This document shows, in pieces, positions 1 through 64,000 of a stretch of 64,000 bases of DNA. This DNA is from Klebsormidium nitens (taxonomy: Eukaryota > Plantae > Klebsormidiophyceae). The stretch covers positions 62,001 through 126,000 of the forward strand of contig DF237020.1 in the NCBI GenBank assembly GCA_000708835.1, given 5' to 3'. Both the position numbers and the translations under genes were made by a program. Every line of letters begins with the position of its first letter. The stretch's first letter is position 1. A model generated the notes under the pieces. The model was not told where the DNA came from. It made no database searches and worked only from the letters and a program-made list of their open reading frames with translations.

Positions 1-3000
1 GACGGCGCCGGACCAGCCGTTGTTGAGGTGGAACGCGAGCTGGCGCGGGTTGGAGGGGTTGAACGCGAGAGCGTGGATGGCGCTGGTTTCGACGTCCGTC
101 TGGCTCTGTTTAAGGATGGTTAGGAATTCAGCTTTCAGAGTTTCTGAAATCCAGAGACATTACAGCATACGTTACGATACATTACAGCTGGCGGGCGTTG
201 GAGTGATACAAAGCGAGAGCGTGGATGGCGCTGCTTTCGACGTCCGTCTTGCTCTGTGAAGAGTGACTTGGATGTTGGGGTGTTGAAAATCTGAAGGTCT
301 TCGGTATCTCAACAGACAGTAACCGGCGGGGTCTAGAGGGGTTGAAAGCGAGAGCGTGGATGGCGCTGGTTTCGACCTCCGTCTGGCCCTGCTTAAGGAG
401 GGTTGTAAATCCAGTTTGTGGGGTTTAAGGTCCGAAATCGACAGTACAGCTGCCAAGATTAGAGGGGTGTGAAGCGAGAGCGTGGATGGCGCTGGTTTCG
501 ACGTCCGTCTGGGTCTGTTTAAGAAGGGCTGTGAATTCAGCTTCTGGGGTTTAGAGGTCTGGAAATAATCAGACAGGTCAGCTGCTGGCATTAGAGGGGT
601 TGAAAGCGAGAGCATAAAAATGGAAAACTTGAGGCTCCATTCTGAAGAATCTCTCACGATCTAGGAAACTAATAGCCGGCGAGCATGAGTAAGGAGTGTC
701 GGCCTTAATGAAAGGCGCTCCGTTCCAACGTCCGTCTGGCTCTGTGAAAGGAGACAATCACGGGACCCAACTCGATCGAATCTTTAAGCCCTTGAAAGCG
801 TTTAATGAATCACCAACTGGCAAATGTTTCAACGTCCGTCTGGCTCTGTGAAAGAAAACGACCAGGGTTCATGTTTTGAATGTTGAAGTATGGCTCTGCG
901 CAAGGAGATGATTGAAACCTGAGGCTTCGAACAGTGTAGGTTTCTTGAGTTTTTGACAGAATGCTTGTTGGCGAGCGAGTGGATGGCGCTGGTTTCGGCG
1001 GCCGTCCGGCTCCGTGAAAGGAGACGATTGAGAGACTCGACCTTTATGACCTGTAACTCCTCAGAAAAATTCGACAGAATACTCGTTGGCGCGGGTCAGA
1101 GGGGTGGACGGCGAAAGCCTGAAAAGCGCTTGTTTCGACGTTCGCTTGACTCTGAGATGAAAGGCGTTCAGTGAATTCAAGCACTGGAAGCTGGAAGTCT
1201 TGCGGAAGAGCGGAAATACTGGAGGCATTTCAGAAGTTCTCCACGTGTCTGAACGAGTGTTTCAACGAGCAGGTGAGGAAACTCTGACGGCATCTGAAAG
1301 TCCTGAAACCCACATAGTGAAAACGGCCGCTCTAAGATGACGGTAAGTGTCTTGCATCGTCACTCTTTGCGAGCACCGCTGGGGCTTCGGCAACGATTCA
1401 AGCAGGAAGCTAGAAGCACCGAGAAAATTTACGGCCGAATTGCGACTTCTCTTTTCTGATACTCCTGTAGCCCGTCCACTTTTCTCTGGGGCCGACACAA
1501 AAGGTTCGGGCGCTTTCTCACACTCAAGGAGGCAAGGCTTTGCAGCAGATCCGCGAGAACGAGCCGGCAGATGGGGCGGTGGTAATCTTCGCTCGCGCGC
1601 ATGAACGCGCCCTGTGTGCCCCCTCGCAGGTCCCACCCGTGAATGCAGCCCCCCTCCGAGCCCGCATACAGAACCTGCGAGAATAGCGAAAAAGGTTGCC
1701 ATAAGTTCTTGTCTTCTTTTCGACATCGAGTAACTAAGCGAGAGAACTTGTTGCTGTGCCCCGACGAAAAACGTAGATAAACTGGGGGGGAGACTTAACA
1801 GATAGATAAACTTGCATGATCCTCGAGCTGTTGCACACTTGTGAAACGGTTTCATGCGTGGTTCACAAGACTTGGAAGCAGAGGGACATGCATGGCAGGG
1901 ACTGGCATCCGCATCGACATCTAGAGCACCTACCCGGGCGGTCAACTGTAATAGACGAGGGGCAAAGGAGGCGTCGTGAGAGACACGAAAGAGCATTTGG
2001 CGGTACGACTAACCAATCTAGAGAATGGTGCGGGGAGCCCGTGAAAAAGAGCATATAGCCACACATAAGCCGCAGCGCTTGTTGGTGATTTGTTCCGGGT
2101 AGTGCTTCCGACGTGAGGGATCATTTCAGGCTGCAATAGATCCGCGTTCGTCGACGACTGCGAGTGTCCGTACCTGCTCGTCTTGCGAGAATTGCAGTGA
2201 CGTCAGTGCCCCCTGCAGCCCTGGCACACCGATCGACGTCGTCGGCTTGCGCCCCGAGCGCGAGTCCCACAGGTACATTCGGCCGTCCTGGCCAGCCGCA
2301 GCAATCCTGTAATCGGTAACTGTCCGATTCTGAGTTTGAACGAATAAAAGACCAGGTTTCAACAGTCAAGTATGAAGGATTGCATAATTGAGAACGGTTT
2401 AGACCTGGAACAACCTCGCAAATCGCTCTTATGCGCCTTTTCTTTGTGCTTTATTGGAACCCTAGACAGTTGCATGTATAACCTTTCGTGAGGACCTCGT
2501 CACAACGACAACAACATTGAACTCAAGGTGCCGGTGAATTGGAACAATGAACATAAAATTGTTGTCTTCGGTGCTTCTTCCAATCCAACTGCTGAAAAAA
2601 CTTCAGGTCAAGTTGAAGGACAGAGACATAGAAGCAGAGGGCAACTCGTACCTGTATTTCTGGCCTCGGCTGAACGCCAGGTCGCAGAGCCCGAGCCTGT
2701 TGAAGCTTGTGAAGCCGACGTTGCTGGGGGGCTTAGCCGTCAGCAACTCCTTAGGCTCGTTGGATACTACTGAGAGATCGAAGATGAACAGATTGGCAGT
2801 GCCAGAGGCGCACACCGCAACCTGGACGATAGAGACAGTCAGTAAGTTCGGATACAGTCACCACCTTTCAGCTTCTCACGTTTTCACTACCTCTGAATTG
2901 ATTTAACGGCTTGCCAAGATAGGTCTAGATTTGGACCAGAAGTCAATGCCTCCTCCAAGACAGACTGCGATTTTCCAAAAGAAAGAAGCAAGATTGCACA

Positions 3001-4571
3001 TACAGAATCATACATGGTCAAGAGTAGATGTTTGTCATCCACAGGGTGTTCTACAAAAGCCGTTCTGGCATACCTTGTAAGGGAGGCAAGCTGACTGAAC
3101 ACTAGCCATTGGGAAGCCATTGCAACTTAGTTCTGCAATATCAGTGTCTGATCTTGTTCAGCGACCATAAACAGGTAACCCAAGCCCTGTACAAACCTGG
3201 TTTTCATCTGCGGGGTTCCAGCTGATCTTCTCCAGCCTCAATCGAGTTGAGAGGCTGACGAGCGGCGTAGGAGTTCCGCCATCTGCAATCCAGGAGATCA
3301 GTTCAGTATTCTGGACCTTGCTCAGATTCGTTTCTTGGATCAGGCTAAACGGGAAATCAACTGCAACCAGTGTGTGGCGGACCGTCTGAACTACTGATGT
3401 TGGCTGCTAGAAAACCTGGCCTTTCCATCTCAAGTTGTCATCGGACAGAGTAGCCTTTGCAGTGGCAAACATTTCCAGTCCGCTCGTCGTAAACTTATCC
3501 GCTGGGCCCCAGTCATGAGAAATTGCTGAGGGCGTCGACCACGAATGATTCGTGATGTTAAAATGACAGATCATTGGCGAAGCGAGCTTACTTTGCAATG
3601 CGGTCCGTGCCTGATCATACTCATGGACTGTGATGCAACCAACGCTGCTGGTTGAAGCTAGGAGCTCTCCTCTTGAATCAAACTCAAGCGAGGACACGTA
3701 TGGCCTGCAGAGACCACGTAGAGGACAATCACTGAACCAAGTTGCAAGCTGTGCTTTACATGTGTTGAACCCAGCATTGGCAGTGACAGTTCTGGAGAGT
3801 GAGGGAAAATGCATCGAACGACTGGACTTCTTCAGATCCCTGGGGGATGATATGCCAATCCTTCACAGGAGAGTCCTTGACAACAAGCTTACATCAGACA
3901 ATTGGATCAGAGGACTAAAAGATGCAAGTCATCTGCAATTGAATTGATTATCGAGGCCAACATAAACGCGATAAAATTTGAGGGTGGTATGCCCACCTTT
4001 GCGCAACCACGTGCGTCCCCTCCTCTACTGAGTCCCAGGTCTCCCCCCAGGTTGAAAGCTGAGCGCCATTTTGGTTTCTATTGAACCATCCAGGGGCGTT
4101 CGGCGGAGGGGGGAACGAGGTGCTCAACTCACTCTGGGGAAAGCTTCCAAGCTGTGGGCACACAGACAGATTTGATCAGCTGCAGCAGTCAGCTCATTGA
4201 CTGATGTACTGCATTCCGAGATAGTCAGCTCAGTCAACACAACTTCTCCCACAGGGCGGCTGGTTACATAGTCCAAGCAATTTGAACATTATTGAGTGGC
4301 TTTTGCCAGAACGTAATTATCCAACATTGCGGCTACGAAAAGCCATGCACTGATAAGGTGTGACTTCCAAAGCCACACATTGAGAATGTGTGACTGGTTG
4401 TCTTACCTGTGCATAGAGCTGCAGCATCCTAACCCATGCTTGTTGGGGGCCCCCTTGCCCTGTGATCGCTCGCTTCTCATGCCAACCCAATTTCGGTGGT
4501 TCTGTGCTTGGACTCATGCCCTGTCCGACTGGCTGCAGGGGCAGCATTTTCTTTATCAAAAAACGCTCCAT
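1..4571 (-). CDS. WD40/transducin-repeat protein, multi-exon, 3' end beyond the left window edge
   Basis: ATG at 4571 (gccATGg; MERFLIKK...). Exon peptides: VSSLEFDSRGELLASTSSVGCITVHEYD (~3600-3700); LEKISWNPADENQ (~3200); RIAAAGQDGRMYLWDSRSGRKP...LTSLQFSQDEQ (~2165-2305); VLYAGSEGGCIHGWDLRGG...LADLLQSLASL (~1524-1675); SQTDVETSAIHALAFNPSNPRQLAFHLNNGWSGAV (105->1, after acceptor ttaaacag). WD dipeptides are present, and the LAFHLxxGWSG motif resembles a land-plant WD40 family (recalled, not searched). Confidence 0.85.
47..1160. repeat. Degenerate tandem array (~125-150 bp period) of the WD40 acceptor plus exon 5' end, within an intron
   Basis: The core gcgagagcgtggatggcgctggtttcgacgtccgtctggctctg occurs at ~65 (true exon), 213, 348 and 474, with partial copies at ~606, 720-750, 826-855, 971-1026 and 1126-1160. 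The spacers are also mutually similar. Confidence 0.9.
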
Positions 4572-5276
4572 GGCGTCAAAAGCTGCGGACAGCCCTCTAC
4601 AAAATCATCTTATCCTCCGAAGGTGCCAATCTGAGAAAGTAAGCCTCAGCTAGCTGAGAAGGATGGAGCTATCACAACGCCCAATCTCTGTTGCGTGTGT
4701 GGGGCGGATGCCAATGGGGCACCCTGATGCAGGAATGGGGCAGCTACCTGCTGAGGCTACATGCTGAGGCTGGAGCCTGCAGATTTCAAACTTTGTTGGC
4801 GCGGAGGAATCGTGTTCATCCGGGTCTAGTTCTATTTGTGCGAACCATTAACAGAAGCGTTAACGGCGTTAACTAGGTCGAGCGACTCGGAGCGAGTGCT
4901 TTCACATCGTTCAGGAGACTAGACTCTGGAAATTGGACGTGCAGGAGGCTGCATTGCTCAATTTTGTGCAAGAAGCTGAGCACGGAGCCGCCAGAACGCA
5001 TGCACGTTTGGAAGAAGGCAGGAAGGTCCTTAGAAGTTAGATTGATCGAACTTACAAAAGTTGAAAGATCCTCAAACCCAAGCGTCATAGTTTGATTGCA
5101 CTCAAGCAGTGTTCCAAATCAATGCTGAGTCCTATCGTCTGCAGTATTGAAAAGTAGCGCAGGTCCAGCATTTGTTCCATACAAAGCGGCAGAGCGTGTC
5201 CTAACGAGGTTCCAATCAGAAGTTCAAGCTTTTTCCTGGATGGGCCTAGAATAGCTTGCAGTCTAGTTTGTTGAGC

Positions 5277-6258
5277 ATGTCACTCTTCCGGGTCCGCCTG
5301 GCTTCTTTCGCCGCAGGTTTCGCGGTGGCCGGGGGCCTGGCCATCTACCAGCTTCAAAAGGATCTATGGGCAAGTCACAAAGTGTTGTCCGAACAGGTAT
5401 GTACTTTTGCGACCCTCCCTGTATTTTGAAGCCAATTCTGTAGAGATCTTTTTCCCCACGCATATTTGATTCTTACATCTTCAGCTGCCCTTACTCTGAA
5501 ATGGTCGGAGTGGTTGGAATGGTCAATTGTCCATGTCATAGACACAGCGTGTGTAGGAGGTTTATCACAAAAAGCTGGAGTCGACGAATGCATTGGTGGT
5601 GTTTGATTATCTTACACTTGCGCAACTTGAGCCGTACACAGTGGTGGGAAAAGGCGAGCTACTTTTTGTTCGCTGCCTGTGGGGCCCCTCGTCCAGCTCT
5701 GATCTGGCTACTGGAGAATTAGCATGCTTTCAGCAATCATCATCACCGCCGTCAAGTTCTTCAAGGTTTCTCACCTGCTACTAATGTAACAATGAAACTT
5801 ATTTGCTCGGGCTGCCCATGGTGAGGTCGAGAGGAGCTCGACGTCCTCCTGAGGGTGATAGACATAACATATCCTGTCACTACCCAGAAGCAGAGCGGTT
5901 CGAAGAAAACTTTTACATGGTGTTCTTTTCGTTGAGCAAGCCAATGCTCAATTCCACCTCAGCCTGATCATACAGGCAAGATGCTGTCAAGTGATCAGTA
6001 CGTTATTCTGATCGGCCTGCCCAAATCCTGGTAATACGGCGCGACATACTCATGCCAAGAGGAAAGGCACTTGTCCTGACAGTGCGTCACATGCTGCAGG
6101 CTGCTAATTATCAAGCCACTGTGGAGAAGCGACTAGCGAAACTGGAGGCAGGAAGCAAGTCACCACCTTCTGCTTTGTCTGAAGGTCTGGCAGAGTTGCG
6201 GTTTTCAGGCTCAAGTTTAGGCTCAGTGCAACCACAAGAGATCAAACAGGTGAGTTGA
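5277..6258 (+). CDS. Small (~92 aa) single-TM protein of unknown function, plant-type MLRVRLASF family; 2 or more exons
   Basis: Exon 1 5277-5396: MSLFRVRLASFAAGFAVAGGLAIYQLQKDLWASHKVLSEQ, donor cag|gtatgt. Exon 2 6100-6249: AANYQATVEKRLAKLEAGSK..., acceptor ctgcag|, followed by gtgagttga (donor or in-frame stop). Both junctions are phase 0. The C-terminus is uncertain. Confidence 0.75.
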
Positions 6259-8925
6259 CAACCACGTAGAGCTTGAACTTGTCTTTGAAGCTGCTCCTTG
6301 TCGCCCTTCATCTTCACCATTGCGTGACAAGGCTTGGCAGAATGCCAGACTAGTCCCGATCTAGAGACTGCATGAGCAGTTGATGAGAGCTGTTGAACAT
6401 CTGCCGTGCAGGAACAAGAAGCTTCGCAGACTTTCTCCACAGACTAAGGGATCTATTGTCAAGGTTTTGCTTCATTCGAGTTCCAAGCTGGGAGCAGCAG
6501 TCAATTCAGCAAGTCCACCCAATTTGATCGGAAGTGGTCGAGAAGCTAAAGCTTTTTGCTGTTCAAATCCTTTTTGCAATCTTGTCCTGTACGAAAGACA
6601 TCATGCAGCAGATTCACTAATCTGCTTGCAAGACTCTCCCTAATCCTGTTACGAGGAGTCTCAATCACCCAACACCTCCTTGAAAGATTCGAAGACGATT
6701 CGATCATCAATCGATCATCAATCGATCCGCTTCACGTGCTCCCACATTCAAGTTGGCTCTATATGGCATGTGCAGACGCTGGTCCATGCTCCCCTTGCAC
6801 AGGACGTTCAAGATGCAATCGAAGCAAGCTTTCGCGTGAAGTCACGTGGAGCCCAGCTTGTTCCCAAATATTGTCATGGTTAACACGATAGATCACAAAT
6901 GATGTACCACATACAGTGGCACGTCAAATTGACATAAAACAATCGAAATTTGAGACCGTTGGCTGGTACCGTACTCGAGCTGGACATGTACACATGGTCT
7001 TTGTAATGCTTATCTGCTCAGCTAGTGGGCATTGTAAAATCGTGCGCCAAATCATCATGACAAAGCTCCTGCATGGTCTGATGTGCAGCCCTTGGTTCCT
7101 CAGGTTCCTGAGTCAATTCGTTGATTTAACACTGCGGCTTACATGCATGACGGCATATAAAGCATGTCGCTACTCGTACTGCACACTTTACCAATCCACA
7201 GAAGCTTCTGTAGATACGATGCGCATACAATTTTAATGCTAGCCAGCAGAACTATTTGAACTGTCCAGATCTCATTCAAGCAATTTTATGCAACAAATAA
7301 TGCACGAGGTCACTCCTGGCCCTGGCACAGGCCACCGCGTACGTCCAGCTTTGCAAGAGATTAGAAGTCAGCTCCGCAAAACCAGTAAGCTGCACATAGT
7401 GAAGCTGGTATGTTTTGCTTGCCGCATACGCCCTTCACGAAGTTCGCCTTTACTGAGACAAATTCCATCTGAGGCTAGCTGATCGAAAAGACTTCTAGCA
7501 TCCACCGGCTTCCATGGCAGCCAACGTGCCAGCAGAAGGTATCAGGCATGCGAACGAACTTCTCACCATGGTAAGGTGCCCCTGTCTCCAGCTTTCATTC
7601 GTACTAGGTCCTGCAGCTGCATTCAAATTGGTGAGCTACGGGTCAAACTTGACATAGTAGATACGAGGCTGTGTATTGACAGACCTCTTCAGTATGTGAC
7701 GTTTGCTTGTCTGTGCTCAAGACTGACGATCCATAACGTCAGAGGATCTTCGACAGGCCACGTGTTGACAGGTGTCGACCACCGAACCAGGAAGAGCGGG
7801 CACACCCAGCTGCGCGTAGCAAATCCGTTGATATGGTTTGGCTTTGCTGAACCAACGGTCGAGCTTGATCATGCTACTGACCGTTGGGCTGATGACGGTC
7901 CTCTACAGCTGTCCAAGAAAACGAAGAGTTTCAAGGTCTTAAAACTCCCCCCTGCAATATGATTCTAACAGAACCTAGCTGTAGAGGAACCATGAGTGGT
8001 CACTCTGAAGGGGTTGGAAGTCAACTTCGAGAGAGCACTATATCAAGGAATTCATAGGAGAGGCGGCTAGGGCGCGATAAGCAGAGGGCGGGTCCCCTTG
8101 TTTGGGGGTTGTATTGCCACAGGCATGCAGCGCGCATACTAAGCTTCAATGAAGCAGACGAGGAAGTAGGCATCTTTTGATCTGGAAAGTGCGTTTTTGT
8201 TTACATGTCAAGTAAGAGAAGGTGGCACCAACACAGTGGCCTTGGAAAGCGATGTGCTTGTAATCTGGGGGTCCTGGTTGAGCAGGATGACAGAGAGTTC
8301 TGTTAGGCAGAACTTGTTTCAAAAGGTAAGGACACGAAAGGTCTTCACTAGTTGACCTTGTACGAACAGGGTAGCTACATGTATGGTGACCAAAAGGCTT
8401 ATAGCAAGAAAGGCATGTTGAAATGCACGCTTTGGTCCAAACTGCATGTTTGTGCTGTTGTGCAACACGGAGGAAACGCTTCTGTTACTTACGCGTCGAG
8501 GGTGTTCCAATGATCTGTCTCCTGCAAACTCCCAGTCGTAGGCCGTCAGATCAGCATGTGGCCTGAGGTCTGCGATCTGAAACTCATTTCTGTCGCTTGG
8601 CTTAATCCCTGACATTTATGTTCTGAGACACGGCCCTTTTGTCACTGTTTTTGACTGCATCCCAGAACTGAACTGGCCGTGATCTCGACTGTCTTGCTTT
8701 TGCAGATTTGACAGCCACAAGTGGAGAACGTCCGCCGACCATCGCTTCACAATTCGCAGTCAAGTTCTGGCGAAGACCTGTCAAGACAAATGAAGACGGC
8801 AATCTGAGAGACACCTGAGATCAGGCAGCTGTGCTGCAGATGCGCAGATGGACCTTTCAACGGCATGCAGCGTATAGTAGCCAGGAGCATAGCTGAAAGA
8901 GCACTCTCAGAAGACTTTCCTTGCA

Positions 8926-11900
8926 ATGAAGATGGAGACCCTTTTGGACACGACTGGCCAGCACTGCGTGGAAGAAGGCTCTTCCTTCTTGGAAGACAGT
9001 CCCCCTGGGACCCCGAGATCGCCTTCCGGGTTTGACACTTTCACAGGCAGCGGCATGCTTCTGAACTTCCTCACCCCAGTCAAGACTGGCCCTAGAAAGG
9101 GTGACACCTCGCACGAAGATGCCGCGTTCCTTTCTCCTACCAGCACGCTAGACGGTGGCACGTTCTCTCCGGATTCGGTCATCTCAGAAACAGACTGGAC
9201 GGTCTTTGACAGGCCAAAGCCGAGGGTGCTGGACTTTGGAGCGGTCAGCAGCGATCTGAGCAAAGTCACTCTCACAGAAGAGCAAGATGCCAAGGCAGAA
9301 GACATATGCTGTGCCGAGAATCCTAGGGGACGCCAGCTCCGCTTCCCTTCGTTCCCTAACACTGATGACAGCTGGATCACGGTGTTTGACAAAGAAGCCA
9401 GAGGAGATGATCCAGGTTTCCAGTCAAGGGACTTGACTCCGGCTTCTGAACCCAACGCTGTAGAAACAGGTGTCGTTTCTGAAACGTCTAGAAATGCAAA
9501 GGAAGATGACCACTCCCCCTCAGCTCCCAACCTTCCCACACCAGTTGCTCGCGCGCTCTTCGATCCCGCTCCGGAGTCACTTGCAGAGCACAGTCTCAAG
9601 GGCTTGCCAGTCTCAAGCTGGGAGAAGTCTTCTTTCGAAGTACAAAAACAGCCTACGCGATCCAGCCAATTCAAAGCGACCTGGGCCCGTACGAATATTC
9701 CGGGAGCGGCTGTTTTGCGAAGAACTGCAGACGGAGTGACCAAGCTAGAAAATAGAAGGGAAAGGGGAATCTTTGAGCATTCAAAGATCGGCTTGGACAC
9801 TGAAGAAGAGTGGACGGCAGTGAAACTTGAAGAGAGCTTGGCGCCAGGTAACAGAAAGTGTTTCCCGCTTTTTTGTATTGCGAAGCAGAGCAGAATCAAG
9901 ATGAATCAAGCACGCATTTTTTTAGCCCTCCCAGACACGAAATATGTTCGTTTGTTTTCAAATTCAATCTTGAATTCAGCTGCCTTCTGTGCATCAAAGC
10001 TTCTCCGACAAAATGACTATCGATACCCCTTAGCGATTCTCTGTTGCCTGAAGGTTGGATATACATCGTGATCACCCGAAGCTAGTCGCTCTATCTGCAG
10101 GCAGCGCTGTGGCTCCAAGCGTCACATCTGATCGCGGCCAGCACGCCCAAGTTCCCCTGAAGAAGCCTGTGTCTCCTCCAGCGTGAGTATTTCGTCAGTT
10201 GATACCTTTGTGCGGGTATTTCTTCCGTCAGTTGACGCGCTGGCGCAAAATCTGACCTACGCGTGATCTGAATCTTTAATTGCAGACCACGAGAATCACG
10301 CAAGGATAAAATGAACAAATTGGGATCCATTCGGCCTCGACAAATTCTGCAGAACTTTAAAAGAATTAAACACCTTTGCATCAATCCTGGACAGCTAGAA
10401 TAGCGCAGACGTATCGATCAGTCCAGTATAAGCCTCCTAAAAGAGTTTGTTGCCGGCGAGACGAGTTTTCCTTCCTCCTGTGCGCGCTCTCTCTTGTATA
10501 AGCTACGCATCGAGAAACATTTTCCGCTGGCCACCGCGATCCACCGTAAGGAATTTTGTTGCTGCTCAAACTTTTCTCCTCGTCACACAGGACTGGCAGC
10601 AAGCTCGCGGCGCGCAGGGGCGAGCACGTGGCGCGCGCGCTCAACAATCTCAGGATTGGCGGAAAGCCGAGACCCGGGGAGAAAGCGTCGCCCCGCTGCA
10701 GCCCCAGAACCCATGGCGACGAAGCGCGCGCCCTCTTTGGCGCGATGCTCGAGCCCTCTCCAGACTCCACTCCGTTCAGGTGAGTCGCGCTACATTGAAT
10801 TTACTTTCTCAGTATTTTGCGGACGTCCCAAGGAGTGCGTGCTGTTTCGGCGTCACGTCTTCCAAAAGAAATGACTACCTGTTGGTAGTCAGGAAGATCC
10901 TTCAGAATGCTCAGGTGTATCTCGAAGAAATCGTGTCGTTTAAAATCAGTTGCAGAACCGTCAAAACTTCTTCCAATAATCGTTTCACTTTATACCTTTT
11001 CTAAGGACGCTTAAACCCAAGCAAGCAAGTGATTCTGTGTCTCCCGGCCGTCTCCTCGCAGTACGTCCTCCGAGTCCGACTGGAGCCCCGACCAACCGGG
11101 GCAAACCACACCGACCCCGCAGCACGAGTCGGGCAAACGACCGCCCTTGCCCCCGTACGGCCCCCGCCTCAACCGAAGCGCGCGGCGCTCTAACCTGGCC
11201 GCCATCGCGGAGCAGCCGCCGCGCGTCGAGCGGAAGACCAAGCTCGGGCGCGCGCAAAACCCCGCGCGCGCGGCCGCGAGCGACGAGGAAAAGGACGACT
11301 CTGCGTGGGAGCGGGCGAAGGCTCTGCGAGTGAACATTACGCCCCGGGCCACGATCCCGAAGCCAAGCGTCTCGCTCGACTCCGAGGACTACTTCGAGAT
11401 CCAGGATCCGCTCAGCGGCGGAAGGACGGAAACCGGAAGTGGCCGCGGCAGTCGCGGTTCGGACGAGGGTTCGCGGGGTTTGGACCCGCGGCTGAGCCCG
11501 CGGCTCGCGCGGCTCCTGCGGCGCGTCCCGGGCATTGGCGCGCTGACGACCGAGCGGATGGAGAGGCTGGTGGAGTCGGCGCACATGCTGGAGTACGGGT
11601 CGGGGGAGGTGATCGCCAAGACGGTGAGTGAGCCGGAAATCATGACGAGGTTATTGTGCATCAAACCGGATCAACCTGTTGTGTTCCTGCTTTTTCCGAA
11701 ACTTGTTCACTAGAGCAAGAAGTCAAGTGTTAAATTACGGACCTAAGAAATTACCATTCATATTGAAAGCGTGTACGTAGAGGGTTTGTGATGGCGCTTG
11801 AAGACGCAACCTCAATCTCTTGCGAAACACCCCGACTCTGATTTCTATTTGTGTTATGTATTTCATCACAGAAAGACGAGATCCCATCGAGACCTCTGTT

Positions 11901-14900
11901 TCGCCACTTAAGTCTGCAGCGAAGCCCTCCTCGTGCCAGCATCACTCGCGAGCTTCGAGGTAACGTCTCACCCAGATGCTTTGAACACAAAGTTCTTCAC
12001 TTCGATGACACGAGCTTTCACCATTCATATCCCCGTCACTCAAACCGTTCATAATCTGCGCGCGCAGGGCACGAATTGCTGCGGTACGTGCGTGGTGCTG
12101 GAGGGGCGCGTGCTCGCGATGGACATGACCTTCACGTGCCCCTCCGCCAACGGCATCCTCGGGCCGGGAGACTGGTTCGGCCTGGACTGCGGCGCGGGCA
12201 TTGGGGCAGCGCGTGAGTGGACGAGCACACAACGCGAGCTTTGTTCTCGTTGCTCGAGCCCTTTATGACTGTCCAGTGTTCAGACAGTCATAAAGAGTGG
12301 CCATCTTTACGTAATGAATGCGAGCAATGATGCGAACGCCCCCTTCGCTGATGTGCAGAGTCCATTCCTGTTTTTCACGCCAATAATTGATTATTGCACA
12401 CACGTTGAATCAGCGATTACTTGGTCAACCGCATTGAGAATGGTCTGAGATCCCCCAAACAATTGCTATTATTCGCAGACAACCTCACGTGGACGGTGGA
12501 TTACCGCATGATCGAGACGGGCGCCATCTTCTTCGCTCGGACGGAAGTCCTCCTGGACGTCTTCTCCGCGTCTCCGCCGGCGCCGCTGTCTACCCGCCTC
12601 CTCTTCGCGAAAGGGTACCGCGCAATCGCGTTTCTGGGTCAGGGAGCGGTGAGATGTCGCCCCTTTTGCTGTAGCAATCCTGACAATTCTGATTGACTCA
12701 CTACGTTTGTTAAACCGGGATCCGGACCAACTTTCAAATTCTTCCGAACGCGCTTCCAAGAAGTGAATTGGAGACCCGAAATGCTTTAAGCCTATGATAG
12801 TCAACTTTCACAACTCCGGCGCTCCACACTCTCCTCAAGTCTTACTAGAGCGTTTGCTTGCCCTTGATCGTGGATTTTGCAACCGAGTTCACAACAGGCT
12901 TGTGGGGATTACTGCTCCGCTTCAAAAACCCCTTACTGAGATCCAAGCAAACACGGCGCCCACTCTCATTTAGCCCCGCTAAAGCCTCAAACCCCGGCCG
13001 CGTCGCGCAGTTCGGCCGCGTGCACCTCGTCGAGGACCTGCTCGGCGGCGGCACCTTCGCCCTCAAGAAGATCCCCAAGAGCGTCATCCGCAGCTTCAGC
13101 ACCGCCAAAACGCTCGCGCGCGAGGTCCGCGCGCTGCGCGCGCTGAGCGCGAGCCGCTTCGTGGGGCGCGTCGAGCGCACCTTCGCCGACTGGCGCTTCC
13201 TGTACATCCTGCAGGAGCCGCTCCTGGGGGGCGAGCTGCACGCCGTCATTTGCAGGGGTCCGGTGAGTGGGAGCGGAACCGGAATCTGGTACGGAATGCA
13301 GGAGCCACACGCTGGCCCGCGCTGGTTTGCGCTGGTTCCTCTGAAGATACGGGCCTTTGAAAGAGAGTAATCATCCATCTGGCTGGAGCGTCTGCTATTT
13401 CTCGTCGGCACTCTAGTTTTGATCACGCCTGTCGATTCCTCGCGATTCGCGCTCCCATCACACCCTGCTCACCTTCTATAGGTTCCTTTCCAAGTTGCCT
13501 GACAACGTAAAAATACCTTGCAAATGCCGCCTAAACTGAATGGCGGGAGTAAATACTTTCGAGAACCCGATCTGACACCAGCTTCTGTACTCGTACAGGG
13601 CTGTCTTAACGAGGAGGACGCCCGCTTCTATCTCGCGTGCGCGGTGCTCGCGCTCTGCGACGTTCACTCCGCCGGAATCCTGCACAGGTGAGCGCGGAAG
13701 ACGCTTGAAACAAATTTCTTACATCATCCTGGCAACGTCATTCCTCGGGCGAGAAGGATGATCGGATGAATGTCTCGCAATCTCAATAGCCAACTTTACT
13801 CGTGAAATCAGTCCGACCTCACATTCTGTTCTGCGACGCTAAGTATAGGGACGCGAAGCCGGAAAAGGTGCTGCTCGATTGGGAACGGCTACCTCAAGCT
13901 CCCTCGCAGTTCGTATGCCAATGTTACTCTGTCGATTGATTCGTAGATTCAGCCCGACTCATGTTCCGTTCTGCGATGCTGACTACAGGGACGTGAAGCC
14001 GGAAAACTTGCTGCTCGACCGGAACGGCTACCTCAAGCTCGTCGACTTCGGTTACTCGACGCCGATAACCGCGTGCCTCTGCGACACCACGTATGTGGGC
14101 ACCGTCGACTATATGCCGCCGGAGGTGAGGATACGAGATGGATCTTAGGATGCATCGCTGACGCACTTCCCACTGATACAACCTTTTGCAGTCTCGCAGA
14201 GGAGATCTCAGATTTGCACCATCATTGGAAAGTGTCCTGAACTGAAAAGGAGAACTTGTAACTTAGAGGCCCCGCTGAAAAGATGTCGAAGTGAGACACA
14301 ACGTTTCCAGGAGTATCTTAGTATTGTCTACTTCTGTCACTCTTTGTCATTTCAATTTTCCCGAACGAGGCGCTGATTCATCGAGGCCTCTAGAAGAAAA
14401 TCTAGACGGAGCATGCTATCCGACAACGTGCAAGCTTTCGAGCTCACATTCACTCTGAAATCAACCCCGTTACTGAGCCCGTTTTTAAGATCAACCTCGA
14501 TAAATCTGCCTTTACAACAACAATCCATCCTCTAGTAGCACGAAGAAAAATTTCATTATCCCCAAACCCTTAAACCCGTTCTATCGTGCGCTCGCGGTCG
14601 CAGGTGGTTCGGCGCGACCCGCGCTGCTGGCGGCCGGCCGCCGATTGGTGGAGCCTGGGCGTGACGCTATTTTGCATGCTCACCGGGACGCTGCCCTTCT
14701 CGTACGACTGGGAGCACGACTTGAACCGTCCCGAGCATAATAAGATGTGAGAATAACTCGTTCTTGGAGCTCCATTTTGCTACGTTCTAGCCACCTTCTG
14801 CTTGCACTGGTGCCTGCCACTGACCCATATTGATCTGGAGGACTATAAAAAACAGTCGTTTGGATCGAAGAATGCGTCGAATCATTTAGGGAGCTATGTT

Positions 14901-16073
14901 GCTATAGGCGGCTGGACTTCAGCCCTCTTTACACGCCCTTCTGAGAAGCTGGCAGCCTCTGCTGAAAGCAGCGCTCTTGAGCCTTCAAAGTACCCGGGAA
15001 AAGTAAAGAGAACCTGCTCGTGAACTGTCTCGCGAAAATCTTCATAAGAAGCATACATTGCTGTACCGAACTCGGCAACAGATCCTACGTAATTTGTGGA
15101 AGCCTCCAGTACTAAATCCGTCCATGCCTTTCGCCGACTGCAGTTACCGGCGTATTACTGACGACTACTTCCCGAAGCACCACCTGTGCCAGCGCATGAG
15201 TCGCGAGGCCTTCGACCTGCTGAGCCGGCTGATGAACAAGGATCCGCGCCGGAGGGCAGGGGGCGGAATCCGCGGGGCGGCGGAAATCCAGGAGCACCCC
15301 TGGTTTGAAGGTTAGTAAATCTTCAAGGAGAAAGTTCTCGACCTTTCTGAAGATTTCCTTTCATGGTATTCGTTTTCTGAAACCAGATCAGCAGAGGAGG
15401 CCAGGCGAAAGCTTTTGGCAAAAGCGATCAATCTTGGATGCTGTGCAGCCGTCTACCGTTGATCTGTCAATTTGACATACGGTTCTGTGTTGAATGCCTG
15501 GCGTGTAAGCGCGCGAGTTATGACCCGTTTAATTGATGCAGCCAAAATATTGGGCTTCGATGGGCCACAGAAAGCTTAAGATTGGCGTTTAATTGGGTCC
15601 GACTTTCCCGCAGTCTTCCTTAGCATGACCGTATACTTTTGTATTGTAAGTCAGCGATTCGAACTTCGTCATTTGAATCTTCGTTGTCCACACATTTAGG
15701 CAAGCCACAAGTGCGGAAAGCATTGCCGTTCAAACACTGAGCACAAAACTACAGATGAAGCTTGTGAGCACGTAGGAAACTAGAGATGTGTGCACACTTC
15801 GTCAGATGCGGAACGAAATAACTGAGAAATCAGAGCTTACGAATGCCAATTTCGACTTAGACATTTGCTTCTTCTGCAGGCTTCAACTGGTGGGCTCTCA
15901 AAGCGGGACGAATGCGCGCGCCATACATTCCGTGCGTCACGAACGGCCACGACGCGTCCAACTTCTGCCCGCCACCGGAACAGTGTGCGCCGGAGCCGGA
16001 AGACACGTTCCCAGACGATCCGGCACTGGTAGAAGAGAATCAGAAGCTTGACCGGCTATTCAACGAGACGTAA
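8926..16073 (+). CDS. AGC-family Ser/Thr kinase (PKA/PKG-like) with a long low-complexity N-terminus and one degenerate cNMP-binding domain
   Basis: 12 phase-compatible exons: ~8926-9847, 10101-10182, 10591-10779, 11062-11623, 12068-12212, 12479-12648, 13011-13262, 13599-13687, 13989-14124, 14604-14746, 15144-15310, 15880-16073. Motifs: LGQGAFGRV, FALK, LQEPLLGGEL, HRDVKPENLLLD, GYLKLVDFG, GTVDYMPPE, ADWWSLGV, HPWFEGFNW, APYIP..DASNF (AGC tail). cNMP-like segment: LLRRVPGIG...YGSGEVIAKTG...VVLEGRV...LGPGDWFG. The true start codon is uncertain. Confidence 0.9.
13806..14040 (+). repeat. Tandem duplication (140 bp period) of the kinase intron end plus catalytic-loop exon start (pseudo-exon at 13849-13901)
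   Basis: tatag|ggacgcgaagccggaaaaggtgctgctcgattgggaacggctacctcaagctc versus the true tacag|ggacgtgaagccggaaaacttgctgctcgaccggaacggctacctcaagctc. Confidence 0.9.
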
Positions 16074-17262
16074 AAATGAGGCTGTTTCGTGGAAGCGCAT
16101 CAGCATTTTCCTCCGAGCCACCTGGAGTGTTGTCATTGTTGGTAAATGCAGGTTTGTATGAGAGTACTCTGGCCGTGAGGTTTCGTGACGTAAGGTGTTG
16201 TCCGCGAAGAGGGGTATGCTTCCAGTCGGTTGGGTTAGCGCAGGTATCTGAAGGCAATCTTGAAGCAGCTTTGGTCGTCATGCAACTGAATTCGACTTCA
16301 CGACCGTATCGTAAACGTTTGTTGTCTGAAGTAGTTTTGCATGTAAGCCTGGGAGTTGTTGTAATGAGGAGATAGTTCAGGAGTACTCAAAAAAGAAGCG
16401 CAGCTAGCAGAAAAGATTATACTTATTGTTACGTAGTGCTCTTCGATCATTTCCAACTTGAATTCCACTGCGCAAGCGAGTGAGGGACTGTGCCGGTGAC
16501 GATTTCGTAAGTGGATCTCATGTGCTTCTTAAGGCTCTGCGTGATGCACCGTACGTCATGGTATACGCGGCAAATCATGCGTAGATAAGTTTCTCAGCAC
16601 ATGACCGCTGTCAAATTGGGCGGATCACAATCTGCAGATCGTACCGAACTTTACTCTCACAGTTGTTGGTTATATGTCCCTTCCACCAGCCTGTCCAGGA
16701 TCCGACACCTTCATGTAGCTAGTCTTAAGCAAAGCGACGCAACATTTGAACGAGTGCCGTTGGGTCTAGCTGAGCTCTAACGCATTCGAGTGTCGATGTC
16801 GGACAAATTTCGATTTCCCATGAATCATTCGGATCTGCAGACTCCCGGCGTAAGTTTGTCTTAGTGGCAGCTCTGCCCAATCAGCTCATGTGCTCATCCG
16901 ATCCAAGTGCGTGCCAGATGCCGGCCTGAGACTGCGCATCGAATGGACGTAAATTCGGCTGTGCGGCGCATGCAGAAGTCATTTAGATCCTTCATGAATT
17001 AATAATTCTACACGGCCATCGACCTGCACACTAGCGGCATTGACCAGGCGCAGATTGGTAAATTTGCCGCGCTCTCAATTACGACACTATCTGCATACAG
17101 TAGGATCTTAATGTCAAAAATAAAGTACGTGCGCAACTGCCGGCAATAGGCTCCTCGCACAATGGAGGGGCTGTGGACACTTTTGCACGTATACGAGAAT
17201 TGTTATGGGCAGTCGATTAAGCAATATTGATCAAGATCTAAATCCAATCCCGACCGAAGACT

Positions 17263-20178
17263 CTACTTTAGCTTTGCACAGAATTCGTCTAGCTTGACAA
17301 TGTGTATCCTGTCGAAGGACTCAGCCTCCTTTCGCTCGTCAGCCGTGTTGTAGCCCCAGTCACCTGCAAAAGATAAGATTTGCTGCTCGAAGTAGTAAGA
17401 CGGAATCGAAACGTTTCGCTCAGGTCGATTACTTGAGGACATTGACGCCATCAAACTAGCAGACGGCATGAAAGCAAAGACGCCCGCTGAAAGACACAGG
17501 CAGATGCAGGACACTATCATCTGAGTCGAACCTTTCTCCCCAATGGAGCTCTGCACGAACGCACCTCTTCACTTCGAACGCCCCCATCGAAGTTGCTTAG
17601 CAATGATGAGGCCGGTTTTGCTCGTTTTCAACGCTGATCAAGAAGCTCACCTAGGTACAAATTCCAGTCGTTCAAGGCAGGATCTTTGATGACGTTCTTC
17701 AGCGTCGCTAGTCGGTCTTCAACGAAACTGCAGGTACGACCAATCGGGATCAACAGAAAATGGCGATTAGATGGCACGGTCAGTGGAAGGTAAAGTGCCT
17801 AACAAGCGCAAGAAGCTTTCGCAACAAGAACGGATGGACATCGTGATCAGGACGCAAGCAACGACGGGTCTGCCAGGAAGCAGCCAGCGACCCGAGCACC
17901 ATTTCCCAGATCTGACGTCCGACGGTTGATGGCCCGAATGGGTGATCGCGAAGAGTTTTATGAGTCGAAACTCACTGCAAGCGCGCGCCCTTGTGCCGCT
18001 CCTGTAGCTTCTTCAACACCTCAACTTTGGGACTGCAAATACAAGCGCCAACGTCTCAGGGCCTGCTTGTCTGTAAAACGGAGGCTTCTGAAACGCAACA
18101 GCACGGCTTGCACACGCCACCAAGAAAAGCCTGCTTCGACAAATAAACCGGACCGGGAAGACCAGCGGAAAGAGATGCAATGCGTAGGGGTCACCTTTGG
18201 AAAGAAGCTGAAATCCGCTCGAAAATCCTTCGACAAAGTTTAGGAGCAAGAAGTTCGTTGTTAAGCGCTGTGGCAAAGGCTCACCCGGTGCCCAGGCCGT
18301 AGATGTGGTCCTCGGGGAAGGTGACGCCCGCCAGCTCTTTCAGCAACGCCAGGGCGAAACGCGTCTGGGAGGTGGGAAATCGGGCGAGCTTATACATAGC
18401 CGAACGAGCTTTGCTTTACTCGAACGAGGTCTCACAAAGCCTCATGGGGACGCAATGTTAGAGAGTGACCGGGCCAGAGAGTCAGTGTCGAAATGCATAC
18501 GTAAGCAGCAGCGAGCCAATGGCAGAAGGGCTTCTTGAGAAATCCTTGGCATGGAAGCAGGGGATTGGACCAGAGTGTGCAATGAACTGACGGACCTGCT
18601 TTGTGGTGACGATGTACAACTTGGACGACGCGAACTTGAGGGCGTCACTCACTCCAGGGTAGAACCTGCACGGGAGCAGAAGCGACAAAGCTTCGTTACT
18701 GGAGAGTCAGTCCCTTCGATTTCGCGATGAGTCTTCATGACATTCTTGAGAAGACAAACCGTCTCGCAGGTTTTATCCAAATTTTGAATGTTCTCGCAGA
18801 GGACTGATAATAAGCAAAGTTTCCCCAAGCTGCCCAGACGTGGTGAGGTTCAATGTCCTTGAGAGGCTACTCCTCTCTCCATTGGACTGGAGTGGATCCG
18901 TCTGCTGCAATGGTATGGTTGCGCTTAGCATGCATATGTGCGATCTAAGTCACCAATTCCTTGTAGGGCGGTCAGCAGGGCCGTCAATCAAACAGGGGAC
19001 ACCACCCCACAGAGTCAGCTGCGATGCGTCTGGCTCAAGAAGAACAGTACGGCACAAGCGACAAAGAGCATACGATTAAGAAACTTTTCGCCGCTTCTTG
19101 TACAAGTTTTGGTCGTTTAATCGTCGACTCATCTTCACAGAATCATGAGATGGTCGTTGCTTGAGACTCTGCTTGGTTATGAAGCCTTACCTGTTGGCCG
19201 CAATCCAGGTATGCAGATCGTGATCCATCCAGTCATCCCGCACTCGGCCAAAGAGCTCCACTAGGGGTTCTTTCTCAACGCCCCACTCCGCCATTGCAAC
19301 GGGCTTGACCTCATGCTCCCAACCAGTCAGCAACGCCGCGATGCTCAACTCGGAAACTACCTGCGAAAGATATACTTTGATGAATGCAGGAACAACAAAT
19401 CCCATGCCTGTTGTAGCAGGTCATAGCCCCCCTCATCACCTTGTGCGTGCAGCTGCTTTCCCTGTACTCATGAGAGATTGCTTGCTATCCACAATGGAGC
19501 CTTGCGGAAAGAACATCAGACCAGCATGAAACAGCTGTTATATGGACATGGCCTGGCAGCCCAAACGCTCAGCTCACCTTTGATGCATTGGATGACGGCT
19601 GCGTCATCTCAAGCAGCAGCCGCACCAAGAGAATGTTCTCGTACCCAGTCTCAACGACAGGCCGAACCTGCAGAGTGACAATGCTGGTGCTTATCAGACC
19701 AGCTCTATCCCCATGTCTCAAACTAATCTTCCACGATGTTCACGTAATCATTGTTGTGTTGATGACTAAAAAGCTACCACTACATCCTGCTGAGTAAACA
19801 ATGAATAGCATCCTCTGCTAACTTTGGCTGCTCACCGTCCGCATGTCCGCAAGGACCTTCTCTTTCACGCCTTCTCCCACGTCCGCAAATAGCTCAGGCC
19901 ATTGGATTGCAGCCGCCTGCAGCATTGACGAAGCAATTTCCAAGATGGACAGTTTATGGCATTGCACCATCCAACTTTAAATACCGTTTCAGTCACCTTG
20001 CAGATTGCACATCGATAATTGAAGGTGCATATTACAAGATGAAAGATTCCAGCAGTGATCAAACAGAGCAGCCACTATCGGAGTTGCAGATGATCACCTT
20101 CCACGCCGATAGTGAGCTCTCCCCGCAGCTATCACAGAGGACGCCGTCAAAATCTAGGGCGTACAGATCTTGTCCCAT
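17263..20178 (-). CDS. HAD-superfamily hydrolase-like protein (conserved plant/cyanobacterial family)
   Basis: Exons encode MGQDLYALDFDGVLCDSCGESSLSAWK, AAAIQWPELF, VRPVVETGYENILLVRLLLE, LVELFGRVRDDWMDHDLHTWIAANR, FYPGVSDALKFASSKLYIVTTKQ, TRFALALLKELAGV...IYGLGTG, PKVEVLKKL, FVEDRLATLKNVIKDPALNDWNLYL, GDWGYNT...FCAKLK*. HAD motif I (DFDGV) is present. An upstream transit-peptide exon cannot be excluded. Confidence 0.9.
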
Positions 20179-20649
20179 ATTTGTATTTTAGATGCCCTCT
20201 CGGAAAGCTCTGGTGATCAGGGTGAGGGCCCGATCGTGGTTGCCCGTCCAAATGCGCAGCCCTGCCGCGTAACTTAAATGCTGTGTCGAACATGCAACAA
20301 GATGGCGCAGTGCTGGCGCCGCAGGAGTTTTCCAGGGACAAAGAAGGGAGCCAGGCAAAATATCAGCCCAATTGGAAGGCACGCAATTTCAGCGTCGGTA
20401 TGCAGGCGAAAACCGGCAGTCCCCGCCCGATCTGATTCACTAGCTGTTCAGCCTCTGAAAGGGCTTTGCCGCTTTTCAAGCACGTTTCCCGTTGGCAAAA
20501 CCGTCTAGGTAGCTCAAATGACACTGCGCACGACATATCGTGCGAGCGACAAGTGGCTTGAAGCGTATGGATGTCAGGAACTTCTGTTGTCACTGTCAGC
20601 AAGATAACGGCAATACTTGTCCTGACTCCTAGCTAGGAGTCCGACTCCT

Positions 20650-21094
20650 NNNNNNNNNNNNNNNNNNNNNNNNNNNNNNNNNNNNNNNNNNNNNNNNNNN
20701 NNNNNNNNNNNNNNNNNNNNNNNNNNNNNNNNNNNNNNNNNNNNNNNNNNNNNNNNNNNNNNNNNNNNNNNNNNNNNNNNNNNNNNNNNNNNNNNNNNNN
20801 NNNNNNNNNNNNNNNNNNNNNNNNNNNNNNNNNNNNNNNNNNNNNNNNNNNNNNNNNNNNNNNNNNNNNNNNNNNNNNNNNNNNNNNNNNNNNNNNNNNN
20901 NNNNNNNNNNNNNNNNNNNNNNNNNNNNNNNNNNNNNNNNNNNNNNNNNNNNNNNNNNNNNNNNNNNNNNNNNNNNNNNNNNNNNNNNNNNNNNNNNNNN
21001 NNNNNNNNNNNNNNNNNNNNNNNNNNNNNNNNNNNNNNNNNNNNNNNNNNNNNNNNNNNNNNNNNNNNNNNNNNNNNNNNNNNNNNNNNNNNNN
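20650..21094. other. Assembly gap (445 N)
   Basis: Run of n characters. The 194-aa ORF at 20629..21213 in the track is an artefact of this gap. Confidence 1.
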
Positions 21095-21747
21095 TGTACA
21101 GGCCCCAGGCCCAGGGACCAGCAGAGCTGCTGATCAGTGTCTATCAGAAGGAGCGGAGCAGCAGACAAGCCCTTGAGGCGTTTCTTTTCAGAGCTCGCGG
21201 GTCGTGCTGTCAACAGTACAGTGTTGTTGACAGTACAGTAGGTAATCCCAAGAGGCCTAGTAGAAAGCGGTAGATTAGATTCAAGCTACTCAGGAGAAGG
21301 GCTTGATTGGAAATGCGAGCAAGGCGTGACACCTCCATGTAGGAGGGTAACCACCATCCTTACCACGCCTGCATCTCCAGGGCGGGGAGTTAAAAGCTGC
21401 GTATTTGCACAGGAATCTCTCCATCGCGCTGTCAGGCTTGCGATTGCTAAGGCCACTGGTTTCTTGGCTGTTGCAATTGTCTTAAGGCACTTGCAGTGAG
21501 CTCTTCAAGTGTCCTGCATTTGATTCTGGACCCAACATTGTTAACGAGCTAAGAGCTGATTGAATCAGTACATCACTCGACGGACCACTCTTTGGCATTG
21601 ATCATTCACGGATGGCTCGGAGCCTTCTACTGAATCTTAGCAATCCAAAGAGGTACTGAAGGCTCCAGACTGGACAGCTCAATCAGTCTAGGACTGCAGA
21701 ATTAACCTTGTTTTGGCACTTGCTGCGCCCTCTTCTGAGCGCTCAAG

Positions 21748-24700
21748 ATGGGGGGCGCTCTGCAAAATCTTGGCGTCTCGGCGGCCATCAATCTGGGCGC
21801 AGGGGGTCTATTTGTGGCGGCCTATATGGTGGCGTCGCGCTTCCCCATCAATATGCGCGTTTACTTCTCTGCGCTGTCTGAGGTAAGACTCCAATCGGTC
21901 CATTGCCCCATATTCATAATCGTCTCTCAAGTGAGCATATCCTTTTGTTCTTTCATTTACCATCTAATATTTTCATGTAAGAAAGTACAGACGAATTTGA
22001 TTGCACTCATAAAATAGTAATCTTCATCTTTCTCTCTTGTGTTTTCCTTTCCCTGCTTTTGCTAGCAACTTTTTCCATCATTAAGACAACGCTGGTGCAT
22101 TTTGGGCGTCTCCTTCCAAAGACAGATAGGCAACATACTAATGCGAGGGCAAGCAATTCGAACTATTTGGACATCTCTCATTGCTCAAAAGTAGTGCACA
22201 TCCACATTTCAGAACTTTCCGTCGATTCTGTCGACGACTCCAGCGCTCGTCCATCTCCTGACTGACAACCAACCCCATGCAAAACTTGCTTGACGTCATA
22301 CTGCAGACATATTTTAGAAGCATAGCTTATCATGAAGAATTGTTTATTGAAGCTAATTAGATCTTGATTAGATCTTGATTAGATCTTGCGACAGCCCTCA
22401 CCTGCATTCCTGAGAGTGCTTTGGTTCCGCTTATGCTGCAAGAACGCTGCATCGCTTGATCCAACTAGGAACCACTAAACAACCTGACTTATCTTTGAAG
22501 TCCAGTTAATCATATCTTGTGCTGCAACAGTCTTCAGCTTGAACACGAAGCAGTCCGCAACAACTTTTACTACCAGCAGCCCCTCTTTTTTCATCTTGAC
22601 CTACATCGTCCATTCAATTAAGCTCTGCTGTAGCCCTCCAGACATAACTTCAAGAGCCGTGAGTGTAGACGCAGACCTCCAATCAAACCCGTCTTTTAGC
22701 CACTTTTACCACCACTTCTGAGAGCTGAGCTTTTTCTGGCCCATTGCAGCGGGACCCGGACAAGTTTGCGCACACCGGGAAGAAGGGGCTTGCAAGCCTC
22801 AAGCCGGACTTCCACATATTTGACTGGCTCAAGGACGTGCTGAGGATGTCAGAGGAGGAGCTTATTAGCATCGCGGGGCTCGACGCGGTGCTGCTCCTGC
22901 GGATTATTGCCCTCTGGTATGAGCAGACGATGGCCACATAAACTGTCAGTTCTTTGCAAAGAAAATGGAAGGACCGAGTGCTTCTCTGATATCGATGCAT
23001 ATAGCTGGTGAAAGGGAAGTTCAAAGGATCAGTTAAGCAGTGTATACTTGACCATGAAGCGGCACCCTGCGGCTCTGGAATGTGGATGCAATAAATATGG
23101 GCAAGAAGAAGTTGAATCCCGAGTGTTGAAGTTGGTAGAACCTAAAACGAGTTGCTAATGAAAGTCTATCGTTGTTGAAGGAGAAAGCTGATGGGCTGCT
23201 TTTGGTACACATAATGGGCCCATTGATCTCTGGTAATTGTGTGGATTTGTGCCTAATGGGAGGGTGCTTGCTGATCTTGAAGTGGTCGTAAACCAGGCTG
23301 CAGATGAATCACCCTGTGCATTTCCGCGCACGTTGGAAAAGCAGTGCTAATCAAGCTCTCTACCTCATCTTGCAGTCTGAGGATGTTTGTGCCGATCACG
23401 CTGTGGGCGTTGGTGGTCTTGATACCCGTCAATGCAACAGACCACAACGTCGAGTGAGTGCCCAGCAGCTTGAAAGTCCTGGTCTACCGGCCAGGATTAC
23501 TCAGCAATTCTATGCGACGGGAGCCTTTCTATCTTGTGCAGCTTAATGCCGAGCGCTTTTCTGAGCGCCTTGAAAGCTGACTTCAACCAGACCAATTTAA
23601 GGTACCTACTCGAGAGGGGACAGCTAGCTGCAGACAAGACAAAGAGCTCGCTAGGGGTTTTCGGCGCGAAGCGACGCAAAGCTCCAAATCCTGTTCAAGG
23701 ATTCCGTGCCAGCTTTGTTTTATTTGACGATCCCCAGTCCTTAAAAACAACTCCTGTGAAGAATCGCAAACCTGCCGCCCAAATACCTCATCAATAGCCC
23801 ATTGCGCTGACGCTGCCAGAAGTCTTACCGCATTTGGTCCCTCTTAAGGCTATCCCATGCTTCATGTTCTGCTGGCGAGCACCCTCTTTCGAACTGCCCT
23901 TGTCAAGCAAGAACCCGTGAAGCCTTTGTCAACTTCCTTTTGCCTCAATCTTCACAAGAGCACACTTAATGTCCTCTTTACTGGACTCGGTCAAGCAAGA
24001 GACGGAGCACAAATCCTTGCACAGTTCTTCTGGACAGCCTTTGCAGACGCATCGTCGTCGTCCCTTTACGATGTCGTCGTGTGGAACCGGTGAGCTTGCA
24101 AGGATGCACATCTAGACAGCAGCAAATACAGGCATACGTTCGCAGTTGTCAATTTGGGAAGCGGAAGAGGTTTTCAGCGGAAGAGGTTTTCATCGTTCTG
24201 TGCTTTCGTGTGCAGTTATCAGTTGGCCGTGAACCCGAAGTCGAGCTTCGACACGCTCGACAAGATCAGCCTTTCGAACGTTCGGGACAAGTCCACCAGG
24301 TGGGTTACGATTTGGAACCGGGTTAGGGAGCCAAGTTGTTACTTACCAGGGTCACGATTTGCTCATGAGAACCACGGAAACAGTGAATTACAGCGCACAA
24401 CAATGGCAATCGCTACCGGAAATTGAATCGCACACGGTCAGAAACTCGTATTGGGTGCTTGGTGGCCTGGGAACTGTTGGAACTCAAGCAAGTGCATCAG
24501 AGGTCGTCTTTTGTTGACCCTTCTGAAGCACCCCCTTCGAGCATGGGTTTCTCGCACTCGACCTGTCTCATGCCGCAAAACAACGTCACAACTCCGATCC
24601 AATCATCTCTTCGAGTTCATTCCTTACCCCGTGCGTTGACACTAAACGTAACGACGCTGGTCTCTCCACAGGATGTGGGCGCATCTGGTGTCGAGCTACC

Positions 24701-27700
24701 TCTTCGCATTTTGGGCCTATTACTGCCTGTGGACCGAGTATGCCGCCATCACGAGACTGCGGCTCAAGTACATGGCAGACGGGGCGCCACATCCAGAGGA
24801 CTTTACCGTCCTTGCCACCGAGGTGAGCAGAAGGGGAAGCAGAAGAGTGCAAACAGTGAGACCTGGGGTAAAAGGAGGGGAACTAGAGAGACGAGGGTAG
24901 GATTGCGTGATCGTGCGCGTCGACGAATTCACCGTCGTTTCGGTCGCTCTTTCGCGATTGACAAGCATCTGTTCGAATATTCACGGGCCCTTTGAGCGAA
25001 CGCTTTGTGGGGCTGTGCTGTCGTTAGTCTCTCGACGGCTGCCCGGGTGTGGTGCTGTATAAGATCACCAGGGTCTGATTGGCCCGTGAAATAGAATCCA
25101 ACTTTTTCTTTAGCTGGCTTGTGTCGGAATAGTGTTGCCACCGGCTGTTTGTAGGACGTCCGGGCCTTGCTCTCAAACGTAGCAGCATTGAACCCCAACG
25201 TTCGCCATCTAATTTTCTAGGTTCCCTCGATTGCTCAGAGCGCGCTGGATCCTTTAATTTTTGAGGAGCTTGCCGCCTCAAAGATTTTTTTTGAGTTCAC
25301 CAGCAGTTCCACTTTCTTGTACATGCCCCAGATTCAGAGATTTCAGAGCACGTGTCCAGACTCGATTGACACTCGAGTGTTGACTGCTCGCAGATTCCGC
25401 CGGCCCACAGCGACAACCGGGGCAGCACGCGCGAGCGCGTGGAGCGCTTCTTCCGCGAGCAGTTTGGGGAGTACTTTTCGGGCACCAACACCGTCACCAA
25501 CGCCGAGTCGCTCTGGAGGCTCATCAAGAAACGGGACGACACGGGTGCGCTGATCCGCTTTGTAGTTCGCGCTTTTGTAGTTCAGTGTGTTCTGGTCAAC
25601 CCTGAAGTAATACGGGATTGCCGGCCCCCCTTCGGGCTTGTTGAAGCATGAAGCGAAGACGGGAATAAAGGAACGTCCCCGCTGCGACCGACGCGCCCAT
25701 GGAACTTTCCTTGACTTCTCACAAACGTTTCCGTCGACGCCCGCCCTCCAGATTTGCTACCGCTGGTCCAGGTACGGTTGGATACAAACATGGTTGCTCC
25801 GATTATCAGGTGCAGCTGTGTACTGGTTACCACCAGCTGTACCCATTAGTCATTTTTAGCTTATCCACCGATTTTGAGCAACAGCAACGAGCCTTCGCCT
25901 TTTCCAGTCGCCGCAAGACCCAACTAAATCAAACGCCGAACTCCTCTTCCGCAGCAAACAAGCTGGATGCGAAGCGGATCAAGGCGGCGCGGAAAAGCGA
26001 CAAGCGGCGCCTCACTACGAGGACCGGCTGCCTGGGGCTCTGCGGTCCGAAGGTCGACGCGATTGGGCACTATGAGAAGTGAGTTTTTTCAATCGGAACG
26101 TGGCCTGAAATTTAAGGATTCAGCGCTACCGCACGCGGAGATCGGAAGGACGGCCTACCCAGCCGAACGGCTTATGACGCAAGATCCGTCTGAGGCGCTT
26201 AAACCAAAGCAAAGCTTTTCCGTAGACTCGTCATTGTTCGTTAGCATCAGCCTACTTGGCAAAGCAGAAAAGTGTGCACTTAAAACGCCCTCGTCCAAGA
26301 TCACACCTTGCTTTACTGGATGCAACCTTCGTAGTTGACTGACCTTCTCCATGTGCGCCTCGGGTCGATCCTTTTACCATGTTGTCAAGTCGGTGGTCCC
26401 TCACATCTCGCTCCTTTCAAAAACCCGTTCACCCTTTAAACCGCATTTACACTCCGGGCGCAAACCTTCCTCATTCACACTTGTCGCCGTATTCACACTC
26501 GTCCCCTGACAGGCTGCTCGAGAAGCACACCGACGAGACGGTCCAGGAGGCACGTGCCATGGAGCAAAGCGAGGATCGGTATCTGAACGCCGCCTTCGTG
26601 ACTTTTACAAACCGGTGGGCGGCCGCGATTGCGGCGCAGACGCAGCTGGCGACGAACCCTTTGGTGAGAGACTTAGCGTTTCATTCTGTTTGTGAACGAG
26701 GCATGTCTTGTCTTATGGAGAAAAGCGCTTCTCGAAGGTCCTTCCTTGAAAACTTCGACGATGGAAAGCTCTCGAACAGCCGGTTATTGGCCCTCCGTAT
26801 GCTTGCTCTTTCGAGCGCTCTGCTTTTTCGTGCGCTCTGCTCATCTGTGTGAAAATTACAAGGCGAGGCGCGGCGTATATGACACCACGGAGCCTCTTCC
26901 ACCCATTCTAAATCGAGGAGGACATACTTAGCCCGTCAGGTAGTGTCCCTCTTGATTGCTTCCGATCGCAGAGGGAAGAAGCAGGAGAGCTGTTCCGCTC
27001 ATTTCGTTCATCTTCTTTCATCAGGTTTGGGTGACGGAAATGGCTCCCGAGCCCCGAGACGTGCAATGGTCCAACCTGGGAGTCTCCAAGTGGCAGAAGA
27101 GCATTCGCCGGATTATCATCAGCACGGCCGTCTTCTTTCTCGTGAGTCGTTACCACCGGCTCTGCATGGAACCCAAGCTTCAAAAGGAAATACCTCGAAA
27201 CCCCTGTGGCAGTCAAGTTGCGCCCGCTCTTCTTGACCGTCTTCTTTCACGTGAGCTGATCCCACCGAACCTGCATCGAAGAAAATAGCCCAGAGAAAAG
27301 TAGCTCGATACCCCTGCAGCAGTCAATCTGCAACCGTTCTTCTCGACTCTTGCTGCTCTTAAAACGTCGCCCGATGAGCATTGAATCCGAAATGGACTTG
27401 TCATTCTTGTGGAGAGTGCTCCGATCGCCAGCCCCGCATTTTAAATCCTGCGAATCGCTCTGGACAAAGTTCTCACCTGTCGCTACACACTGGCCGGCAC
27501 TATAGTGGCTCCCTTTCGACCCTTGTGCAACCGGACAGAACGTAAGGACTTCAGCGCAATGAAATGCTTGCCGTTTCCTTACCGTACCTCTAACAACGCA
27601 GCTTTTCCTTTCGCGAAGTCAAGGTTTGCTGTCTGCCCCTCCTCTCCGCAGGTCTTCTTCTACCTCATCCCGGTGGGTATCGTCCAGTCGCTGGCCAATC

Positions 27701-30700
27701 TGAACAGCGTGCGGTCCATCGGAACGCCCGTCAGGCAGATCGTCGACGTGTAGGCGCACCACACCCCGCCCCTACTAGCGCGTACGCATCCGAACAGCGT
27801 GTTCCATTTGGCTGGATGATCTTCAGGCACCCGCATGACTGATGATATGGCTGTGTATGACTTTGCGGGCGAAATTGGGCTTGAGGTCCGAAGTGGCTGC
27901 TTTGCTCTGCTTGCAGCTGATCTCGATTCGAAGACGCGCCCGAATCGCGGGCTGCCTTTTCAAAGAAGTGTACGTGCTGACGTCACGCTCAATAGTGACG
28001 AGCCTAAGTGCATTTTGCCTCGGTCCACAGTTGGTTTCCAGTAACCACCCTTCCCCTCAAGCTTATTTCCGCAAGCGCATGCCGGTCCAATGTCATGTTT
28101 CCGTTATGCTTCTCCGCATGCTGACGTCATTCTCACGACGTTCGTTTCCCACGCAGGCCGTTCATTAGCGGGCTGATCAGCGGTTCCTCGCCGGGCGCGG
28201 TGCTGAAGCTGTTCCTGTAAATTTTGCCATTGCCGCTCAACGCATATCTAAACTCATGCTTGCGTCGTTCTTCCCAACATGCTGACGTCATCGTCTCGTC
28301 GTTTCCCGCGCAGGCCGTTCATTAGCGGGCTGATCAGCGGGTTCTTGCCGGGCGTGGTGCTGAAGCTGTTTCTGTGGATTCTGCCGGCGCTGCTCAAGGC
28401 CATGTCCACCTTCGAGGGCTACTCATCCAATAGCAGAATCATCAAGGAGACCTGCATCAAGATGTACTACTTCCAGCTGGTGAGGCGGTGTCAAGGGGAT
28501 GACTGGGAAGCCTTCAGTGATTGGTTTGACACCAACATCGAACTGTATCACCAGAAGCTGGGAAAGCGGTATCAAATGGTTGACCGGGACTTACACTGAT
28601 TGGTTTGACACCAGCATTGGAGATGTACGATTTTCAACCAGCGAGTGTCAAGCCGTTTGAAGGAAACCTCGTGGCGACTGGAGTCTCGGAACCTGTGTTC
28701 AGTTGACGCCAGCTGAAGGCAGCTGGTAGGTGAACCCAGCTCTGGCGGCTGATGAGGAGACTGGAGTAAAGCTAGTGCTTGAGTTGCGAGAGTGTCAATG
28801 GAGTCTTTTATGTGGTCTACCCCTTTTCTTGGATACAAGACTTTAGTTACGTAAAAAACCAACCTGATTGAGAAAGCGGGACGCCGACCCCTCCGATCCC
28901 CGGCCTCTGAGATTCTCAAGACTTTGATTCGAGGTCTCCCAACCCTCCACAATTAAGAATCCCTAAGCGTAAGCCGCGAAGATTCAGTTCCAGGGCCCCA
29001 GACGCTCCAGCCCACGCACTCGAGAACCCGCAACAAATTGTCGCCACACATGGATACGAAGTGGAACCCAAAACCAGAGCTAAAAGCCATAACCCAAAAC
29101 CCAAATGCCAACCCCAATGTCGACTCTTAGCCCTCGACTCCCAAACCAGAACTCTCGCTCACCGTTGCGATGACTTTCGCTGACCCTTGCGCAGGTGAAC
29201 GTGTTCTTCGGGTCCATCCTGACGGGGTCGCTCTTCCAGCAGCTGCGCTCGTTCATCAACAAACCGACGAGCCTGCCGCAGACGCTGGGCAACGCGATTC
29301 CGTCCAAGTCTAGTTTCTTCATCACGTACATCATGCTGGACGGCTGGGCCGGATTTCCGGCGGAACTTCTCCGCCTGTGGGCGCTCATCATCTACCACAT
29401 CAAGGTGGCGCTGCTGGTCACGACGGAGAAGGACCGGGAGAAGGCGATGGGCCTGTCGGGGCTGGCGTACGAGGAGATTGTGAGTGGATTGATCCTGTTT
29501 GAAGGATGGGTCCCTTGGTGCCTGCGCATGCTATCATCAAAGGCAGATGGGACTTTGCATCGATAGAGTAGGTACTTGTACTTGTTGCAAGTACTCAAAC
29601 AAGCGAACGTGGTTGCATTCTGACATGTTGCACGTTTGAGCGTCCCGCCTCAAGTTCGGTTTTGAGATAAGGGCCCGACTGCTCGAAGCTTGTTTAGAAA
29701 ATGCCTCTGTCTTAAGCTGAACTCCCGTTGAGCGTGGATCTTAATAGAAACCGTCTCTCTGCTGAAGCCACCAGGTTGCTAGCAGCTCAGATTGTCAGTA
29801 ACCTCGCTGCTGACGTCAGTGGTATGCTCGCGCAGCTGCCGAGCCTGCTGTTCTACATTTTGCTGGGCCTCGTGTATGCGCCGATCGCGCCCATCCTGCT
29901 GCCCTTCCTGCTGCTCTTCTTCGTCCTGGGGTAAGCGGGTGTATATCTGTTGACCTTCCTTCGACAAAACTGGTCCAAAAAAAGGCTTTGAGAATGCGAC
30001 TGGGCAATATTAAATTGGCATGGAGAGGTTTTCTCTCCCCCACGATGGAGCTCTGAATAGCTTCTGCCTCCTGAAAAGGTATCTTAACGCGGTCCGTGAT
30101 ACGCGCAAGTCAGGCTGCGCCCGTCCAATCTGCGCTTACTCTTCTTCTGTGTGTTGTAGTACGGATTTGAGGCTTGTCATTCTTGGTCACTCGCCTCCTC
30201 TTTTCTGATCCCGTTCAGCTTTTCTGGCACTATCCCTTGGCTTTTGTAGATTGTTAGACAGCGAGCTGCATCCGGATTGAGATCCTGCCGGATAACACGC
30301 CCCCTTTCCTGCGATTTCCGGTCACGAGCTCTGTCATTCCAACTCCTTCCTTTGAGTTCGAAGTCGTACTTTTTTCGCTCCTCCAGTTACGTCGTCTACA
30401 AGAACCAGATCATCAACGTGTACGAGCGCGAGTTCGAGAGCGCCGCCGGCTTATGGCCCTTCGTCGCATCGCGTATCATCACCGCGCTTATGGTCGCCCA
30501 GTTGACGCTTTTGGGCGTCCTCTCACTCAAGCTCGCGACTAAAGTGGCGCCCTTCGCCATCCCCCTTCCGATCATGACGGCGCTCTTTGGCAGAGTGCTC
30601 AAGGAGCGGTTCGAGGCCAACTTCGTAAATTCACCATTGGAGGTAAGCCGTGAAGAACCCTACAATTTTCGTTGGGACGATCCGCCGACGAGATTGAGCG

Positions 30701-31419
30701 CCGATCGGCTAGGTTACTTTCGTGAGCCTTGTGTAGCATGTCCGAAAGCAATGGCGGGAAGAGTCCTTGGTGCGTGGAGACGTTGTGGAGAGAGTTGCTC
30801 AGTCTGCCAACGCTCGAAGGTTCGGATCAGCATCCGCAGGAATCTGGAGTGCCAGCCCTCAAGGCGGCTTCGAGCAAAAAGAATCCTTGCTTGTTCAATC
30901 ATTCGGATCAACCAAATCAACCAATCGTTCAGATCGCGTAATAGTTACCAATGTGCCTACTTTTCTCCCATCCTTCTTCTGTGATGAAGAAGCCTGTATG
31001 AGTCTTTTGAACGGCTATCTGCACGGCTGAGCAACTTCTTCGCGCTCGTTCAAAAACCTTCAGAGCTTGACTTAGCGCAATGCTGTCCTATGCAGAGCGC
31101 GAAAGCGAAGGATGCCGCAGATACCACGCGCTTCCCGGACTGGAAGCTCGAGGAGGCGACACGTGCCGCCTATACGCACCCCGCCATAACCGGAGGGCTC
31201 GAGCAGGACTTCCTCGCCGAGATGATCAAGGGAGAAGTGCACGGCGACCTTGAAGGGGGACCAGATGCCAGCGTGCGGACCCCCCCTACGTCCGAAATGG
31301 AGAAGCCGGTCCAAATGTCCGGCATGCGCGCGCGGGCCGCGCCTCACAGCGTCGAGACTGCAGCGGACAGCATCGCGACGGGAAATGACAGTCAATTGTC
31401 CGCCGAAGACAACGTCTAG
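21748..31419 (+). CDS. OSCA: OSCA/CSC1/ERD4 (TMEM63-like) Ca2+-permeable osmo/mechanosensitive cation channel, ~15 exons
   Basis: Exon peptides: MGGALQNLGVSAAINL...RVYF; MSEEELISIAGLDAVLLLRII; LRMFVPITLWALVVLIPVNAT; LDKISLSNV; MWAHLVSSYLF...PEDFTVL; RTGCLGLCGPKVDAIGHY; AAFVTFTNRWAAAIAAQTQ; WVTEMAPEPRDVQWSNL; FFYLIPVGIVQSLANL; GFLPGVVLKLF; NVFFGSILTGS...FFITYIMLDGWAG; LGLVYAPIAPILLPF; YVVYKNQIINVY..FESAAGLWP; stop at 31417-31419. These are the family signature motifs, with consistent GT-AG junctions. Confidence 0.95.
22356..22388. repeat. Short 11-bp tandem repeat (attagatcttg) x3
   Basis: ttagatcttgattagatcttgattagatcttg, in OSCA intron 1. Confidence 0.85.
28113..28378 (+). repeat. Tandem duplication (157 bp period) of an OSCA branch point/acceptor plus exon start (pseudo-exon at ~28157-28217)
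   Basis: catgctgacgtcat...ttcccacgcag|gccgttcattagcgggctgatcagcggttcctcgccgggcgcggtgctgaagctgttcctgt versus the true ...ttcccgcgcag|gccgttcattagcgggctgatcagcgggttcttgccgggcgtggtgctgaagctgtttctgt (acceptors end at 28156 and 28313). Confidence 0.9.
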
Positions 31420-32587
31420 ATTGGGCTTTGTTTTAAGGTTTCTCTAAATAGTGTTGAAAGTCGCGTCCTATTTACTTTAAAGAGCTAGCGGTTCAGCGAC
31501 TGCAGGCTTAGCATTGCTATGCTAACGTACTAATCCATGGACTTATAAATTGTTCGTTGGTTTGATTGAGTTAGCTTCGTTGACTAAAGAAGAGTCTACC
31601 TACGCAATGTTTTGTGACACTGGCTGCGATGGGAGCAGAAGACAGTCAATTCAATTCCACTCAGTTAGGGTAGCGGCTGATCACTGGCGACCATATTTTT
31701 GGGGGGCAGATCGTTTGATTACAAGACTGATTGGATCTGGCGACGGGTAGGCACCGCCAAACACAGGGAGACTGCCAATATTGATCAGAACCATTTGTGC
31801 CCTTCTAAGGATTCTGTAGCACGGGCCGGTGTTTTGGCTGTGGATCTTGCAACTTTACAAATGTAAAGCTTGATTGTTTGAGAAGGGAACTGATGCGTGC
31901 GATCTTCATAGCCACGAGTTGCTCAATTTCCGACGTTCGCACGTATGTGATGCACTGAAGCAGATAAACAACCTTCAAGAGATCGTATCGGCGCGCTCGA
32001 TTTCAGTCATCTTCAACGTACAAGGCCATTATCACCGGTAAAGCACTAGTACTGGTGGAAGTAGACCGACGGTTGCATTTGATGTACCGATTTCTATTCC
32101 GCCGGCGCCAATGAGGGCCTTTACTAAATCAACGGCTGATGACAGCAGGCTGGCAATAGGGTATTGCCAAGCCTGCGCGCAATCCAAACCATGCTCGGTA
32201 AATGGGAAGCAAGTGACTATAATGCAGTGAGCCAAAGAAAGGCAGTTCTGTTCGACCACAAGTACGAATTCAAATTAAGGGCCATCTTTTCACGTCTTTT
32301 GCCAGCGTCTCCCAATTGTGACACCTATGTGTCTGGTGGTGCCGACCGCGTGGCAGCTTCGACGTGGGCTGGCACAAGATGTGCCTTAAGATTTGACTAG
32401 CATCTGTGCACTGAAGTGATGGCGAAGCTTCTGAAGTAGATTGGTTCGTCGCCTTTACGGTTCTTTGTTTTTGTATGTTCCCTAGGGTGCGAGAAAGGCC
32501 GCACAAATCCTCTTTCTGCGAACGGTTCTAGCAGATTTAAACGGCATGAAACCTTCTCCCTGTATATTTTCGAGGTTTCCTAGGTTC

Positions 32588-35572
32588 CTATGAAGTAGCA
32601 AACCATTTGCTAGCCTCTCCGAAGTCCTCTGTCGCATTTCCTAAGACTGCATTGATTGCATGGTCGGCCGACGTGAGGGGGTAACGCTCCAGGTACAGAG
32701 CCAGAGCGCCGGCCACCTGTCCATCAAAACAGACCCAAAAGGAGACGTCAGAATCGATTGGAGAGAATTACGCTGCCTTTGACGATTCATGGAAGTGTAC
32801 CTGAGCTGCGACGCTACTATTTATTCACGGGCAGAAAGCGCACAATAACATAGGGGATGGAAGAGTCGGAAAAGAACGCGTTACATTGGATACAGTTTCG
32901 TCATTCGCACATTTGCGGATTGGCTCGTGGTGAGGGCCTCCAAACGGCGTATCGAAAACTTATTCTGTGGAAGTTATCTGGACTTCACATGGCAAAATGT
33001 GCAAATCGCAGACATTGAAGGAGCTCTTTCAATCAAGCTGGTAAAGGTGCAACCTGAAAGCCGAGGGAAAAAGCCCATAAGCCGATCTACTGGCCTGCTT
33101 CTCATGCTTAATGGAGTTGCGAGTTCCAAGTTTGGACATCCTTAAAATGGAAAACAGACTCGAAGCTAAGGAACTCAAAATGCTTGCCAGCGAAGTTCGG
33201 AACGACCAACCTGGGGTGCTGCCATCGACGTCCCGCTCAGGATCGCTTCCCCCTCGACGTCATCCTCCTCCCACCCAGGCCAAGCACTCCTGATATCCAC
33301 CCCGGGCGCAAACACGTCAACGCACCCGCCAAAGTTTGAGAACCACGCGCGCTGTTTGTCCCGGTCGAACGCCCCGACTGTGACGGCCGAGGACGCGGAA
33401 GCCGGGGAGCTGCCGCAAGCGTCCTCGTTGAGGTTGCCCGCAGCCACCGTAACGGGAACGCCGGCGCGGTGGAGGAGCGTTACCGCGTCGTTGATCGACT
33501 GCATCATCTTCGCTCCCTGTAGTATCTCGGGAAAGAGAGGTTTGCTGGGTAGACGGAAAACGCTATGGACCCTTTAATTGGAAACTGAAGAAGTACGAAG
33601 AACGCTGAAAACGAAGGGCGAAACCGTTTCTTTTCCTGACCTCGAATCCTTTGAAAACACTCAAAAAGCAATCTACGAATCCATCTTCTTCGGCTTCAAA
33701 GATTGACCGGAGTCCTGTTGAGACTTGGGAGAAGAAAATCGTTATTCACGTCTCGAACGGATGGGTCCCAATTCCACAAACCTCAAAACCTGCATCCAGA
33801 TCGTGAAACAAAATTCACACACACCAGAGACACGTTGACCACTGCTCGCTCTTTCTTCTCTGCGTGCACTTTGTGCTGCTGCTCGAGCACCCACTGCAAG
33901 CCCAGCAGCAGGTCCGACGCGCGGCCGCGCCCTTCGCAGTCCACGACCCTGACCGCATGCACGATAGCGCCACGTGCCACGCCATATGAGCTGCCAGCGG
34001 CGATCCCGGCCACGTGCGTCCCGTGGCCGTGGCAGTCACGTGGCACACCGCGCTTCTGCAGGATGGCGTCCCAAGCGGAGCCGACGCGACCGGCGAACTC
34101 CCTGCATTTTGAGAGTGGATCTCTTAGGATTGAAGGATTCTGACCTTTTTCCTAGGAGCGCCAGTTTTGAGAAGACAGCTTCAGATCCTCAAGTCGTAGT
34201 TTCTTTGATACTCTGCTTTGACCCGGCAAGGCAGAAGCGCTTAAAAAAGCTAAATTGTTTTCTTTCAAAACTTTGAGATATATCCTGCCTTTGATCGATG
34301 TTCTACTCTGATAGTGACTCGTCCCCATTGATATCGACCTCGTCTCCAAGGCGACGAATCTGCAAATCTTTACGTCACAAATAAAGCTGTTAACTTGCCT
34401 GTGGGACGATAGCAGTCCCGTATCCAAGAAGTACATGTGTACGCCCTCTGCAAAAAGTTCTTGTTGCGATGAGTGACGGTCAGGAGCATCACAAAATGCA
34501 ATCTGAGGAGAAGCTCCAGAAACCTTCACCACAATGAGAAAGCTCAAAGCAGAACAAGCTTCCACAACGCTCTTTACTTTCAGAGGACATCACTACGATA
34601 AGATCCTTTCAAAGCTTTGCTTACTGTGGGCTCAGACAAGCTGTGCACAGCTTCTCTCAAGTTCTAATATCTTGGATCTTCGAGCCTCCGAGAACCTCTC
34701 TTTTGATTACTCGCTTCTTTCTACCGAGCAAAAGTTTCTCACCTCCCCGTGTCGCCTCTTTGAGTGTCCCCTCCCGCATGAAACCGTTCCCGTACCTCAA
34801 GCTTTGTGTAGTGTCTAAGTCAGCGGCACCGCTGGCAACCAACTGTTCCTGGGTGGACAAGCTTACATCCTCCTCATAGAAGTCCAGAACTTCTTCTAGC
34901 CGCCGACTCAAGCTGGGGAGATCATCAGCGTGGCCTTCGTACACTATCGCGTTCAAAGACTGTAACACATAAACGCACTGGCCTGGATGGAGCTCGTACC
35001 GGCAGATGTCAGGAAGGTCCTCTGCAAGAGTATCCTCCTGCGTTGAAAATCCCAAATTAAGGGTTCCGACTCCAAGGAGATGATACGCAGATCAATCTCA
35101 GTACTTGCTCGCGCAAGACTACGACGTAACGGCATCCAAAGCTGAGAGTTTACGGGCCTGGACCATTTCTTATCATCTTCTTGGAACGGAACGACCAGAA
35201 AAAGGTTCATATATATATCACCAATATTGAAGCAGAGTTGGGGCTAGATGGTCCCATTCATGGAGTACAATAGATTATGCTGACAAGACACGAAGCAGAA
35301 ACTGCACTCACCTTGAATCTCAAAATCCATCGTTTTGGGTTCTCTGTAGAGCTGATTTCCTTGACTCCGCTTTTCTCTTCTGTCGAGGTCTGCTGTCCGT
35401 GGATTCTCCGTTCAATGAAGCTTTTAGCATTTCGGAAAAGCAAGGTGTCCGAGCAGATCAGTCTTACTTCCCACCCCACCAGCAGACCCAGAACTACGAA
35501 AGATACAAGAAGAAGGATTTCCAAGGTGAGCTTGTACACTGCATGTCTCCGGGTGCCGCGAAGGCGCGCCAT
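32588..35572 (-). CDS. Subtilisin-like serine protease (S8, proteinase K/aqualysin-like) with N-terminal hydrophobic anchor and I9-like propeptide
   Basis: Catalytic triad and oxyanion motifs: GVHMYFLDTG, DCHGHGTHVAGIAAG, VAAGN, SNFGGCVDVFAPG, SGTSMAAPQVAG. Exon 1 is MARLRGTRRHAVYKLTLEILLLVSFVVLGLLVGWE|gtaaga. The prodomain-like segment reads ...LEEVLDFYEED. The prodomain exon boundaries and the last exon/stop are uncertain. Confidence 0.85.
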
Positions 35573-35813
35573 CTCTCAATCGCAGTATGTTTCAGAGCCC
35601 TCTTTGAAGAAGAAGACAGAAAGTTATTCAACGTGTCCAGATTGCCTTTCAAATGATCTATGTGGAAGTTTAGACAAGCTGTTTCGTAAGTCTCTAACAG
35701 AGCACCTACATGGCAAAATTGGCAAACATGTAAGACTTTGATGCTATGGACGTTTCATAGGTGGCAGGCTAAATACGTGCGTTCTTAGACTAACTACAGC
35801 ACGGTTCCCTCAG

Positions 35814-38800
35814 ATGCCTGATTTAGCTGATGCGTCTATTATGAACCAGTTCGTTGCGGCATTTGTCCCCCTACAATGCTTCAAAGAGGTTTCTTAGGGA
35901 CAGCCAAATAACAATGTGCCTTGTAAAATGGTTCTGAAGTATTATCATCTGGGTGCAAGCCAGCATGAGGCGAGCACTGTAATGTATGTAATGTTGCTCG
36001 AACTTCGTCCATTTCTGCAGACGGTGCTGCCCCAAGTTGCCGCGCTTGTCAAGCTTGAGCTGGCGACATGCAAACGGCAAAATGCAGCTGCTCGCGCTGA
36101 GCTCACGAGCTCGTCTCAGCGTTGTGGACGTATCAGACTGATGCGCCTGGTTGAGTGTCAGTGGCAGCGAAAATCTGGATTGTCAGGACGCGCGTACGGT
36201 GCAGACTGAGTAGACCAATAAGCTGGCCTTACGCACTGCAAACGAATGTCACTCGAGACGAGGTGCAGTGTCAGTGCGGAAGCTAGCTACATCAGTACTT
36301 TGGTCTGAAGATCAGCTTACAATGGAGTAAGCGCACCAGGGGCAACTGCAGTAGGGGCCTGAGTAGGGAGGACAAGGGAAAGGGATAGCGCCGACTATTT
36401 GATGCCACCTGGCGTCAGACCGCAGCCTCGTCTCCTTCGAAGAAAGAAAAAGTCTGCTGTTTTTCAGTAGTTTTGAAGCTCATCTGTGCTACAAGTCGGA
36501 ATATCTGCGGGACGGTGTTAATTTCGAGCGGTTCAGCCAAAACGGAGTCCCAAAATGCATAGACTCGAAAGGGCAAAAGGGGGGTGATAGAGCTAGCGGA
36601 GGTGGCTCTTGATGAGCCATGAAGACCCATCCAATCTCAAGCTGAGTGTAAGGGTGTTGTCCAGGCGGGACGTAGTCTTCTGGCTACCGTTGAACGCTGA
36701 GATGCCAGCCCGGGTGAGCATACAACCTTAGAGGCTTCAGGATCCTCATCGGCAAATCGTCTTCAGAAGATGGAGAGGAAACGAAACTCCTGCACGAGCT
36801 CGCTCATACAGCAGGCTTTGAGAGCGTAAGTCAAACGCGAGTCCTCAGCTTTTCTGACAAGAGAATCCCAAAATGCCCGACTTCTGGCTACCGGCCGGTC
36901 TCGCTCACTGCATAAGATTTCCTCCGTTTGCGTATATATAGACTGCAAGAAAGAAGGACAGGTCACCCTGGATGCATGAACTTGTCTTAAATTCCTCCTT
37001 CCAATGCTCTCGAATACGACCGCAGAGCCATCAGCGCCCTTGAAGCCGAGGATCGAGGAGACTCTCAGGAAGCGTAAGATTCTTTATAGTGCTTATAGTG
37101 CTCATAGCTCAAAGGACTTCAGACTGGAATGATAGAGGCAGGCACTTCACATCCATGACAAGTGTGATATTTTGGATGGCTGCATTGGTGCCTCTCATCA
37201 TACATTCTTGCCTTCATTTTCCAATATAACTGTTCGTCTTTGAATGAGGAACTTGGTACGCTTTCGAATCAGCTTTTTCAACTCATTTCAACCAGTGTAA
37301 CTCACGCCTTGCCAGGATTGACAACTATACAGCCGCAATGAAGCACGTACAATTTGCCCTGAGCATGGGGTCCTGTCAGAATAGCGTACGGGAGGTAAGG
37401 CTTGAACATTACCTACAATCCATCCAGAGCTTCCAGTGGAGATGTGTGTTGCTTGAAGAAGTCACTTTTTGCATGAGGTCGAGACCAAGCGAAGCGGTTT
37501 TGTCAAGTGGAGAATGTCAGAGCAGATATGTGGATTGAACCCCTTCTTAGAAGCTTGACATGCTGATGCTAATCGTTATGTCGATGCAGAACGCCCTGCT
37601 TGGGACCATTGCCACGTACAAGTCCAGGATAAGGGACATCAGGACAAGAGTCCTATGCGATGACGCTCAATCTTGTCCTGCCGTTGGATCTGACAGCTCC
37701 GAATGCTACCAGCATGAGAGCAACAATCTGGAAGGTTAGCCTTATAGAACTTTTAGCGTTTAGGGTATTGGTCTGTAGTATAAGAACGAGAGTTTGTTTT
37801 GAACGCTTGTAGAACCTTAAAGAAAACCTCTTCCCTTCAAACCTGGTGAACCATACCGATGATGGTTTCATACTCCACAGGACCATCGCGCTGATCAGTT
37901 TGTCCTTCCGTATTCAGTGCCTTCCAGAGAGGATGTCGGAGGTCACAATCTAATTTCATCTTTGAAGCAAAGCTGTCTGCGAGAGGCCCGTTACCTATGG
38001 ACTGACGTTGCGGGACTGGTGAGTAACATGACCAAGTTTGTCCAGGTTCCGTCCTTCAACGTTCCAAGTGTGTCTGCTTTAAATCGCGGCACCTCTCATC
38101 TCGCTCTTTTGCAGCGGGAAATCCGTTTGATATCGGGCGACAATCATCTGGATTAGGGCTATATTTCTGACCTGAATCACGCAGAAGTTTTTTTCCGTCA
38201 ATGCAGGACGGAGTAAAAGAAATTCTCCAAGAAAATTTCATTGTGCCGTTGAGGTTCCCAAATCTGTTCAAAGGTTAGTGAACCTGCTGGCTTTGACATT
38301 CAACGGGAGGATTGAGATACATGTCAAGGAGAATCTGAGCGCAAATCTGCTGATTACCCTTACTCAAACGGTACTGTCACAAGTTTTGTTTGAAATTGTG
38401 TATTATCCTGTAATCAGAATGTTTTCGTGAGTTTTCCCCTCAGATGCCCGAAACTGAAACTATCGACGTCGCAGGCATCAGAGCTGCCCCGAACAATTTC
38501 TTACTCCACGGACCGCCGGGGACAGGTGATACTTCTGGCAACTGTGCTTTTCAGAACGTGCGAAGTACCATGTTATTGATGTTGCCCTCGATAGCCTGCT
38601 GTGTTTTTATGTCCGGCTCAGGGAGTATGCGGTGATAAATAACACTGCGTACTTCTCTCTTGCAGGAAAGACCCTCATAGGTGAGTTTGAAAGGACGCCG
38701 CTTTGTTCCACATGGACAACTTTTAACCAATACCGTCCTGATTTCTTTTCGTTCCTGAGAAAGCAGAAATGTTCTTTTCAGAACCTAGCTTGGTTGGGGA

Positions 38801-41390
38801 CAACCGCTAGGTACATAACCATATGTTGAGACTGATACGTCCTTGCCTCTTGCACCTCCAGCTGAAGCGATGGCCGGACAAGTCGGGTAAGACTCCTCTG
38901 AATAGTCGTATCTGAATTGGGCGGTTAGGTGTGTTCAAGGTCCTTCGCAATGCTTGTATAGGATTCGCAGATCTTTCCGGATGGTTCAACAAGCTTACCA
39001 TGTGTCGCACTTCTTCTTTTATTCGTGGTCACGGCCTTTCTCCATCGTACTTGCAGGTTCAAGTTCCTCGTCGTCTCTCCGGTAAGTTTAAAGAGCTGTC
39101 TCACCGGTAAAGTCAAAGAGCTTTCTCATGAAGACTAATCTTTGTGCGTCCCTGTCAAATTTGCGGCACCAATCTGCTCAAGGTTTTGCAGTGTCGCGGC
39201 CACGTGATTCCTTTTTCGCCTTACTTGCAGTCCACTTTTCTTTCAAAATGGACAGGGGAGAGCGAAAGGTAGGATGTACCAAGAAAGTAACTACGCTTTC
39301 CGCCTGTGGTGCTCGTCAAATGCTTCTTCCCTCACAGAGTTCGAACTCGCATAGGATCCCGCGAGCTTCTGCCGTCCTCGTAATGCGTGGAGAAAAGTCT
39401 TTTGACGAAGGCGTGCGCGTTTGATCTCGGCTCCAGCATGGTACGGCTTTGCCGTTGAGTGTGGGAATGCTCACTACGAACGACTTCCACTTTTAGCAGG
39501 ACGTTAAAAGGCATTTTTGAGCTAGCTCGACAGCTCAGCCCCGCGATCATCTTCTTTGACGAGATAGATTCGGTAGGATCGAGGCGTTCAGGCGGTGACG
39601 ATCCCGCCTGCCGAAGGGTTCTAACCGAGTTGTTGGTAAGGGACCGCCTGCGACTTACAATTCTCTGAACGTCTCCCGTGTGTTCCCCAAGAGCATGTAG
39701 ACGTCTGTGAGATTGGGAGTGTCGGATCTGACCTCTTGAGATGTTGATAGAACCTTCCACAACTCTCGCTCGCCGCCTGACTCTGTATGTTCTTTCCGTG
39801 CAGCTTCTGCTGAACCAGGTGAGCTCTCATGCTCTTCAAGAGTCTCGTTGCTGTTGTGTCGAAGCCCTCTTCAATGGATCCATAGGTCAAGGCGCCTGTC
39901 CATTGAAGCTCCTGACCATCTCAAGATGGTGTCAGTCGCCACCTAGCACGATTTCCTGGAGAAGTATCCCTGCGTAGTTATTTGTTATCTGGAGCTTTGA
40001 CTCTCTCGTACCTGCCAGATCGACGCTTCAGACCGCACGTATGTCGTAGCAGCGACAAACCGGATACAGGACATGGACGGTAACTTACAAAAAGTTATTC
40101 TCTGCAATTAGCGCTTCTTTCGGCATGAGCTGACATCTATAAATGCCGGCAAAATTCTTCGATTCCTTTCAATCTGCTACTTTGACTAGTAAGCGGTAAA
40201 GCAAAACCTTTTGACCAATTGACAACTTTGTAGCTTGCAGAAGCCTTGGTGAGGCGCTTCGGAACGCGTATCGACGTAAGAAACTGATCTGACTAAGTGC
40301 ATCTCAGGTGTTCGCTTCGGCAATCATGCCGGAAAATGCAGATCTTTAAAAACTACACACTTGTCGAAAGCAATCTTGATCAGCTCCCGAGCTCTCTGTA
40401 TTACAGTGTCGCCTTGGAACTGCAGTCCTTATGAGAAGCTTTTGAATACAGGTTCCTCTGCCCGATGCGAAGACAAGACAGAGCATTGTGCAGCATTACC
40501 TCAAGGAGATTGACACCGAGCTTACCGATGCCGAGCTAAGGTGCTGTTGCCGAACCCGCTCATTACTTTGGTACCTGCTGACTTTCTCAGGCTAGAAGGT
40601 TGATGTCAAACCTGCTCCACTTGACAGCGCAGTGGTTGTCATAAATCGCGCTTGAATAGGATTGTTGCAAAGGCTACAAACATTGATTCCTGGCATCATA
40701 CGTGTCGTTTGCAGCTATCTATCGGAGGAAACAGAGGGCTTCAGGTGAGAGATCCAATAAGAGCACGCGACTCTAAGATTACAGCATTGACTGCGAAAAG
40801 GTTGTCCCTTGTTCAGTGGCAGTCTGGTCCAATCGACTGGACTATCCTCCTTGGAGCTTCTGAAGGTACTGAAATTGTTAGCAGCAGGAAATTGATTAGA
40901 AATTTGTTTGTTACTTGCCCGTGCCTGACCTCTCAAGCATGTTTGCAGTGGTTCCGACCTGCGGACCATATGCAGAGCAGCAGCGATGCGGCCAGTCAGG
41001 GAAGCCGTCGCAAAAGTGGGCCAGCACAACAGTGACGAGAAGCTCACGAGCCTTCGAAGCACCTCCATCACTGACTTTCAGGTGAGTTACGGCGTACTGA
41101 GAACCCTTGGAAATCTGGGACGTTGTATGTCTGATTCATCAGGGTCCTTCTGCACCTGGATCTTTAGTCTTTATTTGCTACACCATCTTCGTTGCCCGAT
41201 CCTGACAACACAGGTGTTTCAGTATCCATTTCCATTCTTTTCAAAGAGCGTCCAGGCAGAGTGTCAAAGTCGAGTATAATCGATGTTTATACAAACCACT
41301 TCCGTGCAGGAGGTCCTCTTTACGTTCAAGCCTGCTTCCGCTGCGACCAAGGTGTCGGAAGAGGCCACCATGGCCACACGATGCCCGTAG
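35814..41390 (+). CDS. MIT-domain AAA+ ATPase (VPS4/spastin/katanin, meiotic clade)
   Basis: MIT: AISALEAEDRGDSQEAIDNYTAAMKH...LGTIATYKSRIRDIR. AAA: WTDVAGL, ILQENFIVPLRFPNLF, FLLHGPPGTGKT (Walker A), SKWTGESER (pore loop), IIFFDEID (Walker B), VVAATNRIQDMDEALVRRF (SRH), VPLPD, TEGFSGSDLRTICRAAAMRPVRE; stop at 41388-41390. The start position (35814) is a best guess. Confidence 0.85.
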
Positions 41391-42391
41391 ACTAGATCTA
41401 CGAACCCCCCAATAATTCTGCAGTCCGCGCCTGGTTGCGAGCTTGCTGCTTGTCTGGAGGGGTGTCGAATCTGTCGGCTCAACAAAGCGTCAAATCCACA
41501 CGACTTGTTTGCGCAGTCGTGCACAATGACTGAGAGTCTGTTGCCCAGAATGTGATCGTTGAGGACAGGCTGCATTTTCGATTCAGCAGTTCACAACGTC
41601 CATGCGAGATTGCCGCCGCCACACGTCCCTCTCGTGAACATGTCCGGCCAAATGACGGTATGTTCGCTCCATGTCTGGAAAACTTTCGACTGGTCCAGTC
41701 TCCACAGGCGGTATGGTTGATCATCTTGTCTAGCGCGACAAGAAGTAAGGACGCTGAATATGCGGCGGACTCGATCCAAGAGACTTGTGGAACCCAGTGA
41801 AAGTACCTTACATGGTGCGTCCAAAAAAGTATTGAGGCTCGCGCAGGGCGAAGTATCAATTGCCATAAGATTGTAATTTCTGCACTATAGATCCTGTGTC
41901 CAATATCCTCAAACCCATCGAAACAGCCAAAGCTGTTGCAACTTTCAGGGGCGACTCTGTAACATCGCGTGCTTGAAATTTGCAAGATAACAGCATGCCC
42001 GATATCGGGCCTGGGCGCGCCCCCAGTGTGACATCCCTAAATGCATGCTCACCATCCTTAATTCTCACATGGACTGAATGAATGGCAGCAGAAGTGGACA
42101 AATTAGGAACACACCAGGAACATGAACTTGGTCACGACAATTCGCGTTACTGCAAGACAATAGCCATCAGATTGCATCGAGCAACCCAGGATAAAGGTAA
42201 TACCGTGCTGCAACACCGCTTGAATCGGGATGAACGTGACCTGACCGTATCGAGCAACGACACTCTGTCAGAAGTACATCGGAGATGGCGCCCGCACACA
42301 CCACCTTGCAATCATCCGTGTTCCTACGTGCTCGACGAAACCCCTGAATACGACCTTGACTCTATTATACAGATGACATTTCCCCTCGGCT

Positions 42392-45300
42392 CTACAATCC
42401 GTAGTTGATCATCATGCTTTCCGTATTTGGTACAATGCCCCCCGAACCAGTCTCCTTCATGCTATGTTCCCCCAGAACATGCTTCAGGATCCTGAGGGGA
42501 TCCCTCGACCCACCATACTGCAAAACGTCTCTTCGGAGCATTTCGCCGGCCTCTCGGTTCAGCGGGTCAGCGGCAAAATACTGCGCCCACAGCTCGGACG
42601 AGAACGCCTTGGCATACAGATAGCTGTAGTAACCTGCAAGGGCAGAAAGAAGAAACTTCGTAACTTCAAATCTGCGTAGTACGAGACGATCGCATAATCT
42701 GTGAGCTGGAATCAGGTACCTCAATCCTCATGCGATATGCAGGCCCCAGCGGACTGCCTTACATCAGCCCCTGCGAGGACAGTTGCACAGGAATCCCCCA
42801 GAAATCAATTGTCACTGCCAACGAATCTTATCAGCGAACCAGGCCCCGCTTGATGGTTTTTACGTCCGTTCTAAGCGAGAGCTTCAACCAAACTCAACCT
42901 GACTAACTCCAAGGTTGAGTGATTCGTAATTTGCCCTTAATCGTGCTTGAGCAGTTCGTGCCCGTGGTAACTTTCATATGACGCAGCTTTTCCAAAAGCG
43001 CAGAACAAGGTCGGCAAAGTTGTAAAACCAACGGCGAGACGTGACCCGGAAGCACCCCCACCCGACGACTTCGCCTCATCCAGAACGAGAGCTACAGGCA
43101 AGTACACAGACTTTCCATTCGTTACGCATCTTGTTTTCTTAGGGCGGCCTAGCACCTTTAGACCCACTGACTTCCTGCAAGGCAAACTACGTGGTTAATA
43201 ATGGGTTACGAGTCAGTCAAGGACTCAAATGCACGCCCACCTGCTCCATAACCAACCAGGTGGTTAAACCGCGCCTGCCAGCACGTGCCCTCCACGTGGC
43301 CAATCGGCGTGTGCTGCTCCTGCAACTGCGCTATCACCGCTGTCGTGTCCACCCCGCCAACCGACTGAGGACCGAAGAATGCCTGGTCCATCAACGAATA
43401 AACGACCTGCAGAGGCAACCGCCCAGGTTTCACATGGCGATCCTAAGCATCGCAGGCGAAGAAAGCTCCTTCTTTCCAGCGTAGGATTGGTGCGTTTCTC
43501 GGGGGGCGGAATTGGTGACACTGATTCGAAGGAAGAGGTATAGCCTTGGAGCCCAGCAAGCGTGAGAACATTCTGGATTGTCACGTGGCGATCCTAGACA
43601 TCGCAGCAGAACAGAACTCCCTTTCTTCAGCACAGGGTGGTGAGTTTCTCGGGCAAGATGGAAAGCTCTGAATCGAAAAGGAGGTATAGGCTTCGAATCC
43701 AACAATTTGTTAACAGTCTGACACTCACAGAGCCACGCTAGAGGTTCTAAACACAAAGACAGCACGCATGCCTTTGAGCAGCGACTGTAAGCGCGCTCGG
43801 TCGGAAGCAGGCAGACCGCACCCGACAAGTGCCAGTTAGGCTCAGGACTGTGTTCCATATCTAATCCAGCCCCACGGAAAATTTGGTTTGCAGGCGTACC
43901 CATATTCCGTACAGCGAAAGTTCCTTATCAACTCGCAAAAAGCCCCCTTCCCTTAACACCTGCAGAAGAAGTAACTGCTAAACCCCACAAAACCCTCCTT
44001 CCGACCCTGCAGAAAACCCCCTTCTCTTACCCCGGCACAAAACGTTCCCCCTAACCTTGCGAAAAGTTCCCTTCTTAACCCTACAAAAACCTCCTCGCTA
44101 ACCCCGCAAAAAACTCACCTGAACCTGCAGGTCCATCGCCGAGAACATGCGCTTGCTCTGCCGCAGCCCGGAGACGACCTCGGGCGGAATGGCCTCCCCC
44201 GTGGAGTAGTGCCGCGCAAAGTGGCGCAGCACGCGGTGATCGTCCACAAACAACTCAAGCAGGTTCGAGGGCGTCTCTATGAAATCGAGCTTGCCCCGCG
44301 TGCCCGACAAGTGCTGGTACTCCTGAGAAAGAAAGGACCGAATAAGGATTTCAAAGAGTCGGGTTTGAAAGGGAATCGTCACCAGACGAGAAGAGCAACT
44401 TGGAGGGAATTTCCACAGTTTTGAGCTTGCTCCAGGTGCCTGTCTGGTACTCAACAGTGGCATCAGGAAACTTCAGGGAGGAGACGAAGATGTGTCAACA
44501 TCCAACATCATCAGACAAAGGTCCTGAGGCAGGAAGAGGCAGGAAGACCAAAGTTTAAAGAGCAGTGTGTGCCCACTGCCATGTAACAGCAAGAGCAGGC
44601 TCGCCCAGGTTCAAAGATTCAGACCGCCGAACCCCTTGAACGAGAAACCATAACAGGAACCGCTGACGTCATCACGAGCAGTACTGCTGACGTCCGCAGG
44701 CACTTCACGGACTCGTGGAAGAATGAGCGGCTTCATCATCGCCCTCGACTACCACTTCCAGAACCGAAATGAAAAACAGGTGCTGACGTCAGCAAGAGAG
44801 AGACAGCTGATGTCAGCATGGAAGGCTCACCGTACGTGAGAGCAGCGTGTGCAGCGCGTGCCCAAACTCGTGGAACATGGTCTCCACCTCGCCGTGGCTC
44901 AGCAAGGAAGGGGCGCCGTTCTGAGAGGAGAGAAGAGAGAACGAGGACGACGTCAGGACGTGAGAAAAGAGAAGATGCCGAATTCGGATGCTGCTCGGCT
45001 AAAGACCATGCCCGTTTCAAAGTAGACAAAAGGAAAGGCCATCAGGAGTCGAAAAACGGAAGACGTAAGCAGCGAACGATCGAAACGGCCGGCCCGAAGT
45101 TAGAAGCAAACGTTGAGGCGGAGAAGAGAGGACGTAAGAGAAGACAAGGAAGGACAGAGACTTCTGAGCAACACAGAAGAACCAAACTGCAGCAAAACTC
45201 ACACGGGAAGGAATATCGCTCAAAAGGAACGAGAAGCACAAAACAGCTAGCAACGTATGAAGATTGGACCTGAAAGAGGAAGCATGGGATCTAGAAAGCA

Positions 45301-48300
45301 TGGAAGCACACAACTTTCGAGGAACAGAGGTACTGAGAAATTAGACGAAAAATCTGACCTGCGGGGGCGGCAGGTTGCAGACGAGCGCCACAGCCGGCAG
45401 CTGCCAGTCGTGGTCGCCTTGCCTGCGCCCGCAGCGCAGCGTGAAGTGTGCCGCGTGCGTGTACTTGCCGGTGCGGGGAAAGAGGTCCAGGTAAATCACG
45501 CCAAGCACGCCCTGCAAACAAAGTCGCTAGGTTTCGATTTGTCACAATATCAATCAAAGTCTCATGCTTCGGGCGTGAGGGATTAACTCCCCGTAGCCAA
45601 AAGGTGACCAGAAAATGCGTCCGCCTCGCTTGTCCAAAGACTTACCAGATCCGGTCTTTCGACAGTGATCCACAAATTCACTTTGTACTCCTTCCTGGAC
45701 ACAGCTCAGTAACCTTGCGCAGTACTGCGGGAGGTGCATAACGAAACCGATGAAGAACAGAGATTGAAGAACAGAAAGGACACCCCATCTACAATGAGCT
45801 ATCAGGCATTCCTAAACGCCTGACTGTTTGAAACGCCTGACTGACACAAATCGATAACCTGCAGCAAGTCGTCACCCTGCTTTCAAACACTTTCCACATC
45901 CCATGCACACGCATCTCAATAAAACAAGTTGGCAGGCAGTAATGCTGACCTCATCCTGGTGCGTCAGCACGAACTTGCGCACGCCGTTGGCCCAGCCCTC
46001 CCCAGGGGCTAGGGGCACCTCGCGTAGCGCCATGCCGAACAGCCGGCTCGTCAGCAAAGCAAGCCCCGCCAGGCAGTGCTCCAGCGAAAAGTACTCGGCG
46101 ATCACCTGGGGGCAAGAGGCACATCTGTGAGTCGGTGTTTGTGCTTTGTGAGAGCGGAAAGTGAGAGCAGGAAAGAAGAAAAGGACGTCACGTACTTGGC
46201 AATGTTCGCAAATGGAACTTCAAAGTGATGGAACGCCACCTTTCGGGGTCGAGGCACGATTCGTGATCATGAAACCGAACCGGAGGGAACATGGAACCAA
46301 AAAAAGAGTGGAGAAGAAAGGAAGGGAAGGAAAGCGCAGTAGGGCGAAGGAGGAAGAAAGATGAGAAAACGAAGCGGCCCAAGATTTTCAATCTGAGGCT
46401 GAGGATATATACTGGCTCGTAAGTACGCAGGAATAAGCGTCCATCAATCGATGCAAAAAACGCCAAAACACTATATGACAAGTTTCAAAACGACGAAACG
46501 TCGTTCTAATTGGACTTGCGATACGGCTCACGAACGTGCAGCTGAGACTGACACGCCGTGAAAGGAAGCCAGGGCCGTTCCAGCAACTTACCCGCGCATC
46601 TAGGTTGTGGACTTTGGCCTTAGAGCAAGCCGGAACGTCGTCAGAGTTGGAGTGTTTTCCGTAACGACTCTTGGCAACACATGCGGCTCAGAATGACGAG
46701 CCCTGAACACGAACCGAACCCGTCCAAGCAACTCACCTGCGCGTCTAAGTTATGGGCTTTCGCCTTGAGCAAGCCAGGACGTCGTCCAGATTGGACTCGT
46801 GGCCAAGAGGATTCTCAACAACACGTATGCAGCTCAGGACGACGAGCCCTAACCACGAAATAAATCAGTCCAAGCAACTTACCCGTGCATCTAGATTGTG
46901 GGCTTTGGCCTTGAGCAAGCCAACGTAGTAGCCCCGGTCCCAGCTGCGGACGGGCGACCCGGGCTCGTACTGCTGCTTGACTTGGGACAACAGGGCAAAT
47001 TCCTGCAAGAGGAGTGAGGCAATCAGTTTGCCGTTACCATCGCCAATCCCGTTGTCTCAACATCAATCAGTATCCCAGGTTATCGGGAATCTTAGGCCCA
47101 TCTTAAACGGCGAAAATTGGACGCCCTTAAAGGTGAACACCTGGCAAGAAACCGCCTTTCAGAAGAGAAATTGACGACGCTCTGAGGAAGGGAAGAAAGT
47201 GCGAACTTTTCCGAGCACAAGGAGGTTGACCAGCAAGGGCGGCAGCAACAAAGAAACGGCCGCATGCCCCTTTATCGAAAAGGTAAGGAAATACTGAACG
47301 AAATCGTGGCTCAAAACACAAAAGCTCGGAAGTGAAGACACAAAAGATAATACAAAAAAAAGGGGAGAAAGGATTCGCAATACTGAAACGCGCAAGTGAG
47401 GCGTGAAAGTGGGACCCTCGGCGTCAACGAGGTATCCAGGCGAGCAGGCTTTCTACAAACTCCGTGCCTTATCCTTCAACGACGGACTGTCCGCAGCTTC
47501 TCGAGTATCCAACCGAGCGCAGGATCTCAAAGATTTTAACACTTTCACTTTCACTTTCACACTTTCAGTCCAATCTCGCGACAATCTGAAATATAATCCG
47601 AAAACCCTAAAACTCTTGAACCCTGAAACCCGTTTTTACCTTCTCAGCGGGGCCCTTGAGCTCGGTGCTCAGCGTCTCCAAGAATGTAACCACCGCATCC
47701 GGCGTGCGCGCCATGAGCGGGCGAAGAAAGAAGTCTGCGTACGAATTGAAGCCGAGCAGCTGCGCAACTTCGTGGCGCGTGGCGATGAGCTCGTCGAGAA
47801 CGGGCAGGTTGGCGCGGGGGGTGCTGTGCCCAGCGAGGTAGACCTGCCGCCGCACCTGAAGAAAGATAGAGGCGTGAGATTACCTACAGGGGGCCGGGAT
47901 AAGTGCAGCAAGTGGTTACTAAGTTAGGACGAGGTATAAGCTTGTGTGTTCCCTTTCAAAAACTTGAAAGGGAGGATAAATTGTCATCAAACACGAGATT
48001 GGCAGACGGTGTCAGAGACCGGTTCCCCTCTTCGAACGGGAATAAGGGACCCGGTGACTGGATATGATCTCTTTTCCATTTTCCATCTCGACCCCCGCAT
48101 AAAAAAGAAAACGAGCCGTTCTCTCACGATCCCTCGGTCTCTAACCTTGGTCCCCACTTTTCGACACTGAATGCGCTCTCTTGCAGAGGCTTTTCTCGAA
48201 CAGAACAAATGGAGCCTACGAGATAAGTGCCCCCACCCCACAGGAACAGGTAAGTCACCTCGAGGGTTTACCCACACTTCAGCATTCCTTGAGCATCTTG

Positions 48301-51300
48301 AAATCCTTCTGAAAACTTCCCACGAGAAAACAAGCAAGTCTTTTAGCGGTCCTTCCCGTGCTTGAGCGACTGTACCAGCGCGGTTTCGAGTCTCGATACG
48401 AAACGATGCTGACGGCGCACAGACAATTCAGCTCTTTGCGTAAACGTGCCATCCAGTTCCAAAAGCTCCGACAGTGTTTCCTGATCTTGGACCGTCCGAT
48501 CGACGACAAGGAAGGCATCGAACGGCTCAAGAACAGGAATCATCGTGGGAGAACTGGATTCCAATGGCATATCTGACGCAAACAGCTGTACTTTGCTGGG
48601 CACTTGCCCCCATCTGAGCTGTCACCGAAGGGTTTCTGAGGACCTTTCAGTCACGGAGAGACTCAATAGGGAGAGAAAAAATAAGAAGAGAGTATTGAAC
48701 ACTCGCAATGTTCGAGGTGGCGCTATGACTTCGATGCAACGCAAGAGGAGCTCTCACTTCGGGCTTTGCCACCCACTTGAGCGTCGGCTGCACGGTCACG
48801 GGTTTGCACGTTTTAACCGTTAATCCAATCGAGCGCTAATCTTCTCTTTCTGCTTGCCACAATAAATCCCAGATCCCGAAACCACCTTCCTCGCGAACCA
48901 ACCAATCAAAGGACGTCCCTCCTGTCCCCGCAAAAGAAAACAGAATCCTTCCCTCTCCCTTCTACAGTCCCCAGTGCCAAACAAACGAATTCTCACCTTT
49001 CCGTCCTGGAGACTCAAATAGGGGGAAGAAAGAGAGATTTTTGAACACCCGAAATTGCTCATTCGATGCAATGAGAGACGAGCTCTTACTTCGGGCTCCT
49101 CCACCCATTTGAGCACGGACTGCACTGTCATGGGGTCGGTGGGCACTCGGGTTCCGGTGCGGACCACGCCGGGCCAGTCTTGCTTCTGCACGCGTTGCAG
49201 CGTGGACTGTACTGTAATGGGCACGTTCCGTAACCGGCTGGCGGGGTAGATGTCCACAAACCCGCTGTCGTTGATGATATTCGCGCCGAATCTACGAGAA
49301 AGGTGGTTGAGAAGTGGGTTCGTGGTTCTTGACACCTGGTCGAGCAAGCATCGTAGAAATGCCCTTTCCTTGCTGAGAACGGGAGTCTACATGAGTTGTA
49401 TGATCTGCGTAATCTCTCGGGCGCATCAGCCGAGAAAATTGACGAAATCAGCCTGATGGATCGAAGAGGGGACCGAGCGATGATGTTAGGGGACCGGATT
49501 CAACACGATCGCATAAGATGCATGATGGTCAGGTCGTGCTCATTGTTGCGTCCTCGAGTAGAAACCCCAATGCGCCGGGCTACTCCAATCTCAAACAACC
49601 ACTTTGAGAACATAGGCGAGCCCTCACTGCATGCCGAGGCGCGTGCTCCTGTTATTGAGCGCCTCCACCTGCGCCCGCTTTTCCTCCGGAAGATAGATAC
49701 CCCCACGCTCGAAATCCATGCGCAGCATCGCCGCGACGCGGCTGGCTTCCTCGCCCTCGATGCACCCCCCCTCCATGGCGGATACCAGGGCGCCAAACAG
49801 CGTCGTGTTGGTGTTGAGCGACTGGACGTAGCGGGAGAGCTCCAAATAGGCACGGTCAGCCTCCTCCACCCATTCCCTGCAGAGAGTAAATCAATGACTT
49901 AGGATGTGGCAGTCGGAATCTGGAGGTTTCGTGATTCGGTGTGCAGGTTTCATGATTCGGTGTGCAGGGGGCTGAAGGGGGGATGACAACCTTGCCTCTA
50001 CAACCTGAGAAGAGCAGCCCCTGCTGACTCTCTTACTCGGCACTAGAGTTCCTTAATCCAGAGTACTGCACAACAGTGTAAAGTTGAGTACCACCATTCT
50101 TGTATAATAAGGGGCAGAAGACCGGGTTTACATCTGTTTTGCTCACCACAGGACTCTTAACGCATCCTGCCCAGTGTTCTTTGAGATCTGATGACTGACC
50201 ACAGGTATCCCAAACTTCGATAACAGAGTTGAAATGCTACGTAGGGAATTTAACGGTCACCTTAAACCCCCAATACAATACCCGCCTCCGGGCTGACTCC
50301 GAGTCCACACCCAAGTTTCTTTCTTCCAGATACAAATTTCCCCCACTGTGACGCGAGCAACAGAGAAAGCGACAATATTGCCGCACGACTTTGTTCCCCT
50401 GTTCCAACGACCTCGCTGCGCCCAACTTCTCCAAAAAGGTCCACAACGTTCCGCGCAGTCCCTGGCAGACAAGGGCATTTGCAGAAAAGGCACAATGTGG
50501 GCCCACATGCCAATCCTGCAGAGTATTCCACGCCTACCCTGATGCGAGACATAAAATGTGTCACTTTGTGAGCGCTTGAATTACACAATCCAGCCAACCA
50601 AGTGCCCATGTGCATCAACATCTTCACAGGCGTAAGCCCAACCTTACAGAACCTAGACACTCCGTGAGCTCAACTGTTCTTACTTGGAAAACTGCGGACA
50701 ACAAACGAGACTGCAGCCCCACATTGCCAGAAAAGGCTGAAAGAGACAAAGGCAAGAAGATAACTGCGAAGGAAGAAAGGAGAAGAGATACGGAGACCGA
50801 AAAGTGGATAGGAAAAGGGGGAAGAACAGAACACCAACCTGTCCGGGTGGGTGTTCCTGCAGAGCTCCGCCGCGTCCAAGACGGTACACACCGTATTTGA
50901 AATGTCGTCCAGCCCCCTTACAATGGCGACGGACGGCGCCGCATGCCGAATGTCGTGGATGATCCCCTCGGAAGTTTCAATGGCCTCCCGAACCAAAACC
51001 CTAAACCCCTGGGGGTCCATCAGCCCATTGTAGCCGTACAACCCAACCCTCTCCTCCCGAATCGCAGGGGCTGCCACCCCTCCCAAATGTGGTAAAGAAG
51101 TAATCCCCCGTCGCTGGCCAGTTACGCCAAAGTCCATTGAGAGCTTATGAGAAACTTTGTGTCCGTTTCTTTGGTGCCAAGCCTGATGCTGCATTCCTGG
51201 CACCTGAACTGACACATGACTAGATGTGCTGCCGAGCAAAGGGAGACTGCTCAACCAACCCCTGCCCTGACCACCACCTTTCCCCACATCTTTCGCATGT

Positions 51301-51521
51301 ACCACGCCCGGAAACCCTCCCCGTCTTCCGCTTTCTCTGTTTCCCCAAACTTCAGAAGACCCCTCGGAACTGGCCCCAGCTAGCTCGCTGGCGGCGCCCT
51401 CAGCAGCGAGAAGTCCTTTGCCGCGGGCAACAGGGGAAGAAGCACGGGTCCAGAAGGAAGACTCGACAGCAGCCGCGGCGGCCAGAGCGACCCGCCTCAT
51501 GCGCTCCGCCACCAGCGCCAT
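42392..51521 (-). CDS. OCT1: Mitochondrial intermediate peptidase (octapeptidyl aminopeptidase, M3A metallopeptidase)
   Basis: Exons encode [33 protein letters not shown]...[97 protein letters not shown] (HEXXH zinc motif), [41 protein letters not shown]. There is a long presequence-like N-terminus. Confidence 0.95.
43935..44112. repeat. Degenerate ~22-25 bp C/A-rich minisatellite directly after a MIP splice donor
   Basis: About 8 units resembling aaaacccccttcttaaccctgc (e.g. gcagaaaacccccttctcttacccc, gcgaaaagttcccttcttaaccct, acaaaaacctcctcgctaacccc). Confidence 0.7.
46575..46925 (-). repeat. Three-copy tandem duplication (145-146 bp period) of a MIP exon 3' end plus 5' splice site
   Basis: Donor hexamers on the plus strand: acttac 46877 (true), actcac 46731, acttac 46586. 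Each is preceded on the minus strand by a copy of ggcttgctcaaggccaaagcccacaatctagatgcacgg. Confidence 0.9.
47540..47567. repeat. (CACTTT)n microsatellite
   Basis: cactttcactttcactttcacactttca, in a MIP intron. Confidence 0.8.
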
Positions 51522-53045
51522 GGTGCTGCATGTACCACGAGGCTCCTTGCCACTTGGTCCTTGCTAGGTGGCGAAAAGGTTGGCTTGCGTCAAAATATAT
51601 CCAACGGAATTTCATTCCGCCGGACTCGGGGGTTCCGGACCCGGTTCCCTTGCGACCGGTACTCGAGCTAGCTCTTTCATGTGTTTGCTGAATCCATCCC
51701 GGTGCAGAGGTATAATAAACGGCATTGCCCGGCTGTTCCGGTCAATGCATGGGGGCAGGGCCGATCCCGCGGAATCGCGGAATCTTGTGACGGTCGGGCG
51801 GCTAGCGGTCTCGCGGCGGCGCGGCATGCCGCGGCCGGGCGCCAACGAGCACGCGGCCATCGCGGCCAGCGCGGCACGCGGCCGGCAGGCCTGGAGCTAG
51901 CGCATCGCCGTCAAGCTGCTCCCATTTGTTCCAACATAGGTACTAATTGCACAGCTTTAGAAGCATTTCATCTTCGTGCCAGAGAGAAGCTTCTTATAGT
52001 CAACTAACAAACCCTTATTTGCCATTGTCAAGGTGACGGACAAGGCGCTCTCCCTACTAATATGCCCCCTGGGTCACGCCTTTGCCCAGCAGACCGTCAA
52101 GGACCGCGGTAGAAAGCAGGTTTCGAAGTTGACGGGATATTGTTTGCATGTGTTGAGCGGCCGAGAAGTAAGCAAAGCGCGGGAATCGTCTCGAGCAGAA
52201 GGTGTCGCCACAAAGGATGCCAATATATACTTGCTCTTGGCGGTTACGAAGTTCACTTATGTTAAACCCCTTCGAGCGTTGTAAAGAAAAAGCCTGCAGC
52301 TTGTCTTGATGACGCATATGCTGCAGCATAAGCGAAGCAGCAGTCCACGTGATCATTAAGCTGGATGGAGATCACGCAGACGGCCGTACGCAACACACGC
52401 AAAGCGTCTTAACGTCAGCTCTGTCGACTTTGGAGTCATTTCCGTCTCTGAACTAAGTTTAAATGATTTGTCACTCTAGAGCTCGACTTTCTTTCTGAAG
52501 CCCTTGAGTAGCGCGCCTACGTAGTCGTTTCTGTGCCCACCTCACGAATGCCGTCGAAGTGACTGCCAAAGGCAGCGGAACATGATGGCAAGTTGCGGTA
52601 CACTGACGTATACTGTATACTGTGGCACAGCCATCATTGCGAAAATGGAGGCCTGATACCGTAATCATGAACCTCGAACTGCAAGCTCATGGCAAGCATC
52701 GAAGCTAGTGAGTTCAGCTTCGCTTCGAAAAGCTCCGGTTAAGCCCTGCAGGTGCTTATATACGTTGCACTGAGTACGATTCAAAGTTACGGAGCATTTT
52801 TTCAGGGTAAAGGAGCAAGCATTGAGGTGGTCATTCTGGACAGCTGCCCGGTCTTTGGTAAGCCTTTGCGTCTAAAGGTGCTGATCAAGGTACAGCTTCC
52901 GGTTACTCTACCCAAAACGTGCTGGCCTCATACTCCATTCGCGAATATGCCTTGAAACCGACCTCGCTGTTACAGAGTAGACCGTCCGTTCTTCTCACAC
53001 GGAAGCCTATTCGCACACGGTCGCACGTCGTTCTGCGACCCGTAC

Positions 53046-53131
53046 GATCATGCCACGTGACACATCGAACGGCAGGTGACGTTACCAGGTCACTTCGCCC
53101 ACAAGCTCCCCGTTTTCCTTGACCATATAAA
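53046..53131 (+). promoter_or_regulatory. Putative upstream promoter of candidate ncRNA A (G-box CACGTG, GGTGACGTTACC, CCCACAAG USE-like motif, TATA-like box)
   Basis: The motifs are conserved at identical spacing in the second arm (54371-54286, minus strand). Confidence 0.4.
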
Positions 53132-53154
53132 GGTGGCATGGTGCGGCTTGACTC

Positions 53155-53348
53155 AGCAGATGGTGAGAAGCCGCGCCGAGCAGCCTGCTCGTGCGCCGTG
53201 AGCCCCGGCTCTGCCGAGGTGTCTGCTCACTGGGGGTGATCCCCCGACGTCGAGGCCGCAGGCCTCCGTCTGGCAGGGGGGGCTCCCGCGGGAGCTCCCT
53301 CCGGCCGGGGCAACGCCCCAGAGGCTTAGGAAACATCCTCTGCCGTCT
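53155..53348 (+). ncRNA. Candidate structured ncRNA gene, copy A (unassigned family)
   Basis: The 5' agatggtgag can pair with the 3' ctctgccgtct (G-U pairs possible only in this orientation), and aagcc with ggctt. At least 6 internal hairpins. CATATAAA lies ~30 bp upstream. Confidence 0.5.
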
Positions 53349-54068
53349 ACAACCCAATCCACACACTCTCAAGATGGGCATGTCTTCAGGTGCTTCTCAG
53401 CCAACTTGCCTTGTTGAACAAACCCATTGTAAGAACAGTCTGGCGTTTAGAGGCCGTGTGCTACGAAAGCTGCATTTGACATCGGCAACTAGTTCGTTGC
53501 CACCCGGGGAAGATAAAGGTCATCGGGGCTTCAAAAATAGTGGTAGACCTTGTCATTTTGCACACTTCAAAGGTCGGGAAACTAAATAATCTCATCGGTT
53601 TTGTGACAAAAGAATGGGTCATGCAGCGAGATAGCTCCGTCTAATACACTCCAATTGCATCAGCCCATCCTTCGAATTCCTATCAATGTCCGCGGTCAAA
53701 CATGTTCTCTACTAGTTTACTCGCCTTCTTTTGAGCGCCTCAAGTCAGCATGTTTTTGCTCGTACAGGCACTTCACGCGTGCGCAACCGTTCGATTCCAA
53801 AAATAGTGCATCCTTTGTTCGAGCTGAAAGCTTGAGCAAACCGACTTATAGTCTGAACCGCCAAACAATCATCTGAACAAACCCGGTCGCTTGTTCCAAT
53901 CCGGACTTTAATCTCACTCTTCCATGCTCAAGGTGCATTTCGCGATTCCAATAGTGTATTGTCGGCTATCATAGTATTCCCAGCCTAGAAAATAGTGTTA
54001 GTTTGTTCAACGAGGAGTCGGCCCTTCATGCGACTTGTGGGGATATGGTTGGACTTTGGAATGGGTTA

Positions 54069-54262
54069 AGACGGCAGAGGATGTTTCCCAAGCCTCTGGG
54101 GCGTTGCCCCGGCCAGAGGGAGCTCCCGCGGGAGCCCCCCCTGCCAGACGGAGGCCCGCGGCCTCGACGTCGGGGGATCACCCCCAGTGAGCAGACACCC
54201 CGGCAGAGCCCGGGCTTACGGCGCACGAGCAGGCTGCTCGGCGCGACTTCTCACCATCTGCC
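54069..54262 (-). ncRNA. Candidate structured ncRNA gene, copy B (paralog of copy A, convergent)
   Basis: About 96% identical to copy A, with the same upstream spacing (CATACAAA). The downstream CAttccaaAGTccAA (54063-54049) fits the plant Pol II snRNA 3'-box consensus CA(N)3-10AGTNNAA. Confidence 0.5.
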
Positions 54263-56783
54263 GAGACAGGCAGCACCCGGCCGCATTTGTATGCTCACAG
54301 AAAACGGAGACCTTGTGGGTGAAATGACATGGTAACGTCACCTGTCGTTCGATGCGTCACGTGTCAAGATCTGACGGCTTCGATTAATCGAGCGCTTCTC
54401 GACGTCTGACGCTGTGAAGCTCAGAATGGTGGGGGGATATTCGACGAAAACGCACCCTTTGCGTAGAGCTGAAGCGAGCCGGCAAATGGAACGAACTAGC
54501 TTTCAAGCAGCTGTCTTTGGTATCCAAAGATCACCACTCGGCGTGAGTCAGTCCGAAGCTGAAGCGCAATGAATACAATACAGCGACCCGCAGCGCCAAT
54601 TTGGAATCATTGATTTCGCAAGTACGAAAATTTTCGGACTCCTCCGTTGGCATCCACCGCTTTTGAAGTTTCCACTACTTCAAGGCAAGAAAACACTGCA
54701 AAGCATTTGAGACCACGAAACTGCTGTGCTCTTGTAATCATTGGTATTCTCCCATGATGCATACCAAGGACAGCGCAACACCAACGTTTTGGGATGGCGC
54801 CCTCCCTTGATGTCTAGATTATTGGCGGCCGAAAAGCAAGTGTGTCCTTTTCGGATCGAGTTTGTAGTTGCTGCGTTCTGTGACTAAGTTAAAATTCAAA
54901 GGCCCACTTCTCGGTCGAGACCAGAATACAATCTTTCCAGGAGACTTGTACGATTCATGGACATCAATTCCGAGAGAGCAGAAGCCTGAGCAGGCGCGTA
55001 CCAGAGCGCTGATGTGGTGCGGATTCGAGGAGCTTCAAACGGGCGAACCGGATAAAAGCAGCTGGAAGTGAACTTTCCAGTGGAACTCTCTCGTAAAAAC
55101 CAGTCAGACGGCTTACATCGAAGTCGGCTGCGAACTTATTCTCAAGTGACAGTATGAGTCGAAGCGAAGAGTACAGTCAAGTTTCCACCGTTACAAATGC
55201 CTCAGGGGCTTTCCCAAACTCAAGGAGCATTCGATAGATCAGTGGGTATCCTTTGGCTCTTACTTCTGTCATTCTCTCTAAAAGAACAGAACTCATAATC
55301 GAAAGAGGCAAACAGCATCGAGACACCAAATCGGCCGCCGCTTGTGGCGCAGCTCAATCTCCTTACGCGAGAATGATTGTGATCGATCCGTCTGCAAGCG
55401 CGCACGCAAGGCCCTTGAAGCCCTGCAAAATTGATCTTGGCAGGAGCTCGACTGAAGCCTGGACCCAGCTTGGATCGTAACCAGTTGTCCTTTGCAGTTT
55501 AGATTGCTTACGCGGACTTGTAGTCAATACTTAACTCAAGAACGCAGCTTCGACGATTTGACGAACAAATTGATAAAGTGAGCTGGTCGCCTTCGGTCAG
55601 GCCACTGGCCGGATGCAAGGCTTCGAAGAGAAGGGACTCGTCAATCTTCCTTCGACTCAATGGTCAAGAATGCAAATACACCAATCTGCGGACCATCTGA
55701 TTACACAGGACTTTCTGTGTCTACCAGCATTCGCGCACGACGTTTGGAACAAGAGATGCTAAAGCGTCGAAGCCCTGGCGGTGCGTAAGTCAAAGGGAAG
55801 GGATGAAGTTCCATACCCCCAGCTTCAGATTGACGCATCCAAAAGAATCGGCTACGTTTTGGTTGCTCGTCCGATGGGCTCTTTGTGCATTTGTCGTCAT
55901 ATCTTTTGGCTTCAGGTTTGTGTACCTTCAGTCCAATGTTGAGACGGCCGTGCTGAGAACCAGTCAGCCTTCCGGGCCATTGCTCAATGTCCTGCACTGG
56001 TACGTCGTTATCGTAAGAGATACGGTGCATCCTTCTGCCGCTTCTCATTGTCTACGGAAATTCTGTGATGCCTGAAAATCGAAATGACTCCTTCTGGAAT
56101 TTAAGCAGAATGCCTTTCGAGGCGTGCGAACGTGCATGGATCAGCTGCAAGGATGCGAGCCTGGTGATTTGGTAGCATTGGCACCTCATATGGATACATT
56201 TAGGCAATCCGCATGCATTTCGGCAATCAGCGTAACAGCTCTGAGGTACGGTTTGCCACGCATTCGTCACAGGCTGGCAACTTCTGACGGTACCTTACCC
56301 CACTTAATGCTTTTACGGCTATACACGAGGCCACTACGATATAGCCAGATTGCTGGGCATGGCTATTTTGCTTAGAGACACGTGTTTTGAGCTTCTTGTG
56401 TACCGTGTATAACAACTTCCGTCAAATCGAGGATCTCTGCCTAGCACAATTGTGGGCTCAGTCAGTACCGTCACAAAAGCTCAATCTACAATATATACTC
56501 ACGCAAACGTCTACCCTAGATTTATCGGAGATCAATTTCTACCACACGGCTTTAAAGTTTTGTTCAGCCGTCACAGCTATGCGCACAAAGAATCTTGTTG
56601 CACTTCCCTCGTATGTACATCTAAGCACTCCCTGAATCGGATCGACTGTGAGAGCCACAATTATGTGACACACTCGCACTGCCTGTCCCTATACCAACAG
56701 CAATGCTCCCTACATTTAGCAGATCCAATCTCATCATAAATACCAACCAATTCCAGACCTACACTATATTTTGTGGTGTTCTC

Positions 56784-59700
56784 TCACACAATTGTTGCCA
56801 AAAGCAAAACAGAGCCGCCTATGTACAGCATGGACTGGTCAACCACGCCTCGCAGAAGGGACAGCCGGTCAGCGGTGAAATCGGACCCGCCTTGGAGCAG
56901 CTGAAAGATCCTGGCGTGCAGGGGGAGGAGGAGAAGGGTCCCCGCGGCCGCTACCGCTTGGGTCTTCGCAAGAATGCCAATCTGCAGGTAAGACTCGTAA
57001 AGTGAGGGCGGAAGGCGCTGCAACGGAGCGGAGTGCCGTGCACACGAGCAGAAGCTGGCGTGTTCGCTTGTATTCAACGACTGTGGAACAAGGGACGATG
57101 GTAGCGCACATCTTCTCACAAACCTACCAAGACATCTGTCACTACGGCTTTGTAAGAAAAAAAACGTGCAGTGCACGATCCGGGAGAAAAACTGGAGTGG
57201 GAGTTTGACCGCCAGACTGCAACCCGACGCTTTTACCTCTTGAGCAGCACTTCTGCCTCCCCTGCTTAACAAAACAGCGTCCATAGGAACTACTGGACTA
57301 ATTAGGAAACGGAGAAGACATGCCCGCTTCGGCAGCGCTTCCACACATTCATCATAGCAGACCAACCAACGAGAACAAGCGTCTCACCAGGACAGCGTTG
57401 GCGGCGGCAAGCGCAATGCCCGCAGCGGCCGTCCCGACCCGACGTCCGAAGCAGACGGCGACCGTCCGGACGCCCGCGGCTTTGTCCCCGACCATGTCCC
57501 CGACGTCCATCAAAATTTCCCGGCACAGAATGCACAGGAAGAAGAACAGCGATACCTGCCCAGTCCGTGCCACCCCGGCTGCCCCGCCTGCAAATCGCAA
57601 GAGGCGGACTTCAGTGGGTTGTCTGAGTTACGCAACTTTTTTGTTGATTTGCCTTGTCTTGCCTATCGGGTTTGAAGTTTGGCGACTGAAGCCGTCCCGG
57701 CGAACTTTGTTCGCATCGAGAGATGGCTCTTGAGCCTGGCCACAAAATCACGCCGGGATCCTCTTGATTGTGCCCCTACAGGCAAAATCTACCTCTGCCA
57801 TGATAGCGCCGGGAAAGAAAGTCTACACAAAACGATGTCCGGCTTTCATGTCTGCACGTTACTCATAGCGAATTACTGAGGAGGACTAGCGTGCAGAAAT
57901 ACAGTAGTACCAAGAAATTTGCGGACTGGTAATATGTGTGACGACAGGCCGAAATCCACAGATTATCACGCGCCGTTGCAATCCTACTCGCAGTTGGGGT
58001 GGTGAGAGGAGTCCCCATGCACATCTCCCTACTCTCCCCTTGAATCTCGCAAGCAGGTTAATCTATACCCCTTACCTGCCACTAGTCCCCCGGCCAGGAT
58101 CGACGAAGCAATGATCGCCGCAACAATGACGTTCTTAACCACGAGCAGCCTTTTCAGGAAGGGGGTATAAATATAGGTGGCCACGGCAGCCCCCCCCACG
58201 AGCAGCCGCAGCGTCATGGGCTCCAGGCAGCAGATGCCGATCACGGCTGCTCCGTACAGGCATCCCGCTGCGAGCTCAGCCTGGGCATAGAAAGAGTGGA
58301 AGGTGAGCGGGGCGGACAGGAAAAGTTAAGAAACGGAGAATGAGTCGAGGTGGAAGGGGTTCTAGAACACCGGATGGTGGTTTGACAGAGGGGAAAGGAA
58401 AAAGGTGTCGATGGCTGCATGAAAATAAAGGCAGAGGGAAAATACAGGAAGATAAGCAGGAGGGGGATATGGAAAGGGAGAAACCCTCTGGCTCTACGAA
58501 GCTTGTGATCGCCTTTCAGACCTAGTGTAAGAAGCTTAGCTTGTTGAAACATTCCGTAGGCTGCCGAATGCCGATGCCATGCACTCCTGTTCTTTGACCG
58601 CCAGCCAGTTCTGGAGACATAAGATGCATCAGTAACAAACAAAACCACACTCATCTTACAGCTTTTCCAAGCTGGTTCTTACCTTCGGAGCCAGAACGTA
58701 AAAAGCATCGCAGTCATAATCCTTTAACTGCTTCCTACTGTCCATTTGTGCTCAAGAATCTACCCCCCGAAATGCTTGGATTCTTTTTGGTCGTCTTGGT
58801 CCATGTCAAATTATCAAGTCCATTTGTCTGGAAAAGTAAGCATAGCTTTGCGGCCTTACGTCATCTGGGGCGACCTCCCCAGTCATCAGCGGCGTGTCCC
58901 GCTCGTTCGCTTGATCGGTCCCGGAGCGGAAGTCGAACACGTCGTTTGCCAGCATGGACGCAACTGCTATGAGAGCGGAACAGGCGGCAGTGATCCACAC
59001 CTTCGGCATCAAAATCACTCTGGCGTCATGACCGGATGCCATCCAGGCCCCAAGGACAACGAGAAGAAAGGAAGGGAAGTAGTTCTGGAGACGGGCCATT
59101 TTGAGGAGGCCCTCCGCGGCCCTGCAGAACAGGAAGATCAATCGTGTTGAGATCGAAAAGATGAACAGAAATGTACAGCCTTTGACAGAAACAACTCTCG
59201 CTACAGGTCGATGCAGTGAAATAAGGAGAGAAGGGGGAGAGTGATTTGGAAACGGGCCTTATTGAGGAAACCCTCGGGAGCCCTGCGGAAAGGAGAGATG
59301 TACAGTGGGAGATGTACGGTGGTTTAGGAAGAAGACCGGGAAGGATGACAGATAACGCATAATTTAAGATCTTAACTGAATATGCACCTCGGGGGCAGAA
59401 AGTCAAAATCAGAAAAGAGGAGGGTATGTATCAGAAAATGAGCCATATCCAGATAAGGAATCATTTAAATCTCAACTGCCGTATGCACCTCGGGGGCAGG
59501 AGTCAAAACCAGAAAAGAGGAGGGTATGTATCATGAGATGAGTGAAATCCAGGAGGCCTTTGCGACGTGCAAGCGCGAAAGATACTTAGTTGGGAAACGG
59601 GGACAAATAAGTAGCGACCGTCAACAAGAGGCGGCAGAAAGTCAAGAGGAAAAGAAGAGTGCCAATCAAGGTAAAAACGGATAGGTGTGATGAAAGCCTT

Positions 59701-60866
59701 GGCAGCTTTGTAGGAAAAATAGTGGCTAAATGTACCTGCTGGAATCCGACAAGATTTACCGTACTTGAATCAAGCCAGCTCGGAGGAAAAAGAGAGGGTG
59801 TGCAAACAGAGGCAGAAAGTCATCGTTAAGGGGCCCAGTTAAAGACAAGTTGAGCAAGCGCTTGGAAAACAGAAACCTCTTTTTCTTCTCTAAAGAAGGT
59901 CTGAAAGCAGCACGCAGGAAACGCGGTTCTTGCCCCTCTTTAAAGTCCAGTAGTCTCATAGTACATTACCAACTGATCGCCAAATGAAAAGCCAGATGCA
60001 GCGTTCTGAGAAGGTCTGATCAAGTTTAGATGATGAGCTACAATCGAGATGATCAAGTGAGGAGTGCAGATGCAAAGACGGGCCATCTTACATAGCCTTC
60101 AGCAAGAATGAAAAGCTGTGGCCAGAAACATTACAGAGACAGCCGGTCCTGACACAGAACCAGCTGACTTGCGGGAGGGCTCTTGTTGTCGATCGATGAC
60201 ATCAGCTCCTGAAAAAAGGTGGTACCTTGCCAATTACGGCGTACCATTCTTCTGACGGACCACATGTTGGGATTCTACACCTTTCGAACAACTGAGAACC
60301 GCTTTGCATGCCTCCCACGTTTGCTGGTCAAACAGTTGACGCAGACACTGGTCACGCACAAGTGTAAAGAAAGCCAGCTCTGTCCTCTGCGCTTACTTGA
60401 CGAAATGTTCTGGCTTCTTTTCCCTCAGCAGCAGAGGTAGAATCATCGGCCTGTCCCCCTGCCACGGCTCACTCTGCGTTTGCCTCTGCTGTGCACCCCG
60501 TAGTTCCATCTCTTCCATGCTACTTCCCAGAATCTCGCCACCTCCAGCTGATAGAGCACTAGAGTTGCACCTCACAGTTCCTTGCTTCTTCGATGATGAT
60601 TTACCCCTTGAGCAGAAACTGAGCTTGTGCAACTTGAGTCTTCTAGTATGACCACCACCTTGAGGTACTCTTCCTGACCAGGTAGCTGATGCTGAGCGTG
60701 ATGTCGTAAATAGACACGAATCAACACCTCGAGAGCGAGGCAGCATGTGCCTCAAATGCTGGTGAATATCATCTCCATGCACTTTGTGCTGGTTGACATC
60801 TTTCAGAACAGACCCAAAGAATGGACCATGCCTTCCAATCGCAGCTATCGAGCTTGCATGTGCCAT
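56784..60866 (-). CDS. UbiA-superfamily prenyltransferase, digeranylgeranylglyceryl-phosphate-synthase-like, with transit-peptide-like N-terminus
   Basis: Exon 1 MAHASS...EHFV(K) (donor aa|gtaagc at ~60396; an in-frame upstream ATG at 60911 is possible). Then AAEGLLKMARLQNY...MLANDVFDFRSGTDQANERDTPL; YIYTPFLKRLLVVKNVIVA; LCREILMDVGDMVGDKAAGVRTVAV; last exon ...LLLATIV* (56784). Both Asp-rich UbiA motifs are present. Confidence 0.9.
59345..59555. repeat. Intronic tandem duplication, ~102 bp period
   Basis: tatgcacctcgggggcag(a/g)agtcaaaa(t/c)cagaaaagaggagggtatgtatca at 59381 and 59483. Confidence 0.9.
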
Positions 60867-61544
60867 GATGCTCGCACGTCTTCTAACCCTCTGCTGGCGG
60901 CCTTTGCGCAACTCTCAAATTGGCTTTTCTGACAGCCTGCCAGAACTGATGCCCAACCTGGAGTAGCAGAACAAGGGCCTCTTTCCTTTGGATGTTGAGA
61001 GCGTGAGGGGCTCGACACTGGTGGACAAAGGAAAGGGGAGCCCTTGTGCTGGAAAGCTGTGGACTGCGAATCACTCAGCTCCCATGAGGTTTGCATGCCA
61101 AAGAAGAGAATCTACAAGCAGTTGCGCTGGAGCTGACGTGGAGGGCTGTGACGATCCTGCACCCTCCGCTAGAGATCGTAGAATATTGGACGGCTGCGGA
61201 TTAGCCAGCCGCTTTCCTAATAGACGGTACGTAGGGTCAACGGTTGCATCGAACGGCTGAAAATACATCGTACACCTAGGACTAGAGCTGAAGTCCAGAG
61301 CTGGGCCTGGAATATTCACAAGCTGGTCCAGCCAACACAAGACTGTTGACAAAAGAGTGGAATTGAAAAGGGATTGCCTGCATTTCTTTTCAAATTCCAG
61401 GTGGTGGCCGGGCGCGCATTCAATGCGTAGTACCTATCATCATCTTCTAGCTGCAAGAAACGGGGCCTCCATGCTCTTCAAGTTTTGTTGAGTTGAGTTT
61501 TGTGGAATTGTCAGGGTAGCCATTTTGGATTCAGCAGAAGGACA

Positions 61545-62605
61545 ATGGCAGAGGAGTATGCGAATGACAGCGAGCGATTGAATGGAGTGATTGGCACATA
61601 CCGGGCCAAAAAGGCGGAAGAGTTTCCCAACGTGGAAGACTTGACGCCAGCGGAAGCACTCTCTCTCAGCCCTGAGTCTGTGTTGTTTGTTGATGCAAGG
61701 AGTGATGGAGGTGAGCCCTTAGTTTCCTTGGCCAACAATGTGGCCACTTCGTTTCTTTGGCCACCTTAAATGCTGTGTCCACCAGTTTCTGCATCAGCAT
61801 CCGCTCAATTGGAGATGGCCAAGGCCCAGCCGAGCATTTCAGCAACTTCTACAAGACTTCTAGTGTCAACTTTAAGGGAGCCCTGGTTCCAACATGTTCA
61901 AAGGAGAATCTCTGTTTGCCTTTCTGCATCACACCCGCAGTGATTAGTCAAAGGCAATATTGTACTTCTGTTTCTGATATTCATCCAAGGGTGTCATTCT
62001 GCAATCTCCATCAAACTTTCTTACGTCCGGCTTCCTCCTATTCCACAGAACGAGCTATGTCCACAATTCCAGGAGCTGTGACAAAGGACGATTTCTTGCA
62101 AAATAGCACGAAGCTTGCGGCCGGGAAGGACGTGGTGGTCACGTACTGCACTGTGGGGATAAGAGGAGGCCGTTTGGCTAAACAAATCAAGGATGCTCAT
62201 CCTGACTTGAAAGTGAGATTTGGCGCATAAGGTCATAGTTGATTTTTGTCATAACTTGTTGTAGTGGAGTCTCTGGCAAACTAAAGCAGAGCAACAACCA
62301 CTTGAAAGAGGAAAAATGTGAAAGGCTGCACTTTGGACTATCATTGCGTTTGATATGATTCTGGTGACAAATGCGTCCAAAACGATTCTTGAGTTGGACC
62401 CTGAGATACTTGAATGAAGTGCTGTTATTGTTTCCTTCCGCAGGTCAAAAATCTTGAAGGTGCCATCATTGCTTGGGCTCATGCAAGCGGGCCCCTTGTG
62501 GATGCAAATGGTGCACCCACAAAGACCTTTCACCCTTTTGGGCCCGGAGTGATGAAGTATACACCAAAAGAGAATGGTTATGAAGCCAAACTTGAGGACC
62601 AATGA
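61545..62605 (+). CDS. Single-domain rhodanese/sulfurtransferase-like protein, 3 exons
   Basis: Exons 61545-61710, 62049-62212 and 62444-62605 are phase-compatible. Motifs: VLFVDARSDGERAMSTIPGA, VVTYCTVGIRG (active-site Cys), VKNLEGAIIAW. Confidence 0.9.
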
Positions 62606-63541
62606 GGACCTTCCGTCCAAGTTGTCCTCTGAAACGGCAAAGTTTTGTACGTAGTGCAATCGACACATGGGTTTGCAAGGTTTTCTTGCGTGAGGGGTAT
62701 GTTGAACTGAAATAGAGTAAGTTGTCAACTAGAATGATGTTACTTGATGACAGAGTTGAAACGTGTGTTGGATGCTGTTTAGTTGGCGATTCCCTGTAGC
62801 CGGACGTGCGCGTGTTTCAGACTTAAACCCCTTAACTATGCGCACACTTCATTGAACTGAAGGTGGACCTGAAGGTGGACGAAACCATGCAAAAGGCTGC
62901 CTGTGATAACATGTGGCTGCTGCCGGTGGGCCGCCATCGTATGGTTTGTTGTGATCACTCGGACACTTATGTGGATCGCAAGTCGCATAGCTGGCGACGG
63001 ATGGAATAGCAGGGCATCGTGCACACGGCCGCGAGCTTTCAAACCTCTGATGCGACGGTGCTATAGAAGATGGTTCCAGCTCCAGAACGGCCATACATTT
63101 CGAGATGAATAGATACTATGATGCATATGGCATGTCCGATCATTTGGAGCGGGCCTAGCTTCGACTGTTTTCGCTGAGTAGTACCTGATTACGAAAAGGA
63201 TCCGGAGACGGCCAATAATAGATGTGTACCTAGAATGCGCAATTATTAAGCCTGCGCAAACTCTGGCTCAAGTGCAGGACACAATTATCATCCAAAAGGG
63301 CACATCGAGAAGGATTGCCGCCGGCACTTTCGTATACTATGCCACTGGTCAGTTGCTGGCATACAAAACTAATGTTCGCATTTATAACCTTTGATGAGTT
63401 CGACGGTTTTACGCATTTTTCGCATGAGCACGTACCGATGCAAGGTGACGCACATGTTGCACGTGCAGGTTTTACTGACAAAATTTTTCGGCTTTCTGTT
63501 CTGTGCGTGCATCCTTAATTTCATTGGTCCTGTCCAGACCA

Positions 63542-64000
63542 TCAAAGCACCCGAACAAAGTGCTGCGGGGGGCTAGCCCCCGTCGACCAGTCTGACTCGT
63601 ATCCTCCTGCGCGGTCGTTCTCCTTGACCATGCTCATCTTCCTCAACTTGCTCATGAGCATGCTTTGAAGGCCTTCCGCATCTTCTTCGGCTTCCTTGTC
63701 GCATCGAGAAGCTTCAACGTCTAAGAAACTCGCCCTTTCCCAACCACCAGCAGTCCCCTCTTGACCGTCGTCTTTCGCTCCGTCATTTGGAAGAGACAAC
63801 CTTTCTTCCTGCTGCGGGAAAACTTGGTCGTCATCCAGAACCGCAGCAGTCCATTCCTCGAGTACTGAAGCGTCCGCCAAACCCTTTTCTTCCAAGCTTC
63901 GCGCTCCTGGAACGACCGACTGCGTTCGACCGTCACCTAAGCCTTCGCCCGCCCTCGAGCCAGAGGCCCACAAGTCATCCTCCATATGCCCGTTGGCGAC
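63542..64000 (-). CDS. Partial CDS (3' part) of an unknown acidic low-complexity protein
   Basis: The frame is open from the window edge (VANGHMEDDLW...) for more than 150 codons with an E/D-rich composition. No recognisable domain; it may be an internal exon. Confidence 0.45.
   Translation of the reverse strand, partial: VANGHMEDDLWASGSRAGEGLGDGRTQSVVPGARSLEEKGLADASVLEEWTAAVLDDDQVFPQQEERLSLPNDGAKDDGQEGTAGGWERASFLDVEASRCDKEAEEDAEGLQSMLMSKLRKMSMVKENDRAGGYESDWSTGASPPQHFVRVL

What the first reader, a model, noticed from the sequence alone, without database searches (positions are those of the whole stretch)
53046..54371. Convergent pair of unrecognised, highly structured ~195-nt ncRNA-like genes with an snRNA-style promoter
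Seen: two gap-free inverted 303-bp arms in a non-coding stretch between the MIP and UbiA genes. Identity is graded: ~85% over the outer 86 bp (CACGTG, GGTGACGTTACC, CCCACAAG, CATA[T/C]AAA), ~65% over the 20 bp after the TATA-like box (length conserved), and ~96% over the inner 197 bp. The body closes on itself (agatggtgag/ctctgccgtct; aagcc/ggctt) and has at least 6 hairpins: gcgccgagcag-cc-tgctcgtgcgc; gtgagc...gctcac; ggggg-tgat-ccccc; gaggcc-gca-ggcctc; ggggggctccc-gc-gggagctccct; ggggc-aac-gcccc. G-U pairs work only when it is read away from the TATA box. Two copy differences turn Watson-Crick pairs into G-U (aagCc->aagTc; ttAgg->ttGgg), though at least one (gtGagc->gtAagc) breaks a pair. 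Established: plant snRNA-type genes use USE+TATA, with a CA(N)AGTNNAA 3' box for Pol II; copy B has such a box and neither copy has a nearby T-run. I find no U1/U2/U4/U5/U6/U11/U12 5' motif, Sm site, U3 boxes, MRP GAAAGUCCCC, SRP helix 8, tRNA A/B boxes or telomere template. Inference: a lineage-specific or undescribed small RNA gene duplicated in inverted orientation. A transposon TIR would be expected to be most conserved at its outer ends, the reverse of what is seen.
Basis: partly seen in the sequence, partly recalled or inferred. Interest (0 to 1): 0.8.

Follow-up and report, generated by a model that had tools for sequence, protein, structure and literature searches.

The report
Orphan small-RNA gene pair, inverted
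Two mirror-image copies of a GC-rich, hairpin-packed stretch of about 195 bases, each behind an snRNA-style promoter, most likely encode an undescribed small RNA of this green alga, but no transcript or outside relative was found and a close relative lacks them at the same spot.

Summary
Arms 53040-53348 and 54069-54377 are a gap-free 309-nt inverted repeat. Identity is graded: 85% upstream, 70% between the TATA box and the start, and 95.9% in the 194-nt body (upstream vs body, p=3e-5).

The bodies are 72% GC islands in ~49% GC spacer and fold far better than shuffles. Each follows a CCCACA (USE-like) plus TATA pair; chance predicts 0.05 such pairs per window.

No Rfam family matches, even at E<=10. 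There is no Sm site, no U-run, no C/D or H/ACA boxes and no telomere template. No coding signal was found.

New here: a closely related alga (Logan contig L006, exons 74-92% identical, collinear UbiA-MIP) has only 1.07 kb between the two genes, against 5.04 kb here, and carries no copy. The pair is therefore a lineage-specific gain or loss. No relatives turned up in any collection I could reach.

Best reading (0.5): convergent genes of an orphan snRNA-type small RNA. It is probably the family this scan already reported elsewhere in this genome (s1-321848, s1-299517), though I could not compare sequences.

Weak points:
- The polymerase is unclear. USE-TATA spacing of 19 nt is Pol III-like, yet no T-run follows.
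- A plant 3' box follows copy B only.
- Copy B's TATA is degenerate.
- The structure is only weakly strand-specific.
- There are no expression data.

The parts
53040..53348 (+). Arm A of the inverted repeat (promoter-like region plus RNA body)
   Evidence: the repeat finder I1, 309 nt, 90% complementary; alignment
54069..54377 (-). Arm B of the inverted repeat, read on the minus strand
53054..53086 (+). Upstream conserved blocks of copy A: CACGTG (53054-59), CATCGAACG, GGTGACGTTACC (53075-86). The mirror positions in B are 54331-54363
   Evidence: Blocks invariant between copies. TGACGT-type words are reported as over-abundant genome-wide in earlier scan notes, so their meaning here is uncertain
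53097..53105 (+). USE-like element GCCCACAAG of copy A (copy B: ACCCACAAG at 54320-54312, minus strand)
   Evidence: CCCACA-N17-32-TATAWA occurs once in 64 kb against 0.05 expected. The core matches CCCAYA-type USEs listed in PMC8287931
53124..53131 (+). TATA box CATATAAA of copy A. Copy B has the degenerate CATACAAA at 54293-54286 (minus strand)
53155..53348 (+). Predicted RNA body, copy A (~194 nt, 72% GC, multi-hairpin, 5'/3' closing stem)
   Evidence: 95.9% identical to copy B; z=-3.9; consensus fold with 68 pairs; covariance-model score 233.9 bits
54069..54262 (-). Predicted RNA body, copy B
   Evidence: 231.3 bits
53349..53360 (+). Short conserved tail after the closing stem (9/13 identical; mirror 54057-54068)
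54049..54063 (-). Match to the plant snRNA 3' box CA(N)3-10AGTNNAA, 6 nt after copy B. There is no counterpart after copy A
   Evidence: background 1.2-1.5% of positions; consensus from PMC5079582
53349..54068 (.). 720-nt unique spacer between the arms (~47% GC, no Pfam hit, no repeat elsewhere in the window)

Best explanation
Each arm is an independent, externally promoted small-RNA gene of the plant snRNA type.

Inferred mechanism:
- A SNAPc-type USE (GCCCACAAG or ACCCACAAG) and a TATA box 19 nt further on place initiation about 25-30 nt downstream, at ~53155-53158 on the plus strand and ~54262-54259 on the minus strand.
- The ~195-205-nt, 72% GC transcript folds into a multi-branch structure. 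A stem joins its 5' and 3' ends and encloses five robust hairpins plus a less certain region.
- It would act as a protein-bound structural small nuclear or nucleolar RNA of an undescribed class. It is not Sm-class, not C/D or H/ACA, and not telomerase, SRP, MRP or P RNA.
- The two genes converge across a 720-nt spacer.
- The body stays near-identical while the promoter drifts. The cause is purifying selection and/or gene conversion with other family members.

Shown: the anatomy, the conservation gradient, the folding signal, the lack of any known family or coding signal, and absence from the syntenic site of a close relative.

Inferred: transcription, the start and end points, which polymerase acts, and any function.
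For: - The inverted repeat and its conservation gradient are confirmed (p=3e-5).
- The USE-like core plus TATA occurs only here in 64 kb, against 0.05 expected by chance, and sits directly upstream of where high conservation begins.
- The USE core agrees with CCCAYA-type USEs across green algae and plants (PMC8287931).
- The bodies are outliers for folding and GC content within the intergenic region.
- All 8 body differences fall in unpaired columns or keep a pair in the consensus fold.
- Copy B folds better than 98% of same-type random mutants of A.
- Hairpin H5 has two G-U pairs in both copies that would be A-C mismatches on the other strand.
- No coding signal: 6 of the 8 body differences change the residue in the long antisense ORF, there is no Pfam hit and no protein relatives.
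- No target-site duplication beyond chance.
- Earlier scan notes describe three further copies elsewhere in this genome with the same body-more-conserved-than-promoter pattern. This is a lead only; I could not check it.
Against: - There are no expression data.
- There are no homologues outside the genome, so there is no real covariation. Two near-identical copies cannot provide it.
- Copy B's TATA is TACAAA.
- The USE-TATA gap of 19 nt fits neither Arabidopsis class: 23-24 nt for Pol III, 32-34 nt for Pol II.
- If Pol III acts, the first T4 run lies 208 nt (copy A) and 77 nt (copy B) past the body, and these are not homologous.
- If Pol II acts, a 3' box follows copy B only, and there is no Sm site or snoRNA box to stabilise the RNA.
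- The hairpins are nearly perfect short palindromes, so the fold is almost as good on the opposite strand.
- This genome's spacers are reported as generally palindrome-rich.
- The pair is absent from the orthologous intergenic region of a close relative.
Confidence: 0.5

Rival explanations
1. A non-autonomous mobile or dispersed DNA repeat, such as a foldback- or MITE-like element with 309-bp terminal inverted repeats, or a promoter-bearing LTR-like fragment. Its GC-rich palindromes would act, if at all, at the DNA level. The promoter-like motifs would be incidental or belong to the element.
For: - The inverted-repeat architecture with a unique 720-nt core.
- Presence here but absence from the collinear site of a close relative, whose intergenic region is 4 kb shorter.
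- More copies elsewhere in the genome, according to earlier notes.
- Hairpins are near-perfect palindromes that fold on either strand.
- A 5/7 match, CTGCGAC / CTTCGAT, directly flanks the arms.
- In LTR elements U3 drifts faster than R-U5, which could mimic the gradient.
Against: - The flanking match is not significant: 21% of random boundary pairs do as well.
- The ends are the least conserved part, and they lack TG..CA or any known TIR terminus.
- No transposase, reverse transcriptase or other protein remnant lies in or around it.
- There is no third copy or fragment in 64 kb.
- Apparent copy number is low.
- No primer-binding site or polypurine tract is present.
Confidence: 0.2
2. A hairpin-RNA (inverted-repeat siRNA or proto-miRNA) locus. 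Read-through from one promoter across the spacer would give a transcript whose arms pair into a ~200-300-bp duplex, which Dicer-like enzymes would then cut.
For: - The inner 194 nt of the arms are 96% complementary, with a 720-nt loop.
- Copy A has no terminator-like signal.
- USE-driven small-RNA precursors exist in plants: Cuscuta miRNA loci with a U6-like promoter, listed.
Against: - It explains neither the dense internal hairpins and GC island of each arm nor why the body is more conserved than the promoter.
- It does not explain non-inverted copies elsewhere (unverified).
- The promoters lie inside the arms on both sides.
Confidence: 0.1
3. A highly divergent member of a known RNA class that Rfam models miss, for example U11, MRP, 7SK-like, Y or vault RNA.
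For: Several of these classes use USE/TATA-type promoters and have paired 5'/3' ends. Algal versions are poorly sampled in Rfam.
Against: - cmscan found nothing relevant even at E<=10.
- There is no run of three U anywhere in the body, so no Sm site or Pol III tail.
- There is no template for the Klebsormidium telomere repeats CCCTAAAA/CCTAAAA.
- The C/D-like words AUGGUGA and CUGC lack the G-A pairs of a kink-turn.
- ACA is not conserved at the 3' end.
Confidence: 0.08
4. A neutral relic: a recent inverted segmental duplication of a GC-rich intergenic island, with the inner part homogenised by arm-to-arm (possibly GC-biased) gene conversion. No function.
For: - Five of the eight body differences are A in copy A against G in copy B.
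- Palindromic arms are known to convert.
- The relative lacks the sequence.
Against: - High identity starts exactly one TATA-to-start distance after the TATA box.
- A USE+TATA pair at this geometry is expected 0.05 times per window.
- The same gradient is reported for non-inverted copies (unverified).
Confidence: 0.1

Closest known systems
Plant snRNA-type genes with USE + TATA promoters (U1/U2/U4/U5 by Pol II; U6, U3, 7SL, MRP and telomerase RNA by Pol III)
   Same: External promoter with a CCCACA-core element and a TATA box at fixed distance. Small, non-coding, structured product. Multi-copy, with bodies more alike than flanks. One copy has a CA(N)3-10AGTNNAA 3' box.
   Different: The RNA matches none of these classes. 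USE-TATA spacing (19 nt) fits neither Arabidopsis class. There is no T-run terminator and no Sm site, and the 3' box follows one copy only.
Plant/algal telomerase RNA (AtR8/TR; Fajkus et al. 2021, PMC8287931)
   Same: A lineage-variable, structured RNA of ~200-300 nt found through its USE/TATA promoter, with 5'/3' closing helices.
   Different: No template complementary to CCCTAAAA/CCTAAAA, no T-rich terminator, and several near-identical copies.
Foldback / long-TIR non-autonomous DNA transposons
   Same: Long inverted arms around a short unique core. Present or absent between close relatives.
   Different: No significant target-site duplication. The termini are the least conserved part. There is no sign of high copy number and no transposase relic.
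USE-driven miRNA loci of Cuscuta campestris (bioRxiv 10.1101/2022.07.06.498962, title and abstract only)
   Same: An snRNA-type promoter used for a lineage-specific hairpin RNA that is not an snRNA.
   Different: The hairpins here have 5-12-bp stems, too short for Dicer-type precursors. The product would be a ~195-nt multi-hairpin RNA.

Membership tests
Plant snRNA-type (USE+TATA) gene | USE (land-plant consensus RTCCCACATCG; CCCAYA-type cores in green algae) upstream of the start | tested here: met
   GCCCACAAG at 53097-53105 and ACCCACAAG at 54320-54312, at identical positions in both copies. Only the core matches. This alga's own snRNA promoters could not be fetched for calibration.
Plant snRNA-type (USE+TATA) gene | TATA box about 25-30 nt before the start | tested here: inconclusive
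   Copy A has TATAAA at 53126-53131, 24 nt before the conserved body begins. Copy B has TACAAA.
Plant snRNA-type (USE+TATA) gene | USE-TATA spacing class (Arabidopsis: 23-24 bp for Pol III, 32-34 bp for Pol II) | tested here: not met
   19 nt lie between the aligned USE end (53106) and TATAAA (53126). This is nearer the Pol III class but matches neither. The rule may differ in this alga.
Plant snRNA-type (USE+TATA) gene | 3' end signal: a T-run (Pol III) or the 3' box CA(N)3-10AGTNNAA (Pol II) just after the coding region | tested here: inconclusive
   The first T4 lies 208 nt (A) and 77 nt (B) downstream. A 3' box follows copy B only, at 54063-54049.
Plant snRNA-type (USE+TATA) gene | A discrete, stable small transcript | not testable with these tools
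   No RNA-seq access.
Any Rfam 15 family (snRNAs, U3, MRP, P, SRP, 7SK, Y, vault, snoRNAs, ribozymes) | Covariance-model match | tested here: not met
   No hits at gathering score in the whole window. At E<=10 only two weak, unrelated hits appeared.
Sm-class snRNA | Sm site RAU(3-6)GR | tested here: not met
   The body contains no run of three U (sequence).
Plant-type telomerase RNA | Template of more than one telomere repeat (Klebsormidium: CCCTAAAA/CCTAAAA) | tested here: not met
   No such word or permutation, and no AAAA at all, in the body.
Box C/D or H/ACA RNA | RUGAUGA plus CUGA next to a terminal stem; or ANANNA hinge plus ACA 3 nt from the end | tested here: not met
   AUGGUGA and CUGC lack the G-A pairs. 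ACA follows the stem in copy A only (UAA in B).
TIR DNA transposon / foldback element | Target-site duplication flanking the inverted repeats | tested here: not met
   The best candidate matches 5/7; 21% of random boundary pairs do as well.
TIR DNA transposon / foldback element | Many dispersed copies | not testable with these tools
   There are only two copies in 64 kb. The whole genome is not searchable here.
Hairpin-RNA / inverted-repeat siRNA locus | Long near-perfect inverted repeat inside one transcript, giving 21-24-nt small RNAs | tested here: inconclusive
   The repeat exists. Neither transcript span nor small RNAs can be tested.

The most novel reading that the evidence does not exclude
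A Klebsormidium-lineage-specific, abundant, non-Sm small nuclear or nucleolar RNA: the RNA subunit of an undescribed RNP. It would be made from snRNA-type promoters and spread by DNA-level gene duplication so recently that a congeneric-level relative lacks it at this locus.
Probability: 0.35. Interest if true: 0.65.

Novelty: new member of a known kind. Interest (0 to 1): 0.45.

Why it matters
Klebsormidium is a reference point for the algal ancestry of land plants, and its non-coding RNA set is almost unexplored. A multi-copy, promoter-equipped, strongly structured RNA with no family would be a new RNP component to chase.

It would also be a natural test case for how USE/TATA spacing chooses between Pol II and Pol III outside land plants.

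If it turns out to be a mobile palindromic repeat instead, it is a warning that snRNA-like promoter words plus good folding are not enough to call an RNA gene in this palindrome-rich genome.

Tried and rejected
**Known RNA families**
- Rfam at gathering score and at E<=10: nothing relevant. The S-element hit at 54362-54428 (27.6 bits against a gathering score of 47) is outside the body and is taken as chance.
- tRNA scan: none.
- Tandem repeats: none relevant.

**Searches for relatives**
- I translated two antisense frames of the body, to catch spurious ORF calls on homologous DNA. All searches were blank:
  - metagenome, viral and prokaryotic contig scans;
  - two word-index protein searches;
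  - one exhaustive HMMER search, which gave only low-complexity Arg/Pro hits.
- These blanks are weak evidence. This alga's own ORF-level calls are evidently not in those databases: MIP exon 1 had no identical hit.
- Exact-ORF look-ups also failed. Two of them were doomed anyway, because GTG and TTG starts translate as V and L.

**Other tests**
- Synteny route: it succeeded in finding relatives of the locus but not of the RNA.
- Telomerase RNA: rejected for lack of a template.
- Spliced-leader RNA (the AUG|GUGAG donor-like word at 53160-53167): rejected, because the leader exon would be under 10 nt and there is no Sm site.
- Protein-coding exon or micro-ORF: a 13-codon ORF (53160-53201) keeps both of its differences silent (AGC/AGT, TGA/TAA). 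With two sites this is not evidence.
- Mutation simulation on folding energy: it favours structure-preserving change but is not strand-decisive.
- Pol I / rDNA-spacer origin: considered but untestable.
- Organism name: I could not verify it. 'Klebsormidium nitens' comes only from earlier scan notes.
Full report
**1. The observation**

The repeat finder reports one inverted pair, 53040-53348 and 54069-54377. It is 309 nt, gap-free, 90% complementary and 720 nt apart. Pairwise alignment shows weak homology running on to 53360/54057.

Identity by segment:

| Segment | Identical | Percent |
|---|---|---|
| Outer 86 bp | 73/86 | 85% |
| TATA to conserved start | 16/23 | 70% |
| Body 53155-53348 | 186/194 | 95.9% |
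| 13-column tail | 9/13 | 69% |

Upstream against body gives Fisher p=3.4e-5, so the gradient is not noise.

The body folds to -113 kcal/mol, z=-3.9 against dinucleotide shuffles. I scanned 194-nt windows across the whole 5-kb intergenic region. The two bodies are the extremes for both folding z-score and GC content: 0.72 against about 0.49 around them.

No third copy or fragment exists in the 64-kb window by blastn, nhmmer or a covariance model run with filters off.

**2. Context**

UbiA exons lie on the minus strand at 57.36-58.33 kb. The repeat therefore sits in intergenic DNA, upstream of the peptidase gene and downstream of UbiA.

No ORF in or around the repeat hits Pfam. The long antisense ORFs across the arms differ at 6 residues for 8 nucleotide changes and have no relatives. 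They are not coding.

I searched exons singly and by reference. I did not build or search any joined (spliced) protein model.

**3. Promoter-like region**

Blocks invariant between the copies are CACGTGAC, CATCGAACG, CAGGTGACGTTACCA, CCCACAAG and CCGTTTTC.

The pattern CCCACA-N17-32-TATAWA occurs once in the window, against 0.05 expected. High conservation begins 24 nt after TATAAA. That is the geometry of a TATA-directed start near 53155-53158.

The CCCACA core fits the USE cores tabulated for green algae and other Diaphoretickes, and the land-plant USE (PMC8287931).

Three caveats:
- Copy B has TACAAA at the TATA position.
- When the cores are aligned to the 11-nt land-plant USE, the USE-TATA gap is 19 nt. 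That is shorter than the Arabidopsis Pol III class (23-24) and far from the Pol II class (32-34).
- Earlier scan notes say TGACGT-type words are strongly over-represented throughout this genome. The upstream TGACGT block therefore need not be a specific promoter element.

**4. The 3' end**

No T4 run follows the body for 208 nt in copy A or 77 nt in copy B, and those runs are not homologous. This argues against a classic Pol III unit.

The plant Pol II snRNA 3' box CA(N)3-10AGTNNAA (PMC5079582) starts 6 nt after copy B, at 54063-54049 on the minus strand. Copy A has none. Background frequency of such a match is 1.2-1.5% of positions. The polymerase remains undecided.

**5. Structure**

Five hairpins recur in the MFE, centroid and two-copy consensus folds. 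In body numbering they span 19-42, 78-91, 92-116, 118-152 and 153-165.

The region 43-77 and the way GGCUU (169-173) pairs are ambiguous. GGCUU can pair with AAGCC (14-18) or with GAGCC (46-50).

In the consensus fold all eight differences are either unpaired or keep a pair. Examples are G-U to A-U at 46:173 and U-A to U-G at 45:174. That fold was fitted to both sequences, and two copies cannot show true covariation.

In a mutation simulation:
- Copy B is more stable than 98% of same-type random mutants of A.
- Copy A is more stable than 87% of random mutants of B.
- The antisense strand gives a mirror-image result (0.29 and 0.017), so the test does not fix the strand.

Strand support rests on two points. 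Two G-U pairs in the 118-152 hairpin become A-C on the other strand. The sense/antisense MFE gap is 3 kcal/mol for A and 18 kcal/mol for B.

The helices are short and nearly perfect palindromes, often with 3-nt loops. That is equally what DNA-level palindromes look like.

**6. What it is not**

- Rfam 15 gives no hit at gathering score in the whole window and nothing relevant at E<=10.
- The body has no run of three U, so it has no Sm site and no La-type tail.
- It has no AAAA, so it has no template for the Klebsormidium telomere repeats.
- The C/D-like words lack the G-A pairs of a kink-turn.
- ACA after the closing stem is present in one copy only.

Searching exon 1 of the peptidase gene found three proteins. 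One, P0004 at 66% identity, lies on a 15.8-kb Logan contig from run SRR23617307, fetched as L006.

L006 is collinear with the window. UbiA exons are 86-92% identical at the DNA level and peptidase exons 74-86%. It is a close relative.

The distance from the last aligned UbiA segment to the peptidase start differs sharply:

| Locus | Coordinates | Length |
|---|---|---|
| L006 | 8953-10024 | 1.07 kb |
| Window | 56571-51528 | 5.04 kb |

L006 has no copy of the unit by nhmmer, blastn or covariance model, and no CCCACA...TATA pair. The same holds for the more distant L007 (a JGI metagenome contig).

The pair is therefore not conserved at this locus between close relatives. It was gained in this lineage or lost in the other. 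Fast birth-and-death is typical of snRNA gene families (my own knowledge), but presence/absence also fits a mobile element.

The candidate target-site duplication, CTGCGAC / CTTCGAT (5/7), is matched by 21% of random boundary pairs.

**8. Earlier scan notes**

Two followed-up notes (s1-321848, s1-299517) describe three copies of a ~430-base unit elsewhere in this genome. They call it a hairpin-rich ~195-nt RNA with an snRNA-style promoter and a core more conserved than the promoter.

This is very probably the same family, so the scan has met it before on other DNA. I could not compare sequences, so I treat it as a lead. If it is the same family, the gradient is not a by-product of arm-to-arm conversion in this inverted repeat. 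The organism name Klebsormidium nitens also comes only from those notes.

**9. Verdict**

The anatomy is best explained by a convergent pair of genes for an orphan, structured, snRNA-type small RNA (confidence 0.5). The rivals are:
- a mobile or dispersed palindromic repeat (0.2);
- a hairpin-RNA locus (0.1);
- a neutral duplication homogenised by gene conversion (0.1);
- a divergent member of a known class (0.08).

Expression data and a genome-wide copy census would settle it. Neither was reachable with these tools.

Noticed in passing
L006:6936-7636 vs window 57378-57619; also L006:5049-5283 vs window 59063-59129: In the related alga's UbiA gene, the 5' part of one exon (window 57513-57619) matches four places spaced 100-150 bp apart: L006 6936-7008 (92%), 7048-7152 (76%), 7252-7333 (82%) and the true exon at 7397-7636 (87%). 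A second exon shows two partial upstream copies. These look like the decayed 'exon-edge echoes' that earlier scan notes describe for this genome.
   Followed up: no
window 51528-56571 vs L006:8953-10024: The UbiA-to-peptidase intergenic region is five times longer here than in the close relative. Nothing in it aligns, although the flanking exons are 74-92% identical.
   Followed up: partly
window 54034-54041 (minus strand): A third exact CCCACAAG lies 28 nt downstream of copy B in the same orientation, with no TATA after it. The window holds 5 such 8-mers against 2.3 expected.
   Followed up: partly
window 53160-53201 (+) and 54257-54216 (-): A 13-codon ORF (MVRSRAEQPARAP) starts at the body's ATG|GTGAG. 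Both copy differences inside it are silent (AGC/AGT Ser, TGA/TAA stop). There are too few sites to mean anything.
   Followed up: partly
window 54362-54428 (+): A sub-threshold Rfam hit to S-element (RF00490, 27.6 bits against a gathering score of 47, E=0.045) lies at the outer edge of arm B. I take it as chance.
   Followed up: no
window 53061-53069: CATCGAACG in the upstream region is one mismatch from the plant histone-promoter nonamer CATCCAACG, as I recall it, and lies next to ACGT-core words. The resemblance was not tested.
   Followed up: no
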